From NCBI GenBank assembly GCA_963722385.1, contig CAVRKK010000002.1, positions 928,001 to 992,000 on the forward strand: DNA of 64,000 nt. Reading direction: 5' to 3'. The notes beneath the pieces were generated by a model. The model ran no database searches. It was not told where the DNA came from and was given only the letters and a program-made list of their open reading frames with translations. This DNA comes from an uncultured bacterium. GTDB taxonomy: Bacteria > Babelota > Babeliae > Babelales > Babelaceae. Positions 1-64,000 of this stretch are shown piece after piece. Each line of letters begins with the position of its first letter. Within the stretch, counting starts at the first letter, position 1. Position numbers and translations under genes: made by a program.

Positions 1-855
1 CACTGATGATGCAAGAACAGTAGCCATAGATGGGAAAGTGACAAAAAGAAGCTTTGATCAGGGTGAAACAGAAGATAAAGAGCCTCTTTATCTAGTCAAT
101 GCATTTGCAACAGATGTTAGAATGGTCATTTGTCAAAAAAAGGTAGATGGAAAATCGAATGAAATAACGGCTATACCGCAGCTGTTGGACTTAATTGATA
201 TCTGCGGTGCGATAGTGACGATTGATGCAATAGGGACCCAGAAAAAAATTGCTCAAAAGATTATTGACAAAAAAGGGGATTATTTGCTTAATGTAAAGGG
301 CAATCAAGGTGATCTTCTTGAAGAAATAAAAACTTTCTTTGAAATAGAAAGCGAATCAAAGTATATCAATATTAAGCATGATACATTTTCAGAAACAGAA
401 AAAGGGCATGGTCGAATTGAGATCAGGACTTGTACAACAACCGATCAAATAGGCTGGCTTTCTAAAAAAAATGATTGGGTCTCAATAAAGAGCATTGCCT
501 GTATACAATCAGAGCGATTGATTGGTAAGAATAAGACTATAGAAAAACGTTACTACATAACAAGTATTCCTGCATCAGCAGAAAGAATATTGCGCGCCGC
601 AAGAAGTCACTGGTTAATAGAGAATTCGATGCATTGGGTACTCGATGTTTGCTTTAATGATGATCAATCGAGAATTCGAAAAGGTAATGCTCCTCAAAAT
701 GTAGCGACCATCAAAAGTTTGGCGCTTAACTTGCTCAAACGAGCCCAGCCATTGGTTGATAAGTACATCAGTATCAAATGTCTTCGAAAGCTGTCTTGCT
801 GGCAACCTAGCACTTTGGAATTAATTGTCAATCAAATTTAGATGAGCCGGCCCTG
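1..855 (+). mobile_element. ISAs1-family insertion sequence, copy 1 (left part outside window)
   Basis: About 99% identical to the complete copy at 52546-53794; ends in the same right IR TTTAGATGAGCCGGCCCTG (837-855). Confidence 0.95.
2..841 (+). CDS. ISAs1-family DDE transposase (5'-truncated by window)
   Basis: Motifs AIDGK, KSNEITAIP, TIDAIGTQ, KGNQ, HGRIE, HWLIENSMHWVLDV typical of ISAs1/H-repeat transposases. Confidence 0.95.
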   Translation, partial: TDDARTVAIDGKVTKRSFDQGETEDKEPLYLVNAFATDVRMVICQKKVDGKSNEITAIPQLLDLIDICGAIVTIDAIGTQKKIAQKIIDKKGDYLLNVKGNQGDLLEEIKTFFEIESESKYINIKHDTFSETEKGHGRIEIRTCTTTDQIGWLSKKNDWVSIKSIACIQSERLIGKNKTIEKRYYITSIPASAERILRAARSHWLIENSMHWVLDVCFNDDQSRIRKGNAPQNVATIKSLALNLLKRAQPLVDKYISIKCLRKLSCWQPSTLELIVNQI

Positions 856-967
856 GCGTTTATCATGAGTATCTTGCAACGGGATAGCTTATTTGCTAGA
901 ATATTGCTCAATTAATGGTGGAAAATCCACCACGAACTGAAGGAATTTCAATCAGCAGGTTAATATT

Positions 968-2193
968 GTGCTATTCAAGAGGAACATTCAAGGAAAATTT
1001 GAAGAAGCTCTTTCATCAAGTCCAGCGATACTTTTGACGGGAGCGCGACAAACGGGAAAAACTTTTCTTGTTGAAGAGTATGCAAGTCAAGGCTACCAGT
1101 ACCTGACTTTTGATGATTTAACAACCTTATCCGCTGCTCGCAGGGACCCCCAAAAGGATTTATAGAAAACCTTTCGAAGCCTATTATTATTGATGAGGTT
1201 CAGCGTGTTCCTGATATTTTTTTACCAATCAAGCGAGATATTGATAGGCATCGCCAACCTGGACGCTATATATTAACGGGATCCGCCAACCCTCTGTTGA
1301 TAAATCATGTTAGCGAGTCGTTAGCGGACCGCCTTGAGACTTTAATCCTTTATCCTCTTTCACAAGGTGAGTTGCATACTAGGAAAGAAGACTTTATACA
1401 ATTTGCCTTTAGCGATAAGCCTTTGCCAATAGGTCAAATGTTTACCAGGCAAGAGCTTTATAGTGCTATAGTAAAGGGGGGATATTCCGTTGTTCAAGAA
1501 TTGCCAGAATCGCGTAGAATAGCTTGGTTTGGCAATTATATTAATGATATTCTCTTGAAAGATGTGCAAACTTTGGCTCGCATTGAGGGACTCACAGAAC
1601 TTCCAAACCTCTTAAAGCTCGTCGCTTTAAGGGCAGGGCATATAATTAATAGAGCAGACTTAGCACGTCTTATGGGCTTGTCTGCCTCATCCTTGCAACG
1701 CTATTTAACGCTTATGGAAGCATTATACCTAATCCAATTTTGCCCAGCTTGGCGGCCGAACAAAGAGAAAAGGCTTATTAAATCGCCAAGAGCCTATCTT
1801 ATAGATACTAGTGTTTTAACCTATCTACAAGGCATAACAGCCGAAAGAATGCTTGAGGAACCATTATTTACGGGTCATATATTAGAAAACTTTGTTTGGC
1901 AGGAGCTTGCAAAACAAGCAACTTGGAGCCAACTCGCTGTTAGTCTTTTCCACTTTAGAACCACTCATGGGCCAGAAGTTGATATAGTAATTGAGGACGT
2001 AATGGGGAGAATTGTTGGCATCGAAATAAAAAATAGTAATACGGTCCGCGAAGAGGACTTTAAAGGCCTTGCTTATTTAGAATCGCTTGCCGGCAAAAAA
2101 TTTATACGAGGCATCGTAATGAATAATGGAGCTCAATATATCCCCTTTGGACAAAAAATGTGCGCTTTGCCTTTTTCATGCTTGTGGCAATAG
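968..2193 (+). pseudogene. AAA ATPase + DUF4143 protein, frameshifted near 1150
   Basis: Walker A GARQTGKT in ORF 968-1165. After one extra base in CCCCCAAAAGG the frame continues GFIENLSKPIIIDEVQRVP...ILTGS into ORF 1297-2193 (KSPRAYLIDT, EVDIVIE...IEIK). Confidence 0.85.
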
Positions 2194-2445
2194 AAAAAGG
2201 GGGCTAGCCTGCCGAGCCTTATTTTGCTGAAAAAGAGAGGCCCGCCTTTGGCTATTCGGCTGACGTGCATTTAGGCTTGGTAGATTGCAAGAAGCCTAAC
2301 AAAAATGACGTGCTGAAAATTTACCCTTAAAAATGCGTCGTTTTAAGCGCAGTCCCTTAAAAAACTAACAAAATTTAAGCTTAACCTCGCCTGGACAAAC
2401 CGATGCTTGCTGATGTATACTTGCGCAGGTTTTAAGCGAGAGAAC

Positions 2446-3759
2446 ATGGCAGACATCGTAATAATTGGCGCAGGGCTTACTGGGTTATCCACGGCTTATC
2501 ATCTCGAACAAGCGGGCTTTTTTGATTACAAAATATTTGAAAAAGAAGCAACTCCCGGTGGACTCTGCCGGTCAGTAGAGCAAGATGGCTTTACTTTTGA
2601 TTATACGGGCCACTTGCTGCATACAAGCGATAACTATTTTCGCACGCTTTTAGAGAATATTGTCGGCCTCGATACGATGAATACCATTAAGCGTCGGTCA
2701 TTTATTTATTCTCAGGGCTGCTATACGCGCTATCCTTACCAAATTAACCTCTATGGCTTGCCACCGGAAACAATTGCTGAGTGTATCGAGGGCTTTCTTA
2801 AGCGCCCATCCGCTCGCTTGCGCCCGCAAAATTTTTACCAATGGGTGATGCAGTCATTTGGTAAAGGGTTTGGTAAATTTTTTTTCTTCCCTTATCAACG
2901 CAAAATTTTTGACTATGATGTGCGAAAGCTTTCATCCTCATGGACGCATCGGTTTGTGCCACAAACCTCACTAAAGGACATGATCCAAGGAGCTGTGCGT
3001 GACGTTGAAGATAAAGAGATCGGCTACAATGCCAATTTCTTTTACCCGAAAGCTGGTGGTATCTACCAGTGGGTAGGAGCGCTTTGCCAGACGCTTGCCC
3101 AACCAGTTTATACCAATCATGGCGTTCAAGAAGTAAATCTTAAAGAGAAGACAGTAATTTTTACTAATGGTGCCAGCGAGCCATTTAAGCACCTTGTGAC
3201 GACGATGCCGCTTGATACTTTTTTAAGCTCGCTTTCAGAACCTGCAAGCTCAAGATTAAGCAGCGCTGCGTCGTCTTTGCTTTGTAACGCCGTGGTAAAT
3301 TTTAACATAGGCGTTAATCGGCCACTTAATGCTAACCATGAGCTGAAACATTGGGTATACTACCCTGAAAAGAACTATCCCTTTTACCGCATAGGCTTTC
3401 CCGCTAATTTATCTGCCGCCATGGCGCCACGAGGCTGTGGCTCGCTCTATGGCGAATTTTCTTACCTGGGTAAATCAAAGCGTCATATAAACCAGCTTTT
3501 ACAGCAATCACGGCAACTTACCAAAAAGCTCTTTGCTTTTGATGATCGTGATATTCTTACCGAAAAAGTTATCAACATAGATCATGCTTATGTTATTTAT
3601 AATAAGTGGCGGGACACTCATTTGCCGAGTCTGATTGCCGCTTTAGAAAAAAGAGCCGTCTATTCGATCGGTCGTTACGGTGCTTGGAAATACTCAAGCA
3701 TGCAGGACGCGGTGCTTGATGGCAAAGCATGTGCAGCTCAGCTTCTTAAGCAGGTGTAA
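2446..3759 (+). CDS. FAD-dependent oxidoreductase (protoporphyrinogen oxidase/UDP-galactopyranose mutase-like)
   Basis: N-terminal IIGAGLTGLS dinucleotide motif, GGLCRS...GFTFDYTGH, C-terminal GRYGAWKY. Confidence 0.8.
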   Translation: MADIVIIGAGLTGLSTAYHLEQAGFFDYKIFEKEATPGGLCRSVEQDGFTFDYTGHLLHTSDNYFRTLLENIVGLDTMNTIKRRSFIYSQGCYTRYPYQINLYGLPPETIAECIEGFLKRPSARLRPQNFYQWVMQSFGKGFGKFFFFPYQRKIFDYDVRKLSSSWTHRFVPQTSLKDMIQGAVRDVEDKEIGYNANFFYPKAGGIYQWVGALCQTLAQPVYTNHGVQEVNLKEKTVIFTNGASEPFKHLVTTMPLDTFLSSLSEPASSRLSSAASSLLCNAVVNFNIGVNRPLNANHELKHWVYYPEKNYPFYRIGFPANLSAAMAPRGCGSLYGEFSYLGKSKRHINQLLQQSRQLTKKLFAFDDRDILTEKVINIDHAYVIYNKWRDTHLPSLIAALEKRAVYSIGRYGAWKYSSMQDAVLDGKACAAQLLKQV

Positions 3760-3760
3760 T

Positions 3761-4729
3761 GTGAATGAGCTGTTAGCAGTAAGTAATCAAGACCTGATAC
3801 ACGACCAAACGGCACGGTTAGCCCGCCTCTACGCCAACCAGAAAATACTTATAACGGGTGGCGCTGGCTTTATCGGCTCGCACCTAAGCGAGCGACTTCT
3901 TGGGCTTGGTGCACAGGTTACCGTTCTCGATAATATGAGTTCGGGCAGGCGATCAAATTTGGCTTCGATACAGGGCAAAATCGAGATTATCGAAGATTCC
4001 GTAACCGACCTCGTAACATGCCTCCAAGCAGCTTATGACAAAGCGTATATTTTTCATTTGGCAGCGATGGTCTCGGTGTCTGAATCAATGCAGAAGCCTT
4101 ATGATTGCTACACTATTAATCTCACGGGCACCGCTAATATTCTTGAAGCTGCCCGTCGGCAGTCGCAGCCCACGGTCTTTATCGCTTCGTCATCTGCCAT
4201 TTATGGTGACCAGCAAAGGGCTTGTTGCGAAGATGCCGTGGGCGACCCTCGCTCGCCCTATGGGTTTTCAAAGCTTATGGGGGAGCTTCTCTGTAAGCAG
4301 TATGCCCAGAATTACGGAATGAAAACGGTGATAGCACGCTATTTTAACGTGCATGGGCCACGGCAAAGCGCCCAAAGTGCCTATGCTGGTGTGGTAGCGC
4401 GATTTAACTATCATATGGCCCTTGGCCAGCCTATTACCATTTTTGGCGACGGACGCCAAAGGCGGGACTTTGTTGATGTCGCTACCGTGGTTGATAGCTC
4501 ACTTCTTTTGGCAGCTCTTCCCGCAGCGCACATAGCAGGCCAATGCGTTAATGTTGCCAGCGGCACAAGCATAACTATCCTTGAGCTCTTTGATCAGGTG
4601 AGACATGCGTATCCCGCTTATCAGCTCCAACCCGCTTTTGAGCCCGCCCGGGCTGGTGATATTGCGCTATCGCAAGCTGACTGTAGTAAATATAACTACT
4701 TGATCAAGCTCGCCCAAACAATTCTCTAG
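3761..4729 (+). CDS. NAD-dependent nucleotide-sugar epimerase/dehydratase (extended SDR)
   Basis: TGGAGFIGSH, HLAA, SSSAIYG, YGFSK (YxxxK), RYFNVHGP, GDGRQRRDFV. GTG start chosen just after the upstream stop. Confidence 0.9.
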   Translation: MNELLAVSNQDLIHDQTARLARLYANQKILITGGAGFIGSHLSERLLGLGAQVTVLDNMSSGRRSNLASIQGKIEIIEDSVTDLVTCLQAAYDKAYIFHLAAMVSVSESMQKPYDCYTINLTGTANILEAARRQSQPTVFIASSSAIYGDQQRACCEDAVGDPRSPYGFSKLMGELLCKQYAQNYGMKTVIARYFNVHGPRQSAQSAYAGVVARFNYHMALGQPITIFGDGRQRRDFVDVATVVDSSLLLAALPAAHIAGQCVNVASGTSITILELFDQVRHAYPAYQLQPAFEPARAGDIALSQADCSKYNYLIKLAQTIL

Positions 4730-4798
4730 AGCCATTTTTTGTGCTATACTTGAGTTCTATGGACTCATTTTTTTTAAATTTATGCACTCAAGAGCACT

Positions 4799-5908
4799 AT
4801 GGCAAAGAAAGACTACTACGAAGTATTGGGCGTTGCGCGTAATGCAATGCAAGAAGATATTAAAGCAGCTTATCGCAAGCTTGCACTCAAGTATCACCCT
4901 GATCGCAATCCTAATAACAAGGAAGCGGAGGAAAAGTTTAAAGAGGCTACTGAGGCTTATGAAGTCTTATCTGATGCCAAAAAACGTTCACAATATGATC
5001 AATATGGCACGGTGGCTGAAGGTGGCGAGACTACTGTCAATATGGAAGATATCTTTGAGAACTTAAGTGGCTTTTTTGGTGATCTTTTTAGTGCAGGCCA
5101 GCGTAAGCGAAAAAAAGCGGGGCCGGTGCCAAAGCGTGGTCATGATTTATCAAAAGATGTTACCATTACTCTTGAGGAAGCGTTTAAGGGAACAAAGAAA
5201 GATATAACTTACTACCATTTTATTTCTTGTTCCGGTTGTCAAGGAAGGGGTATGCCTGAAGGCGCGTCGCCCGTTGTGTGTCCCAATTGCCAGGGGACAG
5301 GGCATACGATTCTTCGTGATGGCTTTTTTGCGTATCAGCAAACGTGTCCTATGTGCGAGGGCCAAGGGTACACAATTCCCAATCCGTGCTCGACCTGTAA
5401 AGGGCAATCACGCATACAGCAATACGAGACGCTTTCGGTCGCCATACCAAAGGGCATCTACGATGATGCGGACCTGCGGTTGTCTGGGAAAGGTGACGCA
5501 GGCGTATTTGGCGGGCCTGCAGGGGATTTGTATCTGAAAATTCATATTGCTCTCCATCCCCATTTCAAGCGCGTGGGCGACGACCTCGAATGTACGATGA
5601 CCTTCACCTATCCACAGTTAGTGCTTGGCGCCCAGATGGAAATAAAAAATATCGATGGCGCAACGGAAAATTTTAAAGTGCCTGCTGGGTGTCCTGTTGG
5701 CGAGCGCATTGTTATTGCAGGAAAAGGCTTTGCTAAGCTGCGAGGTAAAGGAAATGGCAACCTCGTGGTAATTACCACCTGCGATATTCCAAAAAAGATC
5801 TCGGCAGAAGCAGAAAAAACCCTAAGAGAGTATGCTGATATCATTGGGACCAAAACGTCAGGTAGCAAAAATACGATTGCAGGGTTCTTTAAAAAATTTT
5901 TAGGCTAG
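4799..5908 (+). CDS. dnaJ: Chaperone DnaJ
   Basis: J-domain with HPD, four CxxCxGxG-type zinc motifs, C-terminal GDLYL and GNLVV domains. Confidence 0.97.
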
Positions 5909-5915
5909 ACTAATT

Positions 5916-5952
5916 GCGAAGGGGCGAGCTTAACAAAAATTCGCCCCTTCGC
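5916..5952. terminator. Hairpin between convergent genes (likely bidirectional terminator)
   Basis: GCGAAGGGGCGA...TCGCCCCTTCGC inverted repeat directly after the dnaJ stop. Confidence 0.8.
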
Positions 5953-5957
5953 ACAAT

Positions 5958-6533
5958 TTACGACTGATGTCGTTGTGCTTCCGCAATAAGCTCTTTCTCC
6001 GAAGGAACGTTTCCCTCATGCCACTTTTTGAGTTCATGGTCCAATAAGCGGCAGAGATCGAGGTTGTCAGCCAATTCGAGCATGCTTCTCACTGATTGTG
6101 CTTTTCCATGCGTGTTGCTGAACGTAGCGCCTGGGTAACCCCCTTTATCGATGAGTAGTTTGATTAAAGCTTGATCTTGCTCAGAAAGTTTCTTTGTATC
6201 TAATTGTCCTGCATTGGCAAGTACACAAGCGATGCCGATGTAGGAAGTAAATGCTTTTTCGGTGTCAGGAAATTTGACCTCAAGCGTACGGTTGGGATTA
6301 AAATCGGTCGCGATAAGCTGTGCGAGATTGCCATCGATAATTAAAAATAAAGCTTTATCGCGAGGGTGCTGTTGCTTAAGTGCTTCAGCCATTCGTTGGC
6401 GACAGCTACGGTCTTCGCGACAATTTTTTTGTTTCTTACGAGTAACGTTGTTTGGCTGATGTTTCTTGGCATGCAAGAAAGTAGAGATGGTAGTTAATGA
6501 TAATAAACTTAATATAAGCGTTAGTTTTGACAT
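5958..6533 (-). CDS. Hypothetical secreted protein
   Basis: 191-aa ORF with signal-peptide-like N-terminus; weak ankyrin-like IKLLIDKG segment. Confidence 0.6.
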   Translation of the reverse strand: MSKLTLILSLLSLTTISTFLHAKKHQPNNVTRKKQKNCREDRSCRQRMAEALKQQHPRDKALFLIIDGNLAQLIATDFNPNRTLEVKFPDTEKAFTSYIGIACVLANAGQLDTKKLSEQDQALIKLLIDKGGYPGATFSNTHGKAQSVRSMLELADNLDLCRLLDHELKKWHEGNVPSEKELIAEAQRHQS

Positions 6534-6795
6534 AATCGATTCCTTTCAAATCTGAGCCATATACACAACTCTTAATCCAGCCTAGAGCTCTACCGTGATC
6601 TTGTCAAATGGACGCTTGCTTATATTAAAATCAACCGCAGCATATGTTTTTCTAACTTGGCGGGCGCCCTCTGATCAGAAGCGGCATGCGGATTTCGCTA
6701 TTTTTCCTTCTAAAAGGTATGCATCAATGAACCTTTTCATTTTGCCTCCGGTAATTGCTTGAAAATCAAGGCAATTTATTGATGATTTTGTCCTA

Positions 6796-9267
6796 TTAAA
6801 AATCAACGGCGGAGGTAAAGTGTACCTCGCTAGAGCTTTCGCGAGACCGCTTATTATGGTCGAGCTTGAAGCCTACGGCAATGCTTATAGGGGTTGGTGA
6901 GCGTAATTTGACACCAAAGCCAACAGTTTGTCGGAAATTAAATTGATTATTGCGGAGAAGTCCCTCTCTAATACCGTCAATCTGCTTCGCATCGGGCGTA
7001 TCCCAGCCAGCACCGCCATCATAAAACACTAAGCCAACCATATTGAAGTCTTTTGTGATAGGGAATATGAGCTCCGCGTTCATCCAGAATGCTTTTTTGC
7101 CGCCAAGCGAGTCACCAAATAACGTAGGCCCAATTTGACCAAAAAGGAAGCCACGTACGGTCGACGGGCCGCCAATATGGTACAGTTCACGATAAGGAAT
7201 TGTATGCGAGCCAAGCTCCTGCACAAAACCGGCATGTCCATGTAAATGTAAAATTAAGTCATATTCGTTAATAATTGGCGTATACCAGTGGGCATCGGCA
7301 TCCCATTTTATATAACCGAATCCATGAGCTTGATGGGGTATACCAATTTTAAGCGTTGAGTTCCACAAATATCCCCTGCTTGGTGTTACCGGATTATTGC
7401 GATAATCCTGTACAAGCTGACCAGTGGCCCAAATAACGCTTCCTGATTGGAAAACACGGTCAACCAATCGTTGGAACCCTTGCTTGAAGTCTTCGTTATT
7501 TCTGTCTTCAAGCGGAACGCGACCTCTGACGTTCTCTTTGAAATGAATGTTTTCTATGCCAACATCAAAAAGGCAATCAAGGCCGCCCATCGCTTTGGTA
7601 AAGAAGCCAATGCTGCCTGAACCGCCGGTGAGCTGTTCTCGCGGCGAGTGTTCGACGTGCCGGAAATCTGAATATGTCGACGTTCGATGAAAAAGATCAA
7701 ATCCTGCACGGAGCGGCCGATCAAAAAGCCATGGGTTGACAACATTGAGTGCTATCTGACGATCTTGTCTTGAAAAATATGCCGTTGCCGTTGCTTTGAT
7801 ACCGGTTCCCAAGAAGTTGATATCGCTGACGCCAAAACCAACCTGAACTGAGCGTGCAGGTGACTGATAGTCAGCGCCATCGCCACCCCATTTAAGATCA
7901 GCAAAAAATTGGCCCGTTTTTGTCTCATTGACGACAAGATCCAAGTCTGCCTTAGTATCACTGATCCGCTTAATTTTCCAGTTGACGCCGAGTCGCGGAT
8001 CAAAATAGCCAAGGCGCTCAACATTGCTGCGTGAGTCATCCATGGCACGGGTGGTGAGCAGCTCGCCTTCGTTAAACGTAATTTCGCGCCGGATTACGCG
8101 TTCGTGTGTTTTGCGGTTTCCTATGATACGGATACGGTTCGAGGTAACAGGCGAGCCAAGTTCGGTGGTAAAAAAGAGCTCTACCGTTTTTCTGCTCTCG
8201 TCAACCTCAAGGTTAAAGATAATATCGGCAAAGACATAGCCAAATTCACCCCAAATGAGCCGCAAGCGCTCAACCGCTTGCCGCACCTTTTCGCTTGAAT
8301 AAAGGTCGCCAACCCGAATAGGGATGCGTGCTATTATCTCTTCTTCGGTTAAAAATTCATTGCCCGGTGCATTGAGGGCACTGATCGTATATTGCTCCCC
8401 CTCGGTGATATAAAAGGTAACAATAAAATGCTTCGGACTTTCAGGGTCTCGCTCCACGTGCACATTATCAACGTGGGCATGCAAGAAACCCTGACTCTTG
8501 TAATAGTGCTCGATAATGTACCTGTCTTGCTGGAGCATATCCTTTTGATACGTGCCCGACTTATCAAGAAAGCCGAAGAGCCATTCCTGGCGCGTAAAGA
8601 TTATCTTTCTTAATTTTTTACTTGGTATATTCTGATTGCCCTTAAAAATAATGCGTTTTATAAACGAGCGAGGCCCTTCGTTGACGGTAATTTTGATACG
8701 AACTCTCCCGGGCGCTACCGGGACGAGCTTGGCAGTCACTGCAACATCATGATAATCTTTGGCGATATAAAGCTCTTTAATGGCTTGCGAAAGTCGCGAT
8801 AGATCATCAACATCAATGCTGCGAATATCCGTAAGATTAAGCTTCTTTTCAATCTCATCTTGCTTAAAATTATCATTGCCCTCAATGATGATATCTTCTA
8901 CTATGTTTTTTTCTTCAAGTTGAATATAAAGGTCTACCATCGTCGGCGAGAGTTCTTCAACTATGATACGTATCGTAGGCTGAAAGAAGCCCATGCTGTA
9001 GATAGACCGTATGGCGTCTGAAGATGCCTCGTGCTTAAAAAGGTGGCCGACGCGGTAGGGAAGGCGGGCCTTAATAGCCTCGGTTGGTACCGTTTTGTTG
9101 CCCTCGATAATGATTTGGTGAATTTTTGGTGCTGTAGAAGTGACGGCCTCCTGGGAGCCCTCATCGTCCATATTCTGTGCGCCAACAAAGAAAGGCAGGC
9201 AAGTGATGCTTACGATCATGATAATAAGCCGCACAAGCCAAACCCGCAGCGCTTGAGTACCTGGCAT
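6796..9267 (-). CDS. bamA: Outer membrane protein assembly factor BamA
   Basis: Repeated POTRA motifs (I.I.GN), barrel with GGPSTVRGF, C-terminal Phe. Start at ATG 9267 preceded by GAGG. Confidence 0.95.
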   Translation of the reverse strand: MPGTQALRVWLVRLIIMIVSITCLPFFVGAQNMDDEGSQEAVTSTAPKIHQIIIEGNKTVPTEAIKARLPYRVGHLFKHEASSDAIRSIYSMGFFQPTIRIIVEELSPTMVDLYIQLEEKNIVEDIIIEGNDNFKQDEIEKKLNLTDIRSIDVDDLSRLSQAIKELYIAKDYHDVAVTAKLVPVAPGRVRIKITVNEGPRSFIKRIIFKGNQNIPSKKLRKIIFTRQEWLFGFLDKSGTYQKDMLQQDRYIIEHYYKSQGFLHAHVDNVHVERDPESPKHFIVTFYITEGEQYTISALNAPGNEFLTEEEIIARIPIRVGDLYSSEKVRQAVERLRLIWGEFGYVFADIIFNLEVDESRKTVELFFTTELGSPVTSNRIRIIGNRKTHERVIRREITFNEGELLTTRAMDDSRSNVERLGYFDPRLGVNWKIKRISDTKADLDLVVNETKTGQFFADLKWGGDGADYQSPARSVQVGFGVSDINFLGTGIKATATAYFSRQDRQIALNVVNPWLFDRPLRAGFDLFHRTSTYSDFRHVEHSPREQLTGGSGSIGFFTKAMGGLDCLFDVGIENIHFKENVRGRVPLEDRNNEDFKQGFQRLVDRVFQSGSVIWATGQLVQDYRNNPVTPSRGYLWNSTLKIGIPHQAHGFGYIKWDADAHWYTPIINEYDLILHLHGHAGFVQELGSHTIPYRELYHIGGPSTVRGFLFGQIGPTLFGDSLGGKKAFWMNAELIFPITKDFNMVGLVFYDGGAGWDTPDAKQIDGIREGLLRNNQFNFRQTVGFGVKLRSPTPISIAVGFKLDHNKRSRESSSEVHFTSAVDF

Positions 9268-9380
9268 GGTTTGTTCCTCGCAAGATCGTTGCATACTTTA
9301 TTATTCTTATCAAGTTATTGTTATCAAGACTCTATTATGATACTCTTTTTGATAAAATTGGCTAGAAAGTACTAAAAAAA

Positions 9381-10733
9381 ATGAGCATGAATCCTGATTC
9401 CCTCCTTCTGAACAACACGCTTTCAGACCAAAAAGAGCTCTTTGTGCCGCTTCATGATAAGCAGGTGAACATGTATGTGTGTGGTATCACGCCCTATGAT
9501 TATGCTCATATGGGGCATGGGCGATGCTACGTAACGTTTGACGTGTTATATCGTTTGTTGCGGTTTTTTGGTTACGAGGTCACGTATTGTCGCAACTTTA
9601 CGGATATTGACGATAAGCTGCTGGCGCGTTCGTTGGAAGAATATGGTGATCCGACGCGGTATCAGGAAATTGCAGATTTTTATATAGCTGCTTACCATCA
9701 GGATATGCAGCGCCTAGGTTGTTTGCCCCCTATCTACGAACCACGCGTTACGCAGCATATCAAGCCGATCATAGAGTTCGTCGAAGAGCTGATAGCGACA
9801 AACCATGCGTATGTGGCCGACCGCGACGTATATTATAGTATCGAAAGCTTCCCCGCTTACGGGAAACTATCAAAAAGAAATATAGATGACCTGTTGGCTG
9901 GCGCCCGTGTTTCTATTAACGAAAAAAAGCGCAATCCGCTTGACTTTGCTTTATGGAAAAGCGACGAGACCGTTTTTTGGCAATCTCCCTGGGGCAAAGG
10001 CAGGCCTGGCTGGCACATTGAATGTTCCACGCTGGCTCGGCTTTACCTGGGTAACGAGATTGATATTCATGGGGGCGGGATGGACCTTATATTCCCGCAT
10101 CACGAAAATGAAATTGCCCAATCTGAGGCATTAACCCATGCGACCTTTGCCCGGTATTGGGTCCATAATGCCTTTGTGCGTATCGACCATGAGAAAATGT
10201 CTAAGTCGCTCAAAAATTACGTCACGTTGCATGACTTAACTGATCAGCATGATCCCATGATGATACGCTATTTAATTTTGCAGCATCAGTACCGCAACCC
10301 GCTCGATTTTTCGTTGGATGAGCTACCCGGTGTTCTCAAGAGCTACCAGAGGTTATGCAAGATATTTGGTGACCAGGAGCTACCAGAAAGGTACCGGCCT
10401 GCATTTGGCGAGCTGATGCCGGCTGCTCAACGCATGATGCAATTTTTAGGCGACGACTTAAATACGCCCGGTATGCTCGGTGTTGTTTTTGAGCATGCTA
10501 AATATATTCAGGGAAATAGTGAGCTCAAAAAGCAGGTTGGGTTCATTATGAAAAATATACTGGGGCTTGCATTTGCTCCGGTAGTCGAGGAAGTGATCGA
10601 AGTTACCCCTCAAATTCAAGAAATGATCGCTGAGCGCGAGCGAGCGCGTGCCCGCAAAGATTGGGCGACAGCCGACGCATTGAGAGACAAGCTGCGGGAG
10701 CTCGGGTTTGATGTTCGCGATCATAAGCTATGA
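9381..10733 (+). CDS. cysS: Cysteine--tRNA ligase
   Basis: MYVCGITPYDYAHMGH, DFALWK, GRPGWHIECS, DIHGGGMDLIFPHHENE, KMSKS. Confidence 0.98.
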   Translation: MSMNPDSLLLNNTLSDQKELFVPLHDKQVNMYVCGITPYDYAHMGHGRCYVTFDVLYRLLRFFGYEVTYCRNFTDIDDKLLARSLEEYGDPTRYQEIADFYIAAYHQDMQRLGCLPPIYEPRVTQHIKPIIEFVEELIATNHAYVADRDVYYSIESFPAYGKLSKRNIDDLLAGARVSINEKKRNPLDFALWKSDETVFWQSPWGKGRPGWHIECSTLARLYLGNEIDIHGGGMDLIFPHHENEIAQSEALTHATFARYWVHNAFVRIDHEKMSKSLKNYVTLHDLTDQHDPMMIRYLILQHQYRNPLDFSLDELPGVLKSYQRLCKIFGDQELPERYRPAFGELMPAAQRMMQFLGDDLNTPGMLGVVFEHAKYIQGNSELKKQVGFIMKNILGLAFAPVVEEVIEVTPQIQEMIAERERARARKDWATADALRDKLRELGFDVRDHKL

Positions 10734-11002
10734 TGGGTTATTGGACAACCTGTGACAACGATATTTTATCACTCCGCAATGCTTAGATAAAATTAAAGAT
10801 TTTGGTTAATAGTACCCTCGCCATACAGCAGGTAGCCCATTGAGAAAAATATGCGATTCTTCACGAAGATCGACTATTATGAAAGGCCGACGCAAGCGAT
10901 ACCCAAGCTTCTATAGCTATGTCACATAGCTCCACTTCGCAGCATCAACCTGAATTTTGCGGACAGGCGATGACCCTGAATAAAGTCGATAAAAAGCGTC
11001 TA

Positions 11003-11989
11003 TTACAGCTTTTCTCGAAGCTTGCGCCGTTCTTCTGACTGCAAAAAGTACCGCAAGGCTTCTTTCCCCAGTTGTGCCTTGATCTTTTCAAGGGAAGGCT
11101 GAGATTTTGCTAAGTATTTTTCTCCTTCCTCAGCAAGTTTGGCATCATGAGGTGCATGGAAGAGGCTATAGAAAGCATGGGTACCCGCCTGAAAGATATG
11201 TGCGCTCTTTTCATCACTGACATTATATTTGCCATGCTTACCATGAGTCAACTGAAGCAAAAAAAGCTTTTCCGGGTTATGGCCACCCAATAAAAGCTCA
11301 TAATACAATGCCCATGAACTATAGATTGAAACAAATTCATCATCCAGTGCATGCACCAAAAGAATTGGTAATTCTTTATTAATCATTTTTACTGCATCAA
11401 TAGCATGCATGCCATCCGTCTTATGACCAGTGTACCAAAAGCGTCCTACGAGTTCATATGCAGCATGAGTCACGGCATGCCAGTTAATAAAATAACGAGC
11501 TAATAAATGATCCAGAACATTAAGCGCGGTGTCTGTTGTTGCTATAGCCACCAAAGCATGCAACCGTGGCAGCTTGCCTTGGGCTGCTGCATTAAGCGCC
11601 GTAATCGCCCCCCGCGAATCGCCAATAATTACGACGCCAGCATTAGGCGCGGCAAACTCATCTAATACTGTTTTATATTCGCTCACTAGTGCCTGAATAT
11701 CCTCTTCTTGGCCAATATTAACCTTATCGCGTTTTATTTCACCTTTTTTAGCGCCAACATCCGGAAAATCAAAAGTGTAGTAAGGACAATCCATCAGATA
11801 CCAATCTTTGCCAGCATACCAGGCAGCATTACTTCCCCGGCCACCTAGCCCATGGGCAAAAAGAAAGCTTGTAGGCCGTGTATCAATTGAAGCCTTCAAG
11901 ATAGGCTCTTTGCATACACGAACAGCGCCGATCGGGCTAAATATATTTAACCATGCAAGCATCAAAATAAACATAAATAATGTAGGCAT
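11003..11989 (-). CDS. Secreted alpha/beta hydrolase
   Basis: Signal-like N-terminus, HGLGG oxyanion motif, GDSRG nucleophile elbow, LLVHALDD, HGKH. Confidence 0.8.
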   Translation of the reverse strand: MPTLFMFILMLAWLNIFSPIGAVRVCKEPILKASIDTRPTSFLFAHGLGGRGSNAAWYAGKDWYLMDCPYYTFDFPDVGAKKGEIKRDKVNIGQEEDIQALVSEYKTVLDEFAAPNAGVVIIGDSRGAITALNAAAQGKLPRLHALVAIATTDTALNVLDHLLARYFINWHAVTHAAYELVGRFWYTGHKTDGMHAIDAVKMINKELPILLVHALDDEFVSIYSSWALYYELLLGGHNPEKLFLLQLTHGKHGKYNVSDEKSAHIFQAGTHAFYSLFHAPHDAKLAEEGEKYLAKSQPSLEKIKAQLGKEALRYFLQSEERRKLREKL

Positions 11990-12099
11990 AAAAATTCCTT
12001 AATAGATGGTAAATCAATATTTAATTGTAGTAATTTTCATAAAATCGGCAAGGTTTTGTCGCTATAATCATCGACACGCTATATATCTCCACCTTTACT

Positions 12100-12710
12100 T
12101 GGAACTTGTTTGAAAATCATAGTTTAAATTGATCCAATAAGCATTTTCATATTTTTGAAGTTAAGAAACCGTGATGTTATCAAAGTAAAAACAAAGAAAT
12201 GATTTTGGTATAAGTTTGATAACTTCTTGGTAGAAATAGTTTTAAGTTGTTTAAAAGCATTGATCCAAGCAAATGCATGCTCTACAAAGCGCCTTTTGGA
12301 ATCGCGAGAAACGATATATGGAGCTGTAAAGCCATGATTTCTAACAGGAATCTCAGCTCGACCGCCCATTCTTGAGATAAAAAGTCGATTTTTTAGAGAA
12401 TCAAAACCCTTGTCAGCATGTCCAGAAAAGCCTTTAGGAAGAGCAAATCTACAATCTGTTTGAGCCAATAATTCAGGCAAAAAATTCGTATCATTTGCAG
12501 TTCCTTTAGCTAAAATTAAAGCTAGCGGAATTGCTTTGCTATCCGAAGTAATCAAACGATTAATGCAATTTTTGTTCTTATGGCAATGGTTTTTTGATTT
12601 TATATCGATGCTTGATACCGTCAGAACCAGAGATTCAAATATAACTTTGCCAAGATTGTGTCGTCTTTTTCCATGTTTTTGCACGCCGTGGCCCTTTACA
12701 AAATATTTTG
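12100..12710 (-). pseudogene. IS5-family transposase remnant (C-terminal DDE part)
   Basis: ORF 12124-12684: DSKAIPL...GTAND, ADKGFDS, RRFVEHAFAWIN. No intact N-terminal half; GGAACTTGTTTGAAAA at 12101 resembles an IS5-type end. Confidence 0.7.
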
Positions 12711-12711
12711 G

Positions 12712-12755
12712 AGAACCTTTGCAGGTAGCTATACCGTATAGAAAAAAGGTTCCTC
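12712..12755. repeat. 44-bp direct repeat, left copy (flanks TA module)
   Basis: AGAACCTTTGCAGGTAGCTATACCGTATAGAAAAAAGGTTCCTC; 40/44 identical to 13525-13568. Confidence 0.9.
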
Positions 12756-12872
12756 AGCTGAGCAAGTTTGTAAAATATGGTTGCCAATAAAGATCTCGTT
12801 TATTAGTTAGTGTTTACAAAGTTTATACATTGTGATATCCTTTTTATTATTGCTATTAAAAAGAGTTATTAT

Positions 12873-13112
12873 ATGACAAAGAAGCTTATTAAGCATGGAA
12901 ACAGCCTGGCTCTCGTAATTGAAAAGCCAATTTTAAAAATGTTGGGGATTGATGAGGGAACAAGTATAGAGCTTTCTATTAAAGAAAACTCCCTTATCAT
13001 AAGAGCTGCTCATCCTAAAAAGGCTAAGACACGAGAGGAAGAAATTGAGGAGATAGCTCAAAAGATCATGAAAAAATATGATCAGGTGTTTAAAGAGCTT
13101 GCCAAAAAATAA
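12873..13112 (+). CDS. AbrB/MazE-type antitoxin
   Basis: KLIKHGNSLALVIEKPILKMLGI swapped-hairpin motif; C-terminal KYDQVFKELAK; TAATG-coupled to the toxin gene. Confidence 0.9.
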   Translation: MTKKLIKHGNSLALVIEKPILKMLGIDEGTSIELSIKENSLIIRAAHPKKAKTREEEIEEIAQKIMKKYDQVFKELAKK

Positions 13113-13519
13113 TGGTTATAGACTTCATAAGTATACAAGATGTATCTCGTATACATGATAACGTTATTGCTCAATACGGTGGCTTAGCGGGTATAAGAGA
13201 TTATAATCTTTTAGCATCTGCTGTTGCTCAACCTCAAATGTTTATATTTGGTAGCTATATACATGTTGGTATATTTGATATGGCTGCAGCCTATTTCTTC
13301 CATATCATTAAAAATCACCCATTTTTGGATGGGAATAAGCGAACAGGTGTATTAGCAACACTAACGTTTCTTGAGAAAAACGGCATCATCATAGAAACAG
13401 ATTTCGATAGCTTAGTGAATCTAGCCTTAGAGACAGCCAGTGCAGATATAAGCAAAGAACATATTGCTCAATTTCTGAAACAAAGCGCAATCAATACCCA
13501 ACATAGTTATAAAGGATAA
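13112..13519 (+). CDS. Doc (death-on-curing) family Fic toxin
   Basis: GGLAGIRDYNLLASAVAQP and HPFLDGNKRT motifs. Confidence 0.92.
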   Translation: MVIDFISIQDVSRIHDNVIAQYGGLAGIRDYNLLASAVAQPQMFIFGSYIHVGIFDMAAAYFFHIIKNHPFLDGNKRTGVLATLTFLEKNGIIIETDFDSLVNLALETASADISKEHIAQFLKQSAINTQHSYKG

Positions 13520-13524
13520 ACGCT

Positions 13525-13568
13525 AGAACCTTTGTTGGTAGCTACACTGTATAGAAAAAAGGTTCCTC
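13525..13568. repeat. 44-bp direct repeat, right copy
   Basis: AGAACCTTTGTTGGTAGCTACACTGTATAGAAAAAAGGTTCCTC; internal IR GAACCTTT/AAAGGTTC; sits between the doc and trxA stops. Confidence 0.9.
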
Positions 13569-13572
13569 TTTT

Positions 13573-13899
13573 CTATTTTTTGCCCAAGTACTCTTCAATC
13601 CGCGCTTTTAAGTCTTCCTTGGGTAGGTAGCCCACTTGACGACCAACAACCTCATTATTTTTTATAAAGAGGAAGGTTGGTACGGAGGTTACATTGTAAC
13701 TGATGGCGAGATCGCGTGACTCATCGACATTGAGCTCTGCAAAGGTATAGGTATCGCCAAGCTCCTCCGCTAACTGTTCAAAATGCGGTTTAATGAGCAT
13801 GCATGGGCCACACCAGGTCGCGAAAATATCGATGACAACAGGCTTTTTTGCTTGTTCAATAACCTCTTTGGCATTTTGCTTGGTTAGCGTGACGATCAT
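13573..13899 (-). CDS. trxA: Thioredoxin
   Basis: 108 aa, ATWCGPC active site, SVPT cis-Pro loop. Confidence 0.93.
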   Translation of the reverse strand: MIVTLTKQNAKEVIEQAKKPVVIDIFATWCGPCMLIKPHFEQLAEELGDTYTFAELNVDESRDLAISYNVTSVPTFLFIKNNEVVGRQVGYLPKEDLKARIEEYLGKK

Positions 13900-14059
13900 A
13901 ACGTTCCTTATGGTAAAAAATATGTTTTGTACACTCTAGTTTAAATTTTTGGCGGTATGTTTGGCAAGAGCGGACGTAATTGGGTAAAACTCTTGCTACT
14001 TTTCGGTATATATTTTTACACTCATAGCAGCTGAGTAATGAGCTTAAAGGGGACCTACC

Positions 14060-14752
14060 ATGTACCAGGAACATTCTTCAAGCCAGGATATCGTAAAAAA
14101 CTTATTTTATCGTGTTTATGGCTGGATGACGGCCGGGTTGTTGGTAACGGCGGGTACCGCTTTAGCCCTTGCTCGTCAACCAGCGTGGATCGATGCTCTT
14201 GTAACACGGCCATTTCTGGGTTTTTTGTTATTAATTATTCAGCTTGTTGTCGTAGTTGTTTTTGCAAGTATGCTTGCCAAGCTACCTTATACGGTTGCAT
14301 TAGGGCTGTTTATTTTTTACGCGATATTGAGCGGTGCGACGCTCTCCATTATTTTTAGCGTCTATACACGAGCATCGATTGCTCAAGCATTGCTTATAAG
14401 TGCTGGCATGTTTGGTTCGATTTCTCTCTGGGCTCGCGTTACCCACGCTGATCTCTCAAAAATGGGGTCGATTTTATACATGGCCTTGTGGGGAATGATA
14501 CTAGCCCTGGTGGTCAATATTTTTTGGCAGAACTCGCTTTTTAATTTCATGATATCAGCAGCCGGAGTGGTGCTGTTTTCAGCGCTTGTTGCTTACGATA
14601 CGTCGATGATTAAGCGCTACGCTACTGATATGACACATGCTCGTTCTAAAGAGTATGCTAAAGTTGGGCTTTTTGGAGCTTTTCAGCTTTATCTCGATTT
14701 TATCAACTTGTTCCTCAACCTGCTCAATATTACTGGTAGGCGCAGGCAGTAA
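14060..14752 (+). CDS. Bax inhibitor-1/YccA family membrane protein
   Basis: About 7 TM segments, VYGWM, AYDT, LYLDFINLFL. Confidence 0.93.
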   Translation: MYQEHSSSQDIVKNLFYRVYGWMTAGLLVTAGTALALARQPAWIDALVTRPFLGFLLLIIQLVVVVVFASMLAKLPYTVALGLFIFYAILSGATLSIIFSVYTRASIAQALLISAGMFGSISLWARVTHADLSKMGSILYMALWGMILALVVNIFWQNSLFNFMISAAGVVLFSALVAYDTSMIKRYATDMTHARSKEYAKVGLFGAFQLYLDFINLFLNLLNITGRRRQ

Positions 14753-14767
14753 TTTAAGGGGTGCACG

Positions 14768-16390
14768 ATGAAGCGCATGACGTGGTATATTGGGCTTATA
14801 GCGATTAATATTGTTGGTTGTGTTGTCGGGGCTCGCCCCATGGATGATAAGTGGCAAGCTGCTGAACAGTTTGTTGAGGAAGCGGCAAACTTTTTTGCAC
14901 GAAACTCCGCACACACTGCCTGTACCGACTTTACTCATAACCCACAGTGGCGGTTTCCAAGCTCGAGGCTTGTTGTTATCGATGAAAAAGGGCTTATTTG
15001 GTTTTTAATGGATAAGCCTGTCCATCTATGGACGCCATTGGCCGATCTAAAAACCGAACGGAATGTGCCTTTGACACATGATATGCGTTTACAAGGCCAA
15101 AAAGGAGGCTGGGTTGCTTTTATTTGGGATCAAGCGTTGGTTAGAGCATACGTAAAAAATGTTCATAAAGCTGATCAGCTTTTTACGATTGGTCTGCTTG
15201 TTTTTAGTGAAAATCCGCGTGATCAGATTCAAGAGCAAGTATTGGCAGCTTACTCTTATCTTCGTGATCACGGCATTAAGCGAACTGCCGAGGAAATTAA
15301 CAACCCTAATGGACGATTTTTGCATGGTTCTCTCTCTGTGGCATTATATGATCAAGATGGCATCTGTTTGGCAGATTCTTTTGATTGGACGCATATTAAC
15401 CAAAGAAGCACGAATTGGCTTGATGACAGTGGTCAATCGGTTTTTTCTCAATTTGTAGCTGCGGCACAGCATTCGCCGAGCGGGAACGGTTGGGTAAAAT
15501 ATACGTTTCAGGGGATGATTGAGCATGCTTTTGTTAAATATGTACCGCACCGAAATCCTAAAAAGTTTTATATCCTCGCATCAGGGTATTACCCAGCAGT
15601 CGATGAGAAATTTGTGGTCAATTTTGCGCAACAGGCGAGCGACTATATCAAGCAATATGGTATACATAAGGCACTTGCCGACTTTGCAGAACAGAGAACG
15701 ACTTTTTATAAAGCCCGATTAGCGCTTGTTATTTACGACGAAAAGGGCATAGTAAAGGCACAAACGAGATTTCCTTCGCTCATAGGGGTTAATGCTTATA
15801 ATTTACGTGATCAAGCAGGTTATCCTATTACGCAATTGATTTTAAAAAAGGGACTTGAAGAGGGGCACGGGTCGGTTTTCCAATATGTTGCCAATGCCGC
15901 TGAGCCTGTTTACTGCCAAAAATTGGTTGTGCCCGAAGGGGTTTTTGTTATCACGGTGCAAGGCTTTACGCCACTGCACAAGATGACCCTTGCGGCAGGT
16001 ATTGCTGAATGGCTAAGCTACCGGTTAGCAAATCAGCCAGCAAGAATTATCATGAACGCACTAAATCAAGGTGATGTGGTAGGGAATATAGGATTTAGGG
16101 CTTCAGGCGCTCGCCGAGTTTATACTGATTTTGTTATCGAAATTTACGATGGTCAAGGTTTCTGTCTCTCAGCAGGTTCCAATTATTACCTAATATGGCA
16201 AGCTATTGATCGCGGTATGAAACTAAGTGTTGAGAAAATGAAAAGGGCTGGTGCGAGCTCAGGGTCTTTTCATGATGTTCACCAGGGCATAGGTCGTGAC
16301 TATTATTTAAAGGAATGTGTTAAAAGTGCACGAGAAAAGTATTATATTTTTGTTGGCTACCATACGCTCCGCAAGGGAGCCGAGGAATGA
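14768..16390 (+). CDS. Secreted protein with four tandem Cache (sCache_2-like) domains, paralog 1
   Basis: Signal peptide then four ~125-aa units (helix A..Y/F...G, hhhD..G, D..G, GWV.Y, GYYP); no further TM or output domain. Confidence 0.8.
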   Translation: MKRMTWYIGLIAINIVGCVVGARPMDDKWQAAEQFVEEAANFFARNSAHTACTDFTHNPQWRFPSSRLVVIDEKGLIWFLMDKPVHLWTPLADLKTERNVPLTHDMRLQGQKGGWVAFIWDQALVRAYVKNVHKADQLFTIGLLVFSENPRDQIQEQVLAAYSYLRDHGIKRTAEEINNPNGRFLHGSLSVALYDQDGICLADSFDWTHINQRSTNWLDDSGQSVFSQFVAAAQHSPSGNGWVKYTFQGMIEHAFVKYVPHRNPKKFYILASGYYPAVDEKFVVNFAQQASDYIKQYGIHKALADFAEQRTTFYKARLALVIYDEKGIVKAQTRFPSLIGVNAYNLRDQAGYPITQLILKKGLEEGHGSVFQYVANAAEPVYCQKLVVPEGVFVITVQGFTPLHKMTLAAGIAEWLSYRLANQPARIIMNALNQGDVVGNIGFRASGARRVYTDFVIEIYDGQGFCLSAGSNYYLIWQAIDRGMKLSVEKMKRAGASSGSFHDVHQGIGRDYYLKECVKSAREKYYIFVGYHTLRKGAEE

Positions 16391-16394
16391 TACG

Positions 16395-17969
16395 GTGCGC
16401 AAAAAAATTATAGGCTCCATGCTCATCGTACTACTGAATGTATCTCTATCGACAATGGGGGCTGTGCCCCGCGTGGTCGATTTAAAAATAAAAGCAGAAA
16501 AGCTGCTTGCTCAAGCGATTTCTTTTATTAGAAAAGAGGGTGCTGATAAAGCGTGTGCCGCATTTGCCTCTCAAGAGCAGTGGCGGTATGGTCCGATAAC
16601 TCTTCTTGTTTTAGATGCTAACGGAAGAATACTCCTTGACGAGCATCAGACGATTTTAACGTGGCGGCCTTATTCCCGCAAACAAGGTTATGTGAGCTCT
16701 GTGGTAAGCTCGCTGCTTTTCGCCGCAATAAAAGGGGGCTGGGTTGCTCATCGTTTGTTTAATAGTATGCGCCATATCTATGTCAAGTCAGTGACCGTAG
16801 AGGGCAAAACGTACATAATGGGTGCAAGCTTTTTCGATGAGTCACCTGAGCTTATTGCGATAGCGATGGCCAGAAAAATAGAACGGTTATGGCGAAGTGT
16901 CGGTTTTAATAAAGCGATTGAGCTTGTCAATAACCCTTTTGGTCCAGCATCTGTTGGCCAAGTGTACGGTATAGTTTTTGGTACGGCAGGTGTATGTTGG
17001 GCCTTCAGCAATAACAACGTGTTAGTAGGGCAAAACCTATTTGGAGCGCGTACGGTGAGCGCACAAAGTGCCTATAATTTTAAATATATTTTAAACCTTC
17101 TTAAAGCTGAACCACAAAAGAAAATATGGGTTGACGTAAAAGAGAATGAATTGCTCCATCGTTTCTATTGCCAGCTTTTTACTGATGACAAAACAAATAA
17201 AGACTATGTTCTTATAACAGGGTATTATCCAGATATAAATGACCAAACAATCATCAATATAGGCGAACAAGTTGCTACTGATCTTACCGCGGGCGGGCTC
17301 GAAAGAATTAAAACCCTTTCTCGGCAGAAAGACCTCAGGCTTACGCCAGCAAATCTCACTCTTACGGTCACTGATCGGCAAGGTGTGATGCTCTATCATA
17401 GCGCACCAAACCAAGGTACGTGGTTTACGGGCCGAAATATTCTTGATTATGTTGATGATCGAAAGCGGCCCTATAGCCGTATGCTGATGCAAAAGCTACA
17501 GAAAGCTCCGAGTGCATGGATTACCCGTTTTAATAAGCGTACAATTGAGCGTGTGTATGGTCGTAAAATACCTATGCCGAATGGGGACGTATACATATTC
17601 ATCGATGGTTACTTCCCTTCGACCGACGAAGAAGTAACCCGTATTTTGGTTGATGACGCCTATGACTATTTAGCCGAAAATCCTTCTATACAAGCATTTA
17701 ATGCTTTTATGAGTAGAGACTGTTTCTTTATGCAAGGAGAAAAGCAGATATTTGTTTATGACAAAACGGGAGCATGCTGGGTAAAGGGAACAAATTCCGC
17801 TTTTATATGGAGCCAGGATAAACTTATACCAGCACTTGCTGAAGGCTGGGCAGAAGATAAGCGGTCGTCCAATATTAAGAGAATGTATATTCGAAAGTTA
17901 ACAAAGCAGAATACTTCTCAGCAGAAAGAAGAATTTATTATAGGATCGAGCTATTATTTGGTTAAATAG
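16395..17969 (+). CDS. Secreted tetra-Cache protein, paralog 2
   Basis: GTG start after GAGGA (MRKKIIGSMLIV...); same four-unit layout (NNPFG, GYYP, GYFP). Confidence 0.8.
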   Translation: MRKKIIGSMLIVLLNVSLSTMGAVPRVVDLKIKAEKLLAQAISFIRKEGADKACAAFASQEQWRYGPITLLVLDANGRILLDEHQTILTWRPYSRKQGYVSSVVSSLLFAAIKGGWVAHRLFNSMRHIYVKSVTVEGKTYIMGASFFDESPELIAIAMARKIERLWRSVGFNKAIELVNNPFGPASVGQVYGIVFGTAGVCWAFSNNNVLVGQNLFGARTVSAQSAYNFKYILNLLKAEPQKKIWVDVKENELLHRFYCQLFTDDKTNKDYVLITGYYPDINDQTIINIGEQVATDLTAGGLERIKTLSRQKDLRLTPANLTLTVTDRQGVMLYHSAPNQGTWFTGRNILDYVDDRKRPYSRMLMQKLQKAPSAWITRFNKRTIERVYGRKIPMPNGDVYIFIDGYFPSTDEEVTRILVDDAYDYLAENPSIQAFNAFMSRDCFFMQGEKQIFVYDKTGACWVKGTNSAFIWSQDKLIPALAEGWAEDKRSSNIKRMYIRKLTKQNTSQQKEEFIIGSSYYLVK

Positions 17970-17977
17970 GTGGCTAT

Positions 17978-19597
17978 ATGTGGTGTGGTTGGTTTTTTGT
18001 TGCCGCGATCTTACTTGCTCATTCATTCTGTTTGGGCCAAGAAAAAGTAAATATAAAAGAAAAAGAGCGTGCGCTCTATAAGCTCTTGCGGCGCGGTGCT
18101 GCCTATTTTAAGCGACACCCTGTTGGCCAATCATGTCACACTTTTACGTATGATCCTCGCTGGCGGAACGGGGAACTTTTTCTTTTTTTACTTGATAGCG
18201 AAGCGGTGTGTTATGCGTTTGGTGATGAGCGATCGAGGGTCTGGACAAGTTTTGCTCATTACCGAGACCTTCTGGGGACACCGTTGGTGAACAAGTTTTT
18301 TCAAAAAGGGAAAAGCACAAAAATTTCAGTTATGATGAATAATGCCTCAATGCACTGCCGTATTAAAAAAATAAATAAAGAAGGGAAGACGTTTATATTA
18401 GGATGTGGATTTTATCCCGAGGCAAGTGAACAGATCGTAGAAAATCTTGTAGCCCAAGCCATTGAGGTGCTTGAAGAGATTGGTACTCAGAATGGTTTTA
18501 GCGAAATCAGTAACCCATTTGGGCACTTGGTGCATGGCGATAGTTGTGTGTTCGTTATTGGCGAAGATGGCATGGTTTACGCGCAGAGTGATAACATAGC
18601 GCAAATGGGAAAAAATATTTTTAATCCACCTTTGGATCCCCCGGGCTCGCTAGCTTATCAGGATAAAGCGGCATATAGGCATGTTTTGGTAAGCTTTTTA
18701 AGAAGCAATGAACAAAGAGCTTGGCTGCCACCTATTATGGTTAATAATACAACTAAGCGCATTTTTGTTGCCAAGTATCGGGATCCCAAAACGCGCAAGC
18801 GGTTTATTGTCGGTTCATTTTATTATCCTGAGCTGAATGATGAAGCTATTTATGAATTAGTGCAAAAAGCTATTACGTACCTTAAAGCCCAAGGGCGGCG
18901 TGCTGCCTTTGAGACATTTAATACGCCAGAAGGTCCTCTGGCACTAGGTAGTGGTAGAATTATAGTTTTAAATTTTGACGGTGCTTGTTTAGTTGATGCA
19001 ACACCAGCGAATTTAGCTGGTTCTTATTTGATAGATCGCGCTGATGTGCAAGGGCATTACCCCTATCGTAGGATCCTTGAGGGTATACAGCGTTATGGGC
19101 GCAGCTGGATTAGCCAGTATCTTAAAAATGCTTATCAGCTCATGTATGCTGAGAAAGTTGATCTTCCTGACGGCTCACTGATCATTGCTGCTGGTTATTG
19201 GCCTGACTCTAAAGCGCTGACCGTGAGGTCGATGGTCGACCGTGCCGCTAATTTTTTGGAGCGGAATGGCGAAAGTGCTGCCTTAAGAAAGTTTACCACG
19301 CATGATTCAGATTTTGTGCGTGGCGATGTCAATATTATGGCGCTTGATCCCACAGGAATTATTTTAAGTGATGGGCCTTTTCGCAAATATCGGATCTGGT
19401 CCGATGTTGCTTTGCGTGATCGATTTGGTAGGCATGTTATTAATAAAATTCTTGAAACAGCCGCGCAGGGAGGAGGATGGGTAGGCTATCGCAAATTTAA
19501 TGCTGACTACCGTGCATATACTCGCCAGATTGATATACCAGGAAGCACTAATACCAAAGATAATAGCATGGTGCTTGTCGCAGGGTATTATCTTTAA
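17978..19597 (+). CDS. Secreted tetra-Cache protein, paralog 3
   Basis: Signal peptide; units end GCGFYP, GSFYYP, AAGYWP, VAGYYL. Confidence 0.82.
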   Translation: MWCGWFFVAAILLAHSFCLGQEKVNIKEKERALYKLLRRGAAYFKRHPVGQSCHTFTYDPRWRNGELFLFLLDSEAVCYAFGDERSRVWTSFAHYRDLLGTPLVNKFFQKGKSTKISVMMNNASMHCRIKKINKEGKTFILGCGFYPEASEQIVENLVAQAIEVLEEIGTQNGFSEISNPFGHLVHGDSCVFVIGEDGMVYAQSDNIAQMGKNIFNPPLDPPGSLAYQDKAAYRHVLVSFLRSNEQRAWLPPIMVNNTTKRIFVAKYRDPKTRKRFIVGSFYYPELNDEAIYELVQKAITYLKAQGRRAAFETFNTPEGPLALGSGRIIVLNFDGACLVDATPANLAGSYLIDRADVQGHYPYRRILEGIQRYGRSWISQYLKNAYQLMYAEKVDLPDGSLIIAAGYWPDSKALTVRSMVDRAANFLERNGESAALRKFTTHDSDFVRGDVNIMALDPTGIILSDGPFRKYRIWSDVALRDRFGRHVINKILETAAQGGGWVGYRKFNADYRAYTRQIDIPGSTNTKDNSMVLVAGYYL

Positions 19598-20502
19598 GTT
19601 TCTGCCCCACGCTTAGTTTTTTTGGCCAGCTCATCATAATAAAAGACGAGAAGCCCTAAGAAGATAACGCTTGCGGCTACTGCAAAGTGGATCGTCAATT
19701 TTTCATGTAAGAAAAGCCATGCATATATACCAGCAAAGATAGGGACCGAAAACCCTGCCAGCGATATAAAGGTAGCGTTATGATGCTTAAGCAGATTGGC
19801 ATACATCGTATATGCTATGACATTACCGACAATAATCGTATAAGCCAACAAGAGCAAAAAGATTGGCCATGAATCGATGGTAATATTCTTGATGGGGTCG
19901 ATCCAAAGAGCTGTTGCTGTGGCAATTAGACCGCTTTCAAGCATGACGAGACCGTTTAACTGGGCAGGTGCGTAACGATTTTTTTTGAGCTGAGCTTGCA
20001 CCATGAGCCACCCCCAGCGGCTAAAGGCAACAGCGGCAAGGGCAGCTAACTGAGGAAGCAGGGCAAAGTGGAAGCAAGCATGTATTGCTTCTGGTGAAAG
20101 GTCAATCGCAAGCAGGACGCCGAGGCAGCCTAAGACTATGCCGAGGATTTTATTGATGCTGAGTTTTTCGCCAAATAAAATATAGGCATAAAGAGCCGTG
20201 ACGAAAGGGTCTATACTGCCAAGCAGTGTAGCATGTGCTGTTTTTAAATGGGCAAGTGCATATGCTTTCAGAACAGAAGGAATAAAAGTGGTAAATAGGG
20301 CGATGCCGCTTATTAAGAACCAGTCTTGTTTGAGCTGAAATAAATTTTTGCGGTATTTCTTCCAGGTCAGGATGCAGAGAATAAGCCCCGCGCTGACCAT
20401 ACGTAAAGCGACTAGGGTTGTAGGGGGAAGCGTTTGAAGGAGCAGCTTATTGACGAAGATGCCGCTTGCAAAAAGAGCAAACGTGAAAAAAATGATAAAC
20501 AC
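19594..20502 (-). CDS. DMT/EamA family transporter
   Basis: About 10 TM segments in two repeats; P..L...R, LFGEKL and FLHEKL motifs. Confidence 0.9.
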   Translation of the reverse strand: MFIIFFTFALFASGIFVNKLLLQTLPPTTLVALRMVSAGLILCILTWKKYRKNLFQLKQDWFLISGIALFTTFIPSVLKAYALAHLKTAHATLLGSIDPFVTALYAYILFGEKLSINKILGIVLGCLGVLLAIDLSPEAIHACFHFALLPQLAALAAVAFSRWGWLMVQAQLKKNRYAPAQLNGLVMLESGLIATATALWIDPIKNITIDSWPIFLLLLAYTIIVGNVIAYTMYANLLKHHNATFISLAGFSVPIFAGIYAWLFLHEKLTIHFAVAASVIFLGLLVFYYDELAKKTKRGAET

Positions 20503-20538
20503 GGTGATTGCCAGGTTATGGGGCTGCTGCTGACTTTT

Positions 20539-20630
20539 TGGAGGAGAGAGTGGGATTCGAACCCACGATCCCGATCACTCGAGATAACGGTTTTCAAGAC
20601 CGCCGCCTTCGACCACTCAGCCATCTCTCC
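20539..20630 (-). tRNA. tRNA-Ser(UGA)
   Basis: Cloverleaf GGAGAGATGGCTGAGTGG..., loop CTTGAAA, long variable arm, GTTCGAATCC, encoded CCA. Confidence 0.95.
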
Positions 20631-20694
20631 CTGAATAGTGATAGTATATCGTATTGGTTTTTATGAGGCAAGCCGTGTCGACCGAGCTTATAGG

Positions 20695-20771
20695 TGGTGC
20701 GCCCAGGAGGAGTCGAACCCCCAACCTTCAGATCCGTAGTCTGACGCTCTGTCCAATTGAGCTATGGGCGC
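20695..20771 (-). tRNA. tRNA-Arg(ACG)
   Basis: GCGCCCATAGCTCAATTGGACAGAGC, loop CTACGGA, TTCGA, CCA. Confidence 0.96.
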
Positions 20772-20781
20772 GTTTTTTTTA

Positions 20782-20854
20782 TGGCCTGCCATACGACGTG
20801 TCTTGCGAAGCTCGCAGAGCGCGAAGCAAGAAGCTCTGAAGGAGCGAAGTATGG
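20782..20854 (-). repeat. tRNA 3'-trailer palindromic repeat (nested copy)
   Basis: CCATACTTCGCTC...GAGCTTC...TCGTATGGCAGGCC; same termini as 43718-43754 and 25569-25603. Confidence 0.75.
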
Positions 20855-20944
20855 CGGAGAGAGAGGGATTCGAACCCTCGTGCCCCATTTTAGTAGGACT
20901 CTTGCTTAGCAGGCAAGCGCTTTAGACCACTCAGCCATCTCTCC
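20852..20944 (-). tRNA. tRNA-Ser(GCU)
   Basis: Anticodon arm CTTGC-CTGCTAA-GCAAG, long variable arm, CCA. Confidence 0.95.
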
Positions 20945-21069
20945 AAAGCAGTCTCATATAGTTTAGCCCATAAATATATCTTAATCAAGCCGACCCCTGA
21001 TTTTATTGGCGAGTTGCTTTCGTTGATGCGCAGGGTAAACTGGCAGTGTTAGGATAATAGGGAGAATAT

Positions 21070-21351
21070 ATGTTAACGCTTGAACTTAAGGTTGTTCCGC
21101 AATCAGGTAAGCAGAAGTGGGCGCTCGATAAAACCGGGCGATTAAAATGCTATCTCAAAAGCCCTGCCCAAGACGGCAAAGCAAACAAGGAGCTCTTGGC
21201 CCTCTTGGGCGATGTTGCGGGCGTTGCTGCCCAAGATATTGTTATCGTAAAGGGATTTACAACTCGGCAGAAAGTCGTTAAGATTCCAGTCAAGCTGAGT
21301 TACGAAGAGTTTATTCGGCGGCTAGGACTTGATCAGCAATTGCCTCTTTAG
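21070..21351 (+). CDS. DUF167 (YggU-like) protein
   Basis: LKVVPQS...SPAQDGKANKEL...IVKGFTTRQK. Confidence 0.88.
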   Translation: MLTLELKVVPQSGKQKWALDKTGRLKCYLKSPAQDGKANKELLALLGDVAGVAAQDIVIVKGFTTRQKVVKIPVKLSYEEFIRRLGLDQQLPL

Positions 21352-21373
21352 CAGGTTGATGATGCCTTATTTT
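21247..21373. repeat. ~125-bp imperfect direct repeat, left island boundary
   Basis: 3' end of the DUF167 gene plus GATGCCTTATTTT; recurs at 27103-27227. Confidence 0.9.
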
Positions 21374-21683
21374 GTGCTGGAGTCAAGGAAAGAATTGCGG
21401 TACTTAGTTAACAAGTTTAGGAATAAACAGGTCATATTTAGCAGTAGCCGCATTGTCATGAACCAAAGCAAGCTAAAATCCTGGAAGTCTTTTAGCTTAT
21501 GCGAATAGCTTCTGCAAAATATCAAGGACTCTGCTTGAGATTCTGTAACACTCTCCTAATTGAAAGATAGGTAAACCACTAGTTTAACTCGTGCGACTAT
21601 CAAGGCTTGGCCCTCGGATTAAGTGTAAAAAAACAGTTGTCGTATAAAATAATATCGGGCTGACGGCTCGATAGGAAGATATA

Positions 21684-22116
21684 ATGACAACTGTTTATCA
21701 AAGTTTAGGCCATTCGAAGTGGAAGTGCAACTATCATGTGGTGTTTATACCGAAGTATCGGAAAAAGGGACTGTACGGCAAAATACGTGAATATTTGAAG
21801 CGACATTTCATGAGCTGGCGCAGCAAAAGGGATGTGAGATAGCAGGAGGGCATATAGTGCAAGATCATGTACATATGATAATCAGATACCGCCAAAATAT
21901 GCGGTATCTGAGATTGTTGGCTATCTGAAAGGAAAAAGCGCGATTGCGGTTGCTCGACAATTTGGCGGTCGCAAGAGGAATTTTAATGGAGAGCAGTTTT
22001 GGACAAGAGGGTATGCTGTTTCAACGGTGGGCTTTGAGCTTGATGATATAAAAGCTTATGTTAAAAATCAGATACAGCTTGATAGTCACAGTTCTGATGA
22101 ATCTGGTGAATTTTAA
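21684..22116 (+). pseudogene. tnpA: IS200/IS605 TnpA (Y1 HUH) transposase, two frameshifts
   Basis: MTTVYQSLGHSKWKCNYHVVFIPKYR, DHVHM, IPPKYAVSEIVGYLKGKSA, FWTRGYAVSTVG; 1-nt losses near 21803 and 21885. Hairpins follow and the element probably ends at GTTATGACT 22194. No tnpB. Confidence 0.9.
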
Positions 22117-22194
22117 GTAACGTTAGCGAAACTGGCAGTCCTTGGGACTGCTCCACAGCCCTCAAGCCCCTCGCTTCGCGAGGGCGTTATGACT

Positions 22195-22540
22195 TCCATA
22201 ACAAAGAGTTTGATAAGCTTACTGCAGATAAGAAAATAGTCACTAAAATGATGGACAATCTCTACCTTGATAAGATCAAAGGGAGAATTACTAAGAGGCG
22301 ACTACGACAGATTTTACCCAGACGGTGAGAGATCAGGCCATTGATGTTGCCATTCGGCTCGAGCAACTGCAAGAGGCTGAAGATAACTACTACCTTACTG
22401 CAAAATTGCCTTCTAGGACTAGCTAAACTTTGAATTATTTACGAGTTCAGAAGTGGAAGAAAAACGGCAAGTTATGAAACTTGTACTATAGTCGAGTTTG
22501 AAAAGGTGCTCTACGACGTGCAACCGCCATTCAATTTTTT
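22195..22540 (+). pseudogene. Large serine recombinase C-terminal remnant
   Basis: Broken frames give MDNLYLDKIKGRIT / DYDRFY / RLEQLQEAEDNYYLTAK / LFTSSEVEEKRQVMKLVL / QPPFNF, resembling LSR coiled-coil tails (from recall). Confidence 0.6.
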
Positions 22541-22627
22541 ACTAGGATGCAAACTAGGATAGGTGTTGACATCCTAGTAGCATCCGTGTTAACATCCTAG
22601 TAGATCGTATCAATATTGGGGGACCTT

Positions 22628-24004
22628 GTGATTGAAAAGCTTCTTGCAAGGAATGAAGGTAAAACGCTGGAATTTAAAGAAAATGCAGGGTCTTTGCCCG
22701 GTATTATAAAGACCGTTATCGCTTTTGCAAATACAGCTGGTGGCACTATTGTTGTGGGAGTAGAAGATAAAGTTAAAAAGGTGGTTGGTGTAAACAATGT
22801 TCTTAACGAAGAGGAGCGCTTGATCAATGCAATTTCAGCTTCTATAGCTCCTTTTTTCATTCCCAATATAGATATTCAGACTTATCGCAAAAAAGAGCTT
22901 GTACTGATTCACGTACCTTATGCTTTAGGCCCTTATTATTTGAAATCTGCAGGCATTGAAAAAGGAACCTATGTCCGATTTGGCTCAACTAACCGTGTGG
23001 CTGATGAAGAAATGGTTGCCACGTTGCGATCTCTCGCAAAGAATGTGTCCTTTGATGAGGCTGCTTATATGTATGGAAAGCCTAATCTCTTGGATTGGCC
23101 TACTGTTAATAAGTTGTTCAAACGGGTACATAAATCGGTAACAGAGAACAAAGCTGAAAGCCTGGGGTTGCTTGCCAATTGCTCGGGAAAAAGGTATCCA
23201 TCATTTGGTGGAATTCTACTCTTTGCTGTTGATCGCTTAGAGATCTTTCCTGATTCCGTAATACGCTGTGCTCGATTTGCAGGAGATAATCGTGGTGGAA
23301 AAATTTTAGATCATATAGATATAAGTTCTCACTTGCCCTATGCAGTTGACGATGTACTTCATTTTATTGAGAAAAACACAATGAAACGAGCTGAAATTGG
23401 CAGAATAGTCAGGACGGATATCCCTGAATATCCACCAGAAGCGCTGCGAGAAGCAGTTATTAATGCTCTTATTCATGCTGATTATGCCATGAAGGGTTCG
23501 TCAATAATGATTGCAATTTTTGATTATTATATAGAAATAACTAATCCTGGCAGTTTACCTCCAGGATTAACGATGGAAAGCGCGCTATCAGGGTCTTCAC
23601 GCGTACGTAATAGGGTTATTGCGCGGGTATTTCGCGAACTGAAACTGATTGAGCAATGGGGGTCTGGGCTAAGAAAGATAATAGAGTCTTGTGTTGCTAG
23701 AGGCTTAAAAGAGCCCAAGTTTGAAGAGCTTGGTAATCAATTTAGAGTTACGCTTTACGCGACTATAGCTCATAAAGTCAAATTGGAGGAATGGCAAAAA
23801 GAGTTTATAGCTTATCTTAAAGAAAAAGTGGAAATTAGTACTAAAGAAGCAGCAGAATTTTGGGGCATTGCTACACGTAACGCTCGTCTTAAGTTAAAAG
23901 AACTTGTTGAGAAAGGGATAATCAAAAAAATTGGAACCGGGCCTAAAGATCCTCGCGGTAGATATATTCTGACTCAGAATTTTAATAACTTGGATGAGAA
24001 CTAG
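22628..24004 (+). CDS. Schlafen/AlbA_2 + HATPase_c_4 (RecG C-terminal-like) + wHTH protein
   Basis: EGKTLEFKE, AFANTAGGTIVVGV, EYPPEALREAVINALIHADY, ITNPGSL, RNRVIA...IEQWGSG, C-terminal HTH. Confidence 0.9.
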   Translation: MIEKLLARNEGKTLEFKENAGSLPGIIKTVIAFANTAGGTIVVGVEDKVKKVVGVNNVLNEEERLINAISASIAPFFIPNIDIQTYRKKELVLIHVPYALGPYYLKSAGIEKGTYVRFGSTNRVADEEMVATLRSLAKNVSFDEAAYMYGKPNLLDWPTVNKLFKRVHKSVTENKAESLGLLANCSGKRYPSFGGILLFAVDRLEIFPDSVIRCARFAGDNRGGKILDHIDISSHLPYAVDDVLHFIEKNTMKRAEIGRIVRTDIPEYPPEALREAVINALIHADYAMKGSSIMIAIFDYYIEITNPGSLPPGLTMESALSGSSRVRNRVIARVFRELKLIEQWGSGLRKIIESCVARGLKEPKFEELGNQFRVTLYATIAHKVKLEEWQKEFIAYLKEKVEISTKEAAEFWGIATRNARLKLKELVEKGIIKKIGTGPKDPRGRYILTQNFNNLDEN

Positions 24005-24204
24005 GATGCATGATTATATCCGAGTATCACCCGTGTTAATATCCTAGTTGGTATAGATGGAATATAGGTATATATGTTCTTTAGATTGGTTAGAAACAGC
24101 AAGACTTGGAAAGGATGACCAACTATTGCAATATGAATCACGAATTGATTATGCTATTATTAATAATGTTAATTGAGTAATTATCCATTTTAAGGTGAAG
24201 GTTG

Positions 24205-24412
24205 ATGAAAGAGAGTATTAATCTATCTTTTAATCGCTTTAAGCGGAATAAGTATACCCTTTCTCTCGAGAGCTCAAGGGTGCCCTCAATCACACTATAA
24301 CGCTGCAGCAAAAATATGTTGCTTCACTGAGTATAATCCAACAACCAAACAATGTTGCCCTCTAAAATATCTTTCATATAATGGTAGCGGGTGTGTCTTC
24401 TCGTTAAGGTAA
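24205..24412 (+). pseudogene. Small secreted Cys-rich peptide, frameshifted at codon 2-3
   Basis: With one A removed from ATGAAAGAGA: MKRVLIYLLIALSGISIPFLSRAQGCPQSHYNAAAKICCFTEYNPTTKQCCPLKYLSYNGSGCVFSLR*; upstream AAGGTGAAGG. Confidence 0.6.
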
Positions 24413-24464
24413 TCATACTATTAATAATTAATAATTGAATCAACGATGATGTCAGCTCTTTGAG

Positions 24465-24507
24465 AATCTTTCTGTACCTAAGCGGCGCGTTTAGGTACAG
24501 AAAGATT
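24465..24507. terminator. Perfect 17-bp hairpin
   Basis: AATCTTTCTGTACCTAA-GCGGCGCGT-TTAGGTACAGAAAGATT. Confidence 0.7.
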
Positions 24508-25039
24508 AAGTTTGGCGCTAGCCTACATAACTGCCAATATTTATTATAGAACCTTTGTTGCGCAGTTAGAGGAACTTGTGACGGTGCAACAAATATAGCT
24601 CCGATCCTTTAAGTGTTTTGCTTCTGCATAATCGTAGGCTAGTGCCTCAGCATCACTTAACCTATCTTTTGAACAGATATAGTCTGTATCGAATAGAAAG
24701 GTAAGCTCTATCTTAAAATATAGAAACAGTTGACCGTGTATTGTTTAACCTCCTATAATATATTATATAAAGTTTGTCATTAAAAATAGGAATAGCAGAA
24801 GCGATATAGCTTTTTCATATATTTTAGTTACCTGCTTTTACTAATCTTATTACCAAGTACCTGCAGCACATCGATGGTGCCGTTCTAGTTTACATCTAAA
24901 TGATTTAGACACTTCAAAGGCCTTTGATTTTTACTCAAAGGCCCAAGTCCTGCTCCTTAAGATACTCTTTTGCCATTCTAGCAGTCAGAGTTGGGTCTAT
25001 ATGACCTACCCCCTCCTATTAGGGAGCTTCGATTCCATT

Positions 25040-25352
25040 AAAAAAATGTAAAAGGGAAGCTATTACATTATCGAGTTTTGAACAATTATTTGTCGTAGTA
25101 CCAGTCGAGCTGTTTGTGCTGCAGTCTTGCGTAAACACTGTTATGCCGACTCCGTTATTAGTAACAAGATAGGACGCTGTGGGTGAGAATGTTAACGAAG
25201 AAGCAGCTGCGCTGTAGAGTATAGGATGTCCCTTCGCTCAATGATCCTCCGGTTCCTACAGTAAATACTGTTATTTCTTCAGAAAAATTAGCCGTAGCTA
25301 AACAATTACCCGATGGCGAAGCGATACCGAGTGAATTCAGCACATCTTTCAT
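25040..25352 (-). pseudogene. Remnant of beta-propeller repeat protein
   Basis: SPSGNCLATANFSEEITVFTVGTGGSLSEGTSYTL matches the repeat unit of the gene starting at 62393. Confidence 0.7.
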
Positions 25353-25568
25353 TGATCTTTTTAGAATATTACGTGTAATTTGTCAATATACCAGGCTAAG
25401 AATCTTGCCATCAAAAAGTTATTTCGTTAAAAAGCTCAAAAGAAAAGGAGAGCAGCTGTCCTTCCCTTAAATTCAAGATAGAAGCCTACTGCTGGATTGC
25501 TAAAAATATCTTTGAGTATCCTAATTAGGATATCTTTGTATTGAATAATATCGATAGTCATTTAAAAT

Positions 25569-25603
25569 GCTTGCCATACGAAGCTTTAGCGAAGTATGGC
25601 GGT
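25569..25603 (-). repeat. Orphan tRNA-3'-end-like palindrome
   Basis: Minus strand ACCGCCATACTTCGCTAAAGCTTCGTATGGCAAGC with no tRNA body upstream. Confidence 0.7.
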
Positions 25604-25854
25604 ACTTAGTTCAGGAAGAAAGAAGTTGCCCCCTTGTCCCAATATATCATGAATTTCTTTGTTAGGCAGCCTAAAATTGGGGTATGAGCATTAACTATTG
25701 CTATGGCTGTATGCTTGTTAAGCTAGAGCTTCTTAGAAGAATTATACTAATAAATATATAAGTTAATCGATATTTTATTCATTCGAAGTATAAAATCCTA
25801 GATTATTTATATTGTTATAGGTATAATTTTTGTAAACATGACGGAGTTTTTGTT

Positions 25855-26316
25855 ATGAAAAAAGGATCTAGTTCTGAAAAGCTTTTACTTGAGTATATTT
25901 CAGAGGCAGCGAAAGAAGTACAAACAATTGCGCGAGGACTGACGATAGGAAAATACGTTAAGTTTATTCGGCGGCAATTAAGAATGTCTCAGCAAGTTCT
26001 TGCAAAACGTGCTCAAGTTCCGCAGCCGACGATTTCTCGGCTCGAACAAGGCCGGAGTGAACCAACCTTATCAACATTGTCTAAGATATTTGATGCTCTT
26101 TTTTGTGAATTGGTTATTGCTCCTGTATTAAAAGAACCTATCGATATTATTCTACAAAAGCAGGCACATAAAGTTGCTCAAAAGCACATTGCTTATTTGA
26201 AGGGGACGATGAATCTTGAGCAACAAGAGCCAGATAATCAATTAGTAGCAGAGCTTGTTAAGCGTAAGCAGGAAGAATTACTGCATACCAATAGCAAACA
26301 ACTATGGGAAGAATGA
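25855..26316 (+). CDS. XRE-family HTH protein (mobile mystery protein A type)
   Basis: IRRQLRMSQQVLAKRAQVPQPTISRLEQG, TMNLEQQ, ends QLWEE; ATGA overlap with the Fic gene. Confidence 0.88.
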   Translation: MKKGSSSEKLLLEYISEAAKEVQTIARGLTIGKYVKFIRRQLRMSQQVLAKRAQVPQPTISRLEQGRSEPTLSTLSKIFDALFCELVIAPVLKEPIDIILQKQAHKVAQKHIAYLKGTMNLEQQEPDNQLVAELVKRKQEELLHTNSKQLWEE

Positions 26317-27016
26317 ACATGATATTTTTTAGCTTTCCAGAAGATGCAACACCTATCAATGACTATAGCGGATTAAAGCTCACCTGGGTAAAAGATATAC
26401 CTGACTTGAATAGAGCTGAAGCTGAAAATATTATTCAAGCCAGGATCAATACCTGCATAAAAAGGTAATGATGCCTGAGCGGTGGTTTCATATAAGCTTC
26501 TTGAAAAAGGTGCATCAAGAAATGTTTGGTGATGTATGGGACTGGGCAGGAGAGTTTAGGAAAACTGTTACGTCAGTTGGAATAGAGCCAGCTTTAATTC
26601 ATCATCAATTAGGCGAATTATGCATCGAAGTAAATGCATGGTCTAAAAATCCTGTTGAGCTCACTTTTGTGGAAAAAGCTGTTCGGATTCACCACCGATT
26701 AGTATTCATTCATCCTTTTGAGAATGGGAACGGCCGCTTCTCGCGCTTAATCGCCGATCGCTATTTAGCAGCTTACCATTGCTCATACCCAAGCTGGCCC
26801 CATATTTTACAAGATAATGGTGAAGCACGATTATTATATATTCAAAGTTTGAAAGCAGCAGATAGAGGTGATTTGCTGCTGAAGTTGGTCTATCTCTATG
26901 GTGCAAGAAACCCTTCTGCTCATGATTTAGCAAAGAATCCTTTCTATAGAAGACATTTTTTAGAAGAGCAAACGTTAGCGATTATTAAAGCTTTAACTCG
27001 ATTTATACAGAGCTAG
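26313..27016 (+). pseudogene. Fic protein (mobile mystery protein B type), frameshift near 26441
   Basis: N-terminal PEDATPI...DLNRAEAENI is in a different frame from MFGDVWDWAGEFR...HPFENGNGRFSR. Confidence 0.85.
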
Positions 27017-27102
27017 AATAGTCAAAATGATGTAAGAACTGCAATCTCTATAACGCTTATTTCAAGATTGCAATAAAATTAATTAATAAATTTTAGAAAG
27101 CT

Positions 27103-27227
27103 GTAAAGGATTTACAACCCGGCAGAAAGTCGTTAAGATTCGTGATAAGCTCCGTGTGGAGAGTTCATTCGGCGGCTAAGACTTGATCAGCAATTGCCTT
27201 TGTAGCAGGTAGACGATGCCTTATTTT
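27103..27227. repeat. ~125-bp imperfect direct repeat, right island boundary
   Basis: Degenerate copy of the DUF167 3' end running into the ATG of the GspF/PilC gene. Confidence 0.9.
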
Positions 27228-28403
27228 TTATGGCGAGGAATCGATTTAACGGGAACCATTCGGAGGGGCAAGCAATTTGCTCGTTCAAAACAGGTGCTCG
27301 AAAAGAGCTTGCTTAATAACGAAATAGCGCTACTCGCCTCTCGATTGTCTCGGCGCAGGGCGCGGAAACTATCAAATAAGCTTTGTGTTTCTTTGTGCGA
27401 CCAGATAGCAACACTTCTCGAAGCAGGATTACGTCTTGCCGAAGCGCTTGACCTTGCAAGCAAAACGATGTCGTGCAAGCTGGCCAGCACCATCTTAGCT
27501 GATTGCGGCCAAGCTGTTCGCGAAGGTATTCCCTTGCATAAGGTTCTTGAATGTCACGTGCCATGGATCGACAGCTTAATGATCTCATTAGTGGTGGCTG
27601 GAGAAGAGTCAGGCGCGCTCGCACGGACTTTTAGAATTTTAAGTGTTCATTATGAAGCACAGGAAGAGCTCGCGAGAAAATGCAAATCAGCACTTATTAT
27701 GCCGGCCATCACGTTTGCTGTTTTTGTCGTAATTGCGGTAGCTCTCTTTGTGCTTGTTATACCACGATTCGAGGCTCTCTTTATAATGCTTAATAAACCG
27801 TTGCCGGGGGTTACGCGCGGTATATTTGCGATAAGCTCCTGGCTACGATCTCGTAAAGCAGTAGGTAGTGGTGGCTTGGTTGTGGTCGCTTTAGTGCTGG
27901 CCTGGCATGCCTGGCGCTGGTATGTTCCCCTTCGAACGCGAGAAAATTTGGTGCTATCTTTGCCATGGGTGGGCAAGCTGGTGTGCTTGTATGGTATGAC
28001 TTTTTTCTTGCAGACGCTCAGTGTCTTGCTTGATGGAGGTGTACATTTGGTCACAGCGCTGGCGCTTGCCCGGCGAGCTCTAAAAAGTGATATGCTGGTT
28101 TCTATGCTTAGTCAGGTGGAGCAGGATGTTGAAAAGGGAGAGCCGTTGAGTAGTGCGTTGTCTCGTCATGGCCGCCTTAATGCGCCTGATTTGGTATCGC
28201 TTTTTACCCTGGGGGAAGCAACCGGAGCCCTCGCGCTCATGGTCCGTAAAGGAGCTGAGCTCTATCATAAAAAGATCTACCATGCACTACAGGTACTCGC
28301 CACGTTGGTGAGCCCGGTGGTATTATTGCTGCTTGGGTTTATTATCGGGTTACTGGTATTTGCCGTCTACGCTCCCCTTTTATCGCTTTCGCGCATCATA
28401 TAA
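27216..28403 (+). CDS. Type II secretion system F / type IV pilus PilC family protein
   Basis: Two T2SSF repeats (LLEAGLRL..AL, GEESGAL; LLDGGVHL..AL, GEATGAL) and 3 TM segments. Confidence 0.93.
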   Translation: MPYFLWRGIDLTGTIRRGKQFARSKQVLEKSLLNNEIALLASRLSRRRARKLSNKLCVSLCDQIATLLEAGLRLAEALDLASKTMSCKLASTILADCGQAVREGIPLHKVLECHVPWIDSLMISLVVAGEESGALARTFRILSVHYEAQEELARKCKSALIMPAITFAVFVVIAVALFVLVIPRFEALFIMLNKPLPGVTRGIFAISSWLRSRKAVGSGGLVVVALVLAWHAWRWYVPLRTRENLVLSLPWVGKLVCLYGMTFFLQTLSVLLDGGVHLVTALALARRALKSDMLVSMLSQVEQDVEKGEPLSSALSRHGRLNAPDLVSLFTLGEATGALALMVRKGAELYHKKIYHALQVLATLVSPVVLLLLGFIIGLLVFAVYAPLLSLSRII

Positions 28404-28558
28404 GCAACAAACTTAAAGTTAATCTTTGGCAGCATGAGGGAGTACGGCATACCACATTATGGAGAGATTGTTAAGCAGAAGCACGTTGAGCTGTTGGTGG
28501 CCGTTGACCGTTTGGCTATTTATGGTAATCTTTAAATATGATTATTAAAAAATTATGT

Positions 28559-28644
28559 GCCGGGGTGGCGGAATGGCAGACGCACGAGACTCAAAATCTC
28601 GCGATGGCAACATCATGTCGGTTCGAGTCCGACCCTCGGTACCA
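28559..28644 (+). tRNA. tRNA-Leu(CAA)
   Basis: CGAGA-CTCAAAA-TCTCG anticodon arm, variable arm, GTTCGAGTCC, CCA. Confidence 0.95.
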
Positions 28645-28652
28645 GAGATGGA

Positions 28653-28997
28653 ATGACAATGGCTGAATGTATATTTTGTCAAATTATTGCTGGCAAGCTT
28701 CCCGCCGCTGTCATTCTTGAAAATGACCAGGTAATTGTTATAAAGGATATCGCGCCCAAGGCGCCTATTCATTATCTTATTATTCCGAAGAAGCATGTGC
28801 CTGATATCGAATCTCTTGCGCCCGTTGATTATGATCTTGGTGCTCTTATATTTTCAACTGCGCAAAAGTTAGCACAGCAACAGCCGGAATTGCAAGATTT
28901 TAATATGCTCATTAATAATGGTCGCAAGGCCGGCCAGATTATTTTTCACTTGCACGCGCACTTTCTGGTGGGTGCGCAGATTGGGAAGCACTTTTAG
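28653..28997 (+). CDS. hinT: HIT family nucleotide-binding protein
   Basis: CIFCQI, KDIAPKAPIHYLIIPKKH, AGQIIFHLHAH. Start 28653 or 28659; the ORF-track extension overlaps the tRNA. Confidence 0.92.
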   Translation: MTMAECIFCQIIAGKLPAAVILENDQVIVIKDIAPKAPIHYLIIPKKHVPDIESLAPVDYDLGALIFSTAQKLAQQQPELQDFNMLINNGRKAGQIIFHLHAHFLVGAQIGKHF

Positions 28998-29001
28998 TTA
29001 C

Positions 29002-29088
29002 GCCGGGGTGGCGAAATTGGTAGACGCGCAGGCTTCAGGAGCCTGTGGTGGCAACACTGTGCCGGTTCGAGTCCGGCCTCCGGCACCA
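29002..29088 (+). tRNA. tRNA-Leu(CAG)
   Basis: CAGGC-TTCAGGA-GCCTG anticodon arm, CCA. Confidence 0.95.
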
Positions 29089-29095
29089 GGTTAGT

Positions 29096-30619
29096 ATGAA
29101 ATCAATATTTCTTGCTTCGGTTGTCGCAGCAATTACCGCAGCAAGCATTATGAGTTACGTAGCGCTTGCTACTCCCCTGGGCCCCTGGATCGAGCCTGTG
29201 CTTGTTCTATCCCTTTTGGCAATTATGCGGCTGGCCAGACAGCGCCATAATACCGATCTGCTGGTAGCTGTTTCAGCGTCAGGTGGCGTAGCGGGTATTG
29301 CGGCTGTTGCCTGTTCTTTTTCTTACCCAACACTCTTTTTTCTTGAGCCGGCACTGTTTGGTCAGTGGTTAGCAGCCCCCTTCTGTTTTATGGGCGGGTT
29401 GGCATCTCTCATTATCACCACGGGAGGGATTGCGTTTGTGCTTGTTGAGCTCTGTCAGGAGCAATTTCTTGGCCGTGAGGACTTGCCGTTTCCGTTGGTT
29501 AAGCTGGTGAGCAAACTGGTGAGTGTTCATGATAATGCCCCCCCTCGGTCGACACAGTTTTGTAAAGGCGTCGTGGGTTGCCTTATGGTTACGGGTGCTC
29601 AAAAACTTATGGTGAGTTCCTCCTTGAGCAGCGATAGCAGTCTGCTTGTAGCGCTCGGTTATGGCATTGGGCACACTATAGCGTTACCGTTAGCCGTTGG
29701 ATGCTTAATGAAGCTGACGTTACTTGATGGCTTAAAAAATTTATTTACACAAGTAAGCGCTCGTCAGCTCGTATTTGCTTGGTGTGCGGGTATGGTTGGC
29801 TATGGGGCATTGGAAAGTGTCATTCATATGGTGCGCTCATTAAGCTTTTACCGCTTACGCTCTGTTCGCTTAACGGAGTTTGTAAAGGCGCCGCAGGGCT
29901 TTGTGTGGAGCGGTGCCTTTGGGATCCCTGTCGTTTTGGTAAGCTCTGGCTTGGTGTTGCGCTTTTTTACGTTTTCGTGGCCGTCGATTATCTTTTTGTG
30001 GATAGCGACAATTATTGGTGCGCATCAGCTTCTGCTGATTGGTGCAAAAATAGGCCTGGCACCCTTAGGTCGCTACGCCTTACTGATTACCCTCGGTGGA
30101 TTAGCGTTCTTTCGATTTACCTCGGTTCACCTATCCATTGCAGCGACATTTGTTGAGCTTTGTGGTGGTATTGCGGTGGACCTCATGTTTGGCCGTAAAT
30201 TGGCTAACCTAACGGAAAGCGAGCGAGTTCCTGTTCGCCTTTGCCAAGCGATTGGGCTTATTATAGGTGCGCTCACGGTGAGCTTCATGATGTGGTTACT
30301 GAGCACGCAGGTGGGCATCGGACAACCTCCCCTTATTGCGCAGCGAGCCGCTACTCGTGCCTTGCTTGTTAAGGTGCATGATTTTCATTTGGCGAGCATA
30401 GTGTTGGGTGCTTGTTGTGCTTATATTCTTGCTCGCCTTAAAATTAACCCTGTGTTAGTTATGAGCGGCCTGTTCATGCCCCTTAACTATGTTGCTCCCT
30501 TGATCGGCGGAAGCTTAATAGGAAAGCTTAGCAAAGACAGTGAGTACTATTATCCCGCATGGGCCGGTGTTTTTGCGACAGCATCATTAATGACGCTTTT
30601 GGGCCTTTTTTGGCATTAA
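29096..30619 (+). CDS. OPT/YSL-like oligopeptide transporter membrane protein
   Basis: Highly hydrophobic; LPFP, AVDLMFGRKLA, LIAQRA, C-terminal AGVFA resemble OPT family landmarks. Confidence 0.65.
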   Translation: MKSIFLASVVAAITAASIMSYVALATPLGPWIEPVLVLSLLAIMRLARQRHNTDLLVAVSASGGVAGIAAVACSFSYPTLFFLEPALFGQWLAAPFCFMGGLASLIITTGGIAFVLVELCQEQFLGREDLPFPLVKLVSKLVSVHDNAPPRSTQFCKGVVGCLMVTGAQKLMVSSSLSSDSSLLVALGYGIGHTIALPLAVGCLMKLTLLDGLKNLFTQVSARQLVFAWCAGMVGYGALESVIHMVRSLSFYRLRSVRLTEFVKAPQGFVWSGAFGIPVVLVSSGLVLRFFTFSWPSIIFLWIATIIGAHQLLLIGAKIGLAPLGRYALLITLGGLAFFRFTSVHLSIAATFVELCGGIAVDLMFGRKLANLTESERVPVRLCQAIGLIIGALTVSFMMWLLSTQVGIGQPPLIAQRAATRALLVKVHDFHLASIVLGACCAYILARLKINPVLVMSGLFMPLNYVAPLIGGSLIGKLSKDSEYYYPAWAGVFATASLMTLLGLFWH

Positions 30620-30639
30620 GAAGCTAGCGTTTTTTTAAT

Positions 30640-30895
30640 AACTACTTGGCAATACGCTCTCCTTTATGCCGTAGAAGCAAATCATGAAAAAACCGTTAAG
30701 GCTCTTTTAGAGCACCCACAAATTAACGTCAATAGAGAGAATAATTTTGGGCGAACGTCTTTGATGATTGCAATACAACTGCATCATGACGCTATAATTC
30801 TAACGCTCATGCAGCATGGCGCTCAAGTGGATCAGCGAGTTATTAACATCATGCGACATTATGGTATTGCGCCTCAGTTAAAACTTTTTTCGTAA
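30640..30895 (+). pseudogene. Ankyrin-repeat gene remnant (no start)
   Basis: ALLYAVEANHEKTVKALLEHPQINVNRENNFGRTSLMIAIQLHHDAIILTLMQHGA...FS*; absent from the ORF track. Confidence 0.75.
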
Positions 30896-30897
30896 GC

Positions 30898-32082
30898 TTA
30901 TTTTGAATAACGAATGTCGATGCTGCTTGCCATATCACCATAGAGTCTTGCCAGCAATACTGCATACGGCGATTGAGTAATATGCGTACTGTTTTCTCGC
31001 GAGCTACATGGCAAGGGATCTTTTTTGTCTCGTAACGTGCTTTGAATTGTTTGGTAGGCCGCTCTTTCTTCCAGGGTCTCGTTATGGTCATGAGCGAGGG
31101 CGGTGGCTCTTTTATAAGCTGCTTCTCTATCAAGGGTAAGCCCGTAGGTTGAGGCGATTTCTAAAATGAGTTTTATGATTGATAGGTGGCCTTTAACGGT
31201 TGCTAGTAATAATGCCTTGTTTAAAAGAGCGACCCATGTATCTTTTTGAATTAGGGTGGGCAAAAAATGTTCTGAGATGGTCTTAATAACGTCTACTTGA
31301 TTATTTAAAGCCGCTCTAATAAAGCCTTTCATGAAAATTTCGCCAGTTAAGTTGATGCTTATGCTTTTTTGTAAAGCATGATTGACAAAGTTAAGATTTC
31401 CTTGGGCGCAAGCGATCAAAATGAGCTCGCAAAGGTTGCCATGTGCTGAAATGACTTCTTTCCAGGAGTTTTCTACGTCTAGTCGGCGTAGACTTGTTCC
31501 TTCGAGGTCTTCGGGGAGGATTAACAAGGTAATTTTGCTTTTAAGATGATTGAGCATGCTATTAGGAAACTCAAGCGCATCATCATTTTTTAAAACGACC
31601 CAACTTATACTATCATCTTCAATTTTATTGCTTTCTTGATCTGATGGAGTACCATATTGTAAAAACAAGCGCAAGAGAGCTGGTTCCTGGTGATTTATAA
31701 TGCATCGAAAGATAGCGTTCGGTATGGTTGCCCCGTGCTCAAGAAGCAGTGTCATTACCTCATCAATAGTTGCGGCATTAGCGTATCGGTTTTGTTGCTC
31801 ACGTAAAGAAAATCTTGCATAAAGAACTTTAAGCAAGAGACTTTCACCTGCACGTTTTGTATTTGGGTTAGCGCCGTCGTTAAGAGCTTGGCGAACTTTA
31901 GTAAGAATAACCGACCAGGAAGGTTGGTTATCTAATGCACAACAAAGCATAATATTCGCAAGGTCAGCTTTTTTCCATAGCTCAAGAGCGTCTTTGTTAT
32001 CTTCAGGGGCTTCCATGCCATAACACATGCTGAAAAAGCTTAGAAAGCAGAGCGAGCAAACAAGAGAGCCAACTTTGAACAA
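30898..32082 (-). CDS. Secreted ankyrin-repeat protein
   Basis: Signal peptide (...CYG-ME), ALNDGANPN, LLLEHGA, ALLLATVKGHLSIIKLIL. Confidence 0.8.
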   Translation of the reverse strand: MFKVGSLVCSLCFLSFFSMCYGMEAPEDNKDALELWKKADLANIMLCCALDNQPSWSVILTKVRQALNDGANPNTKRAGESLLLKVLYARFSLREQQNRYANAATIDEVMTLLLEHGATIPNAIFRCIINHQEPALLRLFLQYGTPSDQESNKIEDDSISWVVLKNDDALEFPNSMLNHLKSKITLLILPEDLEGTSLRRLDVENSWKEVISAHGNLCELILIACAQGNLNFVNHALQKSISINLTGEIFMKGFIRAALNNQVDVIKTISEHFLPTLIQKDTWVALLNKALLLATVKGHLSIIKLILEIASTYGLTLDREAAYKRATALAHDHNETLEERAAYQTIQSTLRDKKDPLPCSSRENSTHITQSPYAVLLARLYGDMASSIDIRYSK

Positions 32083-32177
32083 AAATATAGCTCCTCCGGA
32101 AAGGTTTGAGTTATACCTGTAAAGTATTATGTTCTCGCAAAATTTGCAAAAATACCAAATCTTAAGACTGGTGAACG

Positions 32178-32717
32178 ATGGTTAATAAAAGAAATGGGAA
32201 TAAGCGTGTGGTATACACCATTGGTCACTCGACGCATACCCAGGAACAATTTATTGCTATTTTTAAGCATTACGGCATTAAGCAGGTCGTAGACATACGA
32301 ACGATTCCTCGATCACGGCATAACCCACAGTTTAACCGCGATGTTTTGGGGCATGCGCTGCGCAATAAGCACATTGGTTATAGGCATATGAAAGGGCTGG
32401 GGGGCCTGCGCCATACGTCATCCAATTCTCTTAATACAGCCTGGCGCAATAAGTCATTTCGAGGCTTTGCTGATTATATGCAAACACCAAAATTTGCTCA
32501 AAGCTTAGAGAAACTTATCGATATCGCACATCGTAAGCCTACGGTAATCATGTGTGCCGAAGCAGTCCCCTGGCGCTGCCACCGGTCATTGATAGGTGAT
32601 GCTCTCTTGGCCCATGGCATTGCTGTAATCGATATTTTTAGCGAGACTGAGGCAAAAGAGCATAAACTTACACCCTGGGCATCTATTAATAATCATAGGA
32701 TTAGCTATCCCGGATAA
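32178..32717 (+). CDS. DUF488 family protein
   Basis: YTIGHS, DIRTIPRSR, LGG, MCAEAVPWRCHRSLI. Confidence 0.93.
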   Translation: MVNKRNGNKRVVYTIGHSTHTQEQFIAIFKHYGIKQVVDIRTIPRSRHNPQFNRDVLGHALRNKHIGYRHMKGLGGLRHTSSNSLNTAWRNKSFRGFADYMQTPKFAQSLEKLIDIAHRKPTVIMCAEAVPWRCHRSLIGDALLAHGIAVIDIFSETEAKEHKLTPWASINNHRISYPG

Positions 32718-32725
32718 AGCTGTAC

Positions 32726-33814
32726 TTAGGCAAGATGATGCGCATAAATTAAATAATTTTCTATAAAAGGCATCAGCTCCCCATCCAAAACAAGCTCTGG
32801 CTGTGGTGATTCTAAATCAGTTCGATGGTCTTTGACCATTTTGTAGGGGTGCAGTATATAGGAGCGTATCTGGGATCCCCATTCTATATTTTTTTTCTCA
32901 ATGGCAGCAACTTTTGCGTGAGCCTCTTCTTTTTGCTTTTGCTTGAGCTTGGCAAAAAGCATCTTCATAGCAGTTTCTTTATTCTGAAGCTGTGATCGTT
33001 CGCTTTGGCATTGTACAACAATATTGGTTGGTAAGTGGGTAATGCGTACTGCTGAATCTGTCTTGTTAACATGCTGACCGCCAGCACCACCAGCACGATA
33101 GGTATCAATGCGTAGGTCTTTAGAATCGATGGTCACTTCGCTTTCTTGCGCTTCAGGGATGACAAAAACGCCAGCAAACGAAGTATGGCGTCGCTTATTT
33201 GCATCAAAAGGTGATACGCGCACTAAGCGGTGAATGCCATGCTCGCCTTTGAGCAGCCCATATGCATTTTTGCCTTTAATAAAAAGGGTAGCTGATTTGA
33301 TACCCGCTTCCTCGCCCGGTTGGTAATCAACAACGTGAACATTCAGCTTTTCTTTTTCACAAAACCGTAGATACATGCGGACGAGCATCTCAGACCAATC
33401 TTGTGACTCGGTGCCACCTGCGCCGGCATTCACGCTGAGGAAACAGTTGTTGTCGTCCTGTGGGTCGTCTAACAAAAGCGTTATTTTGAACCGCTCAACC
33501 TGCTTACAATGATTGATTACCTCAGGTTTGAGCGTTGCAAGTTCTGCTTCGTCATCGCGAAATAAGTTTATAAGGTCAGCCAGATCAGCATGGGCTTTAA
33601 TAATCTCATGATAAACGTCCCTCACCTGGCGCTCTTTCTGCAAAGCTTTTAACGTTTGTGCATGTGCAGGCGTATAAACGGCGCCTTCTTTTGCTGCCAA
33701 GGCAGAAAGGCGTTGAAATTCCGCTTCATGGCCTGATTGAAGCCAAAATGACTTAATGGTCTCGAGAGCTGGTTCGATTTTTTTTAAATTTTCTAATAGT
33801 TCATCAAATAACAC
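32726..33814 (-). CDS. prfB: Peptide chain release factor 2 (continuous ORF)
   Basis: AGAGGTESQDW, SPF tripeptide, GGQ, WGSQIRSY. Confidence 0.97.
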   Translation of the reverse strand: MLFDELLENLKKIEPALETIKSFWLQSGHEAEFQRLSALAAKEGAVYTPAHAQTLKALQKERQVRDVYHEIIKAHADLADLINLFRDDEAELATLKPEVINHCKQVERFKITLLLDDPQDDNNCFLSVNAGAGGTESQDWSEMLVRMYLRFCEKEKLNVHVVDYQPGEEAGIKSATLFIKGKNAYGLLKGEHGIHRLVRVSPFDANKRRHTSFAGVFVIPEAQESEVTIDSKDLRIDTYRAGGAGGQHVNKTDSAVRITHLPTNIVVQCQSERSQLQNKETAMKMLFAKLKQKQKEEAHAKVAAIEKKNIEWGSQIRSYILHPYKMVKDHRTDLESPQPELVLDGELMPFIENYLIYAHHLA

Positions 33815-33950
33815 GTGTAAATCCTCATTATTTACTTATAAGATTACCCCTCGGGGGTTTTTTGTCAATTGGTAGCCTACCATTAACACTTTTGTTCTTG
33901 AGTAGGGAAGAATATACTTAAGAAAATACATGGGATGGAGGAAATTTGGG

Positions 33951-34871
33951 ATGAAGATAAGAATACCAATTTTATGTTGCTTGTTCTTAATAGGCTTCCA
34001 AGATTTAGGTGCTGATAAGCAAGAAGATGCAAAAAAGCTCTATGTTGATTTTGATATCTCGATGGATAAGGGAAGTACTGAATATGAGAAAAAATTCGGA
34101 TCATCGAGGATCAACGCAGAAAAGCTTGAAATTTTAAAAAAGGTCTATGAAAAAAATAATCTTCTTCAGGTACTACCTCTCGAAGAGAAAAGTATGCATC
34201 CGAAGATTATTCATCAGATATGGGTTGGCTCTAAACCGCTTCCCGATAAGTACCGGAAGCTTATGGCGAGCTGGATTAAACATCATCCGGGGTGGCAGTA
34301 TAATCTTTGGACAAATAAGGACGTAGAAGGCCTCAAGCTCCATAACCACGCTTTATACAAAAGTACTCGTGATCCCATTGAAAAAGCGAATATTTTACGC
34401 TATGAGCTCCTCTACAAATATGGCGGCTTATATGTTGATATAGATACGAAGTGCTTAAAGTCGTTTAGTGCCCTGCGTGAACGCTATAATTTTTATACGG
34501 GTATATGCTCGACAGATTGTACGGCGATATTGAATAACGGCGTGATAGCATCTACTCCCGGTCATCCTATTATGCAACACTGCATTGAAACGATTATTGA
34601 TGATTGGCCAGGAGCCACCCGGTTTGAACGGACGGGAGTCCACCATTTTACCCGGTGCTTCTTTGATAAGCTCTTTGAGACACCAGGCGTAACGATTGCG
34701 CTCCCGGCTACCTATTTTTATCCTTTGAGTAAGTATTCGCATTATTCTTTGGCTTCTGCAAGCATAAGGCCAGAATCGTTTTCAATTCATTACTGGGCTA
34801 CCGTTTATAATGCGCGCAAATACACAATGAAAAAGCGAATCGATAAGCACAAGCGAAGAACTCATCGTTGA
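33951..34871 (+). CDS. Glycosyltransferase family 32 (OCH1/DxD) with signal peptide
   Basis: PKIIHQIWVG, NILRYELLYKYGGLYVDID, NGVIASTPGHP, HYW. Confidence 0.9.
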   Translation: MKIRIPILCCLFLIGFQDLGADKQEDAKKLYVDFDISMDKGSTEYEKKFGSSRINAEKLEILKKVYEKNNLLQVLPLEEKSMHPKIIHQIWVGSKPLPDKYRKLMASWIKHHPGWQYNLWTNKDVEGLKLHNHALYKSTRDPIEKANILRYELLYKYGGLYVDIDTKCLKSFSALRERYNFYTGICSTDCTAILNNGVIASTPGHPIMQHCIETIIDDWPGATRFERTGVHHFTRCFFDKLFETPGVTIALPATYFYPLSKYSHYSLASASIRPESFSIHYWATVYNARKYTMKKRIDKHKRRTHR

Positions 34872-34939
34872 TGCATGTGTTTTTTTTATAAATATGCTAT
34901 TATGAAAATATTGAGGGGCTAATACGCGATTGGGTTAGT

Positions 34940-35563
34940 ATGGTGATGCGAGGCAAACTTTTTATTATTTCGGGATCTTCAGGCGTTGGGAAGACAACGT
35001 TGGTAGGCACCCTTGTAGAAAGGGTAAAGCATGATTATTTATTGGAGCGCGTAATAACCTATACATCGCGCTGCCGGCGCCCCGATGAAATCGATGGGCG
35101 TGATTACCATTTTGTTACTCCTGATACATTTCATGCATACAATGAGCAGGGTTTTTTTATTGAATCGAGCACAGCATATGGTGCTTATTATGGCTCGCCT
35201 CACCATGAGCTTGATAAGCTTTCGGCCGGAATATCGCTCGTTATGATTGTGGATTTACAGGGTATGCATGAAATACAGGCACTGCATCCTGCTATTCCGA
35301 TTTGGCTAGCGCCACCGAGCATCGACGTGCTCGGAGACCGCTTATCAAAGCGAGGAGAGCGTGAGCAGCAGTCGCGCTTACAATTAGCTCATGAAGAGTT
35401 GGCCAAGGTGCAGAATAGTGGTCTCTTTAAACATATTATTATTAATGATGAGCAGAATAAAGCATTAGATGAACTGGAAGCTCTGATTCGTCATGAACTA
35501 GCCGCCAATATACCAATTCGAGATAAAATTGCTTTTCATGCTGAGCGTTTGCTCACCAAATAA
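34940..35563 (+). CDS. gmk: Guanylate kinase
   Basis: ISGSSGVGKTT, TSR.RRPDEIDGRDYHFV, YYGS. Confidence 0.93.
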   Translation: MVMRGKLFIISGSSGVGKTTLVGTLVERVKHDYLLERVITYTSRCRRPDEIDGRDYHFVTPDTFHAYNEQGFFIESSTAYGAYYGSPHHELDKLSAGISLVMIVDLQGMHEIQALHPAIPIWLAPPSIDVLGDRLSKRGEREQQSRLQLAHEELAKVQNSGLFKHIIINDEQNKALDELEALIRHELAANIPIRDKIAFHAERLLTK

Positions 35564-35715
35564 AGTGGGCAATTATCGCCGCTATATATTTGTTAAGTGC
35601 TTTGCAGGTTTCGTGAATACATTGCGCTTATCGATTTTTCACGAACATCGCTAAAAACATATTCCTATTTAACGATAGTTGTTGTATATCGAGTATAAAT
35701 AAATGTTTTTATAGG

Positions 35716-36627
35716 TCAAGCGGAAGCGGCTGGTCTTAAATAATCATGGCAGGAAACATAATCGTATCCATCTTTTTGAAAGTCCCTGATATAATTAAGG
35801 TCTCCAATATTAGCCCATTTCAAAGGTCTACGTAATATATGCTCCTTGTTTTGAGGATCGCTGACAAAGTTAAAATAAATTTCATATTCTGAACAACCTG
35901 AGTGATAAAGATGCTTATGGTCAAGAGATCTACACATTGCTTTCCAAAGTTCTACGTTATGGCTTTCTTGGGCTTTTTGCATAATTTTTTCAATCACAGA
36001 GCGTTGGAAAATCATGTGATGACTAATACTTGAGTCATTAGGGTAAACCCAGCGTAGGCTCGGGAGTAATTTTTGCATATGTGCAAAATAGTTTGGGTTA
36101 TAGCCAGATACTCCTTTATTGTAAAGCGCTCTTCCTTGATTGTCGAAAAAAGATACCGGTTTCAAAAAAATGGTATCTGCATCCAAAATCAGCACGTTAG
36201 ATAAAATATCGGGAATGACCACCGGCGCATAGAGCTTGAGTATCTGTTGATAAAGCCACCCAATACGTGATTCTGGATGTGTAATATATGCTGTTGCCTG
36301 CTCTTTATTTTGGAATATCTCAATGGCCAGATCAAATTTAGTGAAGGGAAAATTTTTTTCATCGAACCATTCTGCTTGCTCAGTAAGTTGCCTATTTGAT
36401 AGAATAATGATACGCCGTACGCCTTGGCCATAGTTGCGAATCCCGTCGATACAGAGGCCTAGGGTAAGTAAATCTTTATCAGTACAAGGAATCACAACGT
36501 CAATTTGTTCACCGTTACTAACCAAAGACTCTTTTTCTCTGTCTCCATGTAATGATCTATCTTGAGTATAAAATATACAACTTGCTAAGAAGGTGTATGT
36601 TATCAACAAAAAAATACCTTTTCTCAT
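35716..36627 (-). CDS. GT-A fold putative glycosyltransferase (DUF6492-like)
   Basis: IDVVIPC, GWLYQQILKL, LILDADTIF, HHMIF, SEYEIY; N-terminal hydrophobic anchor. Confidence 0.7.
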   Translation of the reverse strand: MRKGIFLLITYTFLASCIFYTQDRSLHGDREKESLVSNGEQIDVVIPCTDKDLLTLGLCIDGIRNYGQGVRRIIILSNRQLTEQAEWFDEKNFPFTKFDLAIEIFQNKEQATAYITHPESRIGWLYQQILKLYAPVVIPDILSNVLILDADTIFLKPVSFFDNQGRALYNKGVSGYNPNYFAHMQKLLPSLRWVYPNDSSISHHMIFQRSVIEKIMQKAQESHNVELWKAMCRSLDHKHLYHSGCSEYEIYFNFVSDPQNKEHILRRPLKWANIGDLNYIRDFQKDGYDYVSCHDYLRPAASA

Positions 36628-36861
36628 TTTTGCCCTCTTATGGTAGGTGCATTTATGAACACGTCTTGATCAAATAGACGGCGATCATATTATCAAAGTT
36701 TCTATCATTTTTATAGAGGCTTCCCTAGCTTATAGCCTCCATTTGCCCGTCATATGACTTTGCAATCCCACTGTTTTTTATGCTACTGATTATAAAGTTT
36801 GATATACTCATGTTGATTGTATTTGAAGAATACGCGATTCGTGCTAAAAATGGGGTGTTCC

Positions 36862-38610
36862 GTGAAGTTGAAAGAGCTACTGTTATGTTTAACTATCTTA
36901 TTTATTTCGTGTTACCAATCGATTGCTCACGATATAGTGACCATTGCTATTATTCCAAGAAATGAGCCATATTCATTGCCTTTATATCTTGCTTGTATTG
37001 AAAACCAGACATGGCCGAAGGAGAAAACCTATCTTTATATACGCTCAACGCATGATAATGATGAAATAAAAACTATTCTTCGCACATGGATTGATGCGGT
37101 GAAGGATCAGTATCTTGGGATTCACTTTGATGATAGCGAGATCCCTGCAAACATAGATGATAGTGGATGGAATCAGGCCGTTTTTGATGCTCGCGCCCGT
37201 ATTAATCAAGAGTCCGTTAATTGGGCATATGAGCATCAATCCTCCTATTGTGTAGTCAGTGGTGCTCATTTTATAACGCCGTCGACAATTGAATCACTGA
37301 TGAGGTTGCAATTACCAATTGTTGCACCTTTGTTAAAAACCGAAACAAATATGTATTCAAATTACCATGCTGAGATCGATGTAAACGGGTATTATAAAGA
37401 TTGCCCTTTATATTACCAATTGTGGAATCAAGAAATTAAAGGGCTTATTGGGGTTCCTGTCGTACATAGTACCTATCTCATAAGACATGATATGTTGCCA
37501 CATATGTCATTTGCTGACAACAGCAATCGTTATGACTATGTTATTTTTAGTGATAATGCTCGCAAAAATAACATACCACAATACATCGATACACGCGAGG
37601 TGTATGGATGTATAATTTTTGCTCAAGATGGATATGCGTTTGCTAGCCAAGCCTCGAATTGTAATCTCAAAGGTCTTCGATCTGTTGCGGAAAGCATAAA
37701 TAAGCGCATTGAGAATACCGTCTTTTTGTTAAACATATTAGCACAAGAGCAATGTGCGAAAATTTACGCAAGCGATTTTTTTACTAACCATCCTGACGTT
37801 TTTGGCGAGGAAGAGTTCCTTAAAGAATATATTATGCAGTTTCCCTTTGAGCTCTATGAACTGCATAAGGTTACGAACCATGGCGATTTTTTTCTTGATA
37901 AAGGTGGCGATATAATCAAGCGAATCTTGAGACGGAATATTATTTGGGAACCGGTAAATGGTGAGCTTATAAAGAAATTTAGTCGGGAGGGATCTGTTGT
38001 TGTGGATATCGGCGCCCACATCGGCACTCACGTAATTTCTATGTCAAATTGTGTCGGTGCCCAAGGTAGCGTATGGGCATTTGAGCCTCAGCGAAAAATT
38101 TACCGAGAACTTGTGATGAATCTAGCGCTTAATAAACTGAACAATGTCAAAACAAAGCGATGTGCATTGGGCAATGAAACAAAAACTATTGCCATGTGTC
38201 CTGCAAGTCAGCCACTTTCCTCTAATGAAGGTTCCACCCATGTATGTACCGAGAGCACGGGCATAGAGCAAGATGTTGCAGAAATGAGAACACTCGACAG
38301 TTTCAACTTAACCAACGTTTCCTTTATGAAAATTGATGCCGAGGGTTCAGAGGATCAGGTGCTTGAAGGAGCACGGGAAACAATTATGCGTAATCGCCCG
38401 GTTATGATTATAGAGATTTGTGGTAATTTTGTTTTTGATCAAGCCCCTCCTGATATTAAGTGCAGGATACGAGCAACCAAAGGTAAGCTCAAAGCTATGG
38501 GCTACAACGTAACCCATATATCAGACGCTGATTACTTGGCGATCCCACGTGAAAAAGCATCAGAAATATTGGGAACGCTGGCTCAAATTTCTGAGCATAT
38601 CGTCGAATAG
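36862..38610 (+). CDS. Secreted COLGALT/PLOD-like GT-A domain fused to FkbM-family methyltransferase
   Basis: Signal peptide; IVAPLL..YSNY..GYYK..VPVVHSTYLI; then DIGAHIG, AFEP, KIDAEGSE. Confidence 0.8.
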   Translation: MKLKELLLCLTILFISCYQSIAHDIVTIAIIPRNEPYSLPLYLACIENQTWPKEKTYLYIRSTHDNDEIKTILRTWIDAVKDQYLGIHFDDSEIPANIDDSGWNQAVFDARARINQESVNWAYEHQSSYCVVSGAHFITPSTIESLMRLQLPIVAPLLKTETNMYSNYHAEIDVNGYYKDCPLYYQLWNQEIKGLIGVPVVHSTYLIRHDMLPHMSFADNSNRYDYVIFSDNARKNNIPQYIDTREVYGCIIFAQDGYAFASQASNCNLKGLRSVAESINKRIENTVFLLNILAQEQCAKIYASDFFTNHPDVFGEEEFLKEYIMQFPFELYELHKVTNHGDFFLDKGGDIIKRILRRNIIWEPVNGELIKKFSREGSVVVDIGAHIGTHVISMSNCVGAQGSVWAFEPQRKIYRELVMNLALNKLNNVKTKRCALGNETKTIAMCPASQPLSSNEGSTHVCTESTGIEQDVAEMRTLDSFNLTNVSFMKIDAEGSEDQVLEGARETIMRNRPVMIIEICGNFVFDQAPPDIKCRIRATKGKLKAMGYNVTHISDADYLAIPREKASEILGTLAQISEHIVE

Positions 38611-38760
38611 TTATGGCCAAAATGAGTGCCGCTAGCCGAATGAAGCTTCTCGGCGAGTCCGTCTTGCGCCAAAGCGCAGACTTTATGCACAATTCAAAAG
38701 AAATTATGGGATCTTATCATGTTGGTGATGCTTTAGAGAAGCACGGATAGCGGTTAAGAA

Positions 38761-39489
38761 ATGCGCAAGAAACAATTATTCTCGCTTTGCTTTGCTCTTG
38801 TTTGCCTAGCAGGAACTATTATCTTTAGATCAGTGGGCGATGCAGCCGTTCAGCTTGATGGCAACATTACAAAAATACTGTTTATTCGTCATGGGCAAAC
38901 AGATGGGAATATTGAGGAAAGAGTTGAGGGCAGTGGCTCAGATACACCGGTCAATGCCGTTGGCAAAGAGCAAGCGTATAAGGTTGCGCAGCTTTTAAAA
39001 CAACGAGGCGACAAAATTGACGCGCTGTATTCTTCAGACCTAAAGCGCGCTCGAGAAACGGCCAGTTTTATCGCCAAAGCGTTTTGGTTGCCGGTAATTC
39101 TTGACTCACTCCTGCGTGAAAGAAATATGGGCGATGCAGAGGGCATGCTTGAGAAAGATTTTGAAGCTCGGTACGCACCAGCTCAAGCTGCCCTAGCACA
39201 GCGTTATCCTGATCGATGGGAACGCTGGCATCATACGCCTATAAATCATGCTGAGACAAATGCTGAAGTGCTCAAGCGTATTGATCAGTTTATTAAAAAT
39301 ATCGTTAGAAAATATAGAGGCAAGACGGTTGCAGCAGTGACGCATGGCTTGGTGATCGGTATACTTATTGAACATCATACAGGATTAAGTGAGGATATTC
39401 GTAATTGCTCGATAGCGGAATTTTATTATGACCATACAACTAATTCTCTTATATTTAGGAGCATAACGAATATAGACAAGGTCACGTAA
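38761..39489 (+). CDS. Histidine phosphatase (PGM superfamily) with N-terminal signal/anchor
   Basis: RHGQT, YSSDLKRARETA, LRERNMG, VTHG. Confidence 0.92.
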   Translation: MRKKQLFSLCFALVCLAGTIIFRSVGDAAVQLDGNITKILFIRHGQTDGNIEERVEGSGSDTPVNAVGKEQAYKVAQLLKQRGDKIDALYSSDLKRARETASFIAKAFWLPVILDSLLRERNMGDAEGMLEKDFEARYAPAQAALAQRYPDRWERWHHTPINHAETNAEVLKRIDQFIKNIVRKYRGKTVAAVTHGLVIGILIEHHTGLSEDIRNCSIAEFYYDHTTNSLIFRSITNIDKVT

Positions 39490-39776
39490 ATTTTGGCTTC
39501 GATTCAATTTTAAGCATCGGGTGGGTATTTTTAAAAAACTCTTCTGGGTTAAATTGTTGAATTTGTGCTTGATCGAGTTGAAGCTCTTTGAGGTTGGTTA
39601 ATAATAAAAGTGGCTCTAGGCTAGCAAGAGGATTATCAAAAGCCTCGTAAGACCCCTTAAGATAGAATGTTAATAGGGATAAAATATCATATTAAAAACA
39701 AATAAGCAATAACACGAGATGGCGGCAAAAGTTTTGTTTCTAAGAGAATGTCGAGAATGTCAAAAGCAGCTTGTCG

Positions 39777-40682
39777 TTAAAAATACCAGCCGAGCAGCCC
39801 AAACCAGGTGAACTCTTGTGCTACACTATTGAACGATCCTATGAATCCTGTCTCAAGAGATAAAGCTCGTTGTGCATTATAATATGAATAGGTGGCATAG
39901 AGGGAGGTGTAATTTTCTGCTGGTATTTTGGTGCGCTGATCGAGAGACTTGAATAACTGACGGGTTATAAAGGTGGGATTATAGCCACATTCAAAATGAT
40001 GGCCATAAGAACGGTAATGAAGGAGTAAAAGAACATCAAGTACATTTCCTGGGTCATAAAATACTTGAGTAGTCTTGTCTTTGCGCGCAAATCCATGAAG
40101 CCAACGAGTGATAAAGCCACAAAAGAAGTCTGCTTCTTTCGACCTAATAAAATCATAGGCGAATTCTATGACAGGGCCAGCATGCAGTGTTCGGGTTCCC
40201 AGAAGAATTTGTTCGTCATGGGCGAGCTCCAAAAAAGTGGGGATACCAATCAGACCATGAATAAGAAGCTGGGCTTTCCCTTTTTTATCAAGCAGGAAAT
40301 TGTAGCCACCATCTATAAGAAAATCATCAAACCCAGAACGGGACTTTTTGACATGCTGCTTCCCTTGTTTAAGATGAAGACTTTCTTTGCCAGCGCCAGC
40401 GATAAATTCTACCCAGAGATGTTTATGGGTAAGCCTCAGGGAGCCAATCGAGCCCGCAAAGAAACGGTTTTCAAATCCTCCGGGCAGCCGCTTGTTAAAA
40501 GTGGTAATAATAGGCGATATCGAAACTTTGTCCGGAAAGCCGGGCGGCTCGGCATAATACTCATTGTGAAGATAAAGCTCATAAAGATAGGTGTCTGATA
40601 TGGCTTGACAGGCGAGGTTGAACCCTAGTATAAGCAAGCTTCCGCTGAGGTTTCGGTACAAATTTTTATTTTTTGTGTGCAT
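39777..40682 (-). CDS. Putative outer-membrane beta-barrel protein, family member 1
   Basis: Signal peptide, amphipathic strands, ends GWYF; shares motifs with 48293-49183 and 57531-59189. Confidence 0.6.
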   Translation of the reverse strand: MHTKNKNLYRNLSGSLLILGFNLACQAISDTYLYELYLHNEYYAEPPGFPDKVSISPIITTFNKRLPGGFENRFFAGSIGSLRLTHKHLWVEFIAGAGKESLHLKQGKQHVKKSRSGFDDFLIDGGYNFLLDKKGKAQLLIHGLIGIPTFLELAHDEQILLGTRTLHAGPVIEFAYDFIRSKEADFFCGFITRWLHGFARKDKTTQVFYDPGNVLDVLLLLHYRSYGHHFECGYNPTFITRQLFKSLDQRTKIPAENYTSLYATYSYYNAQRALSLETGFIGSFNSVAQEFTWFGLLGWYF

Positions 40683-40892
40683 TATTGTATCTATTACCTG
40701 AAAGAGATAATTAATATTGTACCATAGCAAAAAAAATCAGGCAGCGATATAAAATTTTGCTTTGTTAGCTTAGCAAACGATTGGAGGCTTACGGGTCAAT
40801 TTATAGCTGATGCTCCATCTGGACGAGCACTTACGTAAAAAAGAATTATTTTGTAAACTATAATTAGTTACTTTTTTAAACTGACTTTATTA

Positions 40893-41732
40893 ATGAGGGT
40901 TATCATGTTTTCCTACCACAAAACAACGTTGAAGCTTATATTGGCAGTTTCCTTTCTCGCCAATGCTGAAACTCTTTTGTTTGAAACCAAGCACGAGCTC
41001 AGTATGCCGGGTGGCTTGGTTGCGTCTTCTGATTTTGAGAATGATGAAGTAACGATGATTTATCAAAATGGTCAACGCGTTAGTTATCCTCTACCAGTAG
41101 TATCACATGGGCCTAGGGGAATTGCGGTATCCGCAGATGGGAGGAGTCTAGCGGTTGCTAATATGGGGACCAATGACATAACAGTCTTTCAACTAACCGA
41201 GGGCGGGATCTTGGCAGCACCGGTGTCATTTCCCGTAGATGGCGAAGCTCCGGTAGCGTTGGCATTTTCACCTGATGGCAAGTATCTCGTAAGTGCCAAC
41301 AATGGTTCCCGTAGTCTAACGATTTTCAACGTCATATATTCTTCATTGTTAGCTAATGGTCTTTCCTACTCAATGCCCGTTCATAGCCCACAGCCAGGGT
41401 GGCTGGAATTTTCGGCAGATGGGAAATCTCTTTTAGTTGCAGAAAGCGCTTATTCGGAGGAGTTTATAGAATTTGCTGTAAGCGATGGCAGGCTTGCTTA
41501 TCAAGATAAGCATATGGCTGTTGGTCAAACTTTTAATACTGATTTGCTTGTTGGCATGGAGAAGCCTCTTGATGCTCATGATAAGCTTGCAACGTATCTT
41601 CGCGAGAAATTTGAGATGTTGAGCTGGGAGCAACAGCTGGCTCTTACTGTCGGCGTTACATGCATGCTTGGGATAACCCTGCTACTTGGGTGCCGCGAAT
41701 GCATGAAGGTTGTTAAGCAAAAAACTGAATAA
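40893..41732 (+). CDS. Lactonase-like beta-propeller protein with C-terminal TM
   Basis: Repeats P..hAhSpDG+.LhsAN.GS..hThF; signal peptide; hydrophobic C-terminal helix. Confidence 0.75.
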   Translation: MRVIMFSYHKTTLKLILAVSFLANAETLLFETKHELSMPGGLVASSDFENDEVTMIYQNGQRVSYPLPVVSHGPRGIAVSADGRSLAVANMGTNDITVFQLTEGGILAAPVSFPVDGEAPVALAFSPDGKYLVSANNGSRSLTIFNVIYSSLLANGLSYSMPVHSPQPGWLEFSADGKSLLVAESAYSEEFIEFAVSDGRLAYQDKHMAVGQTFNTDLLVGMEKPLDAHDKLATYLREKFEMLSWEQQLALTVGVTCMLGITLLLGCRECMKVVKQKTE

Positions 41733-41810
41733 AAATGAGGCCTATGATAAGTAAGCGGGAAAATTTCATGATTAAAATGGTGGAATCCTACAGGAAATCG
41801 GAAAAAACAG

Positions 41811-41838
41811 TTGACAAGTATAACTTGGTTGGTATAAT
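41811..41838 (+). promoter_or_regulatory. rrn promoter P1 (sigma70)
   Basis: TTGACA-16 nt-TATAAT. Confidence 0.9.
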
Positions 41839-41888
41839 TATTATCAGTTGTTGAAATTCGAATTGGTAAGCCTAATATATAATTTTTG

Positions 41889-41916
41889 TTGACATCGTTT
41901 CTACGGTTGGTATAAT
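41889..41916 (+). promoter_or_regulatory. rrn promoter P2 (sigma70)
   Basis: TTGACA-16 nt-TATAAT; boxA-like TTCTTTGAAAT follows at 41943 and again in the spacer near 43967. Confidence 0.9.
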
Positions 41917-42004
41917 TAATATTAGTTCTTAAGATTTTTAAATTCTTTGAAATACACGAGAAAAAATTCGTCTACGATCTTGCGATCACTCACAATTTTT
42001 GTGA

Positions 42005-43540
<1,536 letters not shown>

Positions 43541-43643
43541 CGAGGGAGTAAAAGATCTACACTTTGGTGTGTGAATATAATTAGAGTGGAAAGCAAGGTC
43601 GTAGACATCTAAAGTTGTAACTAGTAATATAGGCTTAATGAGC

Positions 43644-43720
43644 GGGCCTATAGCTCAGGTGGTTAGAGCACCCCGCTGATAACGGGGAGGTCAGTCGTTC
43701 AAGTCGACTTAGGCCCACCA
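43644..43720 (+). tRNA. tRNA-Ile(GAU)
   Basis: GGGCCTATAGCTCAGGTGGTTAGAGC, loop CTGATAA, CCA. Confidence 0.97.
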
Positions 43721-43754
43721 TACTTCGCTCTTGCTGAGCTTCGTATGGCAGGCC
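43718..43754 (+). repeat. tRNA 3'-trailer palindromic repeat
   Basis: CCATACTTCGCTCTTGCTGAGCTTCGTATGGCAGGCC; the CCA pairs with TGG. Confidence 0.75.
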
Positions 43755-43803
43755 GGGCTTCCTTCTTGTCTGACATAGCTTTAGCAAAGTCAGAGATTTA
43801 AAA

Positions 43804-43879
43804 GGGGGTGTAGCTCAGTTGGTAGAGCGTCCGCTTTGCAAGCGGAAGGTCATCGGTTCGAATCCGATCATCTCCACCA
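43804..43879 (+). tRNA. tRNA-Ala(UGC)
   Basis: GGGGGTGTAGCTCAG, loop TTTGCAA, CCA. Confidence 0.97.
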
Positions 43880-44555
43880 TGCTTCGGTTTTGCTTTACAT
43901 AAAAAGCCTTTTTGTTATAATTATTATTAGTGAAAATTTTCTTGTGTATATATTAAAAATTATGTGTTCTTTGAAATATCTATAGTGTAATAGTCTAAAG
44001 CGACAATTTACTGAGATCTCGAAATTTGATAAGTTTAGTGGTTAATTGAAAAGGGCTTCCGGTGGATGCCTTGGCACCAAGAGACGATGAAGGAGGCGGA
44101 AGACTGCCATAAGCTTCGGGGAGCTGTCAAACAAGCTGTGATCCGAAGATGTCCGAATAGGGAAACCGATTACGATCAAATCGTAGTACTCGTATCTGAA
44201 TATATAGGGTACGAGGGTGAACGGCGTGAACTGAAACATCTAAGTAGCGCTAGGAAAAGAAAACAAAGTGATTCCCTGTGTAGTGGTGAGCGAAAGGGGA
44301 AGAGCCTAAACTCCTGTTATGTGATAACCTGTGTGTGTTGTAGCAGGGGGGTAGTGGGATGATAATGTCTGAAGAACACAGTCTTCAGCATACGGATACT
44401 TACCTTAGTCGAATGTTTTGAAAAGGACAGTCAAAGAAGGTGAAAGCCCTGTAGGCGAAAAGCTAAGTATCATATGAGTTTTTATTCCCAAGTACCGCAG
44501 AGCACGTGAAATTCTGCGGGAATCTGCCCGGACCATCGGGTAAGGCTAAATACTC

Positions 44556-44607
<52 letters not shown>

Positions 44608-45200
44608 GGGAGGGGAGTGAAATAGAATCTGAAACCGGTCGTCTACAATCGGTGGAAGCGCTGTATAAGAACGCGCAACCACGTACCTTTTGCATAATGA
44701 GCCAACGAGTTATCTTATGTTGCAAGGTTAAGCTTTGAAAGAGTGGAGCCGCAGCGAAAGCGAGTCCGAATAGGGCGATTAGTAGCATGAGATAGACCCG
44801 AAACCTAGCGAGCTACCCATGTCCAGGGTGAAATCTCAGTTAGATGAGATGGAGGCCCGAACCGGTGTAGGTTGAAGACTGCTCGGATGAGGTGTGGGTA
44901 GGAGTGAAAGGCTAATCAAGCTGGGAGATAGCTGGTTCTTCCCGAAATATATTGAGGTATAGCCTCGTCGGATGAATTGTGGAGGTAAAGCACAGTTGAA
45001 GTTTTGGGGGCGCAAGCTTACCGGATTTTTACTAACTCTGAATGCCGCAATTTTAGAAGACGGGAGTCGGACTGTGGGGGATAAGCTTCATAGTCGAGAG
45101 GGAAACAGCCCAGACCATCAGCTAAGGTCCCTAAATGCTCGTTAAGTGTGAAAAGAGGTGGCAGTACATAGACAGCCAGGAGGTGGGCTTAGAAGCAGCC

Positions 45201-45237
<37 letters not shown>

Positions 45238-46034
45238 TTTGCTGCGCTGAAATACAAACGGGGCTAAACGAGCTACCGAAGCTATGGCTTGTAGTGTACT
45301 GCGGTATGCTACAGGGGTAGGGAAGCGTTCTCTAGCAGATACAAGCTCGACTGGAAAGACGAGTAATGGGCTAGAGAAGTGAATATGTTGGTATAAGTAA
45401 CGATAAATAGGTGAAATTCCTATTCGCCGTAAGTCTAAGGTTTCCGTGAGATAGGATCATCCACTCAGGGTTAGTCGATACCTAAGCCGAGGCCAATTGG
45501 AGTAGGCGATGGACAACAGGTTAATATTCCTGTACCACCTTTAAGCGTTTGAGCGAAGAGGGGACGCAGCAGGGTAGGCTGACTTGGCTTATGGATTGCC
45601 AAGTTAAGCACCTAGGGAGATTTGGTAGGTAAATCCGCCAGATCATAGATCCTAAAGTGTGATGAGTATGCTAAATCCTCGTGGTTTTGTGTATTCAGCT
45701 GATCCCATACTGCCTAGAAAAGCCTCTAGTGAGCTTGAAGGTGATCGTACCGCAAACCGACACAGGTAGACGGGCTGAGAATGCTCAGGCGTTGAGATAA
45801 CCACCACTAAGGAACTCGGCAAATTGGCCTCGTAACTTCGGGAGAAGAGGTGCCTGCGATGTGATTTGTGTAATCAGCAAAGAAGCATTGTCAGGTTTCA
45901 ACAAAGAGGCCCAACCGACTGTTTATCAAAAACACAGGGCTCTGCAAACTCGTAAGAGGAAGTATAGAGTCTGACGCCTGCCCAGTGCCGGAAGGTTAAT
46001 AGGAGATGTCAGCTTAAAAGCGAAGCATTGAATT

Positions 46035-46070
<36 letters not shown>

Positions 46071-46334
46071 AACTATTGCTACCAGTAGAGGCCGTTGTAA
46101 AATTTGGCTATATGCTGGAAACTCTCATGTATCCTACACTACTTGCCTATGGGTAAGTGACAATGTGCTAGGTGGAGACAATCAGCAGGAAAGGCCTTGG
46201 CTTAAAAAGCTAAGGAATCCTCAGAGACTATACGCCAAACTCAATTGATAAATTGAGAAGATAGAGTCCGATCTCTATGGCGACATAGAGCGCAAGTAAT
46301 TGCGGCTTTCTCATGTGAGAAAGAAACATAAATA
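46071..46334 (+). ncRNA. Group I intron (IB-like, ORF-less, 264 nt) at 23S position 1923
   Basis: Splits ATAACGGT/CCTAAGG. IGS GCCGTTGT pairs with the 5' exon; core P ATGCTGGAA, Q AATCAGCAGG, R TCAGAGACTA, S GATAGAGTCC. Last base is A. Confidence 0.92.
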
Positions 46335-46362
46335 CCTAAGGTAGCGAAGTCCCTTGTCGGGT

Positions 46363-47076
46363 AAGAGAATCTTGCCCCTTTATCTCGTGAGAGATATTGA
46401 AACACCAGCTCATATCGGGGGAACCCTCCTGAATCTTTATTCAAAGGGCAATCCCGAGGGAAGTCTACCGAAGTATTCGGTATGACCCCGTAACGACTGA
46501 TCCGAAAGGAGAGGCACACGTGTGCGTGTGCAACACGCTGGTTACTTGCCTTAGAAAGAGGGCCTATGGAGATATATAAAGTGCTTAATCCGTGGTTTAT
46601 AACAGGGTTGACTGATGGAGAAGGTTGTTTTTCGGTTTCGTTTACGCTGCGTAAGCGTGTGAAGCTTGGTATAGAAACTCGTCCTTCTTTTTCGATATCG
46701 CTTAATTGTAGAGATCTTAGTTTGATTAAAGCAGTGCATAATTATTTTCAATGTGGCAGTGTACGTTATTGTCAATCTGATAGAACATATAAGTTTGAAA
46801 CTCGTTCTATCTCTGATTTGGTTAAATGTATCATACCTCATTTTGAAAGCTATCCTCTGCAATCAAGTAAAGCTAATGATTTTGAGCAATTTAAGAAGAT
46901 ATGTACCTATGTACATGCCAACCTTCATTTAAGTAGATCGTATCTACAAGAAATCATAGAAATTGCATGTCTTATGAATCCTTCTGGAAAACGGAAGTAT
47001 AGTAAGGATGATCTTCTAAGGGTACTTTGCAAGTAAAAGGTATAGTCTACTTCTTATAGAAATATGAGGTAAAGTG
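46363..47076 (+). ncRNA. Group I intron (IA3-like, 714 nt) at 23S position 1951 with homing endonuclease
   Basis: Splits TGTCGGGT/AAGTTCCGACC. IGS CTTGCCC, R GTAACGACTG, S GGTATAGTCT, terminal G at 47076. Confidence 0.92.
46566..47036 (+). CDS. Single-motif LAGLIDADG homing endonuclease
   Basis: WFITGLTDGEGCFSV, IIPHFESYPLQSSKANDF, MNPSGKRKY; lies inside the L1951 intron. Confidence 0.95.
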   Translation: MEIYKVLNPWFITGLTDGEGCFSVSFTLRKRVKLGIETRPSFSISLNCRDLSLIKAVHNYFQCGSVRYCQSDRTYKFETRSISDLVKCIIPHFESYPLQSSKANDFEQFKKICTYVHANLHLSRSYLQEIIEIACLMNPSGKRKYSKDDLLRVLCK

Positions 47077-47545
47077 AAGTTCCGACCTGCATGAATGGCG
47101 TAACGAGTTGGGCGCTGTCTTGGTGGTGGACTCAGTGAATTTGTAGTACCGGTGAAAATGCCGGTTACCCGCGACTGGACGGAAAGACCCCGTGCACCTT
47201 TACTGCAACTTGACATTGATTTTCGGATAGCTTTGTGTAGGATAGGCGGGAGACTGTGAAGCCAAGGCGCCAGCTTTGGTGGAGTCAATCTTGAAATACT
47301 GCCCTTATCTGTTTGAAAATCTAACTTCGACCCGTAATCCGGGCGGAAGACAATGTCTGGTGGGCAGTTTGACTGGGGTGGTCGCCTCCTAAAATGTAAC
47401 GGAGGCGTTCAAAGGTTCCCTCAAAGCGAATAGAAATCGCTGGGTGAGTGTAAACGCAGAAGGGAGCTTAACTGCGAGGCAAACAAGCCGAGCAGATGCG
47501 AAAGCAGGAGTTAGTGATCCAGTGGTTCCGTATGGAAGGGCCATT

Positions 47546-47582
<37 letters not shown>

Positions 47583-47859
47583 TATCTCCTCTGAGAGTCC
47601 ACATCGACGAGGAGGATTGGCACCTCGATGTCGGATCATCGCATCCTGGGGCCGGAGAAGGTCCCAAGGGTCTGGCTGTTCGCCAGTTAAAGCGGTACGT
47701 GATCTGGGTTCAGAACGTCGTAAGACAGTTCGGTCCTTATCCGTCGTGGGCGTAGGGTATTTGAGGAAGGCTGTTCCTAGTACGAGAGGACCGGAATGGG
47801 TGAGCCTCTAGTGTTCCAGTTGTTTACCAAAAGCAGGCTGGGTAGCTAAGCTCATAAGA

Positions 47860-47890
<31 letters not shown>

Positions 47891-48112
47891 TTGTTCCAAG
47901 ATTAGATACCCCTGTTCTCGAGCAATCGAGAAACTAAGGTCCGTTGAAGACTACAACGTTGATAGGCTGGATGTGTAAGCATAGCAATGTGTTTAGCTAA
48001 CCAGTACTAATAGACCGAACGTTTTAATCACTGATATTAATTTATCAGAGAAAAGTTTAAAGCTTTCGAGTATTACACTATAGATATGAACACGTAATGA
48101 TTTTGAAAGATT

Positions 48113-48230
48113 TCTCTGGTGCGTATAGCTGTAAGGAAACACCCGTTCCCATTCCGAATACGGCAGTTAAGCTTACAGCGCCGATGATACTTGTCTGGTA
48201 ACGGACCGGGAAAGTAGGTAGTGCCAGGGA
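48113..48230 (+). rRNA. rrf: 5S rRNA
   Basis: CTGGTG...ACACCCGTTCCCATTCCGAA...CGCCGATGATAC...AGTAGGTAGTGCCAG. Confidence 0.96.
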
Positions 48231-48237
48231 TTAAATT

Positions 48238-48267
48238 AAAAGCCGTAGCATAGCTACGGCTTTTTTG
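48238..48267 (+). terminator. Intrinsic terminator of rrn operon
   Basis: AGCCGTAGC-ATA-GCTACGGCT followed by a T run. Confidence 0.9.
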
Positions 48268-48292
48268 TTGTTTAATTAGATTTGTGCTGTGT

Positions 48293-49183
48293 ATGAAATA
48301 TAGAATTTATATATGCTGGCTTGTTTTTTGTGTGCTTATCTCTCAAAAAGTAGCCGCTCTATCAATCGTATATAACTTTCGTATTGCACAGATTACGAAA
48401 CAATCTCTTGTCGAAGAAACTGGTAGACATAATACCCTGGTATCGCTTCTTTTTAGTCAATTTCGAGAAAGGCATGACCGCTCTCGTTTAAACTATGTAG
48501 GAACCTTTGGCTCGTATATTTACGGATTTGATTCATATTATTGCCGAGCTGACTTTGCGGTAGCGGGCTTTGAAGAGCGTAGAAACCACCGAACTACTTT
48601 TTCTGATATAGAAACCGATGATATTCTTTTTACGGTCGGGCGCAATTTTAGAATAGATAAACAAAGAAATATAACGTTTTCTGCGCTATTCGGCATACCA
48701 ACCCATAAAATATTTAGGCTACAGCATCCTGAGTTTGGACATGGTCAAATAGGTACTGGCCTGCAATTGGATGGCTTCTATGGCCTCAAGCCAAGTAGCG
48801 GTTTTTTGTATGGACTACGATATCTTTCTTTTGTACCACGAGAGGCGCTCGATAAGACTGGTGGAAAACATCTTGTTACTCTTGGTAATGTTGGCGATGT
48901 GCTGGTAGCTTATAGGCACAATTGGCAACAATATGGTATAGAATTTGGTTATACCCACAGGTCTCGGTTTGGAGAAACTATTTCCCCCCCGCTTGATGAC
49001 AAGGGCAAGCCGGCTAATGCCCAGAGAAGCAATTTTTATCTCGTAGGTAAGTATAAGTTTATGCGGGAGAATGTTGAGCACCGATTGTTATGCAATATTT
49101 CTTATGGTTTTGATCATAGACCTGCCCTGCATGGTAATAAATATGTTGTTGGCTTCTGGACGTCATGGAACATAAGTTTCTGA
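48293..49183 (+). CDS. Putative outer-membrane beta-barrel protein, family member 2
   Basis: Signal peptide; DDILFTVGRNF, LFGIPT, GNVGDVL..GIEFGY; ends WNISF. Confidence 0.6.
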   Translation: MKYRIYICWLVFCVLISQKVAALSIVYNFRIAQITKQSLVEETGRHNTLVSLLFSQFRERHDRSRLNYVGTFGSYIYGFDSYYCRADFAVAGFEERRNHRTTFSDIETDDILFTVGRNFRIDKQRNITFSALFGIPTHKIFRLQHPEFGHGQIGTGLQLDGFYGLKPSSGFLYGLRYLSFVPREALDKTGGKHLVTLGNVGDVLVAYRHNWQQYGIEFGYTHRSRFGETISPPLDDKGKPANAQRSNFYLVGKYKFMRENVEHRLLCNISYGFDHRPALHGNKYVVGFWTSWNISF

Positions 49184-49248
49184 ACATGATGCTCAACAAA
49201 TATTGAGGTAGGATGCCGTAGATTTTTAAACGAATGCTGCTTAAATTG

Positions 49249-51663
49249 TTAGGGCCCTTTCGCTTTGAGGTTCCAAAGAAAGAGGAACCATTCAAGACGG
49301 GATAGTTGAAGAACGGGAGGGTGCGGTTCTAACCAGGATTGTAGCGGATTGGAAGCACCTAATTCTTTCAAATTACTTATTAAGGTCACTATGCTAGAAA
49401 AGGTCACTGGGCTAGAAGTTGTATCCCCAAGATTTTCCCAGTAATTAAGCCCAGTAAGTCCACCATTGCTCTTGTTGTTAATATAAAAAGCTATTAATCC
49501 TAGCACTGACCCTACCGTCACTGAAGGTATGATCCATTTTAAGGAAGCCAAAAGCTGATCACGGACGGTCTTGTTGTTAGGTGAATTCTGCAAGGCTTTA
49601 TTAAGTTGACGTAAGACTGCTTGCTGATTTAATAAATTATCCCGAGTATCTGTATCGTTATTTCTCGCGGGGGCATTAATGATAGAAGTATTTGCTGCGA
49701 GATCACTAAGCCTATTTGGTTCGTGTTGCTCTTGTATGGTTCCCTGCTGCAGAGCTTGCTCATGAATACCGGGTATTTGAGTGTTTGGTGTTACTGATAG
49801 ATCAAGCTGGTGAACCGGAGGCTGCTTGTCTTCAGTCTCTTCGTTATTAACGATAGGTGTATCAGAGCTTGAGGCTTCAGCGGTATCATGCTCCTGAAAA
49901 TTGCCAATAGATTCGGTAAGCCATGTAATAATATAATCATGACCATTGCGGTGAGCTACGGTGGTAGCCGTTTGACCATCAGTAGTTTGGGCACTAATAT
50001 CTGCTCCATGGGCGACAAGCCACCGAATGGCACTCAATTGTCCTGCGTGAGCAGCCCAATGTGTCGGCTGTCGGCTATCATTATCTGGGGAATCAATATG
50101 AGCACCGAGCTCGACAAGCAGCTGTAGTATAAGCAGATTGCCTCCTGCTGCAGCATAATGTATGGGCTCAATTCCTCGGTTTGTTCGAGCATTAATTGAG
50201 GCTCCCCGTTGAATGAGCAATTGTACGATGAAGAGATTTCCAGCTCGCGATGCCAAGAGGAGAGGCTCAATGTCACCGTGAGCGCGGGCACGGATGTTTG
50301 CGCCCCATGCTACAAGCAGCTCCACCAGCTTGAGGCTCCCCCCGCGAGCAGCCCAGTGGATAGCCTGTTGGCCATATTCATCAGATGCGTGAATATCTGC
50401 GCCGTTCTCGAGTAACCATTGTGCAATTTCTAAAAAGCCATAATGCGCCGCTATATGTAATGGCTGTGCCCCTTCAGCACCGCGTGCATGTATGGAAGCC
50501 CCATGTTCGGCGAGCCATTGAATAGTTTCTTGGTGCCCACCATGGGTAGCGCAATGGATCGCCTCGTTGCCAAAAGTATCCGACAAATTGATAGGAATGC
50601 CGTTTCCAATCAACCATTTTAAAATATCCATCCGGCCATTTTTTGCAGCCCATAAAGAGTTTCTTCGGTGATTATCCCGAACAGCGGTACCATCTTCTTG
50701 GGCAATATCTCTTTCTCGTTGAGCATTGCCGAGCGTACTGTTCTCTTGGCTTTTCTCAGCATCGCTCATTTGTGCTTGCTCTTCGATAGATTTTGGAGCG
50801 GCTTGTTTATTTCCATCGCGCGCGTCGAGATGAGCACCCTTTTGGATAAGCCATCTGACAATATGCGCATGCTTCCTAAGGGCAGCAACACGAATGGGTT
50901 GATTATGAGCTCCATCGCGTGCATTGATATCTGCACCGTGCCCAACAAGCCATATAAGCCCACCAAGCAGTCCATTATGACAAACATGATGAATCGACTG
51001 GTTGTCGTGAGTGTCACGATGATTAATATCTGCGCCTTGATTATAGAGTATCTGTGCTTGAGCCAAATCGCTGGCGAGCAGGGTATTGAGGAATTTTTGG
51101 TCAAGCTTTTCTTGAGTTGGTGAACGTGGTGCCTGTTGCTGATTACTGTCTGATAGGTTTAAAGGTTCTCCAGGAGGAGCAACCTGCTCAACGGTTAAAA
51201 AATCTTGGCCAGATAAAATGAGGAATTCAAAATCTTCGGCTAAACCATCTAATGCGACAGTATTCACAAAATTATCTTGGGCGACCGCTCCTGCAGCGGT
51301 CAAAGCTTGAATGATTGCTTGCGACCCACCTCTAGTTGCTAGATCTAGAGGCAGATGCCCAATGCCATCTGCTGTTGGTGCATTTACATCAGCACCAGCT
51401 ACTACAAGAACGTTGACAACCGCAAGATCACCGCGAGTTACGGCATAATGAATGGGCTGCCAACCGCGATCATCTCTGCTTGATAAATCAAGGTTCCCCA
51501 TCAATTTTCGATAATCAAGGTATGTTTTCAAAACGCCAGCGTCGCTGCTTTTTGTATGTTGAAATAACTTATAGCCTTGAGGTTTTGGTGGCTCCATACA
51601 ATAAGCAGGATTTACGGTAAGTAAGGTAGTTGCTAGAATAAGAATTTGAAGAATCTTTAACAT
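49249..51663 (-). CDS. Secreted multi-ankyrin-repeat protein (804 aa)
   Basis: Signal peptide ...AYC-ME; more than 10 G.qPIH.A...G...h..Lh..GADI repeats; hydrophobic segment near the C-terminus. Confidence 0.95.
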   Translation of the reverse strand: MLKILQILILATTLLTVNPAYCMEPPKPQGYKLFQHTKSSDAGVLKTYLDYRKLMGNLDLSSRDDRGWQPIHYAVTRGDLAVVNVLVVAGADVNAPTADGIGHLPLDLATRGGSQAIIQALTAAGAVAQDNFVNTVALDGLAEDFEFLILSGQDFLTVEQVAPPGEPLNLSDSNQQQAPRSPTQEKLDQKFLNTLLASDLAQAQILYNQGADINHRDTHDNQSIHHVCHNGLLGGLIWLVGHGADINARDGAHNQPIRVAALRKHAHIVRWLIQKGAHLDARDGNKQAAPKSIEEQAQMSDAEKSQENSTLGNAQRERDIAQEDGTAVRDNHRRNSLWAAKNGRMDILKWLIGNGIPINLSDTFGNEAIHCATHGGHQETIQWLAEHGASIHARGAEGAQPLHIAAHYGFLEIAQWLLENGADIHASDEYGQQAIHWAARGGSLKLVELLVAWGANIRARAHGDIEPLLLASRAGNLFIVQLLIQRGASINARTNRGIEPIHYAAAGGNLLILQLLVELGAHIDSPDNDSRQPTHWAAHAGQLSAIRWLVAHGADISAQTTDGQTATTVAHRNGHDYIITWLTESIGNFQEHDTAEASSSDTPIVNNEETEDKQPPVHQLDLSVTPNTQIPGIHEQALQQGTIQEQHEPNRLSDLAANTSIINAPARNNDTDTRDNLLNQQAVLRQLNKALQNSPNNKTVRDQLLASLKWIIPSVTVGSVLGLIAFYINNKSNGGLTGLNYWENLGDTTSSPVTFSSIVTLISNLKELGASNPLQSWLEPHPPVLQLSRLEWFLFLWNLKAKGP

Positions 51664-51705
51664 CTTTATTTTCCTAAAGAGCGCACTTTGAGTTTGCTGT
51701 CAGAA

Positions 51706-51734
51706 AGCATAGCAATATTTATGTTAGTTATCAA
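51706..51734 (-). promoter_or_regulatory. Putative sigma70 promoter of ankyrin gene
   Basis: Minus strand TTGATA-17 nt-TATGCT with extended TG; near-copy at 57489-57517. Confidence 0.65.
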
Positions 51735-52545
51735 TTCCATTTTTGCTCAAAGAGCTGTAGTAACTGTGCTCTTTCATGCGCTGGCTAACTTCTTGCCTCG
51801 CAATGTTATAACGAGCAGCCAAATATTTAGATTGCTTGGTCGCTCTTCTTGCTGCACATATTGCAGATTTAATTTACTAACCAAAAAGTTCATGCATGAG
51901 TTAACGCAACAGGGTTTCTTTCGGTTATGTAGGTAACGTCAAAGGTAAACTTATTTTGGTTGGCAACTTGGGAATTGCTTGTTATTGCCGTTTGATTAGT
52001 GATTTCCAGGTAAATTGTGTCTGAAATTGATAAATGGGTATAGGTAATCTAAACCTCAAGGGAGATCAATCTCCCATTCTGGTAATACTGTCGCAACGTG
52101 ACCTCCTCGCTACATTTACAGACGATGTTGGAATCCTTTTCAGTGTCACTGCTTAAGGGTGTAACGTTTTGCACAAATTGAGCCGATGTAAATTGGTTGC
52201 TTGTTGAATAGATTCAGTAATTTGATCGGCATCTATTCCATTGTTTTCCTCATCAAAAATTACGGTAGTATTACCATTGCTATCTAATATTCGTATGCGA
52301 ACATTTCGTTAGCGACATCTCTAAGGCCATCTCTCTGGTGACTTAAAGTGGACAATCGGGTGGTAATAGCTACACGACTTGCCAATATGGCTTCTTGGAG
52401 TTTGGCAATAGGTTCTAGGCTTTTGGCAAGAGTTTCTAGGTTGTTGGCAAGAGTTTCGCAAATTGTAGAGAAACTTTGTTGGGCAACTTGATTACTGCTT
52501 GTTATAGGATTAGTTTCGCTGTTCTCTTTTCCTGGATCAGATAAA

Positions 52546-53794
52546 CAGGGCCGGCTCACTTAAAAAATTAAAAAACTAAGATATAATGGTTCTCAAAAAA
52601 AACCGGGAGAACCAAGATGGAAGACAGAAATATTAGTTTTTTGGATTATATAGGTGAACTAGAAGACCCAAGAATTGAAAGAGGAAAACTGCATTCAATG
52701 GCAGATATTCTTTTTTTAACTCTGGTAGGGGTTATAAGTGGGTGCGAGGGTTGGAAAGATATCGAATACTACGGAAAAGCTCGATTAGACGTACTTAAAA
52801 AGTATCTACCATTTGAAAATGGGGTACCAAGCGATGATACGTTAAGGAGATTTTTTAGAGCACTTGATCCTAATGAGTTTTCTAAAATATTTGTAAAATG
52901 GGTAAGCGATTTAGTAGCATCAGTAAGGGATAACAGAGACACTGATGATGCAAGAACAGTAGCCATAGATGGGAAAGTGACAAAAAGAAGCTTTGATCAG
53001 GGTGAAACAGAAGATAAAGAGCCTCTTTATCTAGTCAATGCATTTGCGACAGATGTTAGAATGGTCCTTTGTCAAAAAAAGGTAGAAGGAAAATCGAATG
53101 AAATAACGGCTATCCCGCAGCTCTTGGACTTAATTGATATCTGCGGTGCGATAGTGACGATTGATGCAATAGGGACCCAGAAAAAAATTGCTCAAAAGAT
53201 TATTGACAAAAAAGGGGATTATTTGCTTAATGTAAAGGGCAATCAAGGTGATCTTCTTGAAGAAATAAAAACTTTCTTTGAAATAGAAAGCGAATCAAAA
53301 TATATCAATATTAAGCATGATACATTTTCAGAAACAGAAAAAGGGCATGGTCGAATTGAGATTAGGACTTGTACAACAACCGATCAAATAGGCTGGATTT
53401 CTAAAAAGAATGATTGGGTCTCACTAAAGAGCATTGCCTGTATACAATCAGAGCGATTGATTGGTAAGAATAAGACTATAGAAAAACGTTACTACATAAC
53501 AAGTATTCCTGCATCAGCAGAAAGAATATTGCGCGCCGCAAGAAGTCACTGGTTAATAGAGAATTCGATGCATTGGGTACTCGATGTTTGCTTTAATGAT
53601 GATCAATCGAGAATTCGAAAAGGTAATGCTCCTCAAAATGTAGCGACCATCAAAAGTTTGGCGCTTAACTTGCTCAAACGAGCCCAGCCATTGGTTGATA
53701 AGTACATCAGTATCAAATGTCTTCGAAAGCTGTCTTGCTGGCAACCTAGCACTTTGGAATTAATTGTCAATCAAATTTAGATGAGCCGGCCCTG
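52546..53794 (+). mobile_element. ISAs1-family IS, complete (1249 bp) with 10-bp TSD
   Basis: IRL CAGGGCCGGCTCACTTAAA, IRR TTTAGATGAGCCGGCCCTG; ATCAGATAAA duplicated at 52536-52545 and 53795-53804. Confidence 0.97.
52617..53780 (+). CDS. ISAs1-family transposase
   Basis: LEDPR...KLH, GVPSDDT, AIDGK, KSNEITAIP, HWLIENSMHW. Confidence 0.97.
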   Translation: MEDRNISFLDYIGELEDPRIERGKLHSMADILFLTLVGVISGCEGWKDIEYYGKARLDVLKKYLPFENGVPSDDTLRRFFRALDPNEFSKIFVKWVSDLVASVRDNRDTDDARTVAIDGKVTKRSFDQGETEDKEPLYLVNAFATDVRMVLCQKKVEGKSNEITAIPQLLDLIDICGAIVTIDAIGTQKKIAQKIIDKKGDYLLNVKGNQGDLLEEIKTFFEIESESKYINIKHDTFSETEKGHGRIEIRTCTTTDQIGWISKKNDWVSLKSIACIQSERLIGKNKTIEKRYYITSIPASAERILRAARSHWLIENSMHWVLDVCFNDDQSRIRKGNAPQNVATIKSLALNLLKRAQPLVDKYISIKCLRKLSCWQPSTLELIVNQI

Positions 53795-55966
53795 ATCAGA
53801 TAAATTACTTTCTTTAGGTTCATCAGTAATTAAGTTATCATGAGTATTTACATTATTTGCCGCTAATATAACATTAATTGAAGTAGTCTCTGCTTGTTCT
53901 ATGTTTGATTCTTCAAGTTCATCGCCCTCTTTTGGGAGGGCTTCTTTATGAACACTGCGTATTTCAGGCGTGGATGCTCTAGGTAGATCCTGATGGTGAA
54001 TCAGCGATTCTTCCTGCTCGCTTCTGCTTTCTATATCTGCTTGTTCTTCATTAATGACTGGCGTATCAGAACTTGAAGCTGCAGCTCTGTTGTACTCCTG
54101 GAAATTGCCAATAGATTCGGTAAGCCATGTAATAATATAATCATGACCATTGCGGTGAGCTATGCTAGCAGCTGTTTGACCATCAGTAGTTTGTGCGTTA
54201 ATATTTGCTCCATGATCGACAAGCCACCGAATGGCACTTAATTGCTCTGTGTGAGCAGCCCAATGTATTGGCTGTTGGCCATCATTATCTTGAGAATCAA
54301 TATGAGCACCCAGATCGACAAGCAGCTGTAATATAAGCGGATTGCCTCCTTCTGCAGCAAGATGTATGGGCTCAATTCCTCGATTTGTCCGAGCATTAAT
54401 TGAGGCTCCCCGTTCAATGAGCAATTGTACTATGAAGAGATTTCCAGAACGCGATGCCAAGTGGAGAAGCTCAATATCACCATGAGCCCGAGCACGTATC
54501 TTTGCGCCCCATGCCACAAGCAGCTCCACCATCTCGAGGCTCCCTCCGCGAGCAGTCCAGTGGATAACCTGTTGGCCATATTCATCAGGGGCGTGAATAT
54601 CTGCGCCATTCTCAAGTAACCATTTTGCAATTTCTAAAAAGCCATAATGCGCTGCTATATGTAATGGCTGTGCCCCTTCAGCATCGCGTGAATGTATGGA
54701 AGCCCCATGTTCGATGAGCCATTGAATAGTTTCTTGGTGCCCACCATGGGTAGCGCAATGGATCGCCTCGTTGCCAAGAGTATCCGACAAATCGATGGGT
54801 ATGCCATTTTCAATCAACCGTTGTAAAATATCCATCCTACCATGTTTTGCGGCCCATAAAGAGTTTCTTCGGTGATTATCCCGAACCGCGATACCACTTT
54901 CTTGGGCAAAATCTCTTTCTCGTTGAGCATTGCCGAGCGTACTATTCTCTTGGTTTTTCTCGGTATTGCTCATTTGTGCTTGCGCTGCGATAGACTTTAG
55001 AGTGGCTTGTTTATTTTCATCGCGCGCGTCGAGATGAGCACCCTTTTGGATAAGCCATCTGACAATATGAGCATGCTTCCTAAGTGCAGCAACACGAATG
55101 GGTTGATTATGAGCTCCATCGCGTGCATTGATATCTGCACTGTGCTCAACAAGCCATATAAGCGCACCAAGCAGTCCATTATGACAAACATGATGAATCG
55201 GCTGGTTGTTGTGACGTCACGATGATTAATATCTGCGCCTTGGTTACGAAGCATCTGTGCTTGAGCCAAATCATTGACGAGCAACGCATTGAGGAATTTT
55301 TGGTCTAGCTCTTCTTGAGTTGGTGAACTTGATGCCTGCTGCTGATTACTGTCCGATGGGCTTACTAGTTCTCCTCGAGGAGCCTGATCAAGGTGCTCAA
55401 CAGTTAAAAAATCTGGGCCAGATAAAACGAGGAATTCAAAATCTTCAGCTAAACCATCTAATGCGATGGTATTCACAACATTACCTCTTGTATGAGCTTC
55501 TAAAGCAATCTGGGGATGGGCGACCGCTCCTGCAGAGGTCAAAGCTTGAATGATCTCTTGCGACCCTGCTTGTATTGCTAGATCTAAAGGCAGATGCCCA
55601 TTGGCATCTGCTATTGGTGCATTTACGTTAGCACCGGCGGCTATAAGAACATTGATAACCGCAGGATCGCCACGAGTTACAGCATGATGAATGGGCTGCC
55701 AACCTTGATTATCTTTGATAGCTAAATTAAGTTGCCTGATCAATTGTCGGTAATCGAGAAAGTTCTTCAAGGCGGTAACATGGCCACATTTGATGTGTTT
55801 GAACAGCTTATGGCCTTTAGGTTTTGGTGGCTCCATACAATAAGCAGGTGCTATGGTAAGTAAGGTAGTTGCTAGAATAATAATTTGAAGGTTCTTTAAC
55901 ATTCTTGTCTCCGTAAACGGGCATGCTTAAGGTTTGCCGTCAAGCATACCAACGTTTTCTGAGAAA

Positions 55967-56914
55967 TCAATGCAGAGGGACTCTTTTTCCAGTTGCCTCA
56001 TACACGAAACCTATTTCGTTCAAAATTATGCCCGGCTTTAATTTGCCACCTGGTCCGACCACAGCCGGCTTAATAAATAGCCAGGAAGTTCTATGGCCAT
56101 TTTTGAAAATAAAAGTGGGAAGGCCACCCCCGCCAGCGCGAATGTGAATCCCATGCTTATTTATAATTTTTACCAAATCGTTATCGAGGATAAACTTCTT
56201 GAAGTCTGGAAATCGAGGAAAGAATTTTGATGACCTGATATCAATAACCTCAACCTCATTATAAATGATGAGCTCTTCTGATAATTTTTGGCTGTCGACA
56301 TGAGCAATGGCAGAGTCAGTTGACTCGACTATTGATGAAAATGCTGCTTGTGCGTCATTAAGCTGTTTTACCGGCTGAGCAATCGGAGGTATTGGGGCAG
56401 AAATTGATCCCGAATTTGTAAGTACCTCTAAAGCTCTTTGACGGTTGAGCTTGCGAGCTAAGTCTCTTGGCTGTTCCCCATAATTGTTTTTGGCAGCGAG
56501 ATCAGCACCCTTGCTTTGAAGCCATTTGATGGCTTCTTCGTTCTGCAGGATAACGGCAAGGTGAAGGGCGCGGTCACCGTAAAAATCCTGAGCATCAATA
56601 TGAGCGCCACGATCAAGGAGCAATTGAGCTCTTACGAGATTGCCCTCGTAGATAGCTTCAAGAAACTCTTGGTTTAACTGATATTGGGTGTCGCCCGCTA
56701 TCTTTTGATAGACAGCCCACAAAAGCCATTCGATATGGTTGCGTGGAACTTGAATGCCAAGACCCGCCACATTGGCGCTAATGGCTTTATCTTTCACCTC
56801 AAGCTTGAAGAGCTTTTTGTACCATATTTTATAAAAAGGCTCGTTATTGTCATCACCTCTAAGTGATTGACCATTTATTGCTGCACATAAAAATATTATT
56901 GCCAATATGCGCAT
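55967..56914 (-). CDS. Secreted ankyrin protein with unknown C-terminal domain
   Basis: MRILAIIFLCAA signal; LLLDRGAHIDAQDFYGDRALHLA; C-terminal ~100 aa not recognised. Confidence 0.85.
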   Translation of the reverse strand: MRILAIIFLCAAINGQSLRGDDNNEPFYKIWYKKLFKLEVKDKAISANVAGLGIQVPRNHIEWLLWAVYQKIAGDTQYQLNQEFLEAIYEGNLVRAQLLLDRGAHIDAQDFYGDRALHLAVILQNEEAIKWLQSKGADLAAKNNYGEQPRDLARKLNRQRALEVLTNSGSISAPIPPIAQPVKQLNDAQAAFSSIVESTDSAIAHVDSQKLSEELIIYNEVEVIDIRSSKFFPRFPDFKKFILDNDLVKIINKHGIHIRAGGGGLPTFIFKNGHRTSWLFIKPAVVGPGGKLKPGIILNEIGFVYEATGKRVPLH

Positions 56915-56945
56915 TGTTTTTATACCTCTTGTAAATATTTTTAAA

Positions 56946-57446
56946 CTATTCGTTGCCGAGCAAATGATTTTCTTGAAGCGCCTGGATAAGAATAGGGTCA
57001 TTAGAGGCTATGTCGATAGGACGTTGGCCTAGATCATCATGTGCTTCGGCATCGGCTCCATATCTCATGAGCAGCTTGATAAGACCTGCCTGTTTTTGAG
57101 CTACCGCCCAGTGAAGTGGCCGTAATCCAGCCATGCCACGTGCATTACTATCAGCACCATATTCTAAAGCCAGTCGAGCACGTTTGTAGTCACATGAGCG
57201 GATGGCATCAAAAAGATTTTGGTCACGTTGAGCCCAAGCTTGATAGAACGGGTAGATATAATAGCCAAAACCGGCAAGAGTACCAATAACGGTAGCCGAG
57301 ATAAACATTATTTTTTTGTTGCTTATCTGAGCGCCATGTGCTGGTTGGTGTTGAGCGCCTTGCGAGGTTAAGAATCCAGCGAACAGAAAGGATATAAAAG
57401 CTGTTTTGATAGTTGGTAAAATAAAAATTTGAAGCCCCTTTAATAT
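56946..57446 (-). CDS. Small ankyrin protein; homologous start codon is ATA
   Basis: ORF 56946-57308 extends in frame to ATA-TTA-AAG (ILKGLQIFILPT), matching MLKILQILILAT of the paralogs; GLRPLHWA repeat. Confidence 0.7.
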   Translation of the reverse strand: MLKGLQIFILPTIKTAFISFLFAGFLTSQGAQHQPAHGAQISNKKIMFISATVIGTLAGFGYYIYPFYQAWAQRDQNLFDAIRSCDYKRARLALEYGADSNARGMAGLRPLHWAVAQKQAGLIKLLMRYGADAEAHDDLGQRPIDIASNDPILIQALQENHLLGNE

Positions 57447-57488
57447 TTTTGTCTCTCTAATGCCCGAGTTTAGTTACTATTGACAGAA

Positions 57489-57517
57489 AGCATAGCAATG
57501 TTTGCGAGGAGCATCAA
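57489..57517 (-). promoter_or_regulatory. Putative sigma70 promoter (copy of ankyrin leader)
   Basis: Minus strand TTGATG-17 nt-TATGCT; shares ATTGCTATGCTTTCTG with the 51701-51716 region. Confidence 0.6.
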
Positions 57518-57530
57518 TCTCTTTTTTTAT

Positions 57531-59189
57531 TTAAAAAGTTTGGGTGAGTGCTACCCAGAAAAGGCCAGCGCCTGGCTCTAAAACGTTAGCGTGAGACCCT
57601 GAAGCGAATGCCTTGGAATAACCGATGTTCAATGATCCTGGAGACTCGCGCAGCGTGAAATCGTACCGATAATAAGCATAGAGTTTATGCTGTACAGCTG
57701 GCTGCTGTAGATGATGAAGCCTTAGTCGCATAGTATGGTCTCGGGGAGAGGTGAGCTCAAAAAGAAAATCTTCCGCTTCATAATGCTGCGCTATATTGAA
57801 CGTAGGATTATAGCCAAATTCAATGTGGTGCTGGTTGTTATCGCCAAGTTGATTATCAAGACCGAGGAGTATATCGATGAAGCTTCCAGGATGTGATGTG
57901 AGGCTGTTATCGGATATAAAGTGCCCATCTTGTTTACGTGAGTTTATTTTAATAGTGTTGTTGAAAAAATGTAACCAGCGCACGTTGGTTATTAAGTCAT
58001 GATTCGTACAATCAGTTTGTTTAAGATTCGTAGATGTATAGCATTCTAGGCCTGCAACCAAATGGGGCAAATCAACGAGAGGCTCTTTTTTCGTCAATTC
58101 TTGTTCTAGCTCTTTTCTAATGCGGTTAAATGAGCCACCAACCAGCCCTCTTAGGGTAAAAGTAACGGGCCCCCATTGTTGGCATCTTCCTACTGCTATC
58201 AAAAAATCTCTAAAATCGAACGAAGAATAGGATAATTTAAGTCGACGGTCCTCAAAGAAATTTACCTGAATGCTTGATAGAAGGCTCATAACATCAATCT
58301 GCCAAGGTCCGAGACCAAGATATGACCGAAAGATAACGCCGGCCTCAAATTTATTGAGCCGTTTACCAAATGCGGTTTGGTTGGCTTGAATAAAGGGGAT
58401 ATAAGAACCAACAAATTGAACCCATTGGTCTTCACGTAGGTTTGGTATCAACGCTTGCTCGAGTCCTAGGTTATAGATAGGTGAATCAATAGTTCGAGAT
58501 AGAATAAAGCAGTCAACGAGGTCCTCAGCGCGTGGCGAATGAAAGCTCGATGATTTTCTCTCAAAGAAATCGTCGCTAAAATCGTCAAAGAAATCATCGT
58601 CTTGAAAAGATTCCGACGATGATTTCTTTTCATCATTCGCTTCGCCGCGGTTCGCATCTGTTTTGGCTGTGTACCAATCCGATGTTTTTTGATTCTCAGA
58701 AGTTTTAGGTGGCTCACAAGAACAATAAAGCTCTTCGAATAGTGAATCTTCGAGACACGTGCCCGGCCATTTGGTAGCAAAACAGGTGCAGGTTTGGTTT
58801 TTAGAAGTGCAGCCATCACGTTTTGCCTGCTCCCTCATCAAGTTTTTAATTTTGTAAATCTGCTCATAAATCTCTTCATAGAGGTCTTTTTGCGAATTCT
58901 CGGAATATTTATTATTGCTATAACTTGTGTACGTAAAATCTTCTTTTTTTGTTTCTTGTTTCACGCGTTGTTGATTTATTTCATCGCACGCATTATTAAT
59001 GTCGAGATAAGCTCTGAGGATTTTACCGTTGTTCTTGTCGGGGTGGTAGCGACCCCGCAGGGCCCGGCACCGCTTTTCAATTTCTTTAGACGTTGCATGG
59101 CGACCAATGCCTAAAAAGGTATAAGGGTCTGTCATGGTACGAGTATTGAATGTAAAAATGAAGCACAGCAGAAAAAATCTTTTGTTCAT
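57531..59189 (-). CDS. Signal peptide + DnaJ J-domain + putative beta-barrel (family member 3)
   Basis: DPYTFLGI..ATSKEIEKR.RAL..RYHPDKN..INNA; acidic linker; HIEFGYNPTF; ends FWVALTQTF. Confidence 0.75.
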   Translation of the reverse strand: MNKRFFLLCFIFTFNTRTMTDPYTFLGIGRHATSKEIEKRCRALRGRYHPDKNNGKILRAYLDINNACDEINQQRVKQETKKEDFTYTSYSNNKYSENSQKDLYEEIYEQIYKIKNLMREQAKRDGCTSKNQTCTCFATKWPGTCLEDSLFEELYCSCEPPKTSENQKTSDWYTAKTDANRGEANDEKKSSSESFQDDDFFDDFSDDFFERKSSSFHSPRAEDLVDCFILSRTIDSPIYNLGLEQALIPNLREDQWVQFVGSYIPFIQANQTAFGKRLNKFEAGVIFRSYLGLGPWQIDVMSLLSSIQVNFFEDRRLKLSYSSFDFRDFLIAVGRCQQWGPVTFTLRGLVGGSFNRIRKELEQELTKKEPLVDLPHLVAGLECYTSTNLKQTDCTNHDLITNVRWLHFFNNTIKINSRKQDGHFISDNSLTSHPGSFIDILLGLDNQLGDNNQHHIEFGYNPTFNIAQHYEAEDFLFELTSPRDHTMRLRLHHLQQPAVQHKLYAYYRYDFTLRESPGSLNIGYSKAFASGSHANVLEPGAGLFWVALTQTF

Positions 59190-59571
59190 AAAAAACCAGT
59201 TAAGTGTAAGAAATTTGATTTAATTATACATAAAGATAATAAAATTGGAAGGCCCCGATTTATGACAAAACTTAAAAAATAGAAAAAATATAATTTATAT
59301 TTGTTGCCGAAGATTGCCGCATTGGTAAAAGATTATATAAAAAACATGTTATTATTATTTATCAATCCTTTTATATTTTACATACATTGCACGTCAATTA
59401 CTCCATCTATTCTTTCTTAGAGCTGCTCTCAATCCCCTATCGCTATTTTTGGGCTTAAACTCGCCCTTGCTTTGTTCGCTCAATTGATATAATGTGGGCT
59501 CCGGGTAGTGGCAATTTTTGAGAATATTAGTTAAACATCTTGTACAAGATTTACTCATTCAAGGAAGATCT

Positions 59572-60501
59572 ATGAAGAAGAACACATTAAGAGCAAGAAT
59601 TTCTATGCTCCACCTGATGTTACTTATAATGGCATCACCATGCGCTGCCAATGCAAACACAGGCTATAATCTCTATGAGGACAGTTACCTAAGGGAACTC
59701 ATATGTGATCCTCGCGGACTTATAGCTGATGATCCAAATTATAGAGATTATCTAGCAAGACTTCTTGATAGTCAGGAGTGCGAGCAGCCGACAATATTTA
59801 CTAAATTAGAAATATGGTTAGGTAAAATATGTACACTTGATATATTTGCAAGGAGTAAGACCGGCAAGGAGCTTCTCCACTTTGCAGCAGAATGTAATCC
59901 TGGCATAATACCGCTGCTCCTTACCAAGGGCGCTCATGTTAACGTAAGTGATAATGATGGCAATCAGCCTCTTCATATTGCAGCACATCATAACCATGGG
60001 AAAGCATCAACAGACCTTATCTGTGCAGGAGCCGATGTAAAAGCCAAAAATGAGAGGGGCGATACACCGCTGCATATTGCAGTGCGTGATCTTGATAAGA
60101 GATCAGTAGTTTTAAAGCTTTTGCGATTCATCCTACAATATGACGGCTATAAAGAAGCAAAAGAAGTAATAATAAAGCAGCTTGTTCTTGCCGGCGCCTT
60201 TATGATGGCGGAGAACAGCAATGGAGAGACTCCAATTACTATAGTTAAGGACCAGGATTATCAAGATCTCGCCCAGTGGATGGAAAAAAATAAGACATGG
60301 CAAGAGACGGCGAAGCAAAAGATATGGCCTATAATCCTTACGGGCCTTGGGAGCTTAGCACCCTTTCTCGGGCGCCACCTCATCGAGGACCTAATTTGCC
60401 CTCAACCCAAAAAGTCTTTCTTATGTTCAATTTCTGGCTGGAGTTGCCCGCTAGAATCATCATTAGCTTGCAAAGTTTTGAAGCCCTTAGTAGCCAAGTA
60501 A
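59572..60501 (+). CDS. Secreted ankyrin-repeat protein
   Basis: GNQPLHIAA, GDTPLHIAV, GETPI; signal-like N-terminus. Confidence 0.9.
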   Translation: MKKNTLRARISMLHLMLLIMASPCAANANTGYNLYEDSYLRELICDPRGLIADDPNYRDYLARLLDSQECEQPTIFTKLEIWLGKICTLDIFARSKTGKELLHFAAECNPGIIPLLLTKGAHVNVSDNDGNQPLHIAAHHNHGKASTDLICAGADVKAKNERGDTPLHIAVRDLDKRSVVLKLLRFILQYDGYKEAKEVIIKQLVLAGAFMMAENSNGETPITIVKDQDYQDLAQWMEKNKTWQETAKQKIWPIILTGLGSLAPFLGRHLIEDLICPQPKKSFLCSISGWSCPLESSLACKVLKPLVAK

Positions 60502-60983
60502 TCGCAGCTAAATCACCGCGTTAAACATGGCCAGAATGCCCCCCCACGAGTTGAAGATGATCATGAGCGAGGCAATACGCTAGAAGGCAAACTGGTCAGA
60601 AAGCTGCCCGGGCCAACATATATATCAGGGATAGCGGATCGCTTGGTTTTGCTTGAGCATCAAGAAGCATCGATTCAAGCGTATTTATATGTTTTATACC
60701 AATTCGGAATCAAAGGCTTCTTTGACAGCATCGAGTGAAGTAACTCTCTATTATGAAAATAGCGTCCACAAATATGTTCCCAGTTCTTATGATAATAGTG
60801 AAGTGTTTCTTGCATTGTATCCGGGGACAATAAGATTTCGTCCATCTGATCAAACTTATGCATTCGCATAATGTTAATATAGCGAGATTCTTTAAGTGAT
60901 GCACGAATATGGCATTATAGCTTTGTGCTGAGATCAAAATGCTCGGCATAGTGAGCATGGCCTAATGCATTACGCTATAAAAA

Positions 60984-61014
60984 GTCCTGGATCAGTTTTT
61001 TGCTGATCCAGGAC
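60984..61014 (-). terminator. Hairpin terminator
   Basis: GTCCTGGATCAG-TTTTTTG-CTGATCCAGGAC; T run follows on the minus strand, downstream of 61042-62097. Confidence 0.75.
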
Positions 61015-61041
61015 CTATCGAAGTGATGTACTTAAGAGAGA

Positions 61042-62097
61042 TTACTTACTAAAAAGTGCTTCAAAAAAGTCCAGAACCCATGGACGTGGTTCTTGCTTAT
61101 TCGAGTCTTCAAGATATTCTTTAGTATCTTCATCCAATGCAAGCTTCAAAGACGCTTTTTCACTGCTTGCGCCTAAATGAATCTGAGCGTGTTGCTTAGC
61201 TTGATTGAGGGTCTTTTCAAGCATGCTTTTGAGTAGCTTGAGGTCCGTTGATTCTCCATATGCCCAGCGCACCATTCCTTGCAGATAACCTTCTGAATGT
61301 TCATACGCTTGGCATTTCCTTATAAGGTAATAGAGAAGCGAATGAGTCGGCGTCGTATAGCCGTGTTCGCCTTGTCCGTCGGCGATCGAAAAGAAGCCTG
61401 GAGAGATTGTATCATGCTCCAGTGCCGCTAAAAGTTCATCAAGTGCGTCACGGGCTTGTTGTACTGAAACTTCTTGATCATCCGAAAAGTACCTTCTCAA
61501 GATCTGAATAGCAGTATCCCTATCTTGCCTGATCTGCAGTTCGCTTGAAAGAGCAGCGTAAAAGCGAGCGGGAGCATGATCGAGAGGGGCAGGAGCTAAA
61601 TCCTGCTGGCCTGTCTGTGGAGGCATAGGTTGTTGATTCCATTGGGTCGGCGCACTGGGGCTCTGATACGTAGGGTAGTTCTGATTATTAGTTTGCGGTT
61701 CCCAAGGTGTAGCAGGAGTTTGCTGGCTGAAATAAGGGCTACCTTGGCCATACCCCTGCCCATAGGTATTCTGACCTTGGTATTGCAGTTGGCCTGTTTG
61801 TGGAGGCATAGCTTGTTGATTCCATTGGCTCGGCGTAGTGAAGCCCTGATAGGGAGGATAATTCTGACTGCCAGTTGGCGGTGGTCCCCAGTGGGGAGCG
61901 GGGGGCTGTAGGCCAGGGTAAGGGCTTACATTTTGCCCTTGCTGAAAGTATCTTTGCCCATAGGTATTCTGTAAACTTTGGTCAGGATGTTGCCAACCTC
62001 CTCCGTAATACGGATCTCCCATGCCGTAAGCATTGAAGGCTCCGTTAAGGCTCGCCAGAGCCAAAGCGGCAAGAAGGGCGTTAACGCGTAAAAACAT
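61042..62097 (-). CDS. Secreted protein with Q/P/G/Y-rich duplicated low-complexity region
   Basis: Signal peptide ...AYG-MG; two copies of QNTYGQ...QNYP.YQ...QWNQQ.MPPQTGQ; helical C-domain. Confidence 0.8.
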   Translation of the reverse strand: MFLRVNALLAALALASLNGAFNAYGMGDPYYGGGWQHPDQSLQNTYGQRYFQQGQNVSPYPGLQPPAPHWGPPPTGSQNYPPYQGFTTPSQWNQQAMPPQTGQLQYQGQNTYGQGYGQGSPYFSQQTPATPWEPQTNNQNYPTYQSPSAPTQWNQQPMPPQTGQQDLAPAPLDHAPARFYAALSSELQIRQDRDTAIQILRRYFSDDQEVSVQQARDALDELLAALEHDTISPGFFSIADGQGEHGYTTPTHSLLYYLIRKCQAYEHSEGYLQGMVRWAYGESTDLKLLKSMLEKTLNQAKQHAQIHLGASSEKASLKLALDEDTKEYLEDSNKQEPRPWVLDFFEALFSK

Positions 62098-62392
62098 ATA
62101 ATGCTCCTATAAAATATAATCAAGTATCATGCTCTAAGAGTAAACGATTTTTTTCACTTTGTCACTATATATCAACAATAATACTATTTTATGGCATTTG
62201 TGGTTTTGTAAACAAAATCGACCCCTTGAGATTTCCGCAAAGCAGAAATTCAGATTATTTTTCTCGATTTTTATCGAATTAAAGAAATTTGATTGATTAC
62301 AAAATTCATGTTATTGTTCCTCAAGATAATAAAGAAATCCTGAAAATTTTGGTATTGTAATATTTTTTGATAAAAGTTAATCGGAGAGAAAA

Positions 62393-64000
62393 ATGGAGTT
62401 TAAAAATTATCTTAAAGCAGTTAGTTGTTTGATAGCTTTTCTTTTCGCTAAGCAGACGATGTCCGTTGATCTATGTAGGTTAGTAGGGGAAAGTTATGCG
62501 TCACCTGCTGGGCTCTTTCCTCAGTCAGTGGCTTTCTCTCCAGATGGTTCTTATGTTGCTACTGCTAACGGGGGCTCAAGTAATGTGACACTATTTACTG
62601 TTGGAGCAGGAGGAGCTTTATCAAACGGTACCTCTTATATCTTACCTTCTGGCTCTAGCTATCCTATGTCAGTGGCTTTTTCGCCTGATGGTTCATATCT
62701 AGCCACCGCTAATAGTAATTCAAATAATATAACGGTATTTCAGGTAGAAGCAGGCGGGGTATTAAGTACAAGTACATTGTATGAGCTACCCGTAGGTTCT
62801 GTTGGTCCTAGTTCAGTAGCTTTCTCACCTGATGGTCTATGCTTAGCAACTGCTAATAATTCGGATGTCACTATTTTTAGTGTAGGAGCAGATGGAGCGT
62901 TATCAGGAGCAATCTCGTATCCATTGCCATCAGGTTCTTTTGATTCTCAGTCAATGGCGTTTGCTCCTAATGGTTTATATCTTGCTATCGCCAATTATTC
63001 AAATGATGTAACTATATTCCAAGTAGGGATAGGAGGCAGTCTTTCAAACGCTGTTTCTTATGCTTTGCCGAGCGGCTCTCTATGGCCTACCTCAGTAGCA
63101 TTTTCACCTAATGGCTCATATCTTGCTACTGCTAACTATAATTCAAGTGATGTAGCGATATTTCAAGTGGGGGCTGGAGGAGTATTAAGTGGGGGAACTC
63201 CATATGCTTTGCCAAGTGGTTCTACCTACCCTTATTCAGTCGCCTTTTCACCAAATAGCTCATATCTTGTTACTGCTGATGAAATTTCCAATAACCTAAC
63301 ACTATTTCAGGTAGGCGCAGGAGGAGTACTTAGTGGAGCGACCTCCTTTGCACTACCAAATGGTTCACGTCAACCTTATTCAGTAGCATTTTCACCTAAT
63401 GGCTCATATCTTGCTACTGCTAATTTTGGCTCAAATGATGTAGCAATGTTTCAGGTAGGTGTAGGAGGCGTATTGTCGGGTAGCATATCATACGCGTTAC
63501 CTTCAGGTGTTAGTGGTACTCAATCAGTAGCATTTTCCCCAAATGGTTCATATCTTGCTACTGCTAACTATGGCTCAGGTGATGTAACGATATTTCAAGT
63601 AGGAGCAGGAGGTGTGTTGAGTTCAGGAACATCGTATGCATTACCTACGGGATCAAGCCCAAATTCAATAGCATTTTCCCCCGATGGCTCCTATCTTGCT
63701 ACTGCTAATTTCGAGTCGGTAGGGTCAGGAGATGTAGTCGTATTTCAAGTAGGGGCGGGAGGCATATTAAGTGGAGGAACAGCGTATGGTTTGGCTTCGG
63801 GTTCTTTCGCTCCTTATTCAGTATCTTTTTCACCAAATGGCTTATATCTAGCCACCGCTAATGAAGGCTCAAGTGATGTAACGGTATTTCAGGTAGGAGC
63901 CGGCGGCGTCCTAAGCGGAGCGACATCATATGCGTTACCGTCAGGTTCTGGCAACCCCTACTCAATAGCCTTCTCACCCAATGGTTCATATGTAGTCACT
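62393..64000 (+). CDS. Secreted beta-propeller repeat protein (runs off window)
   Basis: Not in ORF track (no stop in window). MEFKNYLKAVSCLIAFLFA, then 11 in-frame 46-51 aa repeats P.SVAFSP.GSYLATAN..S.DVT.FQVGAGG.LS...SY.LP.GS. Confidence 0.9.
   Translation, partial: MEFKNYLKAVSCLIAFLFAKQTMSVDLCRLVGESYASPAGLFPQSVAFSPDGSYVATANGGSSNVTLFTVGAGGALSNGTSYILPSGSSYPMSVAFSPDGSYLATANSNSNNITVFQVEAGGVLSTSTLYELPVGSVGPSSVAFSPDGLCLATANNSDVTIFSVGADGALSGAISYPLPSGSFDSQSMAFAPNGLYLAIANYSNDVTIFQVGIGGSLSNAVSYALPSGSLWPTSVAFSPNGSYLATANYNSSDVAIFQVGAGGVLSGGTPYALPSGSTYPYSVAFSPNSSYLVTADEISNNLTLFQVGAGGVLSGATSFALPNGSRQPYSVAFSPNGSYLATANFGSNDVAMFQVGVGGVLSGSISYALPSGVSGTQSVAFSPNGSYLATANYGSGDVTIFQVGAGGVLSSGTSYALPTGSSPNSIAFSPDGSYLATANFESVGSGDVVVFQVGAGGILSGGTAYGLASGSFAPYSVSFSPNGLYLATANEGSSDVTVFQVGAGGVLSGATSYALPSGSGNPYSIAFSPNGSYVVT

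Follow-up and report, generated by a model that had tools for sequence, protein, structure and literature searches.

The window analysed here, a stretch of 64,000 nucleotides from the genome of an uncultured member of the Babelaceae, contains one rRNA operon, and the 23S gene of that operon is interrupted by two introns (Table 1). Its cysteinyl-tRNA synthetase has its named homologues in Babeliaceae and Babeliales; along with the genome size and the abundance of ankyrin proteins, this suggests a host from the Babeliales (Dependentiae), which are parasites of protists. The source genome (G000) measures 1.6 Mb, is 93% complete and lies in 2 contigs, in which neither a second 23S gene nor an intron-free junction was found; across the host phylum, 133 of the 135 genomes with a match have one copy of the 23S gene and the other 2 have two. 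The introns occupy what we take to be positions L1923 and L1951 by E. coli numbering. This numbering agrees with the spacing of the exons, in that the 6-nt exon separating L1917 from L1923 in relatives and the 28-nt exon onward to L1951 add up to 34 bp, the exon length given in the title of Raghavan et al. 2007 (J Bacteriol 189:6572) on Coxiella.

The same L1951 intron is present at two loci of relatives (L005, L135) with its ORF deleted, leaving 277-278 nt, and a contig of a peat metatranscriptome (run X4, depth 4) equals window positions 46867-47066, or 200 nt of this intron, with 0 differences. Between the two introns, 23S positions 1938-1940 are variable in the host phylum, where GAAGTCCC, GAAATCCC, GAAGTACC and GAAATACC are seen (window 46347-46354); most fetched loci from other phyla have GAAATTCC there. 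Ankyrin-repeat proteins, of which the genome has many, are clustered just 3' of the operon (49249-60501, with members at 49249-51663, 53777-54973, 55967-57001 and 59518-60501), together with an ISAs1 transposase (52617-53780) and a DnaJ-domain protein (57531-59189). A Schlafen/AlbA_2 and HATPase_c_4 protein (22616-24004), possibly a defence gene, adjoins a tRNA cluster at 20539-20944.

Table 1. Features of the rRNA operon and of the intron at 23S position 1923 (window coordinates)
Feature	Position	Strand	Basis or remark
rRNA operon, one in the window	16S 42001-43540, tRNA-Ile, tRNA-Ala, 23S 44040-48031, 5S		
23S rRNA gene with two introns	44040-48031	+	Rfam RF02541; sole copy detected in the genome
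5' exon end and P1 5' strand	46062-46070	+	U46070 (U1923) pairs with G46091; 9/9 pairs; same helix in the folded strand
Group I intron L1923, 264 nt, without endonuclease gene or P2	46071-46334	+	RF00028; exon continuity; folding z = -4.85
P1 extension and loop	46076-46090	+	predicted to re-pair with the 3' exon, forming a two-part P10
Internal guide sequence (P1 3' strand), L1923 type	46091-46099	+	
Core: P3 (46103-46108/46234-46239), P4 (46113-46118/46182-46187), P5, P6	46103-46239	+	closer to relatives' L1917 introns
P7 (46224-46230/46264-46269) and P8 (46240-46257)	46224-46269	+	
P9.0 (A46271-U46333, U46272-A46332), P9 with GCGA loop, P9.1, P9.2 (L1917-type extension), tail	46270-46333	+	
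Omega-A, final intron base	46334	+	read directly; contig X1, 0 differences
Middle exon, 28 nt (1924-1951)	46335-46362	+	first 13 nt are the predicted P10 partner
Second intron, L1951, 714 nt, ends in G	46363-47076	+	intact 156-aa LAGLIDADG_1 ORF at 46566-47036

A group I intron in helix 69 that ends in A

The intron at position 1923 matches the covariance model RF00028 with 74.2 bits, against a gathering score of 50, and it has both the U.G pair of P1 and a core with the G-C pair of P7; the terminal guanosine is absent. It splits helix 69 between an exon ending in TATAACGGT (at 46070) and one resuming with CCTAAGGTAGCG (from 46335), and the joint 46070>46335 is fixed, as 0 letters fit on either side. 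P1 comprises 9 pairs with U46070.G46091 at the 5' splice site, and P7 consists of G46224-C46269, a bulged A46225, the G-binding pair G46226-C46268, three more pairs and a terminal A46230.G46264 mismatch. All of the helices P1, P3, P4, P6, P7, P8, P9, P9.1 and P9.2 pair, and no plus-strand ORF of at least 80 aa was found in the intron. As far as the available part of PMC1995217 describes the subgroups, the lack of P2 is compatible with IC2, IA1 or IB4.

Group I introns terminate in a guanosine (omega-G) with such near-universality that the rule is taught as universal. The intron described here ends in ACATAAATA, with A46334 in the omega position (omega-A), and its exons rejoin exactly on the DNA, as they presumably do by ligation in the RNA. 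Logan contig X1 (record 6; 742 nt, depth 5.3) matches 46271-47012 with 0 differences and so also reads A at 46334, the base for which the original prediction had advised confirmation; since this contig may derive from the window's own source sample, it is not independent support. Independent support is that 10 further distinct introns also have A at the junction; two of them were each found in three separate assemblies. Contigs from two relatives (X2, X3) span the 3' junction. The original prediction had described an unambiguous junction, a final A and an intact guanosine-binding pair along with a terminal A-G mismatch in P7, and in each of these respects the locus is as it stated.

That omega-A is real is thus confirmed, and the exception itself was already known from Coxiella and from a coral intron. 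The Coxiella burnetii intron lacking omega-G is said to be Cbu.L1917, to end in A, to have no ORF and to self-splice more slowly. The layout in the window parallels this one, the omega-A intron having no ORF and being followed by an endonuclease intron at L1951; in both, a bacterial 23S group I intron in helix 69 lacks omega-G (Raghavan et al. 2007, J Bacteriol 189:6572, to the extent of its accessible text) beside an L1951 LAGLIDADG intron, of 720 nt and 157 aa in Coxiella (PMC1995217, accessible sections) and 714 nt and 156 aa here. The window site lies 6 nt downstream of that of Cbu.L1917 (a 28-nt as opposed to a 34-nt middle exon), as the original prediction had recognized, and belongs to another phylum. 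In contrast to the Coxiella intron, omega-A at L1923 is one of 11 cases, most of them endonuclease-bearing. The hexacoral mitochondrial intron ND5-717 also ends in A and interrupts an essential gene, with perfectly ligated exons in vivo and >70% of the precursor unspliced (PMC6545197, available portion). Ligation, which we infer here, was seen for ND5-717; that intron is a giant, obligatory and vertically inherited mRNA intron of animal mitochondria, whereas the L1923 intron is small, lies in an rRNA and belongs to a mobile family that includes G-ending sisters. The suggestion that the window holds a second omega-A ribozyme is consequently not supported, given this published coral case and the ten further examples at L1923 reported here.

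LAGLIDADG group I introns of 23S domain IV are well described in what is accessible of PMC1995217, PMC11270868, PMC11019260, PMC3984707 and PMC4990558, with single-motif forms at L1917, L1931 and L1951 in Synechococcus, Thermotoga, Simkania and CPR bacteria (PMC1995217, PMC11270868, PMC11019260). The window intron shares with them the rRNA region, the lack of P2, the P7 motifs and, in relatives, an endonuclease ORF in P6, and differs in being an A-ending L1923/L1917 mosaic without an ORF. Position 1923 is absent from the intron sites named in the accessible text of the latter three papers, and no paper on L1923 in bacterial 23S genes turned up. Nor did we find, in mostly open literature and main texts, a paper on omega-A at L1923, a mobile omega-A lineage, a link to P10 or rRNA introns of Babeliales; the parts seen of PMC3428280, PMC10964413 and PMC3679873 yielded nothing on omega-A.

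Distribution and origins of omega-A at position 1923

A scan of GTDB, which sought a purine before the L1923 3' exon, gave 120 stretches among the matches listed: 117 G-ending introns (two of them identical at the 3' end), 2 A-ending introns (L029 from Margulisbacteria and L120 from Omnitrophota) and 1 intron-free stretch. The least biased share of omega-A among L1923 introns is accordingly 2/119 among the matches listed. A second scan, of JGI metagenomes and for A only, enriched the omega-A set; it returned 20 stretches. Ten were omega-A introns, comprising six sequences not seen before, L029 twice and L146 two more times; the remaining 10, intron-free variants or poor sequence, were set aside. 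Within Omnitrophota, 6 of 401 genomes match, three with A (L120, L177, L181) and three with G, and 1 of 146 Margulisbacteria genomes has omega-A, this being the same case as L029. Distinct omega-A L1923 introns number 11 with that of the window. At two control sites in the fetched loci, every intron has G as its last base (25 complete introns at L1951, 8 at L1917). An L1917-type junction occurs in 1 of 401 gammaproteobacterial genomes. An intact LAGLIDADG ORF is present in 9 of the 11 omega-A introns, the window intron and L155 having none; the L1923 introns of the relatives L135 and L136 carry an endonuclease ORF. In four other omega-A genomes, all MAGs, we likewise found a single 23S copy.

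L1923 introns are common in genomes of uncultured Acidimicrobiia, Solirubrobacterales, Dehalococcoidia, Acidobacteriota and CPR bacteria (L012-L131; at least 120 stretches). At the same site, a green-algal chloroplast intron carries I-CeuI. In nine L1923 introns (L029, L120, L146, L153, L162, L163, L177, L181 and the G-ending L180) the core is dual-coding: the endonuclease frame starts inside it (M..ADNQQERL across P5/P4/P6) and runs to P6-P7. In the intron-free 23S genes of L144, L145, L151, L152, L154, L156 and L070, A or G replaces U1923; these might be natural variants or errors, and could escape L1923 homing.

A single omega-A clade was considered and rejected by AU tests on both the endonucleases (p 1.2e-8; 7 omega-A rows vs 33) and the ribozyme cores (p 1.4e-5; 9 vs 75, with two rows skipped and three long rows out). 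The trees need 3-5 changes at omega, or 4 in both once L177-L181 are added (the protein tree minus two long rows, the core tree minus four), and at least 3 of the changes are forced by well-supported branches. Six omega-A introns, spanning Margulisbacteria and Omnitrophota and with 70-84% DNA identity, form one endonuclease clade (100/99) in which the G-ending L180 is nested, and the omega-A introns L155 and L160 are placed among actinobacterial G-ending introns. To judge from these trees, omega-A apparently arose several times, in at least three lineages, one of them old and apparently mobile; from the names of the hosts together with the tree, we infer that it has moved between phyla.

The window intron has a history of its own. 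In the host phylum, 13 of 260 other genomes match it (one marginally) and 11 gave complete introns, namely 7 L1923 and 7 L1917 introns, all 14 of which end in G. Three of these genomes (G015, G029, G188) have L1917 and L1923 introns in tandem around the 6-nt exon AACGGT (L004, L008, L132), as does L057. Within a genome, such tandem cores are very similar and a likely substrate for recombination and exon skipping. The P1 and guide of the window intron are 66-79% identical to those of the family's L1923 introns, as against 24-34% for six of seven L1917 introns and 62% for the seventh; its P7-P8, conversely, is 78-88% identical to L1917 introns vs 59-73% to L1923 introns, and its P9.1-P9.2 extension is of L1917 type. 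In a core tree with other L1923 introns, a comparison that the original prediction had also proposed, the nearest kin all end in G, and the core of the window intron comes closest to that of the L1917 intron in G001, a genome of the same genus (89% over 178 columns, support 85/92). The window copy therefore has the site and guide of the L1923 mobile introns, with neither their endonuclease nor a core descended from theirs, and by sequence comparison it is a mosaic in which a P1 of L1923 type is attached to a body of L1917 type. The simplest account, and a likely one, is that tandem L1917 and L1923 introns, like those of the relatives, underwent recombination or gene conversion. The idea of a relocated ribozyme holds in part, as the body is L1917-like; the A, however, was not carried over from the L1917 introns seen here, since all 8, that of G001 included, end in G. 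The core tree does not follow the last intron bases, and the terminal A may have arisen in place or have come with the tail of an omega-A donor.

Predicted pairing on both sides of the 3' splice site

The register of the 3' end was examined in 127 L1923 rows with a recognisable P7, 114 of which have GA after P7. In 101 of these 114 there is a Watson-Crick pair (U-A, C-G, G-C or A-U) between omega-2 and the third base 3' of P7, compared with 49.7 on average and at most 67 in shuffles, and with 48 and 4 in shifted registers, and both P9.0 pairs are kept in all 9 omega-A introns of the 114-row set. This covariation indicates that it is the A which fills the omega position. Neither the G-binding pair nor the P7 and J6/7 motifs depart from the canonical form in the 9 omega-A introns tabulated or in L177 and L181, and a remodelled G-binding site was rejected on that ground. 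The terminal A.G mismatch of P7 was likewise rejected as a compensation for omega-A: it occurs in 1 of the 9 tabulated omega-A introns, 8 lacking it, and two L1917 introns of relatives (L006, L008) have it although they end in G; it is therefore incidental. A UAAC(A) motif 6-9 nt before omega is conserved in the last 12 nt of most L1923 and L1917 introns; the window intron reads AAACA in its place.

What sets the omega-A introns apart is the predicted P10. In the window intron, a proximal helix of 4 pairs (46090 and 46086-46088 with 46335-46338) is joined by 8 distal pairs, in which the P1 loop at 46076-46083 (TTGCTACC) is complementary to the exon at 46340-46347, giving 12 predicted pairs and -17.2 kcal/mol (shuffle p = 0.005). 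Energies were taken as the gain from pairing the guide's 5' segment with 14 exon bases; a measure over 8 exon bases misses the distal helix and rates the window intron weak. Among L1923 introns with a placeable 5' end, the median predicted P10 is -15.6 kcal/mol for omega-A (n=11) and -7.9 for omega-G (n=76). All 11 omega-A introns reach -10.9 kcal/mol or below, compared with 21 of 76 omega-G introns, at a cut-off chosen after the data were seen, and every omega-A P10 beats shuffles of its own guide segment (p <= 0.04). A P1-loop motif, GCUAYY, is found in 10/11 omega-A vs 18/76 omega-G introns, and GG directly before the guide G, which provides two contiguous G-C pairs at the junction, in 10/11 vs 13/76; the window intron is the sole omega-A exception to the latter feature, which is also absent from the G-ending L180. 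The actinobacterial-group omega-A introns L155 and L160 have a strong P10, and most of their neighbours do not.

In short, omega-A is found at L1923 in several lineages, and a strong predicted P10 accompanies it every time. The nominal p-values (about 1e-5) exaggerate this association, given the relatedness of the introns; independent contrasts number only 3-4, with 3 pairs on starred or supported branches. The GG trait mostly moves with omega-A, with a sign test p of 0.25-0.5 for that trait alone over 3 pairs. As the G-ending sisters of the window intron also have a strong P10, it is better seen as a permissive background than as a later repair, and as such a background it may have made omega-G dispensable.

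Probable splicing without a terminal guanosine

We think it probable that an L1923 omega-A intron with a normal G site splices accurately, with predicted pairing on both sides of the 3' splice site holding the A. In the first step, free guanosine or GTP would cleave after U46070, as suggested by the canonical U.G pair of P1 and the G46226-C46268 pair. In the second, the freed P1 loop and the guide would anneal to the 3' exon over its first 13 nt in the 12-pair, two-part P10, while P9.0 would pin the two bases preceding A46334. That A would then sit loosely in the G site as the exons are ligated, probably more slowly than with G and perhaps with help from a host protein. P9.0 and P10 strongly raise binding of the 3' substrate in the Tetrahymena ribozyme (PMC2588497, accessible part). 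The contigs of RNA run X4 include joints 46070>46335 with sides of 26 nt (<30 nt) at 85% likeness, which are indistinguishable from the intron-free 23S of other bacteria. More tentatively, and at somewhat less than an even chance, the findings may be read jointly: omega-G would have become dispensable at least three times at position 1923 through a long two-part P10 between GCUAYY and exon positions 1929-1934, giving the first known mobile, endonuclease-carrying omega-A lineage to cross bacterial phyla.

Accurate splicing might instead depend on a protein, either the intron's own LAGLIDADG protein acting as a maturase or a host chaperone, that makes omega-A tolerable while the strong P10 is an unrelated ancestral trait. 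The intact ORFs of most omega-A introns and the paucity of independent P10 pairs speak for this, as does the maturase-like activity of a Thermotoga 23S intron protein (PMC3984707, in the part available). We nevertheless regard it as unlikely, given that two omega-A introns have no ORF, that such proteins are also encoded by most G-ending L1923 introns, and that at least three omega-A lineages all have the strong predicted P10. Less probable again is that the intron splices poorly or not at all, with ribosomes supplied by an unassembled intron-free operon or with the retained intron tolerated. Helix 69 is an essential subunit bridge, which argues against this reading, as do the intact core helices, P1, P9.0 and P10, the age of the omega-A lineages with their endonucleases kept intact, and the single 23S copy in each of five omega-A genomes; in its favour are the incompleteness of the window's genome and the MAG status of the others, the two genomes of the phylum with two copies and, in a source available in part, an unspliced 23S group I intron on record from a chlamydial bacterium.

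That A46334 is an assembly error for G is very improbable: every one of the 7 L1923 introns from the host's order has a terminal G, and the lone supporting contig is shallow and perhaps from the same sample, but that contig agrees throughout its length and the same ending recurs in the ten other introns. Editing of A46334 to inosine in the precursor by a TadA-type deaminase, yielding a G-like omega base, deserves scarcely any credence. TadA prefers UAC, UA|CC stands at all 11 junctions, and the genome encodes a PF00383 deaminase as well as a tRNA-Arg(ACG); yet that U-A-C context is forced by P9.0 and the exon and is common to G-ending introns, the site is not an anticodon-like loop, and the deaminase is only putatively TadA. 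A 3' splice site at one of the nearest Gs, G46323 or G46340, would honour the omega-G rule and is just as implausible, as helix 69 with its flank would grow by 11 nt or shrink by 6 nt, G46323 is part of a P9.2 pair, and P9.0 covariation and P10 point to 46334.

To our knowledge, the known natural exceptions to omega-G are isolated cases without matched controls. The window intron alone is modest news; it is the set of 11 omega-A introns at one site, of several origins and with close G-ending sisters, that together with a structural hypothesis makes a standing question testable and offers a testable rule for 3' splice-site choice, with the long P10 as a specific structural candidate for tolerance of A. 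Natural A/G pairs (L120 and L177 vs L180; the window intron vs its family's L1923 introns) would allow a direct test of how a 3' splice site is chosen without guanosine. The finding is relevant to software that places intron ends at the last G, and to the engineering of ribozymes, for which the requirement for omega-G is a constraint. Finally, the mosaic suggests that neighbouring rRNA introns swap ribozyme bodies, and that the guide and the catalytic core of an intron can differ in history.

Follow-up and report, generated by a model that had tools for sequence, protein, structure and literature searches.

The gene at positions 57531-59189 (minus strand) of the window, by which we mean the whole 64,000-nucleotide stretch of Babelota DNA analyzed here, raises the question of what a J-domain might do on an outer-membrane barrel; to our knowledge, J-domains have no job beyond the bacterial inner membrane, since there is no Hsp70 there. 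The open reading frame encodes 552 amino acids uninterrupted by stops and runs, from N- to C-terminus, through a hydrophobic leader, a J-domain with an HPD motif, a spacer, a six-cysteine module, an acidic Phe-rich linker, a pore linker and a barrel. The original prediction of a signal peptide, an intact-HPD J-domain, a cysteine segment, an acidic linker and a Phe-ending barrel was accurate as a description. Pfam identified a single domain in the protein (DnaJ, PF00226, residues 21-69; E = 1.5e-7, 31.8 bits versus a cut-off of 27.8), and NCBIfam returned just two stray weak matches beyond the J-domain. No description of a J-domain on an outer-membrane barrel was present in the literature searched (listings and abstracts, with subscription journals and most supplements lying outside). 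DnaJ did not occur in the accessible parts of PMC4776705 and PMC12644861, and the accessible main text of PMC10410713 mentioned no signal peptide, periplasm, outer membrane or barrel. The reading that we favor, with a rough probability of 0.5, is autotransporter-like display of a disulfide-stapled J-domain for host Hsp70, on a lineage-specific barrel.

The full architecture was identified in 3/261 Babelota genomes, many of them incomplete: the source genome, a second that shares its genus, and a third from a different genus in the family (32% identity over residues 5-548). A search of a library of 1.84 billion representative proteins revealed 80 matches, 57 of which covered the N-terminal J region only, as judged from match ranges. 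Among the 25 that were read, nine (query counted) combined a J-domain, Cys module and barrel, three had the Cys module and barrel without a J-domain, seven were barrel only, three were Cys modules alone, one had a J-domain and four Cys modules without a barrel, and the remainder were J-only. The nine fusion proteins were ~30% identical overall, with the six cysteines of the module invariant, as were C41, H49, D51 and C68. Mean column identity across the nine was highest in the J-domain (0.44), followed by the Cys module (0.42), pore linker (0.34) and barrel (0.26), and was lowest in the acidic linker (0.13). A word-index homology search with the 552-aa protein, a method that is nearly blind, recovered the query alone; searches of this kind gave five already-known matches with the barrel profile and, among longer proteins, none (weak evidence). 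A locus search in named genomes gave no match, and promoter and terminator scans around the gene were at chance level.

The identical architecture in two other genomes, together with the nine of 80 library matches, makes an assembly accident unlikely. A chance or assembly fusion lacking function would fit the rarity of the gene in the phylum and its neighborhood, which differed across all three genomes. We regard this explanation as very improbable, given that nine full-length homologues, though divergent, keep the motifs invariant; in addition, contigs from a public run, possibly of the source sample, tiled the gene except for a 16-base gap, with zero differences inside the gene and with junctions that no single contig bridged. 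The fusion is thus real and conserved, and its absence from 258/261 phylum genomes shows that it is accessory.

Elsewhere in the window, a 23S rRNA gene (44040-48031, plus strand) was found to carry both a group I intron (46006-46290) and, at 46566-47036, an ORF for a LAGLIDADG endonuclease. Three tandem leader-bearing proteins of 540-550 aa were encoded at 14768-19597 (plus strand), with a Cache match in two and no signalling domain detected. An ankyrin gene (49249-51663) had an apparent split duplicate (54997-55902 and 53777-54973), adjoined by a DDE transposase (52617-53780) that recurred at 2-841.

The C-terminal domain (residues 251-552; 57531..58439, minus strand), for which structure prediction had been proposed as a check, was confidently modelled as a 12-stranded outer-membrane beta-barrel ending in Phe. 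AlphaFold2 analysis of residues 206-552 with 51 sequences (pLDDT 87.2, pTM 0.85) gave a strand (223-231), an extended stretch, a short helix (241-246) and then twelve strands, most of them with alternating hydrophobicity. The C-terminal Phe was present in 45/51 aligned family members, yet in only 4/9 fusions, six of which had an aromatic end. Foldseek with the barrel model ranked EstA first (E = 5e-9) and FapF next. By VIA-align, EstA, EspP, KdgM, AIDA-I, FapF, NalP and a COG4313 channel were tied (Z 20.2-21.4), and fold alone therefore does not single out autotransporters.

Comparison with solved type Va autotransporters (EstA 3kvn, EspP 3slt/2qom, NalP 1uyo, AIDA-I, Hbp and AaaA) gave Z scores of 19.5-21.4 at an rmsd of 3-4 Å. 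The protein shares with these a probable leader, an N-terminal passenger and a linker predicted to run through a C-terminal 12-stranded barrel, but differs in its passenger of J-domain plus Cys module, in its 5-10% identity to the solved structures and in having no match to PF03797. The linker here was modelled as a strand and a short helix where NalP and EstA have a long helix, which, like the tied Z scores, counts against the favored reading. The family's pore Asn was not conserved in the fusions, and there was thus no sign of EspP-type self-cleavage. The autotransporter family PF03797 was absent from all 51 aligned barrel members and from the five genomes searched. PF13557 gave no match in the 552-aa protein or the source genome and weak matches in 2/51 relatives (best E = 0.0014), and profile comparison with a true COG4313 protein from the relative genome G008 gave an hhalign probability of 0.1%. 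No solved structure matched the barrel by sequence, and its Atlas neighbors, at 0.92-0.95, were barrel clusters of various kinds that pointed to no clear family. On sequence criteria, the barrel is a lineage-wide family without a name, neither PF03797 nor PF13557. The protein is best read, from its model, as functioning like a type Va autotransporter from outside the type Va sequence family; the earlier claim of an autotransporter-like surface protein thus stood for barrel and modelled topology, but not for membership of the autotransporter sequence family.

The aligned ranges discriminated where the scores did not. Uncleaved EspP chains aligned from EspP residue 996 at model residues 16-17 (protein residues 221-222; 267-275 residues aligned), whereas cleaved EspP (start 1024) aligned only from model residue 39 (239 residues aligned). 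NalP aligned from model residue 20-22 and EstA from 7-18; the first residues of COG4313 fell at model residues 35-38, and FapF started at 40. The model thereby ran ~20 residues past the FapF and COG4313 plugs, on the autotransporter path. Autotransporter linkers cross the pore to the outside, and these ranges indicate that protein residues ~222-244 follow the same path. They fall within the predicted through-pore linker (residues 223-250; 58440..58523, minus strand; pLDDT 83-96 over 226-255), and because the model places residues 223-244 over the pore-crossing linker seen in uncleaved autotransporters, the J-domain is probably outward-facing, on the outer face of the cell. This topology is taken from the aligned ranges of one predicted model, in which the last 14 modelled residues of the acidic linker had pLDDT <50, and the outer linker strand was present in only 19/51 aligned rows.

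A FapF-like arrangement would instead be a plugged channel whose N-terminus returns to the periplasm, where the J-domain would gate or serve the channel with or without Hsp70. FapF was tied for the best fold (Z 20.2-20.7, the range also seen for the COG4313 protein Pput2725, PF13557), and both resemble the present protein in barrel size and in having an N-terminal plug. The N-terminal domain of FapF stays periplasmic, folding back from the barrel (PMC6173800), and the COG4313 N-terminus stops inside the pore (PMC4493636). The plugged arrangement of these proteins is also resembled by the stand-alone barrel relatives, whose N-termini fall close to residue 237 of the fusion, about where the linker enters the pore, and are plug-like. 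Two barrel-family members weakly matched the COG4313 family, and host ATP must cross the periplasm, translocases being encoded. The ~20 additional residues on the autotransporter path argue against this arrangement, as does the HPD motif, which is conserved yet has no leader-bearing Hsp70 to serve in the source genome or in relative genome G001; we consider it unlikely.

The barrel family profile matched 84/251 phylum genomes, although some of the weakest matches are confined to the last strands of frames of ~500 residues and may represent a different family. The source genome encoded six further members (E < 1e-5), two of them within the window (39777-40730, minus strand; 48284-49183, plus strand) with no Pfam match. 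In a tree of the barrels built by a quick method, a single branch (SH-aLRT 98) set apart the 19 rows that had a longer N-terminus and had been chosen by similarity to the query. Presence of the J-domain required four changes on this tree, at least two of them forced by strong branches, which argues that passengers have been gained and lost; related barrels have Cys modules and no J-domain, or no passenger whatever, in keeping with exchangeable passengers. In G001, a gene for a leader, a double-Cys J-domain and pentapeptide repeats (L023:1972-3783) was followed directly by a stand-alone barrel-family gene (L023:3801-4850), a pair that may represent the fusion split over two genes.

The J-domain (residues 19-72; 58974..59135, minus strand; above the PF00226 cut-off) has three helices, with a basic helix II and helix IV absent in the fusions. 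The HPD motif (residues 49-51; 59037-59045) was kept in 8/9 fusions and read HTD in the remaining homologue. The invariant C41 (59067-59069) and C68 (58986-58988) correspond to positions 25 and 54 in the DnaJ encoded within the window, which has Tyr at both, and lie in helices II and III. Ninety-one J-domains were collected from the phylum genomes examined and the fusions; among the 88 tabulated, both positions were Cys in 12 and neither was in 76 (including three that end before position 54), and no J-domain had Cys at one only. Among the 12 were a J-pentapeptide protein and, from other families, two exported proteins that are unrelated. They formed one clade (SH-aLRT 90 in a quick tree of few columns, Cys columns included), indicating that co-occurrence of the pair reflects a single event, a point against the favored reading. 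As far as these sequences tell, the paired-Cys J-domain has one origin and was kept through domain shuffling. The simplest reading is that C41 and C68 form a disulfide staple between helices II and III, which we consider likely. A second J-domain clade (n = 9) had an N-terminal Cys and a Cys immediately before the HPD. Human, Thermus and E. coli J-domains scored alike (41-47 bits), favoring neither a eukaryotic nor a bacterial origin of the J-domain.

These features also bear on an alternative in which the displayed J-domain serves as an adhesin or decoy for Hsp70 binding that catches host Hsp70 or the host surface during uptake and does not activate its ATPase. The replacement of two core aromatic positions by Cys, the absence of helix IV and the HTD variant are consistent with such a role, and a disulfide would be more at home in oxidising surroundings poor in ATP than in the host cytosol. 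Small Cys-rich surface modules, moreover, are often binding domains. Invariance of the motif His and Asp in 9/9 fusions at ~30% identity, as in catalytic J-domains, speaks against it, and we assign the adhesin or decoy role a low probability.

The J-domain is followed by a variable spacer (residues 73-124; 58818..58973, minus strand; mean identity 0.15), which was almost missing in two homologues and contained extra Cys modules in two others. The cysteine-containing segment of the original prediction proved to be a defined six-cysteine module (residues 125-160; 58710..58817, minus strand; C-x5-C-x-C-x8-C-x10-C-x-C, cysteines spanning 127-158), present in 1-4 copies per protein. It was modelled as a small three-stranded domain (pLDDT 77). 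No match was found in Pfam, in the Atlas or by sequence among solved structures, and a fold search gave nothing significant (best Z 2.6, antifungal protein NFAP2; none at E 0.001). An EGF-like identity, suggested by the spacing, was dropped for lack of a supporting match. The module is mobile, recurring in leader-bearing proteins without J-domain or barrel. At four loci in three other genomes (L163, L175, L176 and L179) it caps or sits inside unrelated leader-bearing proteins, among them an ORF of 95 aa and a Thr/Pro-rich protein of 910 aa.

Whether these cysteines are oxidized bears on the favored reading, against which the usual disulfide oxidase is missing: in five genomes, DsbB, DSBA and Thioredoxin_4 were each found in 0/5, VKOR in 1/5 and DsbD in 5/5. 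Cysteine parity in the source genome was nearly flat among leader-bearing ORFs (162 even versus 146 odd of 373), with 229 even and 252 odd among 586 other ORFs. The module cysteines may bind zinc in place of forming disulfides; disulfides, if formed, may form after display. The source genome, which lacks DsbA and DsbB, also encodes two fusions of thioredoxin reductase to thioredoxin that start with a hydrophobic leader or anchor (C2:517214-518662 and 218785-220224) and a leader-like thioredoxin (L182).

The acidic, Phe-rich linker (residues 161-222; 58524..58709, minus strand), which contains the acidic Phe-rich motif singled out earlier (residues 197-209; 58563-58601), was the least conserved part of the fusions (mean identity 0.13). 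Nothing supported the suggestion that the protein powers protein translocation. Descent of the acidic linker from a DnaJ G/F region is no more than a lead: a motif picked post hoc occurred in 5/9 fusions versus 1.2 expected, but was absent from the 552-aa protein and present in only 2/10 canonical DnaJs.

The N-terminus (residues 1-18; 59136..59189, minus strand) is a probable Sec signal peptide: it begins with basic residues, and its hydropathy over nine residues peaks at 2.79, compared with 0.1-1.2 in nine canonical DnaJs; leader calls here follow a hydropathy heuristic, and the cleavage site of the 552-aa protein is atypical. Leader hydropathy was ≥2.2 in 6/9 fusions as called and weak in one (1.50); in another the leader was restored in a longer gene call of its cluster, and one had no leader as called. 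In five homologues no Met separates leader from J-domain, and the leader must therefore be translated. From these features we infer that the fusion is exported. A BamA gene lies inside the window, and the genome also encodes secretins and a T2SS F protein. An alternative in which the J-domain acts before export only, recruiting the cell's own DnaK to hold the barrel precursor unfolded, agrees with DnaK being the sole Hsp70 encoded. This is a distinctly improbable explanation: at least six stand-alone paralogues in the source genome do without a J-domain, the J-domain directly follows the leader and is hence exported first, and the paired cysteines and soluble leader-bearing J proteins are left unexplained.

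The Hsp70 family was matched in 61/61 genomes searched, as a rule as one DnaK and one MreB-sized weak match; exceptions were a genome with a 736-residue frame and G008, without a full DnaK match. The source genome had one DnaK and one MreB-sized match, without a leader, and no leader-bearing Hsp70 was present in the source genome or G001, the two in which N-termini were read. J-domain matches ranged from 1 to 13 per genome. In a sample picked for richness in J matches, 62 of 78 non-canonical J-domains were in leader-bearing proteins, nine had no leader and seven were cut off. The absence of an exported Hsp70, the constraint on the HPD motif and the frequency of leader-bearing J proteins in relatives make host Hsp70 the likeliest partner, and on these sequence data the most economical reading. 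The earlier argument that the periplasm lacks ATP was weakened by the encoded ATP/ADP translocases, while its companion point, the missing exported Hsp70, is the stronger argument. The original prediction did not include the paired cysteines within the J-domain, the mobility of the six-Cys module or the abundance of leader-bearing J proteins in this lineage.

Three more leader-bearing J proteins were encoded in the source genome (C2:626679-627413 and the regions of C2:1066887 and C1:71346); two had ankyrin matches, and two had the second Cys pattern and no normal helix I. In another genome, three leader-bearing J proteins surround two leader-bearing IBR-domain (RBR ubiquitin-ligase-like) proteins (G186:C2:565000-572800). 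A library protein (P0056) with a leader and a J-domain without the Cys pair raises the possibility that exported J proteins occur outside Babelota. One leader-bearing J protein, from a relative in the same family, is the same in sequence as a protein that a published supplement lists for Babela massiliensis, which would place the lineage in Babeliales (Babelota, formerly Dependentiae/TM6), a group of bacteria living inside protist cells. The DnaJ-domain proteins of B. massiliensis belong to the same lineage and are lineage-specific, four having supplement SignalP scores of 1-3, and none of the supplement rows examined is a barrel fusion; that paper reads them as a chaperone excess, tentatively linked to cell division, and reports type II as the only secretion system (PMC4378268). 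Soluble leader-bearing J proteins could leave by the type II system, and the fusion by its own barrel.

The source genome (1.6 Mb, two contigs) contains many ankyrin genes and ATP/ADP translocases, and its host lifestyle is most likely inside protists. Which host Hsp70 is met depends on location in the cell. B. massiliensis grows in a vacuole (PMC4378268), where a J-domain on the bacterial surface would be kept apart from Hsp70 of the cytosol, a point against the favored reading; Chromulinavorax lies in the cytoplasm, wrapped by a mitochondrion, and sheds outer-membrane vesicles (PMC6561590). Use of host Hsp70 by a bacterial J protein has a counterpart in HopI1 of Pseudomonas syringae, which binds, stimulates and relocalises host Hsp70 via its J-domain (PMC8150971); HopI1 is soluble and type III-injected, whereas the fusion is predicted to be Sec-exported and membrane-anchored. 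Plasmodium falciparum class C J proteins are likewise exported and use host as well as own Hsp70, but belong to a eukaryote and have no beta-barrel anchor; the exported set in Plasmodium numbers 18 of 49 J proteins (PMC10939069).

Taken together, domain order, conservation, the modelled fold and a single DnaK without a leader form the observed basis of the favored reading, to which surface exposure and disulfides are added as inferred elements. The protein would be a monomeric outer-membrane display protein of type Va-like topology on a lineage-specific barrel. Its leader would route it through Sec and BamA would insert the barrel; the linker would thread the pore, leaving the acidic tether, six-Cys module and J-domain outside. 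The J-domain, probably disulfide-stapled between helices II and III, would dock on a protist Hsp70 and trigger its ATPase, so that Hsp70 would be loaded at the bacterial surface on clients nearby or held by the Cys module. The identity of the host Hsp70 (cytosolic, or lumenal BiP-type if the bacterium is in a vacuole) and that of the clients are guesses. More tentatively, and at rather less than even odds, Babelota may have evolved their own autotransporter by extension of a channel plug, displaying a stapled J-domain that tethers host Hsp70 as the anchored member of a phylum-wide Sec-exported J set running host chaperones. Plug-only, Cys-carrying and J-carrying barrels side by side would then record the passage from plugged channel to autotransporter. 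The unexplained excess of DnaJ-domain proteins in Babela would become a testable effector class, and a conserved, surface-anchored J-domain points to direct use of host Hsp70 by widespread, barely studied protist parasites.
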